A stretch of 46,107 bases of DNA from an uncultured Fibrobacteraceae bacterium. GTDB lineage: Bacteria; Krumholzibacteriota; Krumholzibacteriia; LZORAL124-64-63. The first letter of the stretch is position 1. The number at the start of each line of letters is the position of its first letter. The notes under the pieces were generated by a model. That model searched no databases. It saw nothing but the letters and a program-made list of their open reading frames with translations, and was not told the origin of the DNA. The DNA is taken from positions 1 through 46,107 of the forward strand of contig CAZLUL010000002.1 of the NCBI GenBank assembly GCA_964562635.1. Reading direction: 5' to 3'. A program made the translations under genes and the position numbers. This document shows positions 1-46,107 of the stretch, in pieces.

Positions 1-501
1 TGGTTGAGCACCAGGATTGGCAAGCGTCATGCCTTCTTCGTGGCCATCGGGATGTCCATGGTGGGCTACGCCCTGAAGTGGTTCTGCTACAATCCGGCCT
101 ATCCCATGCTGACTCTATTGCCGGCTCCATTCATGGCGTTTGGACTCAGTGGCCTGTTCACCTTGATTCCTTCGATGATCGCCGACGTGGTCGACACCGA
201 CGAATTGCAGACCCACGAGCGGCGCGAAGGCATGTTTGGCTCCATTTTCTGGTGGATGGTCAAATTGGGCCTCTCAGCCGCCCTGGCTGGCAGCGGTTAC
301 CTGTTGAATGCCACCGGTTTTGATGTGGCCCTCGGTGGTGAGCAGACCGCACGGTCGATCGTCATGCTGCGGATTTTCGACGCCGGTTTCCCCCTGCTGA
401 CCTCAGCAGTTGCCCTTTGGGCGGTCTGGCGCTTCCCGATCACTGAAGCGAGGGCCAGAGAAGTGCGGCAGGAGTTGGAAAGCCGCCGCGGGAAGGCCTA
501 A
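1..501 (+). CDS. MFS transporter of the glycoside-pentoside-hexuronide (MelB/YicJ-like) type, C-terminal fragment with the 5' end outside the window
   Basis: Frame 1 is open from base 1 to TAA at 499-501. It has several hydrophobic helices. The loop ADVVDTDELQTHERREGMF resembles the D-x2-D-x2-E-x3-G-x-R-x-EG loop I recall for GPH symporters. Confidence 0.7.
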   Translation, partial: WLSTRIGKRHAFFVAIGMSMVGYALKWFCYNPAYPMLTLLPAPFMAFGLSGLFTLIPSMIADVVDTDELQTHERREGMFGSIFWWMVKLGLSAALAGSGYLLNATGFDVALGGEQTARSIVMLRIFDAGFPLLTSAVALWAVWRFPITEARAREVRQELESRRGKA

Positions 502-502
502 C

Positions 503-736
503 CTGAAACGCGTACCCTTATTAGTGGGGGCCCTGCTATCGTTGGTATTGGTTGCTTGTGAGAAACCTGGCGACAACCACGTTTATTCCCTGCCCTTCCG
601 TGATTTTACCGGCGTCGATTTCACTCAGGTCAAAATCATGGGTTTCTGGCACCCCTTCAGCAATGCGGAATATGCCGAAAACCGCGGGCACTATATTGCG
701 GCCGACATTCTTATCGATGACCTTCATTTCGAGTAG
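503..736 (+). CDS. Possible small lipoprotein with a non-canonical CTG start
   Basis: LKRVPLLVGALLSLVLVAC has a positive n-region, a hydrophobic core and the lipobox LVAC. GGAAGG at 491-496 lies 6 nt before CTG at 503. There is no in-frame ATG, GTG or TTG between 410 and 503, so the start is uncertain. No family recognised. Confidence 0.3.
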   Translation: MKRVPLLVGALLSLVLVACEKPGDNHVYSLPFRDFTGVDFTQVKIMGFWHPFSNAEYAENRGHYIAADILIDDLHFE

Positions 737-1209
737 ATCTTCAGCCAGGTCGACGCGTAGCCGACGGCGCCATAGGCACGGTGAGCGTTTTTGAGTACCA
801 GGACTACTTCTCCCACCAACAGATTGTGCGCTTTGCTGATCGTCAGCGGATTAACCCCCGGGGGAACGGAAACACTGCGGATCGAAGGCAATTCATCGCC
901 CGGATTGAGCACACCGCTGTGCGGGTCCGCGTGGCAAAGCATCCCGGATTCTCTCTCGGGGCAGGCCAGCCGTCAAAATGCCCAAAACATCTCTTTCTTG
1001 CCCGAATCATGCGGTGCATGACTGCATATGTTATGCCCTGCACTATTGCCGGGATAAGGTTGCAAAAAAATATAAATCGCGCAAATTCATCGCCAGAGGG
1101 TACTCTGCGGGAACGACATGGCGGGCCAACGGCCCTGCCACTAGCATGAAGAGGGGCATCTGCCCTGACCAGAAAACCACCGGACCTGACTTTAACCGGA
1201 GGCCAATAA

Positions 1210-1578
1210 ATGATCAAATCTCACCAAGAGATGGACCTGAGGCTGACAACTTTTGCCTGCACCGGACCTTTGAGTCCCTTGGAAATCGAAGCCGAATTGA
1301 TACGATTCTATGGTGCCACGCCAACCCTGCACACAATCTGGGACTACACAGGAGCGGATTTGACCGCCTTGACGGCCGAAAAAATCCACGAGTTGGTCGG
1401 TTTCCTGAAGAACACCTCCCACTCCCGTGAAGGCGGACGCTCGGCGCTGGTGTTTTCGATCGCGCAGTTGATGGCCATCAATGATCGCTTGCCGAGTTTG
1501 GCGGAGCTGGAAATCGAGCAGGCGACGATCAAGATTTTTGACGGGGTGGAAAAGGCTCGAGCCTGGGTAGCCGGATAG
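1210..1578 (+). CDS. Hypothetical protein, 122 aa, possibly STAS/SpoIIAA-like fold
   Basis: Strong SD GGAGG lies 8 nt before the ATG. The composition looks coding and a terminator-like hairpin follows. The fold guess rests only on an alternating pattern with a GG-R-SALV core. Confidence 0.55.
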   Translation: MIKSHQEMDLRLTTFACTGPLSPLEIEAELIRFYGATPTLHTIWDYTGADLTALTAEKIHELVGFLKNTSHSREGGRSALVFSIAQLMAINDRLPSLAELEIEQATIKIFDGVEKARAWVAG

Positions 1579-1623
1579 CTGACCCAAGGCCGTTTCCATT
1601 TCCTGTTCCTGTTCAAATGACGT

Positions 1624-1649
1624 GACAGTGGTCCCCCACCGTCGTTTTG
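1624..1649 (+). terminator. Rho-independent terminator candidate after the 1210..1578 gene
   Basis: GACAGTGG-TCCC-CCACCGTC forms an 8-bp stem with one A.C mismatch, followed by GTTTTGG. Confidence 0.45.
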
Positions 1650-1711
1650 GTATTAGCGGTGTATCGCTTTTCAAATATTGACCGTTTGTTCTTAATTCTT
1701 AGGGGGAAAAA

Positions 1712-2131
1712 ATGAAAACTTCGTTAATGACTCTGATTTGTCTCGCGATTTTATCCGGCGCGGGGGCTGGCACCGCCCACGAACTCACGGCACCTGCTTC
1801 GGTGGCCGCCGATGGCGCCGGGCACTTCACTTTTACCGTGCTTCTTGAGGTAACGGTTCCAACGGCAAATGGGTCGGCCTATATTAACGGGACGGACAAT
1901 ACCAGTCTCGGCGAGACCTACTTGGATGGCTTCTGCATCAGCACCCTTCAGCCAGGCTTCTACCCCTGGGTGATCACGGGTGATCTGACGGACCCAGGTC
2001 TTGGCGGGTCTGTCTATTACGACCACTACCTGTGTGACAATTGGAGCGCATCAGTAACGGTCAACATCATTCCGCCGGCGGTCACCGTCGAAAAAATGGC
2101 CTGGAGCACCCTCAAGGCGCAATACCGCTAG
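1712..2131 (+). CDS. Secreted hypothetical protein, 139 aa
   Basis: SD AGGGGG precedes the ATG. The N-terminal signal peptide is MKTSLMTLICLAILSGAGAG. The mature part is beta-rich with 2 Cys. No family recognised. Confidence 0.6.
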   Translation: MKTSLMTLICLAILSGAGAGTAHELTAPASVAADGAGHFTFTVLLEVTVPTANGSAYINGTDNTSLGETYLDGFCISTLQPGFYPWVITGDLTDPGLGGSVYYDHYLCDNWSASVTVNIIPPAVTVEKMAWSTLKAQYR

Positions 2132-2191
2132 CGGCCCCGACTGTTGGTGATAAACAAGGCTCAGGAGACCGCCGCGACCTCTGTCCGTGAT

Positions 2192-3550
2192 TCAGGATGT
2201 TTCGTCCCTCAGTCCCAGATCCTTCAACAGGCGATTCAGGTAGCTGCGCTGCAGGCCCAGTTTCTCAGCTGCCCGGGTTTGGTTGCCATGGCACTCGTCC
2301 AGAATCCTGGTCAGCATATTGCGCTTGAAGCCGGCCACCGCCTCGCGGAATGGCAAACTCTCCAGAGCCCCAGGATCGATCAAATCAGGTGTGCGGATCT
2401 CCGCCGGCAGAAGTTCCGGAAGCAGAACCTTGCCTGGCGCCATGACGACCATGCGTTCCACCGCATTCTTGAGTTGGCGCACATTGCCCGGCCAGTTGTA
2501 GCTCTTCATGGCCTGTAGGGTCTGCGGGGCAAACTCCGGAATATCACGTTTCATGTCACCGGCGAAGCGGGCCAGAAATACGTGCCCAAGCAAGGCCACG
2601 TCCTCCGGTCGTTCCCGCAACGGAGGCACCCGCAGGGCAATGACATTCAGGCGGTAAAACAGGTCTTCACGAAAACGCCCGGCTTGGACCTCGCGCGCCA
2701 GATCCCGGTTGGTGGCCGCCACAATGCGGCAATCCACCCGCACGGTCTGAGTGCCACCGACACGCTCGAATTCTCCCGTCTCCAGAAAATGCAGCAATTT
2801 GGTCTGCAAACCGGCGCTGATATCCCCGATCTCGTCCAGGAAGGCTGTGCCGCCCGCCGCCCCTTCCAGGCGTCCCGGCTTGCGCGACACCGCACCGGTG
2901 AACGCTCCCCGTTCGTGCCCAAAAAGGGTCGACTCAATAAGATCTTCACTGATGGCCACACAATTCACATAGACAAAGGGGCCATCGCGGCGCGGGCTCG
3001 CCGCGTGGATATATTCGGACACCACTTGCTTGCCGCTGCCGCTTTCGCCGGCCAGGACAATGGTCGAATCGGATGCGGCAGCCCGGGCGGCCTCAGCCAG
3101 CAGCTGCTTCATCGCTGGTGATGCGGCCTGGACGGTGTTGGCGCTCTGCTCGGCCAGGGCGTCCCGTGTTTTTTGCAGGCGGCGCTGGTTAAGGGCCCGG
3201 GATGTGACCTGGGCCAACAGTTCGAAATCCGCAGGTTTGGTCAGGAAGTCCGAGGCGCCACCCCGTAAGGCCTCCACCGCCCGGCTCACCGACCCATGTG
3301 CCGTCAGAACCACGATATCCCCGGCAAATTTGTCGGCCCGCAGAGTCTGCAATACCTCCATACCACCGAGTCCAGGCATGGACAGATCCAAAAGGATCAG
3401 ATCAAAGGCACGTTCGGCGCAAACCGCCAAAGCCTCGTGGCCGTCGGCGGCCAGTTGGACCTGGCAGCCCCAGTGTTCGAATCTGTCCTGCAGGGCCATT
3501 CGCAAGGCCGCATCGTCATCAACGATCAGCACATCCGCTTTGAGTTCCAT
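2192..3550 (-). CDS. Sigma-54-dependent response regulator, NtrC family (REC + AAA+ + Fis-type HTH)
   Basis: REC domain with DDD...DLILLDLSMPG. Walker A GESGSGK, the GAFTGA sigma-54 contact loop, and a C-terminal HTH (NQTRAAEKLGLQRSYLNRLLK). Its start lies 1 nt after the kinase stop. Confidence 0.93.
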   Translation of the reverse strand: MELKADVLIVDDDAALRMALQDRFEHWGCQVQLAADGHEALAVCAERAFDLILLDLSMPGLGGMEVLQTLRADKFAGDIVVLTAHGSVSRAVEALRGGASDFLTKPADFELLAQVTSRALNQRRLQKTRDALAEQSANTVQAASPAMKQLLAEAARAAASDSTIVLAGESGSGKQVVSEYIHAASPRRDGPFVYVNCVAISEDLIESTLFGHERGAFTGAVSRKPGRLEGAAGGTAFLDEIGDISAGLQTKLLHFLETGEFERVGGTQTVRVDCRIVAATNRDLAREVQAGRFREDLFYRLNVIALRVPPLRERPEDVALLGHVFLARFAGDMKRDIPEFAPQTLQAMKSYNWPGNVRQLKNAVERMVVMAPGKVLLPELLPAEIRTPDLIDPGALESLPFREAVAGFKRNMLTRILDECHGNQTRAAEKLGLQRSYLNRLLKDLGLRDETS

Positions 3551-3551
3551 G

Positions 3552-6002
3552 TCAGTCCCCCCTGTTTCCCGAACCGGCCGGCGGCAAAACCAAAATGAAT
3601 TCGGCGCCCCCTGTCGGGTGGTTGCGGGCCGAGATTTCTCCGCCCATCAAACGCGTGTATTCCTGAGCGATGGCCAGACCCAGGCCATAGCCTCCACCTT
3701 CGTCGTGAGGGCTCGGTTGGCCCTGGGCGAAGCGGGCAAAAGGATCGGCAATGTCCTGAAAACCCGGCCCATGGTCGCGCACCTTCAGCAGCACCTGGTC
3801 GGCCTCGACCGCCGCCCCGATTTCCAGCACCGCACCCTGTGGCGAATACCGCACCCCGTTCTCCAGGATGTTGACCAGCACTTCAGCCAGCTTGTCTGCG
3901 TTGGTCTGCAGGCGCAGATCAGCCGGGGCCTGGGTGCAGCGCAGCTGGACATCCGCCGCTGCGGCCAGGGGGCGAATCATACCCAGGGCACGCGCCAGGA
4001 TCGGCTCCATCTCACAGTCTTCGGTCAGAATTTCCAGCTTGGCCTTCTGCAACCGACTGATCTCCAGCAGGTCACTCACCAGATGATTCAAATGCTCCAT
4101 CGAACCGGACATCGAAACAAGATATTCCTGCTGCCGGGGCTGCAGTTCGCCGGCCAGTCCGTCCAGCATATTGGTCAATGACCACCCCACGGCCGTCACC
4201 GGGGTCCGCAGGTCGTGGGCTACCTGGGAAAGGAAGTCGTCCTTGAAGCGGGTCAGCTCATCCAGTTGGGCCCACTTCATTTTCTCTGCGGACATTCTTT
4301 GCACCAGCCGGATCTCCTGCAGTCGGGCCGACGATGCCTCACACAGTTCCGTCAGAAATTTGAGGTCAGTGCGCACAAAGCGGTGTCCGATGCTTTTACG
4401 GCCGAGCAGGATCGCCCCCACGGATCGACCTTCGGCCTCCAGGGACAGGCTCAGCACATATCCTTCCTGCGCCAGATCGTCGGGAAACCCCGGGCTTTCC
4501 CGGTCCGGACAGGTCGTGGTCTCGGGCAGGGCCCGCAATGGACCGTTGGCGGTGGTGCGAAAATCCAGCCCAGCTGTCGCCGGGCTCAGAGCACCACCGA
4601 CCCGGGCTTCCCCGTCCACCGTTTCCACCAGGACCAGGCACATCTCGGGTGACAAGGCCTCGGTAACACGCCGGTGCAACAACAGCGCCAGATCATCCTG
4701 GCTGGAGACGGTTTTTAACTCCTGCTGCACAACCGATAGAATCTGGTCCACCCGATGTTCGATGCGAAAAAACAGGCGGTCGATCCAGCGGCCCAGCTCC
4801 TGGCGCAGGGGCTGAAATACGACCCCAGCCAAGACCCCGCACAGCACAGGCAAGGCCTGCCAGGCCCGCGGCCAGGCCTGGATCCGCTCGGGCTGCATCA
4901 GTCCCACCGGAACCAGAACCAGGCCCGCCATGCCGGCGGCCAGGACGCCGTACAGAATCCCACGGCGCAAAATAATATCGATATCCAAAAACCGGTAACG
5001 CACCACGGCAAAGACAAAGGCCAGAGGAATGGCCGGTTCAAAGACGCGGTCAAAATGGGGTGGGAAAAGCGGAGTCAGGTCCAGCAACTGGGCCAGGGTG
5101 CGCAGGAAAAGATAGGGCGAAGCGCCGATCACAAACCCGGTCAACAACCAGCGGGCCTGCTGGCGTTCACGGCCCGGTTCCAGTTTGCTGGCCTGGCTGA
5201 TCATGATCACGAATGCCACCAGGGCCTGCACCACCATCACCAGGTCGGCCACGTTCTGAGGCAGGCGCAGGGCGGCAGCATGGCTAAGGATAGGCTCGTG
5301 AAAGTAGCGCCCAAAGGCCTGGGCCTGCCAGACAACCAATAGAAACGCCAAAAAATAGAGACCGGCGGGCAGGTTTCGCATACGCCCCTGGCCCAACAAT
5401 CGCTTGGGAAAGATCAGCGTCATATGCAGAAAAATGGCCGGTAAAAAAGCCAGGCTAACCAACTGGGCCAGATTCAGGATCGTGCCCCGCAGCCCCAAAC
5501 CGAATTGGAAGTAGACGCCGTCCAGAAAGATGCCCAACCCATAAAGCATCGTCAGCCAATAGAACGGCGCCACCACAGTCCAGGACAGGCGGGGCACAAA
5601 TACAAAGCAGGCCACGAGCCAGAAAATAAGACCACTGGAAGCGGTGATCACGAGGTAGGAACCGGAATGCGTTGGCTCGGTCACAATGGCGCGCAGGCCA
5701 TCAGGCAACGGAATCCGAATTGTTTCGCCGGCGGGAAACCCTTCGACCAGGAAACGCAGGCTCTCGGCGTCGGCGAGCTGCACGCCCGCCACTTCCACCG
5801 GCCATTGCACATCCGACCAGGGAAAGTCGGCCGGCAGCCGGGCCAGACTCATCTGACGCATCAGGCCAGCAATACCCAGTATCAGCAACAGGGCAGAGAA
5901 CAACAGATAGGGCCAGTTCAACGATCTGCGCACGGAATACTCCCCGGTACGGTGACGCCCGGGGAGTATATCCGCCTTGCTCATGTTTGTACCAGACAAC
6001 AT
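3552..6002 (-). CDS. Multi-pass membrane sensor histidine kinase
   Basis: About 10 predicted TM helices are followed by the H-box FLSQVAHDLRTPVTAV, N-box LVNILENGVRYSP, G1 DHGPGF and G2 GGYGLGLAIA. I chose the ATG at 6002 (GGAG 6 nt upstream) over the track start at 6092, which would overlap the upstream OMP gene. The ATG at 5984 is an alternative. Confidence 0.9.
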   Translation of the reverse strand: MLSGTNMSKADILPGRHRTGEYSVRRSLNWPYLLFSALLLILGIAGLMRQMSLARLPADFPWSDVQWPVEVAGVQLADAESLRFLVEGFPAGETIRIPLPDGLRAIVTEPTHSGSYLVITASSGLIFWLVACFVFVPRLSWTVVAPFYWLTMLYGLGIFLDGVYFQFGLGLRGTILNLAQLVSLAFLPAIFLHMTLIFPKRLLGQGRMRNLPAGLYFLAFLLVVWQAQAFGRYFHEPILSHAAALRLPQNVADLVMVVQALVAFVIMISQASKLEPGRERQQARWLLTGFVIGASPYLFLRTLAQLLDLTPLFPPHFDRVFEPAIPLAFVFAVVRYRFLDIDIILRRGILYGVLAAGMAGLVLVPVGLMQPERIQAWPRAWQALPVLCGVLAGVVFQPLRQELGRWIDRLFFRIEHRVDQILSVVQQELKTVSSQDDLALLLHRRVTEALSPEMCLVLVETVDGEARVGGALSPATAGLDFRTTANGPLRALPETTTCPDRESPGFPDDLAQEGYVLSLSLEAEGRSVGAILLGRKSIGHRFVRTDLKFLTELCEASSARLQEIRLVQRMSAEKMKWAQLDELTRFKDDFLSQVAHDLRTPVTAVGWSLTNMLDGLAGELQPRQQEYLVSMSGSMEHLNHLVSDLLEISRLQKAKLEILTEDCEMEPILARALGMIRPLAAAADVQLRCTQAPADLRLQTNADKLAEVLVNILENGVRYSPQGAVLEIGAAVEADQVLLKVRDHGPGFQDIADPFARFAQGQPSPHDEGGGYGLGLAIAQEYTRLMGGEISARNHPTGGAEFILVLPPAGSGNRGD

Positions 6003-6015
6003 CACTTGCTCCGAC

Positions 6016-6612
6016 CTAGGGAGTGGCGCCGGCTGACCCGATGGCGTAGCCGAAGACCAGCGATACACGGTTGCCTTCGGGGCTGGTGGCATAGGCCAAA
6101 TTGATCGGAATACTCACGCCGCCGTAGTTGAAGCTTTTGCCAACTGCCAGCAACAGCGAGGTGCGGGCTTGCACATCACCTCCGCCCTCGGAATACTCAC
6201 CGTCTCCGACGGGCGTGGGAATCGACTTGGAAAAGGTCAGATTCGGTCCCATGCCAAATTCCAGGCCGCCCGGAGCCCGCATGCCCATCGCCAGGGTGAA
6301 GTTGGGAATGACCTTGCCGTACTCCACACCAGCCAACATGGGCACAAATTCGATCACGAACTGCGGTCCACCGCCCTTAGGGACGACTTGGTGTTCGAAG
6401 TGCCAGCCGAACTGACTGATCGTCCGCCCCATGTCATTATATTCCAATTCAGCGGCGAGCTGGGTGTTGCCCGGGATATAGGTCATGCCAAACCGCGGGC
6501 CACCAAGATTGCGGGTATTGATAGCGGAATTTTCGCCGGCCCCGGCTGCCAGGGGAATCGTGCTGAGCATCAGAATTGCGCCCAATACCAGTTTTTTTTG
6601 CAAGGTATTCAT
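6016..6612 (-). CDS. Outer-membrane beta-barrel protein candidate, 198 aa
   Basis: SD GAGGAG, signal peptide MNTLQKKLVLGAILMLSTIPLAAGAG, and a Gly/aromatic-rich alternating beta-strand pattern. It is the first gene of the OMP-kinase-regulator string. Confidence 0.65.
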   Translation of the reverse strand: MNTLQKKLVLGAILMLSTIPLAAGAGENSAINTRNLGGPRFGMTYIPGNTQLAAELEYNDMGRTISQFGWHFEHQVVPKGGGPQFVIEFVPMLAGVEYGKVIPNFTLAMGMRAPGGLEFGMGPNLTFSKSIPTPVGDGEYSEGGGDVQARTSLLLAVGKSFNYGGVSIPINLAYATSPEGNRVSLVFGYAIGSAGATP

Positions 6613-6725
6613 GATTGCTGCTCCTCGGTCAGGGTGATGGTTACACCTTCCCTATTACAAAGAGCGTACCACGACATCAATTTCGGCCCACAAGCCCACA
6701 ATCTCTTGTCATGATCGCATTTACA

Positions 6726-6761
6726 GAAATATCCCGCCGGGTCAAACCGGCGGGATATTTC
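6726..6761 (-). terminator. Terminator hairpin downstream of the OYE/Prx operon
   Basis: Perfect 15-bp inverted repeat GAAATATCCCGCCGG-N6-CCGGCGGGATATTTC with a GC-rich core and U-rich distal part, 73 nt after the Prx stop. Confidence 0.6.
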
Positions 6762-6833
6762 GCAATCCGTGATCTTGGCGCCACAACCCTGTATGCCAAT
6801 CCATACACCTGCGAGACCGGGCCAGCGCTGCTA

Positions 6834-7484
6834 TCACCCCAAGGCGCCCAGTATTTCCAGAGTGGCTTCCGGTTCCGGTCGCTGCGTGTAGTCCGGATCC
6901 GTGGTCAAGTTGCGCATCACACCCTGCCGGTCAACCACGACTCGCGTGGCCAACGGCAATTCCCAGGCCTCGACCCCATGGTTCTGCGGCAGATCGATGC
7001 CAAACCCCACGTACAATTCGCGCAACGTATCGGGCAATGTGTACACCAGCGAAAGGCTTTTCGCGTACGAATTGTCCCGATCATGCAGCACCGGGAACGA
7101 CAGCTTGTGTGTGCTTTTCACCTCGGCATTTTTCTCAGGCAACTGGGGAGAAATCGCCACCAGTTGCGCACCCAGGGCGCGAAATTTCTCGGCCGTACGT
7201 TGCAGAGCATCCAGCTCCGCGTTGCAATAGGGTCACCACACTCCCCGATAGAAGGTGATCACCGCCGGCCCGTTTGCCAGCAATTCATCTGAACTGACAA
7301 TGTTGCCCTCGGTGTCCGGCAAACTGAAGGCCGGCAGTTGGGAACCCACAGCCGGCAAACCGGCCATGATTCCCGAGTCGCGCAAACCCTGAACCGCCTC
7401 TTCAAATGTTGCGACGACCTCGGGCGGGACCTGGGCCTGAAAGCCCGCCTTGATGCGGTCCAGGCGTTCCTGCAAAGTGCTCAT
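6834..7484 (-). CDS. Peroxiredoxin-like (AhpC/TSA, PRX_like2-type) thioredoxin-fold protein with in-frame UGA, a predicted selenoprotein of 216 aa with a U-x-x-C redox centre
   Basis: Track ORFs 7233..7484 and 6834..7160 share one frame (324 nt apart). The only stop between them is TGA at 7235..7233. Read-through gives ...AVITFYRGVW-U-PYCNAELDALQRTAEKFRALGAQLVAISPQ..., which is the FYRGxWCPxC motif. A SECIS-like hairpin follows and selB is in the window. Confidence 0.75.
7200..7227 (-). promoter_or_regulatory. Candidate bacterial SECIS stem-loop
   Basis: The mRNA reads UGA-CCCUAUUGCAAC-GCGGAGC-UGGAU-GCUCUGC-AA. The 7-bp stem (one G.U) starts 12 nt after UGA. The apical loop GG sits at +24/+25. 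An alternative outer pairing is UUGCA/UGCAA. Confidence 0.55.
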
Positions 7485-8617
7485 GATTGCTCCTTTGTCC
7501 CGGTCTCCATGGCCGGATCATAATTGGGGTACTCCGTATAACCGGCCGGTGAGTCTCCGACCGCATACCAGGATTCCTGCGCCGGCAACGGAGCCAGCGG
7601 CCAGTTGTTGCGGAACCGCTCGACCAGGTCGGGATTGGCCAGATAGGGGCGCCCGATGGCGATCAGATCTCCGGCACCACTGTCGATCGCAGCTTCGGCG
7701 CTGGTCTGATCGTAGCCACAGTTTCCGATCAACGGGCCGTTAAAAACCGCGCGAAAATCGGCCAACGTCATGGGCTCTCCCTGCTCGTGGAATCCAAATG
7801 CCAACCCATCCATCAGGTGCAGATAGGCCAGACCGAAAGTATCCAGTTCGCCGGCGGCATAGAGGAACGTTTCCCGAAAATCAGGCGACCCCATGTCGTT
7901 GAAGACACCGTTGGGCGCCAGACGAACGCCAACCTTCGCGGCGCCGATGGCATCGCTGATGCCTGCGACAATTTCGCGCAGCAGGCGGAAACGGTTTTCG
8001 ATGCTGCCGCCATATTCGTCATCACGCTGGTTGGTGCGCGACTGCAGGAATTGATCCAGCAGATAGCCATTGGCCGCGTGAATTTCGACACCGTCGAATC
8101 CGGCCGCCGCCGCCCGCTCCGCCGCCGAGACGTAGTCGGCGACAATACCGGCCAATTCGCCCGTTTTCAGAGCACGGGGAGTTTCGTAGTCTTTCTTGCC
8201 CAGGGGTGTATGGATACCGTCGCCAGCCAGTCGGATCGCCGAAGGCGCCACCGGCAAGGCTCCGTCGTGGAAGTCACTGTGGGAGGCCCTTCCCATGTGC
8301 CACAGCTGAAGGAAGATCCGACCTCCTTTGGCATGCACGGCCTCGACCACCTGACGCCAGGAATCGCCCTGCTCATCGGTGTAGATGCCCGGCGCCCCAA
8401 CCCAGCCATTGCCCTGGGGGGAGACGGATGTCGCTTCGGTGACGATCAGCCCGGCGCTGGCCCGTTGGGCGTAATATTCGGCTATCAGGCTATTGGCAAT
8501 ACGGCCTGGACCGGCCTTCGAACGGGTCATCGGCGCCAGGACCACCCGGTTGTTGAGCGTCAAATCGCCCACCTTGACCGGGTCAAGCAGTGCAGAGCGT
8601 GGTTCAGCAGAACTCAT
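7481..8617 (-). CDS. NADH:flavin oxidoreductase / alkene reductase, Old Yellow Enzyme family (NemA-like)
   Basis: LNNRVVLAPMTR, IFLQLWHMGR, GFDGVEIHAANGYLLDQFL and a C-terminal IAIGRPYLANPDL. Its stop overlaps the Prx ATG (ATGA). The start may be 8617 (AGAAAGG upstream) or 8641. Confidence 0.9.
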   Translation of the reverse strand: MSSAEPRSALLDPVKVGDLTLNNRVVLAPMTRSKAGPGRIANSLIAEYYAQRASAGLIVTEATSVSPQGNGWVGAPGIYTDEQGDSWRQVVEAVHAKGGRIFLQLWHMGRASHSDFHDGALPVAPSAIRLAGDGIHTPLGKKDYETPRALKTGELAGIVADYVSAAERAAAAGFDGVEIHAANGYLLDQFLQSRTNQRDDEYGGSIENRFRLLREIVAGISDAIGAAKVGVRLAPNGVFNDMGSPDFRETFLYAAGELDTFGLAYLHLMDGLAFGFHEQGEPMTLADFRAVFNGPLIGNCGYDQTSAEAAIDSGAGDLIAIGRPYLANPDLVERFRNNWPLAPLPAQESWYAVGDSPAGYTEYPNYDPAMETGTKEQS

Positions 8618-8678
8618 CAGTCCGACCTTTCTGTTTCGCATTCATTTCGGCTGGGTTGGAATCTTCGACTTGCCCTGC

Positions 8679-8707
8679 ATAATAGAACCTTCGTTCTTTA
8701 TCCGCAA
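8679..8707 (-). promoter_or_regulatory. Candidate sigma-70 promoter of the OYE-Prx operon with an embedded operator-like inverted repeat
   Basis: The minus strand reads TTGCGG-N17-TATTAT. The spacer contains AGAAC-CTTC-GTTCT at 8684..8697. It lies divergent to the TetR gene. Confidence 0.35.
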
Positions 8708-8782
8708 GAGCACGATGTGTAATCATGGCAACAAAATGACAGATAATTTTATAAAACCCTGAATAACAACGTAATATCTGGT

Positions 8783-8811
8783 TTGCATAGATTCTCGTTT
8801 TGTGATATATT
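8783..8811 (+). promoter_or_regulatory. Candidate sigma-70 promoter of the TetR gene
   Basis: TTGCAT-N17-TATATT, with the -10 element about 35 nt upstream of the ATG at 8846, in an AT-rich divergent intergenic region. Confidence 0.45.
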
Positions 8812-8845
8812 ACGGAATGTTCAATCTGTTAAATAAGGAGAGACG

Positions 8846-9430
8846 ATGGCCCGCCCCCGCAGTTTTGACGAGACCGAGGTCCTGGAAGGTGCCGTAGCCA
8901 TGTTCCGTGAACAAGGCTATGAAGGCACCAGTGTGCCCGATTTGACCGCCCGACTGGGGATTTGCCGCCAAAGCCTTTACAAAACCTTTGGCGACAAGCA
9001 TGGCCTCTATCTCAAGGTTCTCGAGAGTTGGGGACAACGCGAGGTGGACGCCAAATTGGCGTTGTTGGCGGCGCCCGGATCGCCGTTGGAAAATGTGCGC
9101 ACGTTGATTCGCGGCATGGCTGCCATGGCCACCAGTTGTCCCAGCGAAGGATGCCTGACTGTCACGGCCATGGTGGAAAATCGCGACGATGCCGAAGCTC
9201 TCGCCATCGTCGAAGGGCAGGTCAACAGCCTGGAGCAGGGATTCCGGATGGCGCTGGAAAATGCCCAGGGCCTGGGCGAGCTGCACCCCGAGGCAAGACC
9301 CGCTCGCCTGGCGCGATCCTTGACCACGGCCGTCTATGGCATTGGCCTGCTGACCCGACTGCCGGGCAGCGGGCCTCGAATCGCCGACGCGGTTTCGGTG
9401 ATCCTCGAGACCCTGGACGCCGCAACCTAG
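8846..9430 (+). CDS. TetR/AcrR family transcriptional regulator
   Basis: SD AAGGAGA. N-terminal HTH AMFREQGYEGTSVPDLTARLGICRQSLYKTFGDKHGLY. Typical length of about 190 aa. Confidence 0.9.
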   Translation: MARPRSFDETEVLEGAVAMFREQGYEGTSVPDLTARLGICRQSLYKTFGDKHGLYLKVLESWGQREVDAKLALLAAPGSPLENVRTLIRGMAAMATSCPSEGCLTVTAMVENRDDAEALAIVEGQVNSLEQGFRMALENAQGLGELHPEARPARLARSLTTAVYGIGLLTRLPGSGPRIADAVSVILETLDAAT

Positions 9431-9442
9431 GTCGCACCGCCC

Positions 9443-11890
9443 CTACTTCACCACCACACTGACCAGCTTGCCCGGCACGTAGATCACCTTGACGATGGTC
9501 TTGTCCGCCACCCAGGTTTGCACCTTCTCGCTGCCGGTCGCCATTTCCTTGATGGCTTCGGCGTCGATGTCAGCCGGCACCTGCAGTTGCTCGCGCACCT
9601 TGCCGTTGACCTGCACCGCGATGGTGATCAGATCCTCGGCCAGATACTTCTCGTCAGCGGCGGGCCACCGCTCGTAAGCCAACGTGCCGGTGTGGCCCAG
9701 CTTGGCCCACAGTTCTTCGGCCATGTGGGGCGCATAGGGGCTCAGCAGCAGAGCAAACGCTTCCAACACCGAACGCGGACGCTCTTCCTGCGAGGTCATC
9801 TCATTGACAAAGACCATCATCTGACTGATGGCCGTATTGAAGCGCAGCTCTTCGGTCATCGTGGTCACCGCATCGATGGTCTTGTGCAGGATGCGCAGGC
9901 TCTCTTCATTGGGAGCTACGTCCTGCACGCTCGGCAGCAACTCGTTGGTCTCGTTGTCACAATACAGGCGCCAGACGCGTTCCAGGAAACGGCGCACGCC
10001 TTCGATGCCCTGGGTATTCCAGGGCTTATCGCGCTCCAGCGGTCCCAGGAACATCAGGTACAGGCGCAAGCTGTCGGTGCCCTGGGCGGCGATCACGTCA
10101 TCGGGATTGACCACATTGCCCCGGCTCTTGCTCATCTTGTCGCCGTTTTCGCCCAGGATCATGCCCTGGTTGCGCAGCTTCTGGAACGGCTCGCTGGTCG
10201 AGACCAGGCCCAGATCGAACAGCACCTTGTGCCAGAAACGGGCGTACAACAAATGCGCCACCGCATGCTCGGTTCCGCCCAGATACAGATCCACCGGCCC
10301 CCAATATTTTTCCAACTCCGGATCCCAGGCCTGTTCGGCATTGTTCGGATCCATGAAGCGCAGGTAGTACCAGCAACTGCCGGCCCACTGGGGCATGGTG
10401 TTCGACTCACGGATCGCCTGCTGACCACTGACCGGATCGGTGATGTTCACCCAGTCGCTGATGGTCGCCAGCGGCCCTTCACCCGTGCCCGACGGTTCGT
10501 AGTGTTCGACCTCAGGCAACAGCAGGGGCAACTCGTCGTCTTCGAGCACGCGTATGGTGCCGTCAGCCAGTTTCAGCAAGGGGAACGGCTCGCCCCAGTA
10601 GCGCTGCCGGCTGAACAGCCAGTCGCGCAATTTGAAATTCACGCGGGCTTCGCCCAGGCCTTTTTCGACCAGCCATTCGGTCATTCGGGCCTTGGCTTCG
10701 GCCACGCCCAATCCGTTCAGGAAATCGCTGTTGATGGCCACGCCGTCTTCGGTAAACGCCTGGCCTTCCCAGCCTTCGGGCGTCTGCACCGTCCGGATGA
10801 TCGGCAGCTCAAACTTTTCGGCGAATTCCCAATCGCGCTCATCCTGGCCCGGCACCGCCATGATCGCGCCAGTGCCATAACCCATCATCACGTAGTCAGC
10901 CAGCCAAATGGGAATGCGCTTCTCGTTGGCCGGATTGATGGCGTACGTGCCCGAAAAAACGCCCGTTTTCTCCTTGGCGATCTGACGGTCACGGTCGCTC
11001 TTGCCGGCGGCTTCCCGCTGATAGGCCGCGACTGCCTCGCGCTGATCCTCGCTGGTGATTTTGTCCACCCACGGATGTTCCGGGCTCAAGACCATGTAAG
11101 TGGCGCCGTACAAAGTGTCCGGCCGGGTCGTGAACACCTTCAGCTTTTCGCTCTGGCCCTCGCCTTGCCCCTCAATGGCAAAAGCCACTTCGGCGCCTTC
11201 GCTGCGGCCAATCCAGTTGCGCTGCAGATCCTTGATGTACTCGGGCCAGTCCAGCCCCTCCAAATCGTCCTGCAGACGCTGGGCGTATTGGGTGATCCGC
11301 AGCATCCACTGCTTCATGGGCTTGCGCACCACCGGGTGGCCACCCACCTCGCTCAGGCCGTCTTTCACTTCTTCATTGGCCAGCACCGTGCCCAGAGCGG
11401 GGCACCAATTGACGGCCATCTCGCCTTCGTAGGCCAGGCCCTTCTTGTACAGCTGGGCAAAAATCCACTGGGTCCAGTGGTAGTAGTCGGGGCTGCTGGT
11501 GGTCACTTCGCGGTCCCAGTCAAAACTGAAGCCCAGCAGTTTCAGCTGCCTTTTGAAATTGGCAATGTTCTCGGTCGTGGTCGCCGCCGGGTGGGTCCCC
11601 GTCTTGACGGCATGGTTTTCGGCGGGCAAGCCAAAACTGTCCCACCCCATGGGGTGCAAGACGTTGTGTCCGGTCATGCGTTTGTACCGCGAGACGATAT
11701 CCGTGGCCGTGTAACCCTCGGGATGCCCCACATGCAAGCCAGCGCCCGACGGATAGGGGAACATGTCCAGCACGTAGTACTTGGGCCTGCCTTCGGCCTC
11801 GGGGCTGCCTGGCTCAAAGGCCTTGAAGGTCTTGTTCTGGTCCCAGTACTGCTGCCACTTGGGCTCGATCTGTGAAGGATCGTAGACCAT
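9443..11890 (-). CDS. leuS: Leucine--tRNA ligase
   Basis: HIGH motif (HVGHPEGY), KMSKS, and N-terminus [22 protein letters not shown]. The start is trimmed to the ATG at 11890; the track start at 11986 adds 32 non-homologous residues. Confidence 0.97.
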
Positions 11891-11958
11891 TTCGGATCGC
11901 CTCTCGGTCGGGTCGGAGTCGGGTCGATTGTCGGGTCGGATATCCAGTGAAGGGGGGA

Positions 11959-11986
11959 ATATGGGGCATTTTTGTCCGTTTGACAA
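11959..11986 (-). promoter_or_regulatory. Candidate sigma-70 promoter of leuS
   Basis: The minus strand reads TTGTCA-N17-CATATT, about 70 nt upstream of the leuS ATG. Confidence 0.35.
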
Positions 11987-12022
11987 CCTATTGAGGGCCG
12001 GTCCGAATCTGCCGGGTCGGCC

Positions 12023-14368
12023 CTATTTCCACTTCTTCAACAAATCCCCCAGCTTGTCCTTGGCTTCGTCCTCCAACTTGCGCCCCTGTTCGCTGGCCGC
12101 CCGTTTCTGCAAATCATTCGTCACCGCGCTGAGGTCCAGTTTCACCTTGGGGTCGGTCCGGGTACCGCCCACGGACAAGGGCAACTCCAGCCGTTCCGGT
12201 CGTTGGCTACCCAACAATTTGGCCAACTCGGCCATCACGCCATTGCTGAACAGCTCGTCAGTCTGGGCTTTTGTCAGCAGGATGGTGCCGTTGTAGCTCA
12301 GGTCGCCGTTGAATCCGTAGTACCCATCAAAAGTCACATCGCCGAACTGCCCCAGGCGAGTCGTCATCGCGTCCAGGCCCACGCGCCCATTTTCCACGCT
12401 GATGTGGGTGACCAGATCCTTCAGGGTCTGCTCGTGGTTCAGCGTCTGGCCCGCCTGTTGGGCCAGGGCATTGAGCGAATTGTACGTGCCACCGGAGGTC
12501 ACAACCTTGCCCTGCTTGATGTCGGCATCCGAGTTGAGCGTCAAGCTGTTGCGGATCGCGTCGGGGTCCAGGCCCCGCGCGGCAAACGTACCGTCCATGT
12601 TGCAGCCGCCAAAAACCACTCCTGCCAGCCCGGCAAAGCGGGTCACAAAGTTGTCCACTTCGATCTCACGTGCCTGATAACTGCCGCTGTAGACCGGGTC
12701 GTTCAGGTCGTTCAAATCGATTTCCACCTGGCCGGCGACCTGACCCTGATAAACCGCCCCCTGCACATCGTGCACCGTCACCACGCGGTCCTGCAGAGCC
12801 AACTGGCCGGTCACGTTGGTCAGGGGCACCTGCATGTAGATGAGAGAATCCGCGGCAAAGGTTCCTTCGCTGGTCAGGTCCGGAAATTCCAGGTCCAGCG
12901 GTACTCTCGGCGTCGGCTGGGCACCAGAACCTGCGGTGGATTCGACTCCGGGCACCGAAGCTGTGGGGCTGGCTGCGGGCAGCAACCGGTCCACATCCAG
13001 GCGCGGCGAACGCAGGTCAAACGTCAGGTGCGGCGTCTTCATCTCGGCGCCAGCCTGCATCTCGGGCGGCAGGAAATAAGGGAACGGATCACGCAGCTTG
13101 CCCGTCAGGTCAAAGGTGCCCGAAGCGAACCGGGCCCGGCAGCTTTCGACCGTCAACTCATCCGGCGTGAAAGCCAGCACGGCATCCATGTTTTCCAACT
13201 CGTCGACGAGGCCCGATTCGGTGAACGAAACTTCGCGCGCGGTGACCGTGCCGCTGTACGAGATCTGCGCCGGGTCGCCGGTCTGGTCACTGAAGAACAT
13301 TTCCAGGTCGGCCCTGCCCGCCAGTTGGCCTTCCTGGCCCGGGGGCATGAAGGGCTGGGCCAGGGCCAGGTCGGCGCCTTTGACCACTGCGGAGCCGCTG
13401 GTGCGCACGGGCACCTCGGTCTCGCCGGTCAGGACCACCTCGATCTGCGTCGCAATCGTGCCGCTGGTTTTGTCACCCCGGATTTTCGAAGCCACTTCCG
13501 CCGGAAAGAACTGCACCAGATCGACCAAGGCCAGATCATCCGCTACGAGGTTCAATTTTCCGGTGGGAGCCGTCTCGCCCACGGTCACCTGCCCGGTGCA
13601 GGCCAGGGGCAGGTCGTTGACCTCGGCGGCCGCGCGGTTGATGTCCAAGCGCGAAGCGGCCTGATCCCAGACCACCTCAAAATCGACGCCGACGTTCAGT
13701 TCCGGCACCTCGGCGGGTCCCGTCACGGTGATTCGTTCAGCAGCCAGACGCCCTTCGGCCTGAAAGCGGCCCGGGGCGGGATCAGCCAGACTCATGCCCA
13801 GCGTCACACCGGTCATCTGCAATTTCTGCAGACTGGCCTCGGTGGAGCCATCACTGAAGGTGAGTTGGCCGTTCTTGAGGGTCAGGCTCGCAATGGAAAG
13901 CGGCGGCGGCGAGTTGGCCGGGGCAGCCGGCTCGGCCGTTGCCGAGGGCGCTGCGACCGCAGGGTCAGCCACGGCTTCGAACGTGAAATTGTCACTGCCG
14001 TCGGCCCGGCGCATCAGGTTCACCACCGGCGTATCGACGACCAGGCGATGCACCCGGATTTCGCCCTTCAACAGGGGCCCAATCTCCAGTTTCAGATCCA
14101 GAGCCTGGCTGCTGACAAGATGGTCACCGCCAAATCCATCCGGATTGTGGATGGCAAAATCGGACAGACGCACGCCCAAGCCACCCTGCAGCGAAACCGC
14201 CACTTCGCCAACACTGACTTCGCGGCCCAATTTTTCGCGGGCCTGTTCCAGGGCCAAATCACGAATTTTGTCGATCGGGAGAAAGATCATCACGGCCGCG
14301 ACAGCCAATACCACGACCGCCAGCAGACCCCCCATTACCCGAACTGATTTCCTGCGTGCCCATGCCAT
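12023..14368 (-). CDS. AsmA-family outer-membrane biogenesis / lipid-transfer protein
   Basis: N-terminal membrane anchor followed by the AsmA-type opening LPIDKIRDLALEQAREKLGREVSVGEVAVSLQGGLGVRLSDFAI, then a long repetitive beta-rich body. The start is ambiguous among 14395, 14374 and 14368; GGAGG lies 9 nt before 14368. Confidence 0.8.
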   Translation of the reverse strand: MAWARRKSVRVMGGLLAVVVLAVAAVMIFLPIDKIRDLALEQAREKLGREVSVGEVAVSLQGGLGVRLSDFAIHNPDGFGGDHLVSSQALDLKLEIGPLLKGEIRVHRLVVDTPVVNLMRRADGSDNFTFEAVADPAVAAPSATAEPAAPANSPPPLSIASLTLKNGQLTFSDGSTEASLQKLQMTGVTLGMSLADPAPGRFQAEGRLAAERITVTGPAEVPELNVGVDFEVVWDQAASRLDINRAAAEVNDLPLACTGQVTVGETAPTGKLNLVADDLALVDLVQFFPAEVASKIRGDKTSGTIATQIEVVLTGETEVPVRTSGSAVVKGADLALAQPFMPPGQEGQLAGRADLEMFFSDQTGDPAQISYSGTVTAREVSFTESGLVDELENMDAVLAFTPDELTVESCRARFASGTFDLTGKLRDPFPYFLPPEMQAGAEMKTPHLTFDLRSPRLDVDRLLPAASPTASVPGVESTAGSGAQPTPRVPLDLEFPDLTSEGTFAADSLIYMQVPLTNVTGQLALQDRVVTVHDVQGAVYQGQVAGQVEIDLNDLNDPVYSGSYQAREIEVDNFVTRFAGLAGVVFGGCNMDGTFAARGLDPDAIRNSLTLNSDADIKQGKVVTSGGTYNSLNALAQQAGQTLNHEQTLKDLVTHISVENGRVGLDAMTTRLGQFGDVTFDGYYGFNGDLSYNGTILLTKAQTDELFSNGVMAELAKLLGSQRPERLELPLSVGGTRTDPKVKLDLSAVTNDLQKRAASEQGRKLEDEAKDKLGDLLKKWK

Positions 14369-14464
14369 CGCCATTTGCCTCCGAGTCAGAACCATTTCAT
14401 CGCTTGGCCGAGTTTCTCGTCACAGCGCTCCCCGACCATAACAGGAGAGCCAACTCCCGCCAGC

Positions 14465-14495
14465 AAAAAACCTCCCCACCAAAAAGGTGAGGAGG
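14465..14495 (-). terminator. Rho-independent terminator after the ferritin-like gene
   Basis: The minus-strand RNA folds as CCUCCUCACC-UUUUU-GGUGGGGAGG, 10 bp in which the single imperfection is a G.U only on this strand, followed by UUUUUU. Confidence 0.65.
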
Positions 14496-14521
14496 CCAAA
14501 ATCGCGAGCCGGCAGACTCTT

Positions 14522-15037
14522 CTACATCGGCGAAAAACCCTGATCCGCCCAGTAGGCGTCCTGGTAGATCTTCTCCAGCTCCAACAGTTGCTCGAGGTGG
14601 CCATCTTCCCATTCGCGCAGCCAGGTGAACAATTGTTTCAGGTCCGCGTCTTCGGTTTTCTCCGCGTGTTCCTTGTAATAGGCAATGGCCTTGTTTTCCA
14701 GGTCGCAGCCGATGCTGATGACGGCCATTTCAAATTTGCCCCGTTTGACGGACTTCTTGAAAGAATCCGTCACCACGGTGCCGGCGCCGTGGTCCACCTC
14801 GGCGGGATGCACGTCGGCCAGGTTCAGCTTGCCATCTTTCATCAGGCTCTTGTACTGGGTCATCAGGATGTTCACATGGTCATCCTCGTCCCGGGCGAGC
14901 ATCTCGAACATGGCGCGGGCCGCGGGATCTTCGGCCTCGGTGGCCGCATGGCTGTACAATTGCTGGCCCTTGACCTCAACCATCACCGCATCCTTGATGG
15001 CCTTGATCATCTGCTCTTTTTTCTGGTCGGTGTTCAT
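14522..15037 (-). CDS. Ferritin-like di-iron protein, rubrerythrin/erythrin family without a rubredoxin domain
   Basis: SD GGAGG. Two E...ExxH ligand sets (EVKG...EDDH and ENKA...EDGH) in a roughly 170-aa four-helix-bundle-sized protein. Confidence 0.8.
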   Translation of the reverse strand: MNTDQKKEQMIKAIKDAVMVEVKGQQLYSHAATEAEDPAARAMFEMLARDEDDHVNILMTQYKSLMKDGKLNLADVHPAEVDHGAGTVVTDSFKKSVKRGKFEMAVISIGCDLENKAIAYYKEHAEKTEDADLKQLFTWLREWEDGHLEQLLELEKIYQDAYWADQGFSPM

Positions 15038-15136
15038 CGGATTCCTCCTGTGAGAATCTCGGGACAGTTGCTATAATGCCAAAATTAACCCGTGACGGGC
15101 AAACAACAAGGACCAAGTCCGGCCCTAAACAGGACT

Positions 15137-16030
15137 CTAAAAGTCCAGTACGTTCAGCTTGAAGTACCGTTTGGGATTGCGGCGCATCGCGTCGAACAAT
15201 CGCTTCATTGAAGTCATGGTCGAATCGGCCGTTACGTACAGGCTGGGGTCGTTCAGCAGCATGGCCGCCGTGCCGTCCCCCTCTTCCAGTTGGATCAGGA
15301 TCCGGTTCAGGCGTCGGGTCGATTCGGTCAGCGAAACCATCATGCTGTCGGCCGTGATCACCGCTGAGGCGGCATGGTCGAACGTCTGGCCGATCTTGTC
15401 CGACTCCATGAGGGACCGGATCCGCTCACTGGTCACCCGCAGATCCCCCAAAATGGTGGCGACATCACCATGGTTGTCCCTGACCATCTGATCGACCAGC
15501 ACCAGGGTCTCGTTGGCCTGCTGCAGGGTCTCGGTGACCATGCCGTCATCCCTCACCTCGTCCACCAATTCGGTGACCTTGGCCGTCAGGACCCGCATCT
15601 CGGCCAGGGCATCGCCCGCCGCGTCGGTCATGGCAGAGATAGTGCCGGCGGTGCGGCCCTGGAAAAGGTGGCCTTCCAGCACCGGCGCACCCACTCCGGG
15701 GTCAACCTCGATCAGGACCTCGCCCACGATGCCTTTTTCGCCCAGGATGAATTCCGCGTCCTCACGCAGGTCCACGCCTTCTTCCAAGATCAGTTCGACC
15801 CGGACGGATTCCTGCATGATCTGCAAGCCTGTCACCTGGCCCATGCGGATGCCACGCACCTGCACCCGACCTCCCTCGAGCATGCCTTCGACGCGGTCAA
15901 AATCAACCAGGTAGAGACGCGATCCCTCGCTCAGATCGATATTCTTCAGCCACATCATGCCCACCACGAGAATGACCAAGGCCAGGACGGTGAGCAAGCC
16001 CACCTGGAATTCGCTGATTTTGCGTTGCAT
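15137..16030 (-). CDS. mlaD: MlaD/MCE-domain protein
   Basis: N-terminal anchor FQVGLLTVLALVILVVGMMWL followed by an MCE domain (VRGIRMGQVTGL). It is the last gene of the mlaE-mlaF-mlaD string. Confidence 0.85.
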   Translation of the reverse strand: MQRKISEFQVGLLTVLALVILVVGMMWLKNIDLSEGSRLYLVDFDRVEGMLEGGRVQVRGIRMGQVTGLQIMQESVRVELILEEGVDLREDAEFILGEKGIVGEVLIEVDPGVGAPVLEGHLFQGRTAGTISAMTDAAGDALAEMRVLTAKVTELVDEVRDDGMVTETLQQANETLVLVDQMVRDNHGDVATILGDLRVTSERIRSLMESDKIGQTFDHAASAVITADSMMVSLTESTRRLNRILIQLEEGDGTAAMLLNDPSLYVTADSTMTSMKRLFDAMRRNPKRYFKLNVLDF

Positions 16031-16095
16031 TCATCTCTCCGGGATCATGGTTCCACTGCACCGAGGGTCTCGCACTTGCCGCTGGGCTCTGGTCG

Positions 16096-16908
16096 CTAGA
16101 ACGCGCCCAGCGGCCCCCGGGAATTGCCCTCGATGAACTGGCGCACCATCGGGTGATCGGTCTGGCGGACTTCTTCCACCGTTCCGGAAAATACGATCTT
16201 ACCGCGGCTCAACATCGCCATGCGGTCGGCGATCTTGAAGGCGCTGGGCATATCGTGGGTGACCACGACGCTTGTGACGCCGAGCTCCTTCTGCAGTTTG
16301 ATGATCAGGTCATTGATGGCGTCGCCGGTGATCGGGTCCAGACCCGTTGTCGGCTCGTCATAGAGAATAAATTCGGGCTCCATGACGATTGCCCGGGCCA
16401 GGCCCGCCCGTTTCTTCATGCCGCCCGAAAGCTCACTGGGCAGTTTTTCAGCCGCACCATCGAGCCCCACCTGCGCCAGGCACTCAAAGGCCCGCTCAAC
16501 AATGCGTTCTTCGGACCAGTTCGTATGCTCGGCCAGCATCAGTCCCACATTCTTACAGACATTCATCGAATCGAACAGCGCCGCGCCCTGAAACAGGAAG
16601 CCGAATTTCTTGCGCAGCTCCATCAGGCTTCGCTTTCTCAGCTGGGATATCTCCTGACCTTCGACCCAGATCTGACCGCAATCGGGCTCCAGAAGGCGCA
16701 CGATGTGCTTGAGCAGGACAGATTTGCCTTCGCCGCTGCGCCCGATGATCACTAGGGTCTCGCCCTTGTGGATCAGGAGGTCGGTTTCATCGAGCACCTG
16801 TTTGGCGCCAAAGCTCTTGGAGACGCCTTCGACGATGATGCCTTCGAACGCCGTGGGGTCAGCGACCTTTTGATTGGGCGCAGGAGGAATGTTGTACGGA
16901 GTTTCCAT
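16096..16908 (-). CDS. mlaF: ABC transporter ATP-binding protein, MlaF-like
   Basis: Walker A GRSGEGKS, signature LSGGMKKRAGLARA and Walker B ILYDEPTTGLD. The start is trimmed to the ATG at 16908, with GGAGGG upstream and 5 nt after the mlaE stop. Confidence 0.9.
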   Translation of the reverse strand: METPYNIPPAPNQKVADPTAFEGIIVEGVSKSFGAKQVLDETDLLIHKGETLVIIGRSGEGKSVLLKHIVRLLEPDCGQIWVEGQEISQLRKRSLMELRKKFGFLFQGAALFDSMNVCKNVGLMLAEHTNWSEERIVERAFECLAQVGLDGAAEKLPSELSGGMKKRAGLARAIVMEPEFILYDEPTTGLDPITGDAINDLIIKLQKELGVTSVVVTHDMPSAFKIADRMAMLSRGKIVFSGTVEEVRQTDHPMVRQFIEGNSRGPLGAF

Positions 16909-16915
16909 GTCCCTC

Positions 16916-17704
16916 CTACTTCTCGAAGATGATCTGGAACAGAATGATGGCCAACAGGTAATCGGCAACCAGCACGCTGAGACAACTGCCAACCACTGCG
17001 GTCATGGTCGCCCGCCCCACGCCCTCGGCGCCGCCCTGGGTATTGATGCCGAAATAAATGCCGCTCAGGGCGATAATGCCCCCAAAAATGACGCTCTTGA
17101 TCAGGCCACCGAGCAGGTCGCTGTGCTTGTAGAACATCTGCAGGCCCTCGATGAAGGTGCCGCTGGAAATGTCCATCGTGACCACCGAGGCGAGAAAACC
17201 GCCGATAATGGCGATCACATCACAAAAAATGGTCACCACCGGGATCATCAGCACTGCGGCCCAGAAGCGCGGCATGGCCAGGTAACTGACCGGGTCGATC
17301 GCCATGATACTCATGGCGTCGAGCTGTTCGGTCACTTTCATGGTGCCCAATTCGGCGGCATAAAAGGCGCACAAACGGCTGCCCACCACCAGCGCCATCA
17401 GCACCGGACCCAATTCGATAAAAACAGACTTGGAGATGACCGTGCCCAGGAATTTCATCGGCACGTAGGCCTGCATCTGGTAAACGGCCTGCACCGCAGT
17501 CACCGCACCAACAAAAATAGAAGTCACGATGACCAGTGGCATTGAGCCCACCAGCACCACGTGCATCTGTTCGAGAATCTCGGCCCGCATTTTCCAGGCC
17601 TGACCGGTGGCCAGGAAGATCGAACGCAACAGCAGGACGCCTCGACCAGCACTGCTGAAGCCGAATTGGACATTCTGACCGAGTCTTTCCACCAAGGTTT
17701 TCAT
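16916..17704 (-). CDS. mlaE: ABC transporter permease, MlaE-like
   Basis: 262 aa with 5-6 TM helices and the typical MlaE opening (...GQAWKMRAEILEQMHVVLVGSMPLV). It sits immediately upstream of mlaF. Confidence 0.9.
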   Translation of the reverse strand: MKTLVERLGQNVQFGFSSAGRGVLLLRSIFLATGQAWKMRAEILEQMHVVLVGSMPLVIVTSIFVGAVTAVQAVYQMQAYVPMKFLGTVISKSVFIELGPVLMALVVGSRLCAFYAAELGTMKVTEQLDAMSIMAIDPVSYLAMPRFWAAVLMIPVVTIFCDVIAIIGGFLASVVTMDISSGTFIEGLQMFYKHSDLLGGLIKSVIFGGIIALSGIYFGINTQGGAEGVGRATMTAVVGSCLSVLVADYLLAIILFQIIFEK

Positions 17705-17753
17705 GATCGGAAAAATATAAGCCCCTTCCGGTCGGAAGTCTATAGCGGCGCCA

Positions 17754-18707
17754 TCAGTTGTCTTTCAGGTAGCCCAGAATTCCCCGCAGGGTTTGGCGGG
17801 AAAAGTCTCTTTCTCGCTCCTGAATATCAGTCGGCAAGAGCGTTCCCCGGGCATAGTGGGAATCCACGTCGCGCAACGCCGCTCGCAGCAAGGCCATCAG
17901 ACCGGCCTCGCCCTCTGGTTGCTCGGTGTGGGGCAGCGCCGCCAGACTGGCCCGAACCTCGGCCACGGTCGCCGTCCATTGCCGCAACTGCTTCCGGGCT
18001 GACTCCAGCAAGCCTCGCGTATCGCCCGCAAATTCTCCGTGATGGGCAAAGAGCAAGCGCCGCGGCAGGGGGTTGAGGGCCAAGACCCGTTCCAGGGACG
18101 CCTCAGCCGTTTCCAGATGGAATCGCGGCGGTGTGGCCGGCCGCAGGTAATACTCTTCGTTTTCCGGCCCCTGACCCAGGGCGGAGAAGGTGCCGGCGCA
18201 CTCGCCCAGAAAAACCCGATCGCCATGCACGAAAGCCAGGTGGTGCGCCGCATGTCCCGGCGTATCGACCACTTTGATCCCCCGCGCCTCGATTTCGGCG
18301 AATTCGGCCAACGATTCCACGGGCACCGGTGCAGGCTCGCCATACACCGCCGCTTTTTCGCCCAGCACCTGCTGGGATCCGGCCCACAGCCGGGCCGGGT
18401 CCACGATATGCGGACGGCCTTTTACATGGCAGACCACCCGGGCGCCGGGCCAACGCTCCAGGATGCGCGCCGTGCAGCCGCCGTGATCAAGATGCACATG
18501 GGTCAGCAAAATATAGTCGAGATTTTCGACGCCCAGTTTTTCCAGCTCTCCGACCAGGTAGTCTGCGGTGCTCGGCGGCCCGGGGTCGACGATGAAAGTC
18601 AGGTCCGGCGCGATCGATACCCAACAGCTGATAAACCGGCGTTGGCCCGACAACTGCTGATCCAGATCGACCAGGTGCAGCCGGGCGCTAACGGGCGAGG
18701 TCCCCAA
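17754..18707 (-). CDS. MBL-fold metallo-hydrolase
   Basis: THVHLDHGG (HxHxDH), DTPGHAAHH, and a later HH. The TTG start overlaps the dnaB 3' end by 20 nt. Confidence 0.85.
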   Translation of the reverse strand: MGTSPVSARLHLVDLDQQLSGQRRFISCWVSIAPDLTFIVDPGPPSTADYLVGELEKLGVENLDYILLTHVHLDHGGCTARILERWPGARVVCHVKGRPHIVDPARLWAGSQQVLGEKAAVYGEPAPVPVESLAEFAEIEARGIKVVDTPGHAAHHLAFVHGDRVFLGECAGTFSALGQGPENEEYYLRPATPPRFHLETAEASLERVLALNPLPRRLLFAHHGEFAGDTRGLLESARKQLRQWTATVAEVRASLAALPHTEQPEGEAGLMALLRAALRDVDSHYARGTLLPTDIQERERDFSRQTLRGILGYLKDN

Positions 18708-20124
18708 AGCGGGTGAACTCCTTGTGGAAGTGCAGGTCGAACTGCCCGATGGGGCCGTTGCGCTGCTTGCCGATGATGATCGTGCTCATGTTGTGCAGGC
18801 TTTCATCCTCGGGCTTGTACACTTCTTCACGGAAAATGAACATCACCACATCGGCATCCTGCTCAAGGGCGCCCGACTCCCGCAAATCGCTCAACATGGG
18901 TTTGTGGTCGGCGCGCGATTCGACCTGACGCGAAAGCTGGCTCAAGGCGATCACCGGCACGTCCAGATCCTTGGCCATGCCCTTCAGGTTGCGGCTGATG
19001 GTCGATATTTCCTGCTGCCGGTTTTCCTGGCGCCCGCTACCGGTCATCAACTGGAGGTAGTCGATGATGATCAACCCCAGTCCGTGCTGCTGCTTCAGGC
19101 GGCGCGCTTTGGACTTCATTTCCAGCACCGAGATGCCACTGTTGTCATCGATATAGATGGGCGCCTGGCTCAGGCTTTCGCAGGCCTGGGTCAACCGCGG
19201 CCAATCTTCGGCCCGCAGCTTGCCTCGGCGCAGGTTGTGCAGGTTGAACGAACCGCTGCTGCCGAGCATCCGCATGACCAGCTGTTCGCGCGCCATTTCC
19301 AGACTGAAAATGCCCACGCCCACTTTTTCATTCACGGCCACGTTGTACGCCATGTTCAAGGCCAAGCTGGTCTTACCCATCGACGGACGGGCCGCCAGGA
19401 TAATAAGATCGGACTTCTGCAAGCCACCCGTCTTGCGGTCCAATTCGCTGAAGCCCGTGCGCAGTCCCGTCACATCATCGTTGTTCTGGAAGGCCTCTTC
19501 GATGGACTTGAAAGTGCCCGGCACGATCTTCTCGACCGAAGAAAAGCCATCGTTGCGGGTGTCTTCGCTGATGTCGTAGATCTTGCCCTGGGCCCGATCC
19601 AGAATCTTGGCCGCTTCATCGGCCCCTTCGTGGGCCTCGGTCGATATGGCACTCGAAACAGTGATCAGATTGCGCAGCATGGATTTTTCGCGCACGATGG
19701 CCGCGTGGTGCATGACGTTGGCCGAGGTGCCCATCATGCCGGCCAGGTCGATCAGGAAATCCATACCGCCCACGATTTCCAGCAGGTTGGCGCCCTGCAG
19801 TTTCTTGATCTCGAACTTGTCCAAAAACGTTTCGGCCGAACGTTCGAGCAGGTCCGCCACGGTGATCGGGTCAATGGCCTGATCGTTTTCGTAGAGCAAG
19901 CCCATGGCCCGATAAACCAACTGGTGTTCGCGGCGGTAAAAATCCGTGTACTGGATCACTTCGGCAGCCAGACCAATGGCTTCCTTGTCCATCATCGCGG
20001 CGCCGAGCACAGCCTGTTCGGCTTCTTCGCTGAAGGGCGGCTGGCGATCGCGGGGCAGGCGATCGTAACCAAAGGACGAGCGACGGCCACCGCTGGCAAC
20101 ACCGGGGCCGGGGTCATCGGTCAT
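18688..20124 (-). CDS. dnaB: Replicative DNA helicase
   Basis: PPFSEEAEQAVLGAAMMD, Walker A ARPSMGKTS, IIIDYLQLM, and SQLSRQVESR...DLRESGALEQDAD. The start is trimmed to the ATG at 20124; the track start at 20316 is unlikely. Confidence 0.93.
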   Translation of the reverse strand: MTDDPGPGVASGGRRSSFGYDRLPRDRQPPFSEEAEQAVLGAAMMDKEAIGLAAEVIQYTDFYRREHQLVYRAMGLLYENDQAIDPITVADLLERSAETFLDKFEIKKLQGANLLEIVGGMDFLIDLAGMMGTSANVMHHAAIVREKSMLRNLITVSSAISTEAHEGADEAAKILDRAQGKIYDISEDTRNDGFSSVEKIVPGTFKSIEEAFQNNDDVTGLRTGFSELDRKTGGLQKSDLIILAARPSMGKTSLALNMAYNVAVNEKVGVGIFSLEMAREQLVMRMLGSSGSFNLHNLRRGKLRAEDWPRLTQACESLSQAPIYIDDNSGISVLEMKSKARRLKQQHGLGLIIIDYLQLMTGSGRQENRQQEISTISRNLKGMAKDLDVPVIALSQLSRQVESRADHKPMLSDLRESGALEQDADVVMFIFREEVYKPEDESLHNMSTIIIGKQRNGPIGQFDLHFHKEFTRFGDLAR

Positions 20125-20283
20125 GGGGCCGGGATCAGTGCTGTCCGAGGGCCCAGGAATATCGGGGCCGGTGGGTTGGGACTTGCCTTCCAAAATGATA
20201 CCTCTGCGCGCGCGGGAGCCGTGTTTTAGTGAGTTCCCCAAGTTACCACGCCCAGACCCAATCGCATAATGGCCGCTTTCCGG

Positions 20284-20485
20284 TAGTCCACAATCCTGTG
20301 GATAAGCTGGGGACAAGTTCGGGGATAGCGCGCCTGAACCTGGGGAGAAGCCGGGGAAAACCTGCCTTTCCGGTGGAAAAGAATCGCCATCGCGGGGATA
20401 ATCCTGGGGTCAGCTCGGCAAATGCCGGGCTAAGGTCCGTTTTACGGGACTTGCCCCGAAAAGTTATCCCCAGGACTGGGGATAA
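20284..20485. promoter_or_regulatory. Cluster of DnaA-box-like 9-mers arranged as 22-bp palindromes
   Basis: A perfect DnaA box TGTGGATAA at 20297..20305 lies inside TCCACA-ATCC-TGTGGA. A perfect 10-2-10 palindrome TTATCCCCAG-GA-CTGGGGATAA lies at 20464..20485. Related GGGGATAATCCTGGGG is at 20394..20409 and GGGGATAGC at 20321..20329. Confidence 0.4.
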
Positions 20486-20516
20486 CCCACCCCCAACCGG
20501 AGACCACGCGCCACCC

Positions 20517-21398
20517 ATGAGCGACAAGTCCACCCACAGCCAGGCCCTGCAGCGTATCATGGCGGCGGCCCACCCGCCCCAGCCCTGGCAAGCGTCCGGA
20601 CAGCTGCCCTGGCAAGACCAGGCCTTCAGCGAGCGCATGCTCACGGTGCACCTGGACCCCGAAACCCACATGGCCAGCCGGGCCGCCGAAGTGATCACTC
20701 GCCACCTCGACTGGCTTCTGGGTCAGTTGAATCAACGTGGCCAACAGGGGCCAGCGCACATTCTGGATGTCGGCTGCGGGCCCGGTCTCTATTGCCACGA
20801 ACTGGCTCGCCGCGGCCATCGGGCCACCGGCTTCGACTTCGCGCCGGCACCCTTGGCCTGGGCCCGGCAACAGGCCGAGGCCGAAAATCTGGCGACCCAC
20901 TTTTTTGCGGCGGACCTGACCGACTTGCCGGCTGACCTGGCCACCACCGTCGGCCCCGTCGACGCCATCACCTTCTGGTTCGGGGAATTTCATTCATTCC
21001 AACCGGCGGTGGCCGAAAACTTCCTGTCCCGCCTGGCCCAATGCCTGCGTCCCGGCGGGCTGTTCATCCTGGAATACCAACCCTGGGATTTGTTCGTCCG
21101 CGAGGACAGCAATGAATGGACCGCCTGCGAGAGTTCGGTTTTCTGCGACCGCCCGCATCTCTGGCTGCAGGAGTTCAGCTGGAACGAAGAAGCCCGGGCC
21201 GAGGTTCATGTGCACTGGATCATCGAGCAGGAATCGGGTAACCTGCACAGGTACGAGCAATGTCATCAGGGCTGGCCCGAGGCCGAACTGGTGGAACTGC
21301 TGGCCCGGGTGGGGCTGGGCGACCCGTCCTTTTCTCCGCCCATCACCGGCGTGGCCGAAGAATTTGAGTTCCCCATGCTGGTGACCCGGAAACTGTAG
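20517..21398 (+). CDS. Class I SAM-dependent methyltransferase
   Basis: Motif I ILDVGCGPGLY followed by an acidic residue at GFDFAP, then LRPGGLFILE. The start is trimmed to the ATG at 20517. The upstream part of the track ORF is the G-rich intergenic region. Confidence 0.85.
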   Translation: MSDKSTHSQALQRIMAAAHPPQPWQASGQLPWQDQAFSERMLTVHLDPETHMASRAAEVITRHLDWLLGQLNQRGQQGPAHILDVGCGPGLYCHELARRGHRATGFDFAPAPLAWARQQAEAENLATHFFAADLTDLPADLATTVGPVDAITFWFGEFHSFQPAVAENFLSRLAQCLRPGGLFILEYQPWDLFVREDSNEWTACESSVFCDRPHLWLQEFSWNEEARAEVHVHWIIEQESGNLHRYEQCHQGWPEAELVELLARVGLGDPSFSPPITGVAEEFEFPMLVTRKL

Positions 21399-21487
21399 TG
21401 AACCTGAGACATGCAGCCAGAAAGCACCCTACGTGAGCCCTGACCGCAGATCAGCATCCGGCCCCGGCAAACCGGCGGAGGACCAAC

Positions 21488-22933
21488 ATGGTTTGGCGTA
21501 ACCCCCGCCGCCTGCTGCCATTTCTGCTGGGTTTGGTCCTTTTTGTGGGTCTGGCCATGGCGCCCCCCTTTCCCGACACAGTCGACCCGGCCGGACAAGC
21601 GGTGCACCTGAGCAGCCAGGGACAGGCGGCCCTGGGCCTTTTTCTGCTGGCCGGCATCTGGTGGGTCTTTGAAGTGGTGCCCGTTGGGGTGACGGCCATC
21701 GCCATCGCCGTCTTCCAGTCCCTGTGGCTGATCCGCGACCCTCGCGCGGCCATGACGGACTTCATGGACCCCTCGGTGTGGTTCATTTTCGGTTCGCTGC
21801 TGATCGGCGCCAGTTTCACCCGCACCGGACTGACTCGGCGCCTGGCCTTCCTCATGCTTTCCCGCCTCTCCGAACGCACAAACATCATCTACCTTGGGGT
21901 CTTTGGCATGACAGCCGCCCTGACCCTGTTCATGGCCCACACAGCGGTCGCCGCGGCGGTTTTCCCCCTGTTGCTGGTGGTCCATAACCTCTATGAGCCA
22001 TCCGGCAAGGTGACCCGCTTTGGCAAAGGCCTGTTCATTGGCATGGCCTGGACCGCAGGCGCCGGCAGCATCATCACCCTGCTGGGCGCTGCCCGCGGCG
22101 CGGTCGCCCTCGGGTTCTACCAGAAACTCGGCGGCGAAGAGATCAGCTTCTTTGAACTGACCAAGTTCATGTTGCCTCTCGGGGTCCTGATGGTATTTCT
22201 ATTGTGGGGCTATATCTGCCTGGCTTTCCGGCCCGAAAAAGGTGAGGTGCCTGGCTTGAGGGCGCGAGCGGCCCAACTCTACGCCGACCTGGGCCCGGTC
22301 ACCCGGCGGGAAATCGGAACCCTGGTTATTGTGGCGGGAGTGGTCACCATGCTCAGTCTGCGCTCTTTTGTGCCTGCCCTGGCTGCGGTCGACAAGAGCG
22401 CGGTCATTCTTTCTGCTGGCCTGCTCTTCTTTTTCACCAACATCCTGAGCCTGAAAGATCTCGAGGCGGTGCCCTGGAACATCGTGCTGCTCTTCGGCGG
22501 CGCCATGAGTATCGGCTTCTGCCTGTGGCAGACCGGAGCCGCCGAATGGATGGCCATCGGCTGGCTCAGCCTGCTGCACACCGCGCCCTGGTTCGTCTTC
22601 GTCATCGGCGTCGCTTTTTTCGTGATGATCATGACCAACTTCATCATGAACGTGGCCGCCATCGCCATCACCCTGCCGGTGGCTCTGGTCATGGCCCGCT
22701 ACATCGGCGTGCATCCTGAAGTCGTGGTCTTCGCATCGCTCGCCGCGGCCGGCATGCCCTTTATGCTCCTGGTCGGCGCGGCCCCCAATGCCATCGCCTT
22801 TGAAAGCAAGATGTTCCGCACGCGGGAATTTTTCCTGCACGGTATTCCGGCCAGTGCCATGCTCATGCTCGTCATCGCGCTGTTTGTCTGGAAAGTGTGG
22901 CCCATGATGGGCATGCCGGTGCTGACCGGGTGA
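21488..22933 (+). CDS. SLC13/DASS (ArsB/NhaD-superfamily) anion permease
   Basis: SD GGAGG. 481 aa with at least 12 hydrophobic segments and two re-entrant-like segments (FMAHTAVAAAVFPLL and MTNFIMNVAAIAITLPVA) that resemble the DASS SNT hairpins. Confidence 0.75.
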   Translation: MVWRNPRRLLPFLLGLVLFVGLAMAPPFPDTVDPAGQAVHLSSQGQAALGLFLLAGIWWVFEVVPVGVTAIAIAVFQSLWLIRDPRAAMTDFMDPSVWFIFGSLLIGASFTRTGLTRRLAFLMLSRLSERTNIIYLGVFGMTAALTLFMAHTAVAAAVFPLLLVVHNLYEPSGKVTRFGKGLFIGMAWTAGAGSIITLLGAARGAVALGFYQKLGGEEISFFELTKFMLPLGVLMVFLLWGYICLAFRPEKGEVPGLRARAAQLYADLGPVTRREIGTLVIVAGVVTMLSLRSFVPALAAVDKSAVILSAGLLFFFTNILSLKDLEAVPWNIVLLFGGAMSIGFCLWQTGAAEWMAIGWLSLLHTAPWFVFVIGVAFFVMIMTNFIMNVAAIAITLPVALVMARYIGVHPEVVVFASLAAAGMPFMLLVGAAPNAIAFESKMFRTREFFLHGIPASAMLMLVIALFVWKVWPMMGMPVLTG

Positions 22934-22955
22934 TCCCGCCCGGTTCGTCAAATCC

Positions 22956-22985
22956 GCAATATCAGGCAATATTAGGCAATATCAG
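22956..22985. repeat. 3 x 10-bp tandem repeat GCAATATYAG
   Basis: GCAATATCAG GCAATATTAG GCAATATCAG read directly, between convergent gene ends at 22933 and 23001. Confidence 0.85.
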
Positions 22986-23000
22986 AATAGTGAAGATGGC

Positions 23001-23618
23001 TCAGGCTTGAGCGCTGGCTTCCAGGTCGGACAGATTCTCAAAAAGGATCTGGGGGCTTGGCAGTGGCGGCAGGCAGACAACTTTCGCGCCGAGTTCCGAT
23101 TCCAGGCCCAATCCCCCGGAGCCCAGAATCAGAACTCGACAACTGTCCGCAACGGCTTGTTTAACAAGGTCGGTACAAGCCGGTCCAAACTCGTCCTGCG
23201 TCCCTCTGAGAATCAATAAAGCGCGGCAACCGCTACCAACAGATTTGAGTGCACCTTGCAGGCTCGTCACCCGATCAACGCGGAAACGGCCAGACAAACA
23301 GGCCGCCAAGTCCCCAGCCAAGGGGCCGCTTTCAGCAAAAATTGCGACAACGGGTAATTGTTTATTTACGCGTTCAGGCTGCATTTCAATCTTTTCAAAC
23401 CTCGCAAAGGGATGGACCATTTCCGGTGAATCATGTGGAAGCCGGCTCGATCGGCTTGACTCTCGCCCAGCGCCAAGGCGTTCAGCCCCGGCTTCCACAA
23501 TTTCACGACTCGAATCTTGCTCGGCCTCTTGGTCAGCGGTTCCAATCTTCAGCGCTTCCAGCGCCATCCGGTTCTCGTCATTATCTGACAAAAAACCCTT
23601 TGGTCTCACGTGAGTCAT
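23001..23618 (-). CDS. Hypothetical protein with a C-terminal receiver-like domain lacking phospho-acceptor residues (pseudo-receiver)
   Basis: The C-terminal ~120 aa follow the REC beta-alpha pattern, but DD becomes AE (VVAIFAES), the phospho-Asp position reads ALLILRG, T becomes G (VLILGSGG) and K becomes L/P (VVCLPPLP). The start is uncertain: ATG 23618 or TTG 23714. Confidence 0.5.
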   Translation of the reverse strand: MTHVRPKGFLSDNDENRMALEALKIGTADQEAEQDSSREIVEAGAERLGAGRESSRSSRLPHDSPEMVHPFARFEKIEMQPERVNKQLPVVAIFAESGPLAGDLAACLSGRFRVDRVTSLQGALKSVGSGCRALLILRGTQDEFGPACTDLVKQAVADSCRVLILGSGGLGLESELGAKVVCLPPLPSPQILFENLSDLEASAQA

Positions 23619-23994
23619 AGGTGCCTGCTTGCTGTCCGAAGATGCCTCTAATCCGCGTCTCGCCCCCGCTCGGTCACCTACCCAGCCCAATACCGGGCCG
23701 TGTCCGCGATCCAATCCTCTGATCCCCCTCGAGATACTATACCCCCTATAGGCAATCCTTATGCCCTTCCAGATACAAACGGAAAGAAAATCATTAGCTG
23801 TTCAAACACAACGCATTACAGCCTTATTAAACTTCTGTATTGGAGAACTGGGGGAAGGTGGTGCAACTTTTTTGTTGCATCTGAAAAACATCAAAACTTC
23901 ATAACTAGATTAAAATCAACGAAAACACAGGTGCCACAAAAATGTTGCAGAAAACTCGCGTGTTGCGGTTGTCTGAATCGGTTCGGCCGGAGGC

Positions 23995-25428
23995 TCAGGC
24001 AGGCTTAAATTCGTCCGGATCCACGCCCAGATCCCTCAATTTGCGTTGGAAAGACTGGCGCAGAACACCGCTGGCCTCGGCGGCCCGACTGACATTGCCG
24101 CCAGCGGCCCGCAATCGGTTGCGGCAATATTGACGCTCCCGCTCCTCCTTGGCCCCGTCGCCGGCCTCTTTCAAGGACATCGTCTCGGATTCTGCGGCGC
24201 CCCCCCCGCCCGATGCCTCGCCGGATATCTCGTCGGATGACTCGTCAGCCCGCATATCAAACCCAGGATCCAAACCGAACATGTCCCCCAGTCCAATCAA
24301 TCCTCCCCGACAGTTGATCACCGCGCGCTCGACAAAATTGCGCAACTCGCGCACGTTGCCTGGCCACCGTTCCTGCAGGATACGCTGTTCTACGGCCGGT
24401 GAGAATCCGGCGATGGCCCGGGCGTTTTCAGCGGCGAACTGATCCAGGAAATGGCGGGCCAGGACCATCACATCGCCGGGTCGCTGCCGCAAGGCGGGCA
24501 ACTTGATGCGATAGATATTCAGGCGGTAATAAAGATCTTCACGGAACGTGCCCTCGTTGATCGCCTCGGTCAGATCCCGACTGGTGGCCGCCACGATGCG
24601 GCAACGCACCTCGCGTTCGACATTTTCGCCCAGGCGCACAAACATCTTCTCGCCCAGGGCACGCAACAGCTTGACCTGCAAGTCCAGCGGAGCTTCACCC
24701 ACTTCGTCCATGAAGAACGTGCCACCGGCCGCCAATTCCAGTTTGCCGATGCGCGACTTGGCCCCGGTGAACGCCGCCTGGCTGTGGCCAAAAATTTCCG
24801 ACTCGATCAGGTCAGCCGGAAAGGCCGAGCAATTGATGCCCACAAACGGCCCGCTGCTATAGTTGCTGCCTTCATGAACCCGGCGCGCGATCATTTCCTT
24901 GCCCGTGCCCGACTCGCCTGTGATCAGTACGGTCGCAGTGGTGCCGGCCACGGTATCGGCCTGCTCGAGAACCCGGAACATCCTATCGTCGCCACAGATA
25001 AAAGAGCCGGTCAGGCGGCCCAACTCTCCCTGTTGGGCCTGAATTTGGCGTTTGCTCCGGCCGGCCACCAGGGCCCGCTCGATCAGGTTGAACAGCTCCG
25101 GGGGGTCTGCTGGTTTGATCACATAGTGGAAGGCCCCCAGCTTCATGGCCTCAACCACGGTGCTGACCCGGGTCCGGCCCGAAAGCATGATCACTGGCGG
25201 CGGGTCGTCCAGGGCCCGGATACGTTCCAGGATCTGCACGCCGTTGACTTCACTGCCCTCGAATTCCACATCCAGCAGGACCACATCAGGACTGATGACG
25301 GCGATTTTTCTCAGCCCGGCTTCCGCATCGTGGGCCATGTCGATGTTGTAGCGGGAGCCGAGCACGGCCTCCAGGTCGTCGCAGAAATCGGGTTCGTCAT
25401 CGAGCAGAAACAGGCGGGGCCGGTTCAT
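23995..25428 (-). CDS. Sigma-54-dependent response regulator, NtrC family
   Basis: REC (LLDDEP...DVVLLDVEF), Walker A GESGTGK, the AAFTGA loop, and a C-terminal Fis-type HTH (GGNVSRAAEASGVLRQSFQRKLR). The ATG at 25428 lies 1 nt after the UDG stop. Confidence 0.92.
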   Translation of the reverse strand: MNRPRLFLLDDEPDFCDDLEAVLGSRYNIDMAHDAEAGLRKIAVISPDVVLLDVEFEGSEVNGVQILERIRALDDPPPVIMLSGRTRVSTVVEAMKLGAFHYVIKPADPPELFNLIERALVAGRSKRQIQAQQGELGRLTGSFICGDDRMFRVLEQADTVAGTTATVLITGESGTGKEMIARRVHEGSNYSSGPFVGINCSAFPADLIESEIFGHSQAAFTGAKSRIGKLELAAGGTFFMDEVGEAPLDLQVKLLRALGEKMFVRLGENVEREVRCRIVAATSRDLTEAINEGTFREDLYYRLNIYRIKLPALRQRPGDVMVLARHFLDQFAAENARAIAGFSPAVEQRILQERWPGNVRELRNFVERAVINCRGGLIGLGDMFGLDPGFDMRADESSDEISGEASGGGGAAESETMSLKEAGDGAKEERERQYCRNRLRAAGGNVSRAAEASGVLRQSFQRKLRDLGVDPDEFKPA

Positions 25429-25429
25429 C

Positions 25430-26371
25430 TCAACCCTCTTCCGCTTGCAGGGCCTCACTCAGCGCCTGCAGTTTGCGCACGTCGTCCCAAGTGTCGCGTT
25501 TCCAGCTCGGATTGCGCAACAGGGCGGCCGGATGGAAGGTCGCCATCACCGGCACCCCGGCGTAAAAATGCACCGAATTGCGCAGCTTGCCCAGGCTCAG
25601 ATCGGTCTTGAGCAGGGTTTGGGCCGCCACCCGCCCCAGGCAACAGATCACCCGCGGTTGCAGGATCGCCAACTGACGTTTCAGGTGCGGCTCACAGTGT
25701 TGAACCTCATGCGGTTGCGGGTCGCGATTATTGGGCGGCCGGCACTTCAGGATATTGCAGATGTAGACATCGTCGCGGGAGTAGCCGAGGGCATCCAGAA
25801 TCTTGGTGAGCAACTGACCACTGGCGCCCACGAATGGTTCGCCCTGCTGGTCTTCTTCCCGCCCCGGTGCCTCGCCAATAAAAACCACATCGGCCCGGGG
25901 ATTGCCGGTGCCAAAGACGGTGGTCTGGCGAGTGCCACTCAAATCGCACGCCGTGCAGGGCCGGACTTCGGCTTCCAGGGCGGCCATGGCAGCGGCCGCA
26001 TCATCGGCGTGGGCTGTGAGCAGGGGTTCGGTCACCGGTGCAGTAGGATCCGCCTCGGCCTGGCGCTTGATCAGGGCCATGGTCTCGCCCACGAACTGAT
26101 CACATCGTGCGCGGAAGGCGGCTTCCTTGTCGTTGGCCGGCACCGGTCCGGCTGGTTTGGCCCGTGTTGCGGGTGTTGCGGGTTTTGCGGGTTCAACCGG
26201 TGCCGGAGCCGGCGCCGCAGCTTCGGCCACCTCAGGTTCCGCTGTCACCGGAATCACCTCGGGCCGGCTGCCTTCATCCAGGTACCATTCGGCTCCCTGG
26301 GCCCGGTTCTGGCGGATCCAGGCCTGCAGGTCTCCAATGATGTTTTGGCGCTCGTCCGGGTGATTAGCCAT
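25430..26371 (-). CDS. Uracil-DNA glycosylase, family 4, with a roughly 140-aa N-terminal extension
   Basis: Motif [24 protein letters not shown], motif [14 protein letters not shown], and Fe-S Cys residues (CTAC...C). The N-terminus contains a Pro/Ala-rich linker. Confidence 0.85.
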
Positions 26372-26402
26372 GGGTATCGCTTTGTTGGTCGCTCAATATT
26401 TG

Positions 26403-27689
26403 TCAGCAGTTGGACTGGTGCTGCGCCAGCTCCATCAGCAGCTGTGCCGCCAGCTCGGCCTTGGGCCGTGACTCGCTCGCCCAGATCATACCACCGGAAG
26501 CCAGCAGTTGAACCCTGTGATTTTCCGCACCGAACCCCGAACCCTCTGCCGTCGGGTTGTTGGCCACCACATAGTCCATGCCCTTGGCCTCCAATTTGCC
26601 CAGGGCCCTGGCCTGCACATCTTCGGTTTCCAGGGCAAAGCCGACCACTTTCAGGCCCTCCGGACGATGATTCGGCACCACTTCGGCCAGGATGTCGGGA
26701 TTGCGGGCCATGTCCAGCTGCCACCCCGTGCCCAATTTTTCTTTTTTCAATTTTCCCGCCGCCGGGTTTGCCGGCGTGAAGTCCGCCACGGCCGCTGACA
26801 TCAACAGCCACTCGGCGCCCGCCTGCAGGCAATCGCCCACCGCCTGAGCCATGTCCTGGCCCGACTGCACCGCAACAAAGGCCCGCAGGCCCCGGGGCGG
26901 TGTCAGATCCACCGGGCCACTGATCAGGGTCACTATTGCGCCCTGGGCAACCGCCACGGCCGCCAGCGCATACCCCATGGTGCCCGAAGAACGGTTGGCC
27001 ACATAGCGCACCGGGTCGATGGCCTCGTGGGTCGGGCCGGCGGTGATCAGCACCTGCTGGCCGGCCCAGAAAGAGGGCGCAGCTTGTGTGTCCTCCACTG
27101 TGCCCGCCAGAGCGCGCGGCTCCAATCCCACCGCCAGTTCCTGGATCGACGCCACGATTTCTTCGGGCTCGACCATTCGGCCCTCGTCCACGGTGCCACA
27201 GGCCAGGAAACCGGAGCCCGGCCCCACCAGGTGCACGCCTCGCCCGCGCAGGGTCGCCACATTGGCCTGGGTGGCCGGATGCCGCCACATATTGTCGTTC
27301 ATTGCCGGCGCCATCAAGACCGGACCCGGCTGGGCCAATAGCAGAGTCGAAACGATGTCATCAGCGATGCCACCGGCGGCCTTGGCCATGGTATTGGCCG
27401 TCGCCGGCGCAATCACCGTCAGGTCGGACCAGCGCGCATATTCGATGTGGTCCAGGGCATCGCTCTGGTCTTCGCCCCACAAATCGGTGGCCACCGGGTG
27501 GCCAGAAAGAACCTGAAAAGTCATGGGGGAAACAAAGCGGGTTGCAGCCGCGGTCATGGCCACTTTCACGGAAAAACCCGCCTGCACCAGCAGGCGGGTC
27601 AAAAAGCAACTTTTGTAGGCGGCGATGCCACCGGTGACCATCAGCAAAATCCGGACTTGAGAGACGCGGACATTCCCGTGATCAGCCAT
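26403..27689 (-). CDS. coaBC: Bifunctional phosphopantothenoylcysteine decarboxylase / phosphopantothenate--cysteine ligase
   Basis: ILLMVTGGIAAYKS flavoprotein N-domain, PAMNxxMW, and a C-terminal CoaB domain (ITAGPTHEAIDPVRYVANRSSG). Confidence 0.95.
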   Translation of the reverse strand: MADHGNVRVSQVRILLMVTGGIAAYKSCFLTRLLVQAGFSVKVAMTAAATRFVSPMTFQVLSGHPVATDLWGEDQSDALDHIEYARWSDLTVIAPATANTMAKAAGGIADDIVSTLLLAQPGPVLMAPAMNDNMWRHPATQANVATLRGRGVHLVGPGSGFLACGTVDEGRMVEPEEIVASIQELAVGLEPRALAGTVEDTQAAPSFWAGQQVLITAGPTHEAIDPVRYVANRSSGTMGYALAAVAVAQGAIVTLISGPVDLTPPRGLRAFVAVQSGQDMAQAVGDCLQAGAEWLLMSAAVADFTPANPAAGKLKKEKLGTGWQLDMARNPDILAEVVPNHRPEGLKVVGFALETEDVQARALGKLEAKGMDYVVANNPTAEGSGFGAENHRVQLLASGGMIWASESRPKAELAAQLLMELAQHQSNC

Positions 27690-27692
27690 GGT

Positions 27693-27935
27693 CTACTCCT
27701 CGCCTTCCTGCTCCCTCTCAAGCCGGGCTTGGCGGGCGCGTTCCTTGACGTCGTAGAATTCGACCTTGCCGTCAATGAGACGATCGACCGCCAAAGTGGT
27801 GATCTTGCCGGGCAAGGCCACATTGTAGTTGCGGGCGCGTTCGTTCAAGCGCCGGGCTTCGAGGGCGGCAATCTTGATCGCTTTGAATTTGTTCGGAATA
27901 AGAGCGGTCACCTTTTGGCGCGGAATATAGGTCAT
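27693..27935 (-). CDS. rpoZ: DNA-directed RNA polymerase subunit omega
   Basis: 80 aa with NKFKAIKIAALEARRLN. It sits in the conserved gmk-rpoZ neighbourhood. Confidence 0.9.
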   Translation of the reverse strand: MTYIPRQKVTALIPNKFKAIKIAALEARRLNERARNYNVALPGKITTLAVDRLIDGKVEFYDVKERARQARLEREQEGEE

Positions 27936-28073
27936 GCGGCCTTCCTCACAGGCTGGAGACAGGAGCGGTTTCTGAATAAATCAGTTTCTGGGTAAACCGG
28001 TCCGTCGTGTTTTTGGCAACCGAACAACGATAACGAATTTGGCGAAAAGCGCAAGAAATCGGCATAATAACGG

Positions 28074-28658
28074 TCAGGTCAGAGGCGAACGGCGAAAAGA
28101 CTCACGGCGGCAGTCTTCGGCCGTAATCACGGCTTTCATGCGATTAACGGCCGCATCGAGGTCATCGTTGACGATCCAGTAGCGATAACGCGGGGCAAAA
28201 CCCACTTCGTGGCGGGCATTCTTCAACCGGGTTTCGATCACCTCTGGGCTGTCGGTACCCCGGGATTGCAGGCGGCGCTCCAATTCTTCCCACGAAGGCG
28301 GAAACAGGAAAACGGACACCAATCTGCTGGCAAACAGATCGATCACGTTCACGCCACCCTGCACATCGATGTCCAGCACCGGGATCTGGCCCGCGCCCGT
28401 CATCTCGTCCAAGCGACTGCGGCGGGTGCCATAGCAGTTGTCGTGCACCCGGGCCCATTCCACGAACGCGTCGTCCGAAACCAATTCGTCAAAGACACTC
28501 TGATCCACAAAATCGTAGTCCACGCCGTTGGTCTCGCCTTCGCGCATCGGCCGCGTGGTCGTCGAGACCGAAAACGCCAAGCGCGGGTTGCCCTCCATCA
28601 GGCAGCTGATGAAGCTGCTTTTGCCCGCCCCGGAAGGCCCTGTGATCAGAACGATCAT
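28074..28658 (-). CDS. gmk: Guanylate kinase
   Basis: P-loop GPSGAGKS, TTRPMREGETNGVDYDFV, and a length of 194 aa. Confidence 0.95.
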   Translation of the reverse strand: MIVLITGPSGAGKSSFISCLMEGNPRLAFSVSTTTRPMREGETNGVDYDFVDQSVFDELVSDDAFVEWARVHDNCYGTRRSRLDEMTGAGQIPVLDIDVQGGVNVIDLFASRLVSVFLFPPSWEELERRLQSRGTDSPEVIETRLKNARHEVGFAPRYRYWIVNDDLDAAVNRMKAVITAEDCRRESFRRSPLT

Positions 28659-28660
28659 CG

Positions 28661-29542
28661 CTACTCCAGATTCAGGATCTGTTCGCGCATGGACTCGACT
28701 TCATCCTTCATCGTGATCACAGCCTGGGTGATGTCCATCAGGTTGGTCTTGCTGCCGGTGGTATTGACCTCGCGGTGCATTTCCTGCAGCAGGAAATTCA
28801 GCCGCTTGGCCACCTGCCCACCCTCGTCCAGCGCCTTGTGGAAATGGGTGATGTGGATACCCAACCGTTCGCATTCTTCGTTGATATTGGCCTTGTCCGC
28901 CAACATGGCCACTTCCTGGGCCAGGCGCTGCGGGTCGACCTGATCGGTCAGGATTTTTTCCAGGCGTTCTTCCAACCGCTTCTGGACTTCGGCCGCGGCC
29001 TCGGGGGCGCGTTTTTCAACCTCGGCCAACTTGGTGGACAAAGTCTCCAGGCGCCCACGCATTTCCTGGACCAAGGCTTCGCCTTCAGCCTGTTTCATGG
29101 CCATCAAGCCTTCGTGGGCCGTCGCGATGGCGGTCATCATCGCGGCCCGCATTTCGTCCTGCTCCACTTCCATTTCTTCGGCCCGAAACAAGTCCGGCAC
29201 CGCCAGCAAATGGTCCAGGGTGACCGGATGGCTCGCGCCGGTGGCCTTCTCCAACTCAGCCGCCGCAGCGCGCACCATGTCCAGCCCCGACTGCAAACGC
29301 TCAGGATCCAACCCGGCACCGGAGCCTTCCCGATTGACCTGCAGCTGCACCGCCACGGTCACCCGCCCGCGCGCAACGTTGTCCTTCAGAAACTTGCGGA
29401 TGTCCGTCTCCAGAAAAGCTAGGACACCGGGCAGTTTCAGACTCACGTCCAGGAAGCGGTGGTTCACCGAGCGCAATTCCACAGAGATAGTCATGGGGCC
29501 GGTAGCGCCTTCGCCGGTGCCGAAGCCGGTCATGCTGAGCAT
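28661..29542 (-). CDS. yicC: YicC/YloC-family protein
   Basis: MLSMTGFG opening, SVNHRFLD, and a C-terminal EEIERL-like ECERLGIHITHF...LNFLLQEMHREVNTTGSK. The start is trimmed to the ATG at 29542, with GGAGGA upstream. Confidence 0.9.
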   Translation of the reverse strand: MLSMTGFGTGEGATGPMTISVELRSVNHRFLDVSLKLPGVLAFLETDIRKFLKDNVARGRVTVAVQLQVNREGSGAGLDPERLQSGLDMVRAAAAELEKATGASHPVTLDHLLAVPDLFRAEEMEVEQDEMRAAMMTAIATAHEGLMAMKQAEGEALVQEMRGRLETLSTKLAEVEKRAPEAAAEVQKRLEERLEKILTDQVDPQRLAQEVAMLADKANINEECERLGIHITHFHKALDEGGQVAKRLNFLLQEMHREVNTTGSKTNLMDITQAVITMKDEVESMREQILNLE

Positions 29543-29670
29543 GGAGATCCTCCAGAAAGTCGAGTTGTTGGCCCGGGGCGATGGGGGCCTCGCAATATTC
29601 GATTGGCCGAATCTTAGGTCAGAGACCCTGTGGCGGCAAGGAAATGAACGAGAATTGAGCGGGATCAAAG

Positions 29671-29699
29671 TTGTGACTCTCTGCGTATACCCTTACAAT
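29671..29699 (+). promoter_or_regulatory. Candidate sigma-70 promoter of the 29744 OMP gene
   Basis: TTGTGA-N17-TACAAT, about 45 nt upstream of the ATG. Confidence 0.45.
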
Positions 29700-29743
29700 G
29701 CGCCTCACATTCTCGCTGCCGAATGATTGGAAAGGACGCCATC

Positions 29744-30265
29744 ATGAGATTCCTGCGCCGCCTGGCCACCGCTTTTGCCCTGACTGCCCTGCTGGCCACT
29801 CCCCTGTTTGCCCAAACGGCGAACGAGCTGGCCACCGACGATTCCCCGGGGATCCAAAGCAACATCGCCTTCGGCATGCGCGCCGGCTACACCAGCTGGG
29901 ATGGCGTCGATCAGGTCCACTTTGGGGCCCACCTCAAGCTCGGTGAAGTCTTTCCCAACGTGCACTTCACACCCAACGTCGAAGCCGGTATCGGCGGCGA
30001 TGCGACCATCATCGCCCTCAACGGCGACCTCGCCTACAGCTTCACCGAGTTTGTGACCCACCCCTGGAACGTCTACGGCGGTGGCTCTTTTGCCCTCAAC
30101 TTCATCAATCCGGATGTCGGCGAGTCCGATACCAGCATCGGCCTGAGCGCCCTGCTTGGTCTCGAGCGCACTTTCGCCAACGAGCACCAGGGTATGGTCG
30201 AAGTCCGGGTGGGCATCCTGGATGGCCCGGATTTCAAACTCACCTTCGGCTACACGTTGTTCTAG
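29744..30265 (+). CDS. Small outer-membrane beta-barrel protein (OmpA-beta-barrel/OmpW-like size)
   Basis: SD AAGGA, signal peptide MRFLRRLATAFALTALLATPLFAQ, alternating beta pattern, and C-terminal FKLTFGYTLF ending in Phe. Confidence 0.75.
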   Translation: MRFLRRLATAFALTALLATPLFAQTANELATDDSPGIQSNIAFGMRAGYTSWDGVDQVHFGAHLKLGEVFPNVHFTPNVEAGIGGDATIIALNGDLAYSFTEFVTHPWNVYGGGSFALNFINPDVGESDTSIGLSALLGLERTFANEHQGMVEVRVGILDGPDFKLTFGYTLF

Positions 30266-30284
30266 TCATGAATGGGTTCCAGTC

Positions 30285-31715
30285 ATGAGCATCCCCACTC
30301 CCTGGTCCGACCCCGCAACCCTGGCCAACCTGCTGGCCGGATGGCGGCAGATGTATGGCGGCCGGGATCTGTTCCGCATCTCGGCCGGCGACCGCTGGGT
30401 GCGGCTGCATCTGGCGGGTGACGAGCGCATGGGATTGTTGCTCAGCGGCCTGCCCGGCGCGCGACTCATCTTTGCCCATCAGGGCCGGCTGCCCGACCCT
30501 CTGGTGGCAGCCCTGACCCCGGTTCGCAAACATCCCCTGCACCCCCTGCTGAACAACGCCCGCCTCGTTTCGTGCGGACTTCTGCCCAACGACAAGGTGG
30601 CGGCCTTCCTGCTGGCGGTGCCCGATGGGCAGGATGTCGTCCTGTTGCATCAGTTGTTTGGGGCGCGAAGCAATACGACCCTGTTGGATCGCTCGGGTAA
30701 GCTGTTGTGGTCGGTTCATCGCCCGCCCCATGCGGCGCTGACGGCCTGGCCGACCAAAGCAACCTGGTCCCATGGCGACCCCGCCGCATCGGTGGCCGAA
30801 TTCAATCCCCAGGCCCTGGCCCGCGTGCTGGAGGTCTGTACCGATCAGGAGCTCGCCGCCAACCGGGCAGCGGTCAATCGTCGTCTCAAAGCCGCCGAAA
30901 GATTGCTCAGCAATCTGGAACGCGACCTGGCCAACGCCGACCAGGGCGACCGGCACCGCCATAAGGCCGAAGCCCTGGCCGCCAACCTGCATACGATGAC
31001 CCAGGGCGCATCCGAGATTGTTTTGACCAACCTGACCGATGGCACGTCGTTGGCAATCGCGCTGGACCCGGCCCGCACCCCGGCGGCCAACATGGAGGCC
31101 TGGTTTCGACGGGCGCGCAAGGCCGAAAAGGGCCTGGAGATTATCCGCACCCGGCATGGCGAGGCAGAGGCAGCCCGGGATCGCCTGCAGGAGGCCACCG
31201 GCGATCTTGATGTTGCCGCCGCGGAAGTCCCGCCCTTGGCGCGGCTGGCGACCCTGCAACTGTGGCGCAGTGAGAATCAGGACCTGTTCCCCCGCACCAA
31301 CGACCGCGCCCGCGGCCGCACGGCCGAAGAACCGGCCCGGCCTTTCCGGCGCTATCTGATCGATGAAAAATGGGAAGTCTGGGTCGGGCGCAACAACAAG
31401 GAAAACGATGAACTGACCCACCGCGCAGCCCACAACCAGGACATCTGGCTGCATGCGCAGGGTGTGTCGGGCAGCCATGTGATATTGCGCACTGGCGGGC
31501 ATCCGGAAAAAGTGCCGGCTCAGGTAGTGGCCAAAGCGGCCTCTCTGGCGGCCTTTTACAGCAAGGCGCGCAACTCCCAGTACGTGCCGGTCATCCATAC
31601 CGAAAAACGTTATGTGCGCAAACCGAGAAAGGCTCCGACCGGCACGGCGGTTTGCCTGCGCGACCAGAACCTTTTTGTCGAACCCGGCGTCATGGCCGGG
31701 GTGGAACCTGCCTGA
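30285..31715 (+). CDS. NFACT-family RNA-binding protein (RqcH/FbpA-like; NFACT-N + coiled coil + NFACT-R/DUF814)
   Basis: HQLFGARSNTTLLD resembles the NFACT-N (MG..SN..L.D) motif. There is a coiled-coil segment in the middle. The C-terminal WEVWVGRNNKENDELTHRAAHNQDIWLHAQGVSGSHVILR is DUF814-like. Confidence 0.8.
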   Translation: MSIPTPWSDPATLANLLAGWRQMYGGRDLFRISAGDRWVRLHLAGDERMGLLLSGLPGARLIFAHQGRLPDPLVAALTPVRKHPLHPLLNNARLVSCGLLPNDKVAAFLLAVPDGQDVVLLHQLFGARSNTTLLDRSGKLLWSVHRPPHAALTAWPTKATWSHGDPAASVAEFNPQALARVLEVCTDQELAANRAAVNRRLKAAERLLSNLERDLANADQGDRHRHKAEALAANLHTMTQGASEIVLTNLTDGTSLAIALDPARTPAANMEAWFRRARKAEKGLEIIRTRHGEAEAARDRLQEATGDLDVAAAEVPPLARLATLQLWRSENQDLFPRTNDRARGRTAEEPARPFRRYLIDEKWEVWVGRNNKENDELTHRAAHNQDIWLHAQGVSGSHVILRTGGHPEKVPAQVVAKAASLAAFYSKARNSQYVPVIHTEKRYVRKPRKAPTGTAVCLRDQNLFVEPGVMAGVEPA

Positions 31716-31728
31716 TTCCAAGGCCTGT

Positions 31729-32571
31729 TCAGGGGGTCAAAGTTATCCGCAGACCCAGAACCCCATCCAGGAAAGATCCCAGCTCGTCGTCGGTGGGAAT
31801 CTGGTAATAAACGGCCGGCCTGACGACCGCGCCGACATATTCCACGCCGGCGGCCAGCCTGTGAGCCGAATTTTCGCTGAAGCCGTCGCCATCTCCGTCG
31901 GTCTCCCAGAACCCGCCAAATTCGATGCTCGCCCCCAAACGTCCGGTCTCCACGCCGACGCCCAACCCGTAGCGCATGTGCACCAGGGTCGAGCCATCAT
32001 TGTCGCCGGTGGGAAAGAGCAGATCCGGTCCCACTTCCAGGCGCAGGAAACTTTCGCCCGAGGCCGGAATCCGCGCAGTAAAATGAGTCTGCACCGTCAG
32101 CACATCGGGCACAAAAGTTTGCCAAACCGAAGGGTGGGCCAGTATTCCCAGCATACCGAAGCCAGCGCCGAAAGCGTCGTTCGACATGGTCGGCAACTGC
32201 AACGCAATCAGGAATGACATGTTTTCCTGCGCACCCAGATTCATCAGGTGGGCCCCAACGGTGAGGTTCCCGACTTCCGTGGTGTTGTTCGGCTCAAAAG
32301 TCGAATCCACGCCCCAATTGGCCAGCGGTGCCGAAAGCGAAAGCACGAAATCCGGGCTGACCGGCAGACCCAGCGAAAACTCATGGTATTGCATATCCAG
32401 ATAGGACCCGAGGTCCCCGGCAAAATGCGAATGCTGAAAACGATAGCTGAATTCGAGCTGTCCGGTGGGCTGGCGGTCCAAGAGAAAGGGTGAGGTTCCG
32501 GCCAACCCCGTCAAGGGCACCAATAGCAACAGGCTGCATATCGCATACGGGATAAGACGATGAGGGCGCAT
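31729..32571 (-). CDS. Putative outer-membrane beta-barrel protein
   Basis: SD GGAAGGA, signal peptide MRPHRLIPYAICSLLLLVPLTGLAG, and a repeated amphipathic beta-strand pattern. No family recognised. Confidence 0.55.
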   Translation of the reverse strand: MRPHRLIPYAICSLLLLVPLTGLAGTSPFLLDRQPTGQLEFSYRFQHSHFAGDLGSYLDMQYHEFSLGLPVSPDFVLSLSAPLANWGVDSTFEPNNTTEVGNLTVGAHLMNLGAQENMSFLIALQLPTMSNDAFGAGFGMLGILAHPSVWQTFVPDVLTVQTHFTARIPASGESFLRLEVGPDLLFPTGDNDGSTLVHMRYGLGVGVETGRLGASIEFGGFWETDGDGDGFSENSAHRLAAGVEYVGAVVRPAVYYQIPTDDELGSFLDGVLGLRITLTP

Positions 32572-32650
32572 GGAAAGTCCTTCCAAAATGAGGGGGCCTG
32601 AACAGACCCTAGCATTTCGAAGGCATATTTTCAAAATGTATCAACAGGAA

Positions 32651-33832
32651 TCAGTCAGGATATTGGGCCTGGATCTTCTGCAGGTCAGCCGGGCGGGCCA
32701 GGAAGATCTTCACCAGATCCGGATCAAACTGTTGCCCGGACCCTTCGCGGATGTTGGCCATGGTATCTTCCGCGCTCCAGGCGTCCTTGTAGACCCGGCG
32801 GCTGGTCAGGGCGTCGTACACATCACAGATCGTCAGGATGCGCGCCGAAAGGGGGATCTCGGTGCCGCTGACACCATTGGGATATCCGCTGCCATCCCAC
32901 CGTTCGTGATGAGCGATGGCCATCTCGGCCCCCATGGTGATCATGCCGTATTCGCCGTAGTCCTGCATCAGGCCCTCGAGCAATTCGGCCCCCATGGACG
33001 TGTGGGATTTCATCACTTCGAACTCCGGCACGGTCAGCTTGCCGGGCTTCAGCAGGATCGCATCGGGAATGCCCACCTTGCCCACATCGTGCAGCGCCGC
33101 CGAGCGCGCGATCGTATCGATGAACGTCGGCGTCACTTCGCTATAGCCAGGGCGGTCCAGCAGTAGTTCGGCCAGATAATTCGCGTAGGCGCAAATCCGG
33201 TTCAGGTGGCCACCGATATGACTGTCGCGGATCTCGGCCAACAGGGCCATGCCGCGAATCACCGCATCACGGCTGCGGCTCAATTCGTTGACCAACCGGA
33301 TATTCTCCAACGAGTAGGACATCTGGTCCACCAGCATGCTGCACATGCTGATCTCGCTGGGTGAGAAGGCGCCGACGTCGCGGCTGCCAAAATCAAAAAC
33401 ACCGACCGGGCCGCTGTTGGCGATGATCGGCATGGCCAGGCTGCTGCGCAATTGGGCCGACAGGGTCTTGATGCCGAACTGGTCAGTCAGGTCATCAACG
33501 TGCACCAGATATTCTTCAGTAAAGGCCTGAATGTGCATGCTGGCGTTGTCGGCCAGGGAGATGCTCAAGTCCGGGTCCAGGTCTTCGTAACCCACGGAAG
33601 CGACGAGGGTCAGGGAACCCGATTTTTCGTCGTGCAGAAACAGGGAGCAGAAGTCGCAGCCCATGACTTTCCACACACCGTTGACGACTTCCTGGTAGGA
33701 AGTTTCGTCAACCGTCATGCACACCAGGCGGGCATTGAAAGCCTGCAGGGCGAGCAGACGTTCAACGTCCAGGCCACGCTTGGCCGCGTTGTTGTGTCTC
33801 GGTGGTATGGAAGGTCCCGCGATATGGGCCAT
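32651..33832 (-). CDS. GAF-domain HD-GYP phosphodiesterase (cyclic-di-GMP-type signalling)
   Basis: N-terminal GAF-like domain, then HDVGKVGIPDAILLKPGKLT and HHERWDGSGYPNG (HD...GYP). Confidence 0.9.
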   Translation of the reverse strand: MAHIAGPSIPPRHNNAAKRGLDVERLLALQAFNARLVCMTVDETSYQEVVNGVWKVMGCDFCSLFLHDEKSGSLTLVASVGYEDLDPDLSISLADNASMHIQAFTEEYLVHVDDLTDQFGIKTLSAQLRSSLAMPIIANSGPVGVFDFGSRDVGAFSPSEISMCSMLVDQMSYSLENIRLVNELSRSRDAVIRGMALLAEIRDSHIGGHLNRICAYANYLAELLLDRPGYSEVTPTFIDTIARSAALHDVGKVGIPDAILLKPGKLTVPEFEVMKSHTSMGAELLEGLMQDYGEYGMITMGAEMAIAHHERWDGSGYPNGVSGTEIPLSARILTICDVYDALTSRRVYKDAWSAEDTMANIREGSGQQFDPDLVKIFLARPADLQKIQAQYPD

Positions 33833-33960
33833 TATCAGATTCCTGTTGGTGCCTCAGCTACAAACCCGATCCCGCGACCACTGGGGCCGCCTCAGCCCCA
33901 TAAAAATCGGCTGAGAGTCGGGTAACTGAAGGAAATTCAGCGCAATAGTGAGCAATTTGA

Positions 33961-35052
33961 CTACCGCAAACGCTCAATTTCCTCGAGCAAAACCTGTTCC
34001 AGATCGTCCTTGTCGATGTTCCGGTGCAATTTGCCCTTGCGGTAGATAGCCACCTTCGTCCGCCCCGCGGCGATTCCGAGGTCGGCGGCCTTCGCTTCAC
34101 CCGGGCCGTTGACAATGCACCCCATGACTGAAATCACCCGATCAGAGGGCAAATCCTTGGCCAATTCTTCCACTTTGGTGGCCAATGCCACCACATCAAC
34201 CTCGACCCTGCCGCAGGTGGGACAGGCCACGACGCGGGCGTAGCCGCTGCGCAGGCCCAGGGCCGAAAGCATGTGATAAGCCGCATTCACTTCCTTGACC
34301 GGGTCGTCGGCCAAACTGATGCGCACGGTATCGCCGATGCCCTCGCTCAACAGAACCGACAGGGCCGCCACCGAAAGTGAGGTGCCGGCCAACAGGGTTC
34401 CCGCCTCGGTCACGCCCAGGTGCTGCGGAATATCACTGATTTTGGCGAAGCGGCGGCAGGCATCAATCACTTCGCCCGGATTGCTGCTCTTGAGACTGAC
34501 CGCTACGTTGTGGAATCCCACGGCCGCCAGGGTCTCAATTTCATCGGTCGCGCTCTGGACCAGGGCGCCGGCCGGATCCAGGGCCAGCATGGTGTCATAA
34601 CGCTTGTGGAGACTGCCCCGGTTGACGCCAATCCGAATGGGCACACCCTTGTCCGCCGCAGCGGCCGCCACCTCACGCACGTGGTCCTTCGAGCCAATGT
34701 TGCCGGGGTTGATGCGCAGTTTGGCGATGCCGGCCTCCAGGGCCAACAGAGCCATCTTGTGGTCGTAGTGGATGTCCGCCACCAGCGGTGTATTGCATTC
34801 GTACATGATGCGCGGCAGGGCGTCGGCCGCCGCCTGATCATTCACCGTCACCCGCACATACTCGGACCCGGCGGTGGCCAGCTCCTTGATCTGCTGGACG
34901 GTCGCTTCGACGTCGCCGGTCTTGGTCGTCGTCATACTCTGCACACGCACCGGCGCGTCGCCTCCCATGGGCAACTCCCCCACCATGATCTGGCGGGTTT
35001 TTCGGCGCGGAGCGCAGATCGAATTTGTGGGCGGTTTTTTTTTGTCGGTCAA
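33961..35052 (-). CDS. ispG: 4-hydroxy-3-methylbut-2-en-1-yl diphosphate synthase
   Basis: RRKTRQIMVGELPMGGDAPVRVQSMTTTKT, RINPGNIG, and C-terminal Cys ligands (ACPTCGR...GCIVNGPGE). TTG start with GGGAG upstream. Confidence 0.95.
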   Translation of the reverse strand: MTDKKKPPTNSICAPRRKTRQIMVGELPMGGDAPVRVQSMTTTKTGDVEATVQQIKELATAGSEYVRVTVNDQAAADALPRIMYECNTPLVADIHYDHKMALLALEAGIAKLRINPGNIGSKDHVREVAAAAADKGVPIRIGVNRGSLHKRYDTMLALDPAGALVQSATDEIETLAAVGFHNVAVSLKSSNPGEVIDACRRFAKISDIPQHLGVTEAGTLLAGTSLSVAALSVLLSEGIGDTVRISLADDPVKEVNAAYHMLSALGLRSGYARVVACPTCGRVEVDVVALATKVEELAKDLPSDRVISVMGCIVNGPGEAKAADLGIAAGRTKVAIYRKGKLHRNIDKDDLEQVLLEEIERLR

Positions 35053-35285
35053 CTTGATGCTCCCAAAAAATCAGGCCCGGCTTTGAATCGCAGAATTGAG
35101 CCGGAGAGAAGCAATTCCCAACGGCGGCCATCCAATATAGCTCCGAAGCTTCCGATCCGACAATGAACTCTCTGGAGGCTCCAATTTTGCACTCGGGCAG
35201 GGTGAGGATCATCTCAATATCACGCCAGCAGTTGACCGATCCCAATGGTGGTCCAGAGGATCGGCATCACCACCAAGCCACCGGG

Positions 35286-37193
35286 TCAAAGCGAAGGCCC
35301 GGCCCGGCGCACATCCCCCGCCCGCACCGTCAGCCCGCTGTAATCCAGATACTCCAGCATCGGAATCCCCAGTTTACGAGTCAAACCACTCAAGGCCCGG
35401 AATTCAGCAAAGGCGATTTCTTCGTTCACCGCAAAATGACTCCGCAGCTTTGTCAGCAATTCATCCAGCGCCGACTTTGCCACGTGGTACTCGTTGGAAA
35501 TCGCCACGGCCTGCCCATGGTCGACCAAATGACGGATGACTTCGGCGGCGCGGAATTCCTGCAATTCCTTGTCAGCCGCAGAACCTCTGAATACCGGTGA
35601 TTCTTCCGACCAGTTGTCCAACCCCGGCCAGTCCAGACCAAAGTTTTCCAATTCGCCACCGGCTTTCTGCATCGCCGCCTGCATCGCCGGACCCAGCACC
35701 GGCCCGGTGGCCGTTGGCCCAATGCGGTCATCGACCACCACCCAGGACGCCGTCTCAGCCAATTTCAGGCAGATGGCGCTCCACTCATTGGGTCCTGCCT
35801 TGAACTTGCATTTGCGCCGGCACTCTTCCTTCGGCACGCCCAGTCGCAAGGGGAAACGGGCCGCATAGGCTGTCACGTTTTCGCCGATTTGCCCGGCCAA
35901 GTCGTCCATCAGTTCACGATGGTACAGGCGTTTGCCGACCCGCAGGGCATCCGGGTCGTCCTGCTGGCCCAAAGCTTCGGCCAGGGACAAACCCGCCGTG
36001 CCAGCCTGCCGCAGGTTCTGTCGGAACAGCTCGGCCGGATCGCCGCTTTCCATGATGATCAGGTTTTCCTGGGCCTGTTCGTCAAAACGCTTGTGCCTTT
36101 GGGGCGCCGCATCAAGCACCACCCCGCCAGCGATACTCGTGACCGGCGAATAGAAACGCAGCACCAGGCGGTCTTCACGGGCGGCAACCAGTTCATCTTC
36201 AAGATGCAACTGGGCCAGGCCCGTGCGCGGACCGCCCTGGCCACCGAGTTCTTCTTCATCCAGCAGCACGACGCGCGCCAACACTTCCCGTCCGGCGTGG
36301 TGCACGTGCACGCGCTGACGGTTTTTGATCACGCCCTGGTAGTGGCCCATCACGTTCAGGCGCACGTCCAGTCGGCGGGTTACCGCCGCGCTGCCAGGTG
36401 TCACCAGCTGGAAACCCCGGGCAATGTCGTCTTTTTTGACGCCGTTCAGGGCCAGGGCCAGGCGTTGTCCAGAGGCGCCGCGTTGGGCCTTCTTGCCATG
36501 CACCTGCACCTCGCGCACGCGCACCGGCAAGGCGCCGGGTTCGAAGACCAGTTTGTCCCCGATTTTCACCGCTCCGCCCCAACAGGTTCCCGTCACCACC
36601 ACGCCGGCGCCGGGCATTGTAAAAACCCGATCCACCGGCATCCGAAAGGCGCCCTCTTCGCGACGCGCCGGCAAGGCCAGGGCTGCCTGCCGCAAGGCGT
36701 CCTTCAATTCCTCCAGCCCCGTGCCCACATGGGCCGAAACCGCCACGATGGGCTTGTCTTCCAGAAATGTGCCCTCAACCAGCTCCATGGCTTCTTCGGT
36801 GGCCACCGCCAGGATTTCTTCGTCCACCATGTCGATTTTGCTCATGACCACGACCCCGCTGCGCACGCCGAGCGAGTCGAGGATTTCCAGATGTTCGATC
36901 GTCTGGGGCATGACCCCTTCATCGGCCGCCACCAGCAGGAAGGCCAGGTCCACACCGCCGGCGCCACTGACCATTTGTTTGACGAATTTTTCATGGCCCG
37001 GCATGTCCACCACACCCAGCATCACGCCTTCGCCCAGGTCCAGCTCGGCAAAACCCAGCTCGATGCTGATGCCGCGCTCGCGCTCTTCCTTCAGGCGATC
37101 GGTGTGGGTGCCGGTCAGGGCGGTGATCAACGCCGTCTTGCCGTGATCAACATGGCCGGCGGCACCGAGGATGAAATGACGTGTCGCGCTCAT
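35286..37193 (-). CDS. selB: Selenocysteine-specific translation elongation factor
   Basis: GHVDHGKT, DMPGHEKF, SKID, an EF-Tu-like domain II/III, and a roughly 270-aa C-terminal winged-helix-type extension. The start is trimmed to the ATG at 37193 (MSATRHFILGAAGHVDHGKT). Confidence 0.9.
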   Translation of the reverse strand: MSATRHFILGAAGHVDHGKTALITALTGTHTDRLKEERERGISIELGFAELDLGEGVMLGVVDMPGHEKFVKQMVSGAGGVDLAFLLVAADEGVMPQTIEHLEILDSLGVRSGVVVMSKIDMVDEEILAVATEEAMELVEGTFLEDKPIVAVSAHVGTGLEELKDALRQAALALPARREEGAFRMPVDRVFTMPGAGVVVTGTCWGGAVKIGDKLVFEPGALPVRVREVQVHGKKAQRGASGQRLALALNGVKKDDIARGFQLVTPGSAAVTRRLDVRLNVMGHYQGVIKNRQRVHVHHAGREVLARVVLLDEEELGGQGGPRTGLAQLHLEDELVAAREDRLVLRFYSPVTSIAGGVVLDAAPQRHKRFDEQAQENLIIMESGDPAELFRQNLRQAGTAGLSLAEALGQQDDPDALRVGKRLYHRELMDDLAGQIGENVTAYAARFPLRLGVPKEECRRKCKFKAGPNEWSAICLKLAETASWVVVDDRIGPTATGPVLGPAMQAAMQKAGGELENFGLDWPGLDNWSEESPVFRGSAADKELQEFRAAEVIRHLVDHGQAVAISNEYHVAKSALDELLTKLRSHFAVNEEIAFAEFRALSGLTRKLGIPMLEYLDYSGLTVRAGDVRRAGPSL

Positions 37194-37209
37194 GCGGCGT
37201 GGTGTCCCA

Positions 37210-38466
37210 TCAGGATTTTTCGCGCGTGATGCGCGCGCCCAGTTCGGCCAGGCGGATCTCGATGCGCTCATAGCCGCGATCGATGTGGTAGACACGGTTG
37301 ACCGTGGTGGTGCCGTGGGCCGCCACACCAGCCAGAACCAGCGCCGCACTGGCCCGCAGGTCCGTGGCCATCACCTGGGCCCCGGACAAATGGTCCACCC
37401 CGCGGATGCGCGCGCGCGCGCCATCAACCCGGATGTCGGCCCCCAAACGCTGCAACTCGGCCACATGGGTGAAGCGATCGGTATAGATCGTTTCGGTCAT
37501 CGAGCTGGTGCCGGCCGCGACGGTGCAAGCGGCCATGACCTGGGCCTGCATGTCGGTGGGAAAGCCGGGATACGGACGGGTCACCACTTCGACGGGTTGG
37601 GGTCGGCCATCGGCGCGAATCGTCAGGCAGAATTCTTCTTCGCTGATTTCGCAGCCCATCTCCTGCAGCACAATCGTCACGGGCCGTAAATGTTCCGGAT
37701 CCACGCCGGTCAGGCGCACTTCGCCACCGGCCATCGCCACGCCAGCCATAATCGTACCGGCCTCGATGCGGTCGGCGATCACCCGGTGCGACACGGGCTC
37801 CAGTTTCTCGACACCTTCAATTTTCAGGCTCGTGGTGCCCACGCCCTCGATCTTCGCCCCCGAGCGCACGAGCGCCTCGACCAGCTGGGTCACCTCGGGT
37901 TCGATGGCGCAATTTTCCAGCTCGGTGCTTCCGGCAGCCAGCACCGCGGCCATCAGCACGTTGCAGGTGCCACCGACCGAAGAGGGCTCAAAACGAAAGC
38001 GCCCCCCGGCCAAACGACCGTTGGCGCGGGCGTTGATATACCCCTCTTCCAGATTGATTTCCGCCCCCAGGGCCGCCAAACCTTCCAGATGCAGATTCAC
38101 CGGCCGCGGCCCCCAGGCACAGCCGCCGGGCAGCGAAACCCGGGCCTGGCCGAAAGAGGCCAGCAAAGGCCCCAGCACGTAGATGCTCGCGCGCATCTTG
38201 CGCACCAAGTCATAGGGCGCTTCGGAACCGCTGAGGTCGGTGGTGTCGATGACCATGAAATTGTTGGCAAATTCGGTGCGGGCGCCCAACCCCTCCAGGA
38301 TCGTGGCAAAGAATCGCACGTCCTGCAGATCGGGCACGTTGTCGATGACCGAGCGGCCGCGCGTCAGCAAAGAGGCGGCCATGAGGGGCAGGACGGCATT
38401 TTTGGCGCCGCTGACAGAGATTTCTCCGTTCAGTGGGGTCGGTCCTTCGATAACAAAACGATCCAT
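37210..38466 (-). CDS. murA: UDP-N-acetylglucosamine 1-carboxyvinyltransferase
   Basis: [31 protein letters not shown], the active-site Cys loop [11 protein letters not shown], and a length of 418 aa. Confidence 0.96.
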
Positions 38467-38595
38467 GTTGTTTCTGCCTGCTCCGGAAAAATCCGATGTT
38501 CTGCCGGCCAGTGGATGTCCCCGGCGGTTCCAGTTCTGCCAATATACGCAAATGTGATCCGATGTGAGGGCTCTTTTTCGCCCTGACCTGATCGC

Positions 38596-39165
38596 CTACC
38601 CCAGGCTCAGGCCACAGTCGGGGCACTGCTCGGCCGCCTCGTCCACCCCATAACCACAGGCCGGACACGTGCCCACCTCGAATTCGAACGAGAGCCCCCG
38701 AAACTGTCCCGGATGAAGACTTTCGAAGACCTCATCAATGAGGGCGTTGGCCTGCTCGTATTGTTCCCGGGACACAAAGAGAATGTAGTGGAATCCCTCG
38801 AGCACCGTGCCCACCGGGACCTGCTCGGCACCGCCGCCGGAAATCGTCCGGCCCAGGACAACCGAATCGGTGTGCTGCAGTTCCCCCGGGTCATACCGGG
38901 TGGCCGGCAGAACGGCGCCCCGGATTCCCGCGGCTTTAAAATGCCCCAAGTAGGCCTTGATCACATATTCGTGGTCGGCAACCAACTCACCCAGAATGAC
39001 TCCGGATGCGAAATTTTCCCAATTCGCCTCTTCGAGCGTCTCGGCCAGGATGACTACGCCAGCCTTGCTGGCCCAGATCAAGGGCACCCTGCAATCCGCA
39101 CAGCTCTGGGCCCGGGACAGATACTCCACCCGACACTCGGGGCAAATCTTGTTCTCGTCTGTCAC
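38596..39165 (-). CDS. Hypothetical protein with N- and C-terminal zinc-ribbon motifs
   Basis: CPEC-x11-CADC at the N-terminus and CPAC-x10-CPDC at the C-terminus flank two roughly 60-aa repeats of similar pattern. No family assigned with confidence. Confidence 0.55.
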   Translation of the reverse strand: MTDENKICPECRVEYLSRAQSCADCRVPLIWASKAGVVILAETLEEANWENFASGVILGELVADHEYVIKAYLGHFKAAGIRGAVLPATRYDPGELQHTDSVVLGRTISGGGAEQVPVGTVLEGFHYILFVSREQYEQANALIDEVFESLHPGQFRGLSFEFEVGTCPACGYGVDEAAEQCPDCGLSLG

Positions 39166-39187
39166 GGTTCCCTTTCCAAAAAAACGC

Positions 39188-40081
39188 CTACTCCGGCGGA
39201 CGAGTCTTCCACCGACGATGCACCCAATAGTACATGGCCGGGGCCTCGCGCACAGCCTCTTCTAGGCGGGCGGTATGAATTTCCGTCAACCGCCGCACGG
39301 CCGTATCGCGGTCCCAGGCCGGATCAATTTCGATGGCCGGTTCGATCTTCATCACATGACTGCCGTCAGGTTGGCGGTAGACAAAGACCATCAGCAGGGG
39401 GCAACCGGCCTTGACCGCCAGGGTCGCCGGGCCCAGGTTGACCGAGGCCGGTCGCCCCAGAAATTCTACGAATTGTCCTTTGCGGCCCGCATCCTGGTCG
39501 CCCAGAATACCGACCATCTCGCCCCGCTCGATGGCCGCCAGAATATGAGGAATCGAGACACCGGTGTGGATGATGCCCACACCCTGCCGCGCCCGGATTC
39601 CGTTGTAGAATTCGTCAATCAATTGGTTCGATTGTCGTTTGACGATGACGTTGATTCGATACCCCTCGGCAGCAATACGGGGCGCCATCAATTCGAAGTT
39701 GCCCAGGTGGCCGGAGATGAACAAGGCGCCACGACCGCTTTCCACCAGCGCCGTTACATGTTCCCAGCCCTCAAGCACGACATTCTCACGCAAGTCTTCG
39801 GCGCTGCGGTGCCCGGAGGCCAAAAACTCGACCAGGGTCATGCCCAGATTACGATAGAAATCCAGGGCCGTAGCGTGGATCCAGGATTCGTCTTTTTCGT
39901 CTCCAAAGGCGCACTGCAGATTGTCCAGGATCACGTCCCGCCGAAATCGCACCACTCGCCACGCGAAAGTGCCGATCCCACGTCCGACGGCCAGCAGGGC
40001 CTGGCGCGACAGCAGCTTCGTTGATTGGTAGATGAGCTGAAAGGCGCCGTATTCCAGGCGGTGTTTGAACTTCGGGGCCAT
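39188..40081 (-). CDS. Lysophospholipid/lipid A late acyltransferase family protein (LpxL/HtrB-like)
   Basis: Catalytic SGHLGNFEL (HxxxxE/D-type) motif, N-terminal FKHRLEYGAFQLIY..., and YYWVHRRWK at the C-terminus, which is typical of this family. Confidence 0.85.
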   Translation of the reverse strand: MAPKFKHRLEYGAFQLIYQSTKLLSRQALLAVGRGIGTFAWRVVRFRRDVILDNLQCAFGDEKDESWIHATALDFYRNLGMTLVEFLASGHRSAEDLRENVVLEGWEHVTALVESGRGALFISGHLGNFELMAPRIAAEGYRINVIVKRQSNQLIDEFYNGIRARQGVGIIHTGVSIPHILAAIERGEMVGILGDQDAGRKGQFVEFLGRPASVNLGPATLAVKAGCPLLMVFVYRQPDGSHVMKIEPAIEIDPAWDRDTAVRRLTEIHTARLEEAVREAPAMYYWVHRRWKTRPPE

Positions 40082-40117
40082 GTTTACCTTCGACTAAAAA
40101 GTTTACCTTCGACTAAA
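40082..40117. repeat. Tandem direct repeat, 2 x 17 bp with period 19, abutting the LpxL-like start codon
   Basis: GTTTACCTTCGACTAAA occurs at 40082..40098 and 40101..40117. On the coding strand each copy carries GAAGG, and the proximal copy supplies the SD 5 nt before the ATG. Confidence 0.85.
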
Positions 40118-40189
40118 GACTAGTGGGACCGATCACGATGCCGGCATTGTAACGGATGAAGGCAGCGGCTGCACCCTCGTCCTTGCGCT

Positions 40190-42118
40190 TCAATCGGCAA
40201 ATTTCAGAAGCCAGGTCGGCACCTGCAACTCGACCCAGGCAAAACCGCCCGGCCGGGTGGCATCGGCCACCAGGGTTGCCGTCAGCCACTCGGCCACGGC
40301 GGCAGTGTCACCCAAACGCCTGACTTCGGCCCTCAGATGCACCTGGTCTCCTTCGTGGCCCACAATTTCCACCGCCCCCAGAAACGGCCCATCGCGAAAC
40401 GGGCTCTGATGCTGGCCCTTTCCCGCCTGAAGCGAGGCCAACAGTTCCTGGCCGTCCGTCAGGTCCAATCGGGATTCGATCCGCGCCCAGGCGCCGCCGG
40501 CCTCGCTGCGCGCTGGCGACCACCAGGCACAAAGGCTGTCAAAGCCCTGCAACACTTCTTCAGCCGCCGCCTCAGAAACCGACGGTGATCCTTCCGCACT
40601 ACCGGGCAGGAAAGGCCGCACATCGACCAATTCCACCTCAGGCATATTCCGCAATTGTTCCAGGAACCAGTACTTGTGCCCGGCACCAAAGGTGACCAGA
40701 ACCCTCTGCCCCGGATGCCGCCTGATCGCATCGGCGATCAGGGCAAAATGTTCGCCATTGATGTGGGTCCATCCACCCGGCGGGCCGATGACATCGTTGA
40801 GATGGTATTCGTAGGGCCCCAATTCGATTTTGGTGCGCAAATCATAGGCCGGCGAATGGATGTAAAAAGGATCATCTTCAGCCGCCGGCGCCGGATGCTC
40901 CGCAAGCCACCCCTGCACCCACTCTTCATCCCGGTCGTAGGCCGCCGCCGCCACCGAATCTTCGGCTGAAGTCTCGAACAATTGCATCCGCGCCCGTCGC
41001 GCGACTGCCATTTCCGGCGTCCAACCCGCGCTCGGCTCCACCACGAAGTCCAGCTCATCGGTCAAGGGCAGCAAGACATCCACGTACTCCGGAAACACCT
41101 TCACCCGGCTGTCCTCGACCACCTGTTTTTCCTGCCAGGTGGCCAAAGCCCCCGGCCAATTCGCCGGCGGAATCTCGGGACACACGACGTCAGGATCAAT
41201 CGCCCGGATCGTCTCCCGCACCTGGTCCAGTCCCCACGTTTCGCTCGTGCGGTGCCCACCGTGGATCATGCCCAGCACGAACACCTCGGTCTTGCGCCAC
41301 GCCGTGTCCCGCACCGCTCGCGAAAAATCCGGCGTATCGCCCGCCGCCCGCGCCCGGTCGTTGATCCACCAGCGTTCCCGGGCCGTGACCAGGTCTTCAC
41401 CACTGCGCAGGCGCCCCATCTTGATCATCAATTCGTCCGTATAGCCCGGCAAAACCACCCGCCAGGTGGGTGGCACCAAACCCGGCGCCACGTCGTTCAC
41501 GTGGTCACGCAGGCGCGAGGTGCAGTTGTCGGTCAGGGTATTGTACCAGGCCGGATCCCGCCCCAGTTTGTCCGCCTCGGTCAGCATACTGACAAAGAGG
41601 TCGCGGATACCCGGCACCGGCGCCTCGATCGGAAACAGGTAGACGTCGTCGGGCCGGTAGGCCGCGCGGTCCAGCAACAGATCGCGCTCATCACCAACGA
41701 TATAAATCAGCTCAAACGTGCGCAGCAGGCCGCGGTAGACCCCGTACGGCTCGCCCTTCTCCTTGCGCGCCTCCACACTCACGGCAATGAAGGTGCCGTC
41801 GTCAAAACCGAAGCTGAAAAAGCCGTGGGCCGGACCGCGCCAGCCATCCGGATGGAATACCGACAGCCCATACCACAGGGTTTGCAGGCGACTCAGGTCG
41901 AACTCGCGGGTTTCAAATGAACCGGTGGGAGGCGCGTCGGCCGAGAAGCGGAAGTTGCGCACGCCTTCGACAATCACGTGGTCGCCGTCGATCGTGACCT
42001 GCGGTGTGACCGCGTGGGCGGTGATCCAGTCGCGGTCGGTGCGCGCCGGATAAAAGACAAAGATCAGGGCAGTCGCCAGGGCCAACAGGCCCACGATCCT
42101 CAGCACGCGCTTTTTCAC
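40190..42118 (-). CDS. Membrane-anchored fusion protein: DUF4105 (Lnb N-terminal-like) domain + TraB/GumN/DUF5694-like domain + unassigned C-terminal domain
   Basis: Anchor RIVGLLALATALIFVF. Then GPAHGFFSFGF...SVEARKEKGEPYG...IVGDERDLL...NTLTDNCTS, which I recall as the DUF4105 pattern. Then VLGMIHGGH...CPEIPP...VTFGAGHKYWF, a GxxH...E...GxxH pattern as in TraB/GumN. I chose the GTG start at 42118 to avoid overlapping prmC. Confidence 0.7.
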   Translation of the reverse strand: MKKRVLRIVGLLALATALIFVFYPARTDRDWITAHAVTPQVTIDGDHVIVEGVRNFRFSADAPPTGSFETREFDLSRLQTLWYGLSVFHPDGWRGPAHGFFSFGFDDGTFIAVSVEARKEKGEPYGVYRGLLRTFELIYIVGDERDLLLDRAAYRPDDVYLFPIEAPVPGIRDLFVSMLTEADKLGRDPAWYNTLTDNCTSRLRDHVNDVAPGLVPPTWRVVLPGYTDELMIKMGRLRSGEDLVTARERWWINDRARAAGDTPDFSRAVRDTAWRKTEVFVLGMIHGGHRTSETWGLDQVRETIRAIDPDVVCPEIPPANWPGALATWQEKQVVEDSRVKVFPEYVDVLLPLTDELDFVVEPSAGWTPEMAVARRARMQLFETSAEDSVAAAAYDRDEEWVQGWLAEHPAPAAEDDPFYIHSPAYDLRTKIELGPYEYHLNDVIGPPGGWTHINGEHFALIADAIRRHPGQRVLVTFGAGHKYWFLEQLRNMPEVELVDVRPFLPGSAEGSPSVSEAAAEEVLQGFDSLCAWWSPARSEAGGAWARIESRLDLTDGQELLASLQAGKGQHQSPFRDGPFLGAVEIVGHEGDQVHLRAEVRRLGDTAAVAEWLTATLVADATRPGGFAWVELQVPTWLLKFAD

Positions 42119-42161
42119 GAGACCATCCTTGTTCGAGCCCGATCTCCCTCTAACCCACTTG

Positions 42162-43055
42162 TTATCCCACTTGGGCTGTCGCCACGCGATCCCGCTCGGT
42201 ATAGTCCTGAATGATCTGCACATCCTGGCCGCCGGAAGCTGCCAGGATCGCCTTCACATCCGGCCCCTGATCGTCGCCGATTTCCACGGCGATGTGGCCA
42301 CCAGGCCGCAGCCAGGCCCCCATTTTTGCAGCCAACGCCCGATAGAAAGCCAGCCCATCGGGCCCGCCATCGAGGGCCGTGTGGGGATCGTGCCCTTTCA
42401 CATCTTCGGGCAGATCGGCAATGTCGTCGTGCCGGATGTAGGGCGGATTGCTCACCAGCAGGTCCACCTGGCCGGCCAGTTGCTTCGGCAGCGGATCAAA
42501 GCGGCTGCCCAGATGGATATTCACCCGCGCCTCGACCCCCAGGGTGTGGGCGTTGCGTCCGGCCAATTCCACAGCCAAAGGGTTGATGTCCGTCGCGTGC
42601 ACCGTCAGGCGCGGCAGCTCGGCCGCCAGGCTCACACTGATGACTCCCGTGCCGCAACCGATTTCCACCGCCAGCGGCGCCACGAGCCCCGTATCACCGG
42701 GCGTCAGCAACGCCACCGCCGCCTCGACCAGGTGTTCGGTCTCGGGCCGCGGTATGAATACGCCGGACGCGACCTTGAAGGTGCGCGAGTAGAATTCTGT
42801 CTCGCCGAGAATTTTCTGGAGGGGTTCGCCACCGGCCCGCCGCTTGACCACCACACGGTAGGCGTCCAACTCGTCACCCAAAACCGGCCGGTCAAACTGC
42901 ATGAACAACTCGATGCGCGAAACGCCGAGCACGTCGGCCAGCAGGCGTTCGGCATTCAGTTTGGCCGAGTCCACACCCTTGTCCGCGAAGTACTCGCTGG
43001 TGACCCGGATCAACTCGCGAACCGTCTTGTTGGCTGCCGCACTGGTCATGAACAT
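42162..43055 (-). CDS. prmC: Peptide chain release factor N5-glutamine methyltransferase
   Basis: NPPY motif (LLVSNPPYI), motif I EIGCGTG, and a position directly downstream of prfA. The start is 43055 or 43049. Confidence 0.92.
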   Translation of the reverse strand: MFMTSAAANKTVRELIRVTSEYFADKGVDSAKLNAERLLADVLGVSRIELFMQFDRPVLGDELDAYRVVVKRRAGGEPLQKILGETEFYSRTFKVASGVFIPRPETEHLVEAAVALLTPGDTGLVAPLAVEIGCGTGVISVSLAAELPRLTVHATDINPLAVELAGRNAHTLGVEARVNIHLGSRFDPLPKQLAGQVDLLVSNPPYIRHDDIADLPEDVKGHDPHTALDGGPDGLAFYRALAAKMGAWLRPGGHIAVEIGDDQGPDVKAILAASGGQDVQIIQDYTERDRVATAQVG

Positions 43056-43086
43056 TCCGCACGAAGGAGTGATAGGAACCGCAAAA

Positions 43087-44157
43087 TTACGAACGCGTCG
43101 CCGCCAGAGCCTCTTCCCGACGGTAGGCCAAAATGGCATCCACCACTTCGCCCAGCTCGCCGGCCATGATGGCGTCAAGACTGTGCACGGTCAACCCGAT
43201 GCGATGATCGGTCACGCGACTTTGGGGAAAATTGTAGGTCCGGATCTTGGCGCTGCGGTCGCCGGTGCCCACCTGGCTCTTGCGCTCGGCCGCGATCTTG
43301 GCCTCATGCTCCATGATGGCCGCCTCCAGAATGCGCGAACGCAAGACACCCATGGCCTTGGCCTTGTTCTTGTGCTGGGATTTCTCGTCCTGGCACTGCA
43401 CCACGATCCCAGTCGGGATGTGGGTGATGCGAACCGCGCTGTCAGTCGTATTGACCGACTGCCCGCCCGGCCCCTGGGCCCGGTACACATCGATGCGAAT
43501 TTCGGCGGGCCTGATCTCGACGTCGACTTCTTCGGCTTCGGGCAAGACCGCCACCGTGATGGCCGAGGTGTGGATGCGGCCCTGGCTTTCGGTGGCCGGC
43601 ACCCGCTGAACCCGTTGCACGCCGCTTTCCCAGCGCAGGATGCCAAAGGCTCCTTCACCGCGCACGGCGTAAATGACTTCTTTGACGCCGCCGGCCGTGC
43701 CTTCGGTGATATCAATCAGTTCGGTTTTCCAGCCGCGCTTTTCGGCATAGCGCACGTACATGCGCGAAATCTCTTCGGCAAACAGCGCGGCCTCGTCGCC
43801 GCCGGTGCCAGCCCGGATTTCCAGAATCGCGTCGCGGTCATCGTTCGGATCATGAGGTAACAGGGCCGATTCCAGTTCTACGGCCGCCTGGGCCATCTGC
43901 GGTTCGAGCTGTGCCAATTCCTCTTTGACCATTTCAAGCATGTCCGGATCCTTCTCGGACTTGACCAGAGCCTGGTTTTCCTCGATCTGGGTGGTCAGAT
44001 CCAGCCACCGCTCGCCAATGGCCAACTGTTTGCTCACCCGCGAGTGCGTACGCGTGAGCTTGCGATAGGCCGCCTGGTCATTCAGCACATTGGGCTGAGA
44101 CAGGGCTTCGCCCAGCTCGGCGTATTTCTCCCGCAAGGTCTCAACGTTGGCTTTCAC
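43087..44157 (-). CDS. prfA: Peptide chain release factor 1
   Basis: GGQ motif ([10 protein letters not shown]), PAT-type tripeptide region ([14 protein letters not shown]), and a GTG start overlapping the upstream stop (GTGA). Confidence 0.97.
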
Positions 44158-45212
44158 GCGGATTCTCCCATGCCGGCATCAGCGGCAGGCAATTCATCGA
44201 AAGCGGTCTCAATTTCTTCCGGCATATCGTAATACACGCGCTCCTTGAAGTCATCACTCTCGGGCGTCAGCACCGCCCGCAGCGCCGCCATCGAAACGGT
44301 GAGCTGGGCATCGTCCGGCTGACTGGTGGTGATCTTCTGCAGCAACAATCCCGGCAGGATCACCGGTTGCAGGAACCACGCCTTGGCATGCTTGCCCGAC
44401 AGCTTGATCGCCTCGTAGGCCAAACCGCCAATCAAGGGCACAAAGGCCAGGCGCTGCAGGCGGTCAGGAATATCTTCGGGTCGCCCGAGAAACGAAAACA
44501 CCACAATGGATATCAGCATCACAAAGAACAGGAAGCTCGTGCCACAGCGCGGATGCAACGTCGTGTACGGACGAGCTCCATTGGCGTCCAGCGTCTTGCC
44601 GTTCTCGAAAGCGTGGATGCTCTTGTGCTCGGCGCCATGGTATTCAAAGACCCGCGCCATGTCCGGCAGCTTGGAAACCAGCAACAGGTACAGCACGAAC
44701 ATCGTGACCCGGAAAATGCCGTCCACGATATTCCAGACCAGGCTGCCCTCGCTGGCCGGCACCACCAGATCCGTCAGCAGGATCGGCACGTAAAAAAACA
44801 ACCCCATACTCAGGGCAAAAGAAACCGCGATCGTCCCCCACATCATCAGCGTATCGCCGATGGACGCCTTCTTCTGGTCGACCCGGTCTTCGCTGGTGGC
44901 CTGGTCGGCCGAAAACATCAACGCGTCGATGCCCAGAGCCATGCTCTCGATCAGGTGAATGCCCCCGCGCACAACGGGAATATTCAGGAACGGCAGCTTG
45001 CGCATCACACTCTTGAATATTTTTTTCCGCACCACGATGCGCCCATCGGGCGTGCGCACCGCCATGGCCATGTAGGCCGGGCTGCGCATCATCACGCCTT
45101 CGATCAGGGCCTGGCCACCAACGGCCAGATCCATCTGGCGCGCATCACTGGCCGCAATATTGTCGGGGGAGCCTGCGGCTCCCGGGCCTGGTTGTTGTTC
45201 TGTAGCAGACAT
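44154..45212 (-). CDS. DUF1385-family membrane protein (YqhQ-like)
   Basis: [20 protein letters not shown], several TM helices, and the conserved position between rpmE and prfA. Confidence 0.8.
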
Positions 45213-45263
45213 TCACACGCCTTTACTCGGTTTTCGGTGTCAATTTTTGAACCCTGCCAATAT

Positions 45264-45297
45264 ACAAAAAGGGTGCCGGGATAGCGACCCGGCACCC
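45264..45297 (-). terminator. Rho-independent terminator after rpmE
   Basis: The minus strand reads GGGTGCCGGG-TCGCTAT-CCCGGCACCC, a perfect 10-bp GC stem, followed by TTTTTG. Confidence 0.7.
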
Positions 45298-45366
45298 TTA
45301 AATATTCATCTTTGCCTACGCCAGTCTTCGCCAAGGTCTAGCAGGTGACTGGCCCGCAGGCCGCAA

Positions 45367-45582
45367 CTACTTCTTGCCGTAGGTTCCCTCGGCGTAGCGT
45401 TTGCGGAAGCGTTCCACGCGACCAGCAGTATCGACGATCTTCTGCTGACCCGTGTAGAACGGGTGGCAGTTCGAGCAGATCTCGACATTCAGCTTTTCTT
45501 TGGTCGACCGGGTCTCAATCACGTTGCCACACAAGCAAGAGATGGTGCAGTCGACGTACTTCGGGTGGATGTTCTTCTTCAT
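45367..45582 (-). CDS. rpmE: 50S ribosomal protein L31, Zn-binding type
   Basis: MKKNIHPKY, CxC...[10 protein letters not shown], and SD GAGGAAA. Trimmed from the track start at 45696. Confidence 0.93.
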
Positions 45583-45787
45583 TTTCCTCACTGCCTCGTT
45601 TTCTAGACGTCGCGCTGGTCTTCGCAGAGATGTCGCGGATGAGCCGTGGAAAATACACGGGTCCGGATCCCTGAATTCCTGTTGAACACCGGTCAATTAC
45701 TAGGCGAGCCGGTGAGGGCAAAAAGAAATAGAAGATAGGCCCTGACGCAAGGTATTTCTGCGGTGCCGATCTTCCCCAAACAGCCCG

Positions 45788-46107
45788 CTAGGCGTTCATA
45801 GCCCCCAGGAACTGGTCGTTATCCTTGGTTTTACCCAATTTGTCGATCAGGAATTCCATGGCCTCGGTCGGGTTGTAATCGTTCAAATACTTGCGCAAAA
45901 CCCAGATTTTCGCCAAATCCTTGGGATCGATCAGCAGATCCTCTTTACGCGTACCGGATTTGAAGATGTCCATGGCCGGATACACCCGGCGGTCGGCAAT
46001 CTTCCGGTCCAGCACCATTTCCATGTTACCGGTGCCCTTGAATTCCTCGAAAATGACCTCGTCCATGCGGCTGCCGGTCTCGATCAGGGCCGTAGCGATG
46101 ATCGTCA
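45788..46107 (-). CDS. rho: Transcription termination factor Rho, C-terminal fragment with the 5' part outside the window
   Basis: The frame is open to the window edge. It reads ...[47 protein letters not shown]. Confidence 0.93.

Follow-up and report, generated by a model that had tools for sequence, protein, structure and literature searches.

A probable Prx-like selenoprotein gene, annotated as two fragments at its in-frame UGA codon, in an uncultured Krumholzibacteriota bacterium

Results

Locus and reading frame

The window, a 46,107-nucleotide stretch of DNA from a metagenome-assembled genome (MAG) of Candidatus Krumholzibacteriota, carries on its minus strand two open reading frames, 7233..7484 (83 aa) and 6834..7160 (108 aa, with its own GTG start at 7160), which an earlier note on this DNA had proposed to be one gene. 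Both lie in a common frame; a TGA at 7235..7233 is the sole stop separating them, with 24 open codons between (PYCNAELDALQRTAEKFRALGAQL), exactly as proposed. Read-through of 6834..7484 (minus strand) also yielded the predicted product, a 216-residue protein that includes AVITFYRGVW-U-PYCNAELD, and the peptide at the Sec site reads GVW-U-PYCNAELDALQR. The genuine stop, closing a frame of 216 codons, is a TGA at 6836..6834 with a TAG directly after it. Pfam AhpC-TSA (PF00578) spans the junction (residues 46–191, E = 3.3e-25; 88.9 bits, cutoff 26); AhpC-TSA_2 reached 20 bits, under its 27-bit cutoff. The NCBI name for Cys-containing homologues, 'peroxiredoxin-like family protein', is consistent with PRX_like2 (cd02970 in CDD), the family named in the earlier note. 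By inspection, no membrane anchor or signal peptide was evident in the window protein.

The upstream gene on the same strand (7481..8641) encodes an OYE-family NADH:flavin oxidoreductase, identified by OYE-type matches and an NF007899 score of 334 bits, below the 403-bit cutoff; Pfam Oxidored_FMN is recorded for this gene in other assemblies. Its stop TGA (7483..7481) overlaps the start ATG of the Prx-like gene (7484..7482) as ATGA, and a Shine-Dalgarno-like AAGGAG is located at 7490..7495. At the other end, ~75–110 nt past the stop of the Prx-like gene, a terminator-like hairpin of ~14 bp with a 6-nt loop, followed by UUUCUGU, occupies 6727..6760 (minus strand); the fold of 6705..6836 has an energy of −55.8 kcal/mol (z = −3.8). 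This hairpin is not listed in a consensus terminator scan of the window, and likely ends the OYE/Prx-like transcription unit. The arrangement suggests that the two genes may be co-transcribed. A conserved OYE/Prx-like operon was considered as a general feature of the family and discarded, with OYE adjoining only 4 of 58 orthologue loci.

Conservation of the UGA codon and the Cys/Sec column

The read-through protein retrieved 509 homologues, the top matches being full length with 94–100% coverage. In their alignment (A1), the column of the UGA (codon 84, 7233..7235, minus strand) contains Cys in 22 of 24 homologues, the remaining two displaying 'W' in place of a mis-translated TGA; homology across the junction with Cys at this column, a check that had been suggested beforehand, was thus obtained. 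Cys87 (codon 7224..7226, minus strand), the putative resolving partner in U-x-x-C, is invariant in the same alignment, as is R80. TGA stands at the UGA column in the two closest homologues, P0001 (60% identity) and P0004; since their DNA has this codon, the 'W' recorded for them in databases is an artefact of gene calling.

A degenerate-pattern scan for FYRGxW-TGA-PxC gave at least 120 genome loci and at least 120 metagenome loci, and several architectures have the motif in common. Among the scan matches listed, 59 are full-length orthologues, 57 of them distinct, with 38–60% identity to the window protein; one derives from a Geobacter MAG (L041). At least 57 distinct orthologues, drawn from many phyla, thus carry TGA at the identical codon with both halves open. 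A rough neighbor-joining tree of the Sec and Cys forms suggests at least nine Sec/Cys exchanges.

At closer range, the identical TGA is present in six independent assemblies (NCBI, ENA, Logan), and a close relative with 38 nucleotide differences keeps both the TGA and the downstream hairpin. Its codon changes, 27 synonymous and 10 non-synonymous, are spread over both halves and spare the stretch from −48 to +45, a substitution pattern that, judged from sequence, is purifying. Unrelated truncations at this site, envisaged in the earlier note as a contrary outcome, were not what relatives displayed: close and distant relatives instead keep the UGA.

These comparisons bear on two alternative readings. 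The first is that the gene is a pseudogene, a Cys-form Prx-like gene in which TGC or TGT has mutated to TGA and the downstream part is decaying. It draws on the two fragments and missing Pfam match that gene callers leave on record, and on a genuine pseudogene of the family on a Bacillus plasmid (L257); there, however, the stop falls at another codon and the Cys is retained. The TGA shared at one codon by 57 distinct orthologues among the matches listed, with both halves open and conserved, and the synonymous excess on either side of the TGA in the close relative, which has no frameshift, leave a pseudogene very improbable; the orthologue set effectively refutes it. The split L257 homologue itself was evaluated as a second mis-annotated Sec form and rejected as a pseudogene with its stop at a different codon. 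The second alternative, a sequencing or assembly error by which TGC was miscalled as TGA, has no specific support, and recurrence of the same TGA and hairpin in the six assemblies and the 38-nt relative already refutes it, making it the least probable of all the alternatives weighed here.

A sequence-fixed hairpin downstream of the UGA

The earlier note had described a 7-bp hairpin, GCGGAGC-UGGAU-GCUCUGC, beginning 12 nt past the UGA with loop G residues at +24 and +25. We located it at 7220..7202 (minus strand), with the UGGAU loop at 7209..7213, and it is found in both the minimum-free-energy and the centroid structures. The UGA-to-loop spacing is 19 nt, and G occupies loop positions 2 and 3. 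Published bSECIS criteria call for a loop of 3–9 nt with G in the first two loop positions, an upper stem of 4–16 bp, a spacing of 16–37 nt and a folding energy of at most −7.5 kcal/mol (PMC13188914). The window hairpin falls within all four published criteria (UGGAU loop, 7 bp, 19 nt, −13.7 kcal/mol), as do 52 of 57 orthologues, 46 of these at 19–20 nt spacing. The same criteria also admit 5 of 14 Cys-form controls, at other positions, and are therefore permissive; we rejected them as sufficient evidence.

Compared with dinucleotide shuffles, a 76-nt region around the hairpin is not unusually stable (z = −0.54), and this uninformative null was replaced by synonymous-codon permutations within each gene. 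On that basis the window hairpin reaches −12.7 kcal/mol against a mean of −5.1 kcal/mol, outperforming 199 of 200 permutations of the gene, and the orthologue mean is −9.5 versus −4.2 kcal/mol for the permuted sequences.

Codon choice within the hairpin is strongly constrained. Ala is encoded by GCU in 51/57 sequences against an 11% background, Glu by GAG in 54/55 (background 52%) and Leu by CUG in 53/56 (background 38%). In the fixed register, 85% of cells are paired across the 57 sequences, versus 31–48% in slid registers, and pair 17–33 displays a compensatory switch between C-G (21 sequences) and U-A (18). The proposed 7-bp stem held for its six inner pairs, which are conserved, and not for its outer pair (16–34), present in only 26 of 57. 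Fourteen Cys-form genes encoding the same E-L-x-A-L peptide use scattered codons and lack the hairpin; the DNA of these controls was taken from plasmids, since a scan of viral contigs yielded one Cys-form locus only. Part of the pairing potential of the stem stems from the conserved E-L-x-A-L peptide. Codon fixation and covariation mark selection at the RNA level, and they support a SECIS more strongly than the generic criteria do. Orthologues with the UGA thus keep the hairpin and Cys forms lack it, which answers the question of its conservation raised in the earlier note; a hairpin maintained by codon choice after the TGA in UGA forms only is a further observation at odds with a pseudogene.

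RNAalifold on a 45-nt alignment returned 5 pairs only, with an energy of −1.72, a weak signal explained by the near lack of variation in most columns of the stem; pair counts tell more. An Rfam search of the whole window at gathering thresholds gave no match, and an E-value search of 7150..7270 gave only a spurious miRNA match (E = 6.7).

SelB and the genetic code of the window

The selB gene that the earlier note had placed at 35286..37193 (minus strand; 635 aa) is borne out by a TIGR00475 score of 358 bits (cutoff 242) and by the Pfam domains GTP_EFTU, Beta-barrel_SelB and WHD_3rd_SelB, and its cluster-mate MDX2473792.1 bears the name selenocysteine-specific translation elongation factor. 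The window selB lies by itself, flanked by murA and ispG; selA, selD and tRNA-Sec were not found within the 46-kb window.

As an ordinary stop, TGA is used here more often than any other codon, ending 13 of 25 well-supported window genes, the Prx-like gene included, and an in-frame TGA occurs in no other of the 25. Both observations oppose a reassignment of UGA (codes 4/25) or its selenium-free read-through by near-cognate decoding, in which the codon would be read as Trp, Gly or Cys. Some databases do render the orthologous TGA as Trp (P0001, P0004), an effect of gene calling; the homologue column is Cys, never Trp or Gly, and a dedicated selB lies in the window. We regard this alternative as highly unlikely, on a par with the pseudogene.

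The search for other recoded genes in the window covered 97 mechanical TGA read-through candidates, and 6834..7484 was the only one whose frame is supported and which has both a redox motif and a hairpin. An ORF resembling 'DG (seleno)protein' (38596..39165) was considered as a further selenoprotein and set aside, being an all-Cys form without UGA.

Predicted fold and active site

The AlphaFold2 model of the read-through product has a pLDDT of 96.4 and puts residue 84 at the CxxC position. Foldseek matched it best to BCP/PrxQ and AhpE proteins (PDB 3hjp, 5epf, 4x1u, 2ywn; probability 1.00, target TM-score 0.85–0.90), at 18–21% identity. Beyond this fold, the model predicts an additional N-terminal helical pair (residues 4–36), and Sec84 is predicted to sit at the N-terminus of helix α1 within W-U-P-Y-C.

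Cys87 aligns with the Cys of F-T-Q-V-C in 2ywn, the peroxidatic position of true peroxiredoxins, and with the second Cys of ResA CPHC. In contrast to the canonical peroxiredoxin motif P-x-x-x-T-x-x-C, the window protein reads R80-G-V-W-U84-P-Y-C87, and alignment to 2ywn (F-Y-P-A-A-F-T-Q-V-C) sets Arg on Pro and Sec on Thr, so that the motif Pro and Thr are both missing. The earlier assignment of the UGA to the N-terminal redox Cys therefore stands for a thioredoxin-type CxxC; in peroxiredoxin TxxC terms the residue equals the Thr, with Cys87 at the peroxidatic position. In ResA/TlpA (PDB 3c71, 1st9), W-C-P-x-C aligns residue for residue with W-U-P-Y-C, which points to CxxC oxidoreductase chemistry as likely in the window protein. 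The structural match is weaker there than to BCP/PrxQ, and with 39 bits the window protein stays below the 170-bit cutoff of the ResA model NF002854. The model for SelL-related redox proteins (NF040769) scores 30.9 bits, below its cutoff of 120.

The fold also speaks to the possibility that the two reading frames encode separate small proteins of 83 and 108 aa, functioning on their own or as the halves of a split enzyme; the GTG start at 7160 could serve the second. Such a split would fall between strand β1 and the active-site helix, and the CxxC would be lost from both products. The 24 codons from TGA to GTG are, moreover, open and conserved, with invariant Cys87 among them, and no homologue is naturally split there except by TGA. 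Two proteins are accordingly less probable still than a pseudogene or a reassigned codon.

Discussion

Taken together, the single frame, the full-length homologues, the predicted fold, the Cys/Sec column, the conserved UGA, the hairpin and selB argue for a single gene at 6834..7484 (minus strand), encoding an AhpC/TSA 'Prx-like' selenoprotein of 216 residues, in which UGA is decoded as Sec through the hairpin and SelB; we estimate the probability of this reading at roughly 93%. When the ribosome reaches UGA codon 84, the hairpin at 7202..7220 would be bound by SelB carrying Sec-tRNA(Sec), and Sec would be inserted in place of termination. By analogy with CxxC oxidoreductases, Sec84 may act as the attacking nucleophile and bond to Cys87 as a selenenylsulfide, whose reduction would then fall to a thiol reductant; candidate substrates are a disulfide, a peroxide or another electrophile.

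Selenoproteins of this kind have been reported as Prx-like 1 or 'Prx-like thiol:disulfide oxidoreductase' proteins with PF00578 and UxxC (PMC1088965, 2005; PMC1976440, 2007). In the GOS data, the Prx-like class numbered 225 selenoproteins, alongside 2,740 homologues with Cys (PMC2398784, 2008), and has since been tabulated with WP_010940744.1 as reference protein (PMC13188914, 2026). The window protein matches Prx-like 1, its membership being assigned by PF00578 and U-x-x-C, with published members set beside it by description. It shares with them the AhpC/TSA domain, a thioredoxin-like U-x-x-C rather than the TxxU of Sec-peroxiredoxins, a bSECIS directly 3′ of the UGA, abundant Cys homologues and Sec forms that are routinely mis-annotated. 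The published class is broad, whereas the window subfamily is defined by a length of 216–225 aa, two additional helices at the N-terminus and the motif DPDYTxRPEP at the C-terminus. True Sec-containing peroxiredoxins (TxxU) are likewise selenoproteins of PF00578 with the same overall fold; their Sec, however, replaces the peroxidatic Cys, while that of the window protein takes the place of the Thr, three residues further upstream.

The hairpin agrees with E. coli fdhF and the consensus bacterial SECIS in being a coding-region stem-loop just past the UGA, with a 5-nt loop, G at positions 2–3, an upper stem of 6–7 bp and a 19-nt spacing. In the fdhF SECIS, loop G23/U24 are critical, and we take the spacing of the window hairpin to be one nucleotide off that of fdhF. 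It differs from the fdhF element in having no sequence resemblance and no evident bulged U. The window SECIS is short and without an Rfam match; as its sequence, GAGC-UGGNN-GCUC, coincides with the conserved E-L-x-A-L codons, it is fixed from phylum to phylum.

All public assemblies examined list the gene as two unnamed fragments of 83 and 108 aa with no Pfam match on record, and entries for its relatives wrongly place a Trp in the active site, in keeping with the mis-annotation that had been predicted. The earlier note had also judged this a mis-annotation-prone selenoprotein and not a new principle. That assessment is upheld: the family has been on record since 2004–2005, its descriptions running from 2004 to 2008, and the window gene is therefore ordinary. 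The value of the finding is mainly for annotation, and the principle of Sec encoding is unchanged.

A broader joint reading is tentative, and we consider it somewhat less probable than its converse: that the locus is the first documented sign of Sec decoding in Candidatus Krumholzibacteriota, that the Sec form of this subfamily is ancestral and far wider in distribution than annotated, and that its SECIS is unusually sequence-fixed. The phyla named in this reading are Acidobacteriota, Gemmatimonadota, Poribacteria, Dehalococcoidia, Phycisphaerae and others, from soil and sediment. Its SECIS part would have GAGC-UGGNN-GCUC locked onto the E-L-x-A-L codons and decaying at each Sec-to-Cys replacement. 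If true, this element, absent from Rfam, could seed a family-specific covariance model. The fixed-register hairpin, with its clear synonymous-codon signature and matched Cys controls, would also be clean material on which to train a bacterial SECIS model.

Storage as fragments or with a false Trp means that both the redox capacity of these uncultured bacteria and their dependence on selenium are under-counted, and the at least 240 loci from the pattern scan suggest a large problem among the AhpC/TSA-type selenoproteins of phyla from soil and sediment.

A single reading frame across an active-site UGA

The minus-strand ORFs 7233..7484 (83 aa) and 6834..7160 (108 aa) share one frame, as an earlier note on this DNA had described: translation of 6834..7484 meets a single stop, TGA 7235..7233, from which 24 open codons lead to the GTG of the 108-aa ORF. 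Read-through yields a 216-aa product (...AVITFYRGVW-U-PYCNAELDALQ...) that ends at its own terminator, TGA 6836..6834, followed by TAG. AAGGAG lies 5 nt upstream of the gene, whose ATG overlaps the stop of an OYE-family flavin reductase gene (7481..8641, minus strand) as ATGA. PF00578 (Pfam AhpC-TSA) spans the junction (residues 46–191; E = 3.3e-25; 88.9 bits against a cutoff of 26), and so do the best 120 of 509 homologues from a search of 5.8 billion proteins, nearly all of 212–230 aa with query coverage of 94–100%. The proposed placement of the UGA at the redox Cys was borne out, with Cys in that column in 22 of 24 aligned homologues and an invariant context F-Y-R-G-x-W-C-P-Y-C. The other two, including the closest match P0001 (60% identity, among the best matches listed), show Trp, a gene-caller artefact since the DNA there reads TGA.

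Reassignment of UGA in this organism, which would make the codon an ordinary sense codon, is excluded: TGA terminates 13 of 25 supported window genes and occurs in frame in no other of them. A sequencing error is likewise excluded by the identical TGA and downstream hairpin in six independent assemblies (two NCBI, three ENA, one Logan). Among 97 TGA-joined frames from a mechanical scan for other recoded genes, only the Prx-like gene combined a supported frame, a redox motif and a hairpin.

UGA-bearing relatives and Sec/Cys exchange

Genome and metagenome collections were scanned with a degenerate DNA pattern for F-[YF]-R-G-x-W-TGA-P-[YF]-C, which matched at least 120 genome loci and at least 120 metagenome loci. 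In all 244 matches listed (240 collection loci, the window and relatives L001–L003), both sides of the TGA were open, across several AhpC/TSA architectures. Orthologues of the window protein at full length account for 59 of the matches listed (57 distinct) and share 38–60% identity with it over ~210 residues; genome lineages among the matches listed include Acidobacteriota, Gemmatimonadota, Poribacteria, Dehalococcoidia, deltaproteobacteria and Phycisphaerae. About 180 of the listed loci L004–L243 have other AhpC/TSA architectures, non-orthologous to the window protein, such as a short 152-aa form (L007), a membrane-anchored form (L004) and Poribacteria proteins with long N-terminal extensions (L005, L008).

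Pseudogene decay, in which the TGA would be a disabling mutation, is excluded by this orthologue set and by the close relative L267 (810-1460). Of the 651 nt of 6834..7484, 38 differ in L267; its codon changes, 27 synonymous and 10 non-synonymous, are distributed across both halves, and the TGA is kept. Between −48 and +45 of the UGA, covering the active-site codons and the hairpin, no change was found, against ~5 expected at the gene's average rate. The relatives thus retain the UGA and are not unrelated truncations. One locus annotated as two fragments, a Cys-form homologue adjoining trxA on Bacillus sp. CMF21 plasmid CP085709.1 (413038-413979), was rejected as a Sec form; the CxxC lies six codons downstream of its premature stop (VI*TFYRGGWCPFC), which makes the locus a true pseudogene and a useful negative example.

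The class is already known. 'Prx-like 1' (pfam00578, UxxC) comprised 225 selenoproteins and 2,740 Cys homologues in the GOS study (PMC2398784); a 'Prx-like thiol:disulfide oxidoreductase' was listed in the Olavius symbiont study, where all selenoprotein genes were mis-annotated (PMC1976440), and a 2026 review ranks that class (PF00578, UxxC/UxxU) as a high-confidence prediction (PMC13188914). On both defining features, PF00578 and UxxC, the predicted product fits this class. A rough neighbour-joining tree relating 57 Sec to 111 Cys forms required at least 9 changes of state, and the nearest neighbour was a Sec form for 50 of the 57 Sec forms; as the tree is crude and the two classes were sampled differently, we draw no firm direction of exchange. 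Such a Sec/Cys mosaic is the usual pattern for these families.

A conserved SECIS-like hairpin

The hairpin, a GCGGAGC/GCUCUGC stem capped by the loop UGGAU, extends over nt +16 to +34 (U of UGA = 1; window 7220..7202) and appears in both MFE and centroid structures. The stretch is gap-free across the 57 orthologues and reads xxGAGC-UGGNN-GCUCxx in one register in nearly all. It also encodes a conserved peptide, N-x-E-L-x-A-L, so that the protein alone could explain part of the signal. Synonymous codons were permuted inside each gene over nt +13..+39: mean energy was −9.5 kcal/mol observed versus −4.2 permuted, every one of the 57 genes folded better than its own null mean, and the window stretch (−12.7 versus −5.1 kcal/mol) was equalled by a single permutation in 200. 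Codon usage is skewed relative to background in the same genes, with GAG at Glu +6 (54/55; background 52%), CUG at Leu +7 (53/56; 38%), GCU at Ala +9 (51/57; 11%) and CUA at Leu +10 (18/55; 5%). Among 14 Cys-form genes encoding the same peptide type (13 on plasmids from a range of bacteria, one on a viral contig), none carried the GAGC...GCUC hairpin; codons were scattered and energies mostly 0 to −4 kcal/mol. The earlier expectation that the hairpin is kept where the UGA is kept therefore stands. In the proposed register 85.2% of cells were paired, versus 31–48% with the 3′ arm slid by 1–3 nt, and pair identity varied (17–33: C-G in 21 sequences, U-A in 18; 18–32: G-U in 29, A-U in 21). The 7-bp stem holds for the window as first described, but its outermost pair, 16–34, is kept in only 26 of 57 orthologues.

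Consensus bacterial SECIS (bSECIS) criteria comprise a loop of 3–9 nt, an upper stem of 4–16 bp, MFE ≤ −7.5 kcal/mol, G in the first two loop positions and a UGA-to-loop distance of 16–37 nt (PMC13188914). The window element falls within every limit (loop 5 nt, stem 7 bp, G at loop positions 2–3, spacing 19 nt, −13.7 kcal/mol); 52 of the 57 orthologues qualify as well, 46 at 19–20 nt spacing. The criteria are permissive, with 5 of the 14 Cys controls qualifying at other positions, and we therefore place weight on the fixed register, codon fixation and covariation. Among the matches listed, 152 of 176 distinct non-orthologues pass as well. No Rfam family matched the element.

Peroxiredoxin scaffold with a thioredoxin-type motif

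A confident AlphaFold2 model of the full read-through protein (pLDDT 96.4, pTM 0.92) places residue 84 between strand 74–78 and helix 86–103, the CxxC position of the thioredoxin fold, and contains two extra N-terminal helices (residues 4–36). Foldseek returned BCP/PrxQ and AhpE peroxiredoxins as best hits (target TM-score 0.85–0.90, 18–21% identity), with ResA next. In sequence alignment, W-C-P-H-C of ResA matches the window W-U-P-Y-C, whereas in the true peroxiredoxin 2ywn (F-Y-P-A-A-F-T-Q-V-C) Sec84 falls on Thr, Arg80 on Pro and Cys87 on the peroxidatic Cys. The protein is therefore a peroxiredoxin scaffold that lacks the defining PxxxTxxC and carries a thioredoxin-type U-x-x-C. Sec84 would likely attack the substrate as nucleophile, after which a Sec84–Cys87 selenenylsulfide would likely form. 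No NCBIfam model, those for ResA and SelL-related proteins included, reached its cutoff.

Genomic context

The selB gene reported earlier at 35286..37193 (minus strand) was confirmed by TIGR00475 (358 bits against a cutoff of 242) and SelB-specific β-barrel and winged-helix Pfam domains. It stands alone between murA and ispG, without selA, selD or tRNA-Sec nearby. No tRNA gene was found in the 46,107-nt window, and no selA or selD among the other annotated ORFs, which are housekeeping genes such as leuS, mlaDEF, dnaB, coaBC, gmk, ispG, murA, and prfA (RF1) with prmC (42162..44157). Between murA/selB and an lpxL-like gene, a 189-aa ORF (38596..39165, minus strand) weakly matches NF049953, 'zinc ribbon-containing (seleno)protein DG' (53 bits; cutoff 130). 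At each end of the ORF are two zinc-ribbon CxxC pairs (CPEC...CADC, CPAC...CPDC), all Cys, and there is no in-frame UGA; this neighbour of selB may represent a selenoprotein family in Cys form.

The Prx-like gene is predicted to be translationally coupled to the OYE reductase here, an arrangement shared by just 4 of 58 orthologue loci. Downstream, a strong, near-perfect 14-bp terminator-like hairpin (6727..6760, minus strand; AAAUAUCCCGCCGG-UUUGAC-CCGGCGGGAUAUUU), missed by a consensus terminator scan because its U tail is short, probably closes the OYE/Prx-like unit. A sensor histidine kinase (846 aa) and a sigma-54-dependent response regulator (2192..6092, minus strand) lie a short way downstream of the OYE/Prx-like pair, on its strand. 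Between the Prx-like gene and the kinase sits a 198-aa minus-strand ORF (6016..6612) with a signal-peptide-like N-terminus and no NCBIfam match. The histidine kinase follows the Prx-like gene in L267 too. A second sigma-54 response regulator lies at 23995..25458 (minus strand).

Annotation and implications

As the earlier note anticipated, public protein collections hold the gene as 83-aa and 108-aa proteins, without a Pfam hit on record in every assembly examined, and the read-through product is absent. For the UGA orthologues P0001 (L001:91-741) and P0004 (L002:523-1173, L003:113-763), a false Trp (GVW-W-PYC) is stored because a gene caller translated TGA as Trp; the P0004 cluster has 42 member sequences, and such entries could mislead family alignments and models. 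With minor corrections, the selenoprotein reading holds: on sequence evidence, this is a genuine predicted selenoprotein gene that annotation gets wrong systematically; its SECIS is well supported, and selB is present in cis-genomic context. The analysis also yields a corrected annotation and clean data from which a bacterial SECIS model specific to this family could be built. At ≥90% identity, SelB, MurA and RF1 cluster with proteins named Candidatus Krumholzibacteria bacterium (MDX2473792.1 and neighbours). The searchable literature ties Candidatus Krumholzibacteriota to selenocysteine in a single paper, where the link is incidental, and the gene is probably the first sign of Sec use in Krumholzibacteriota.
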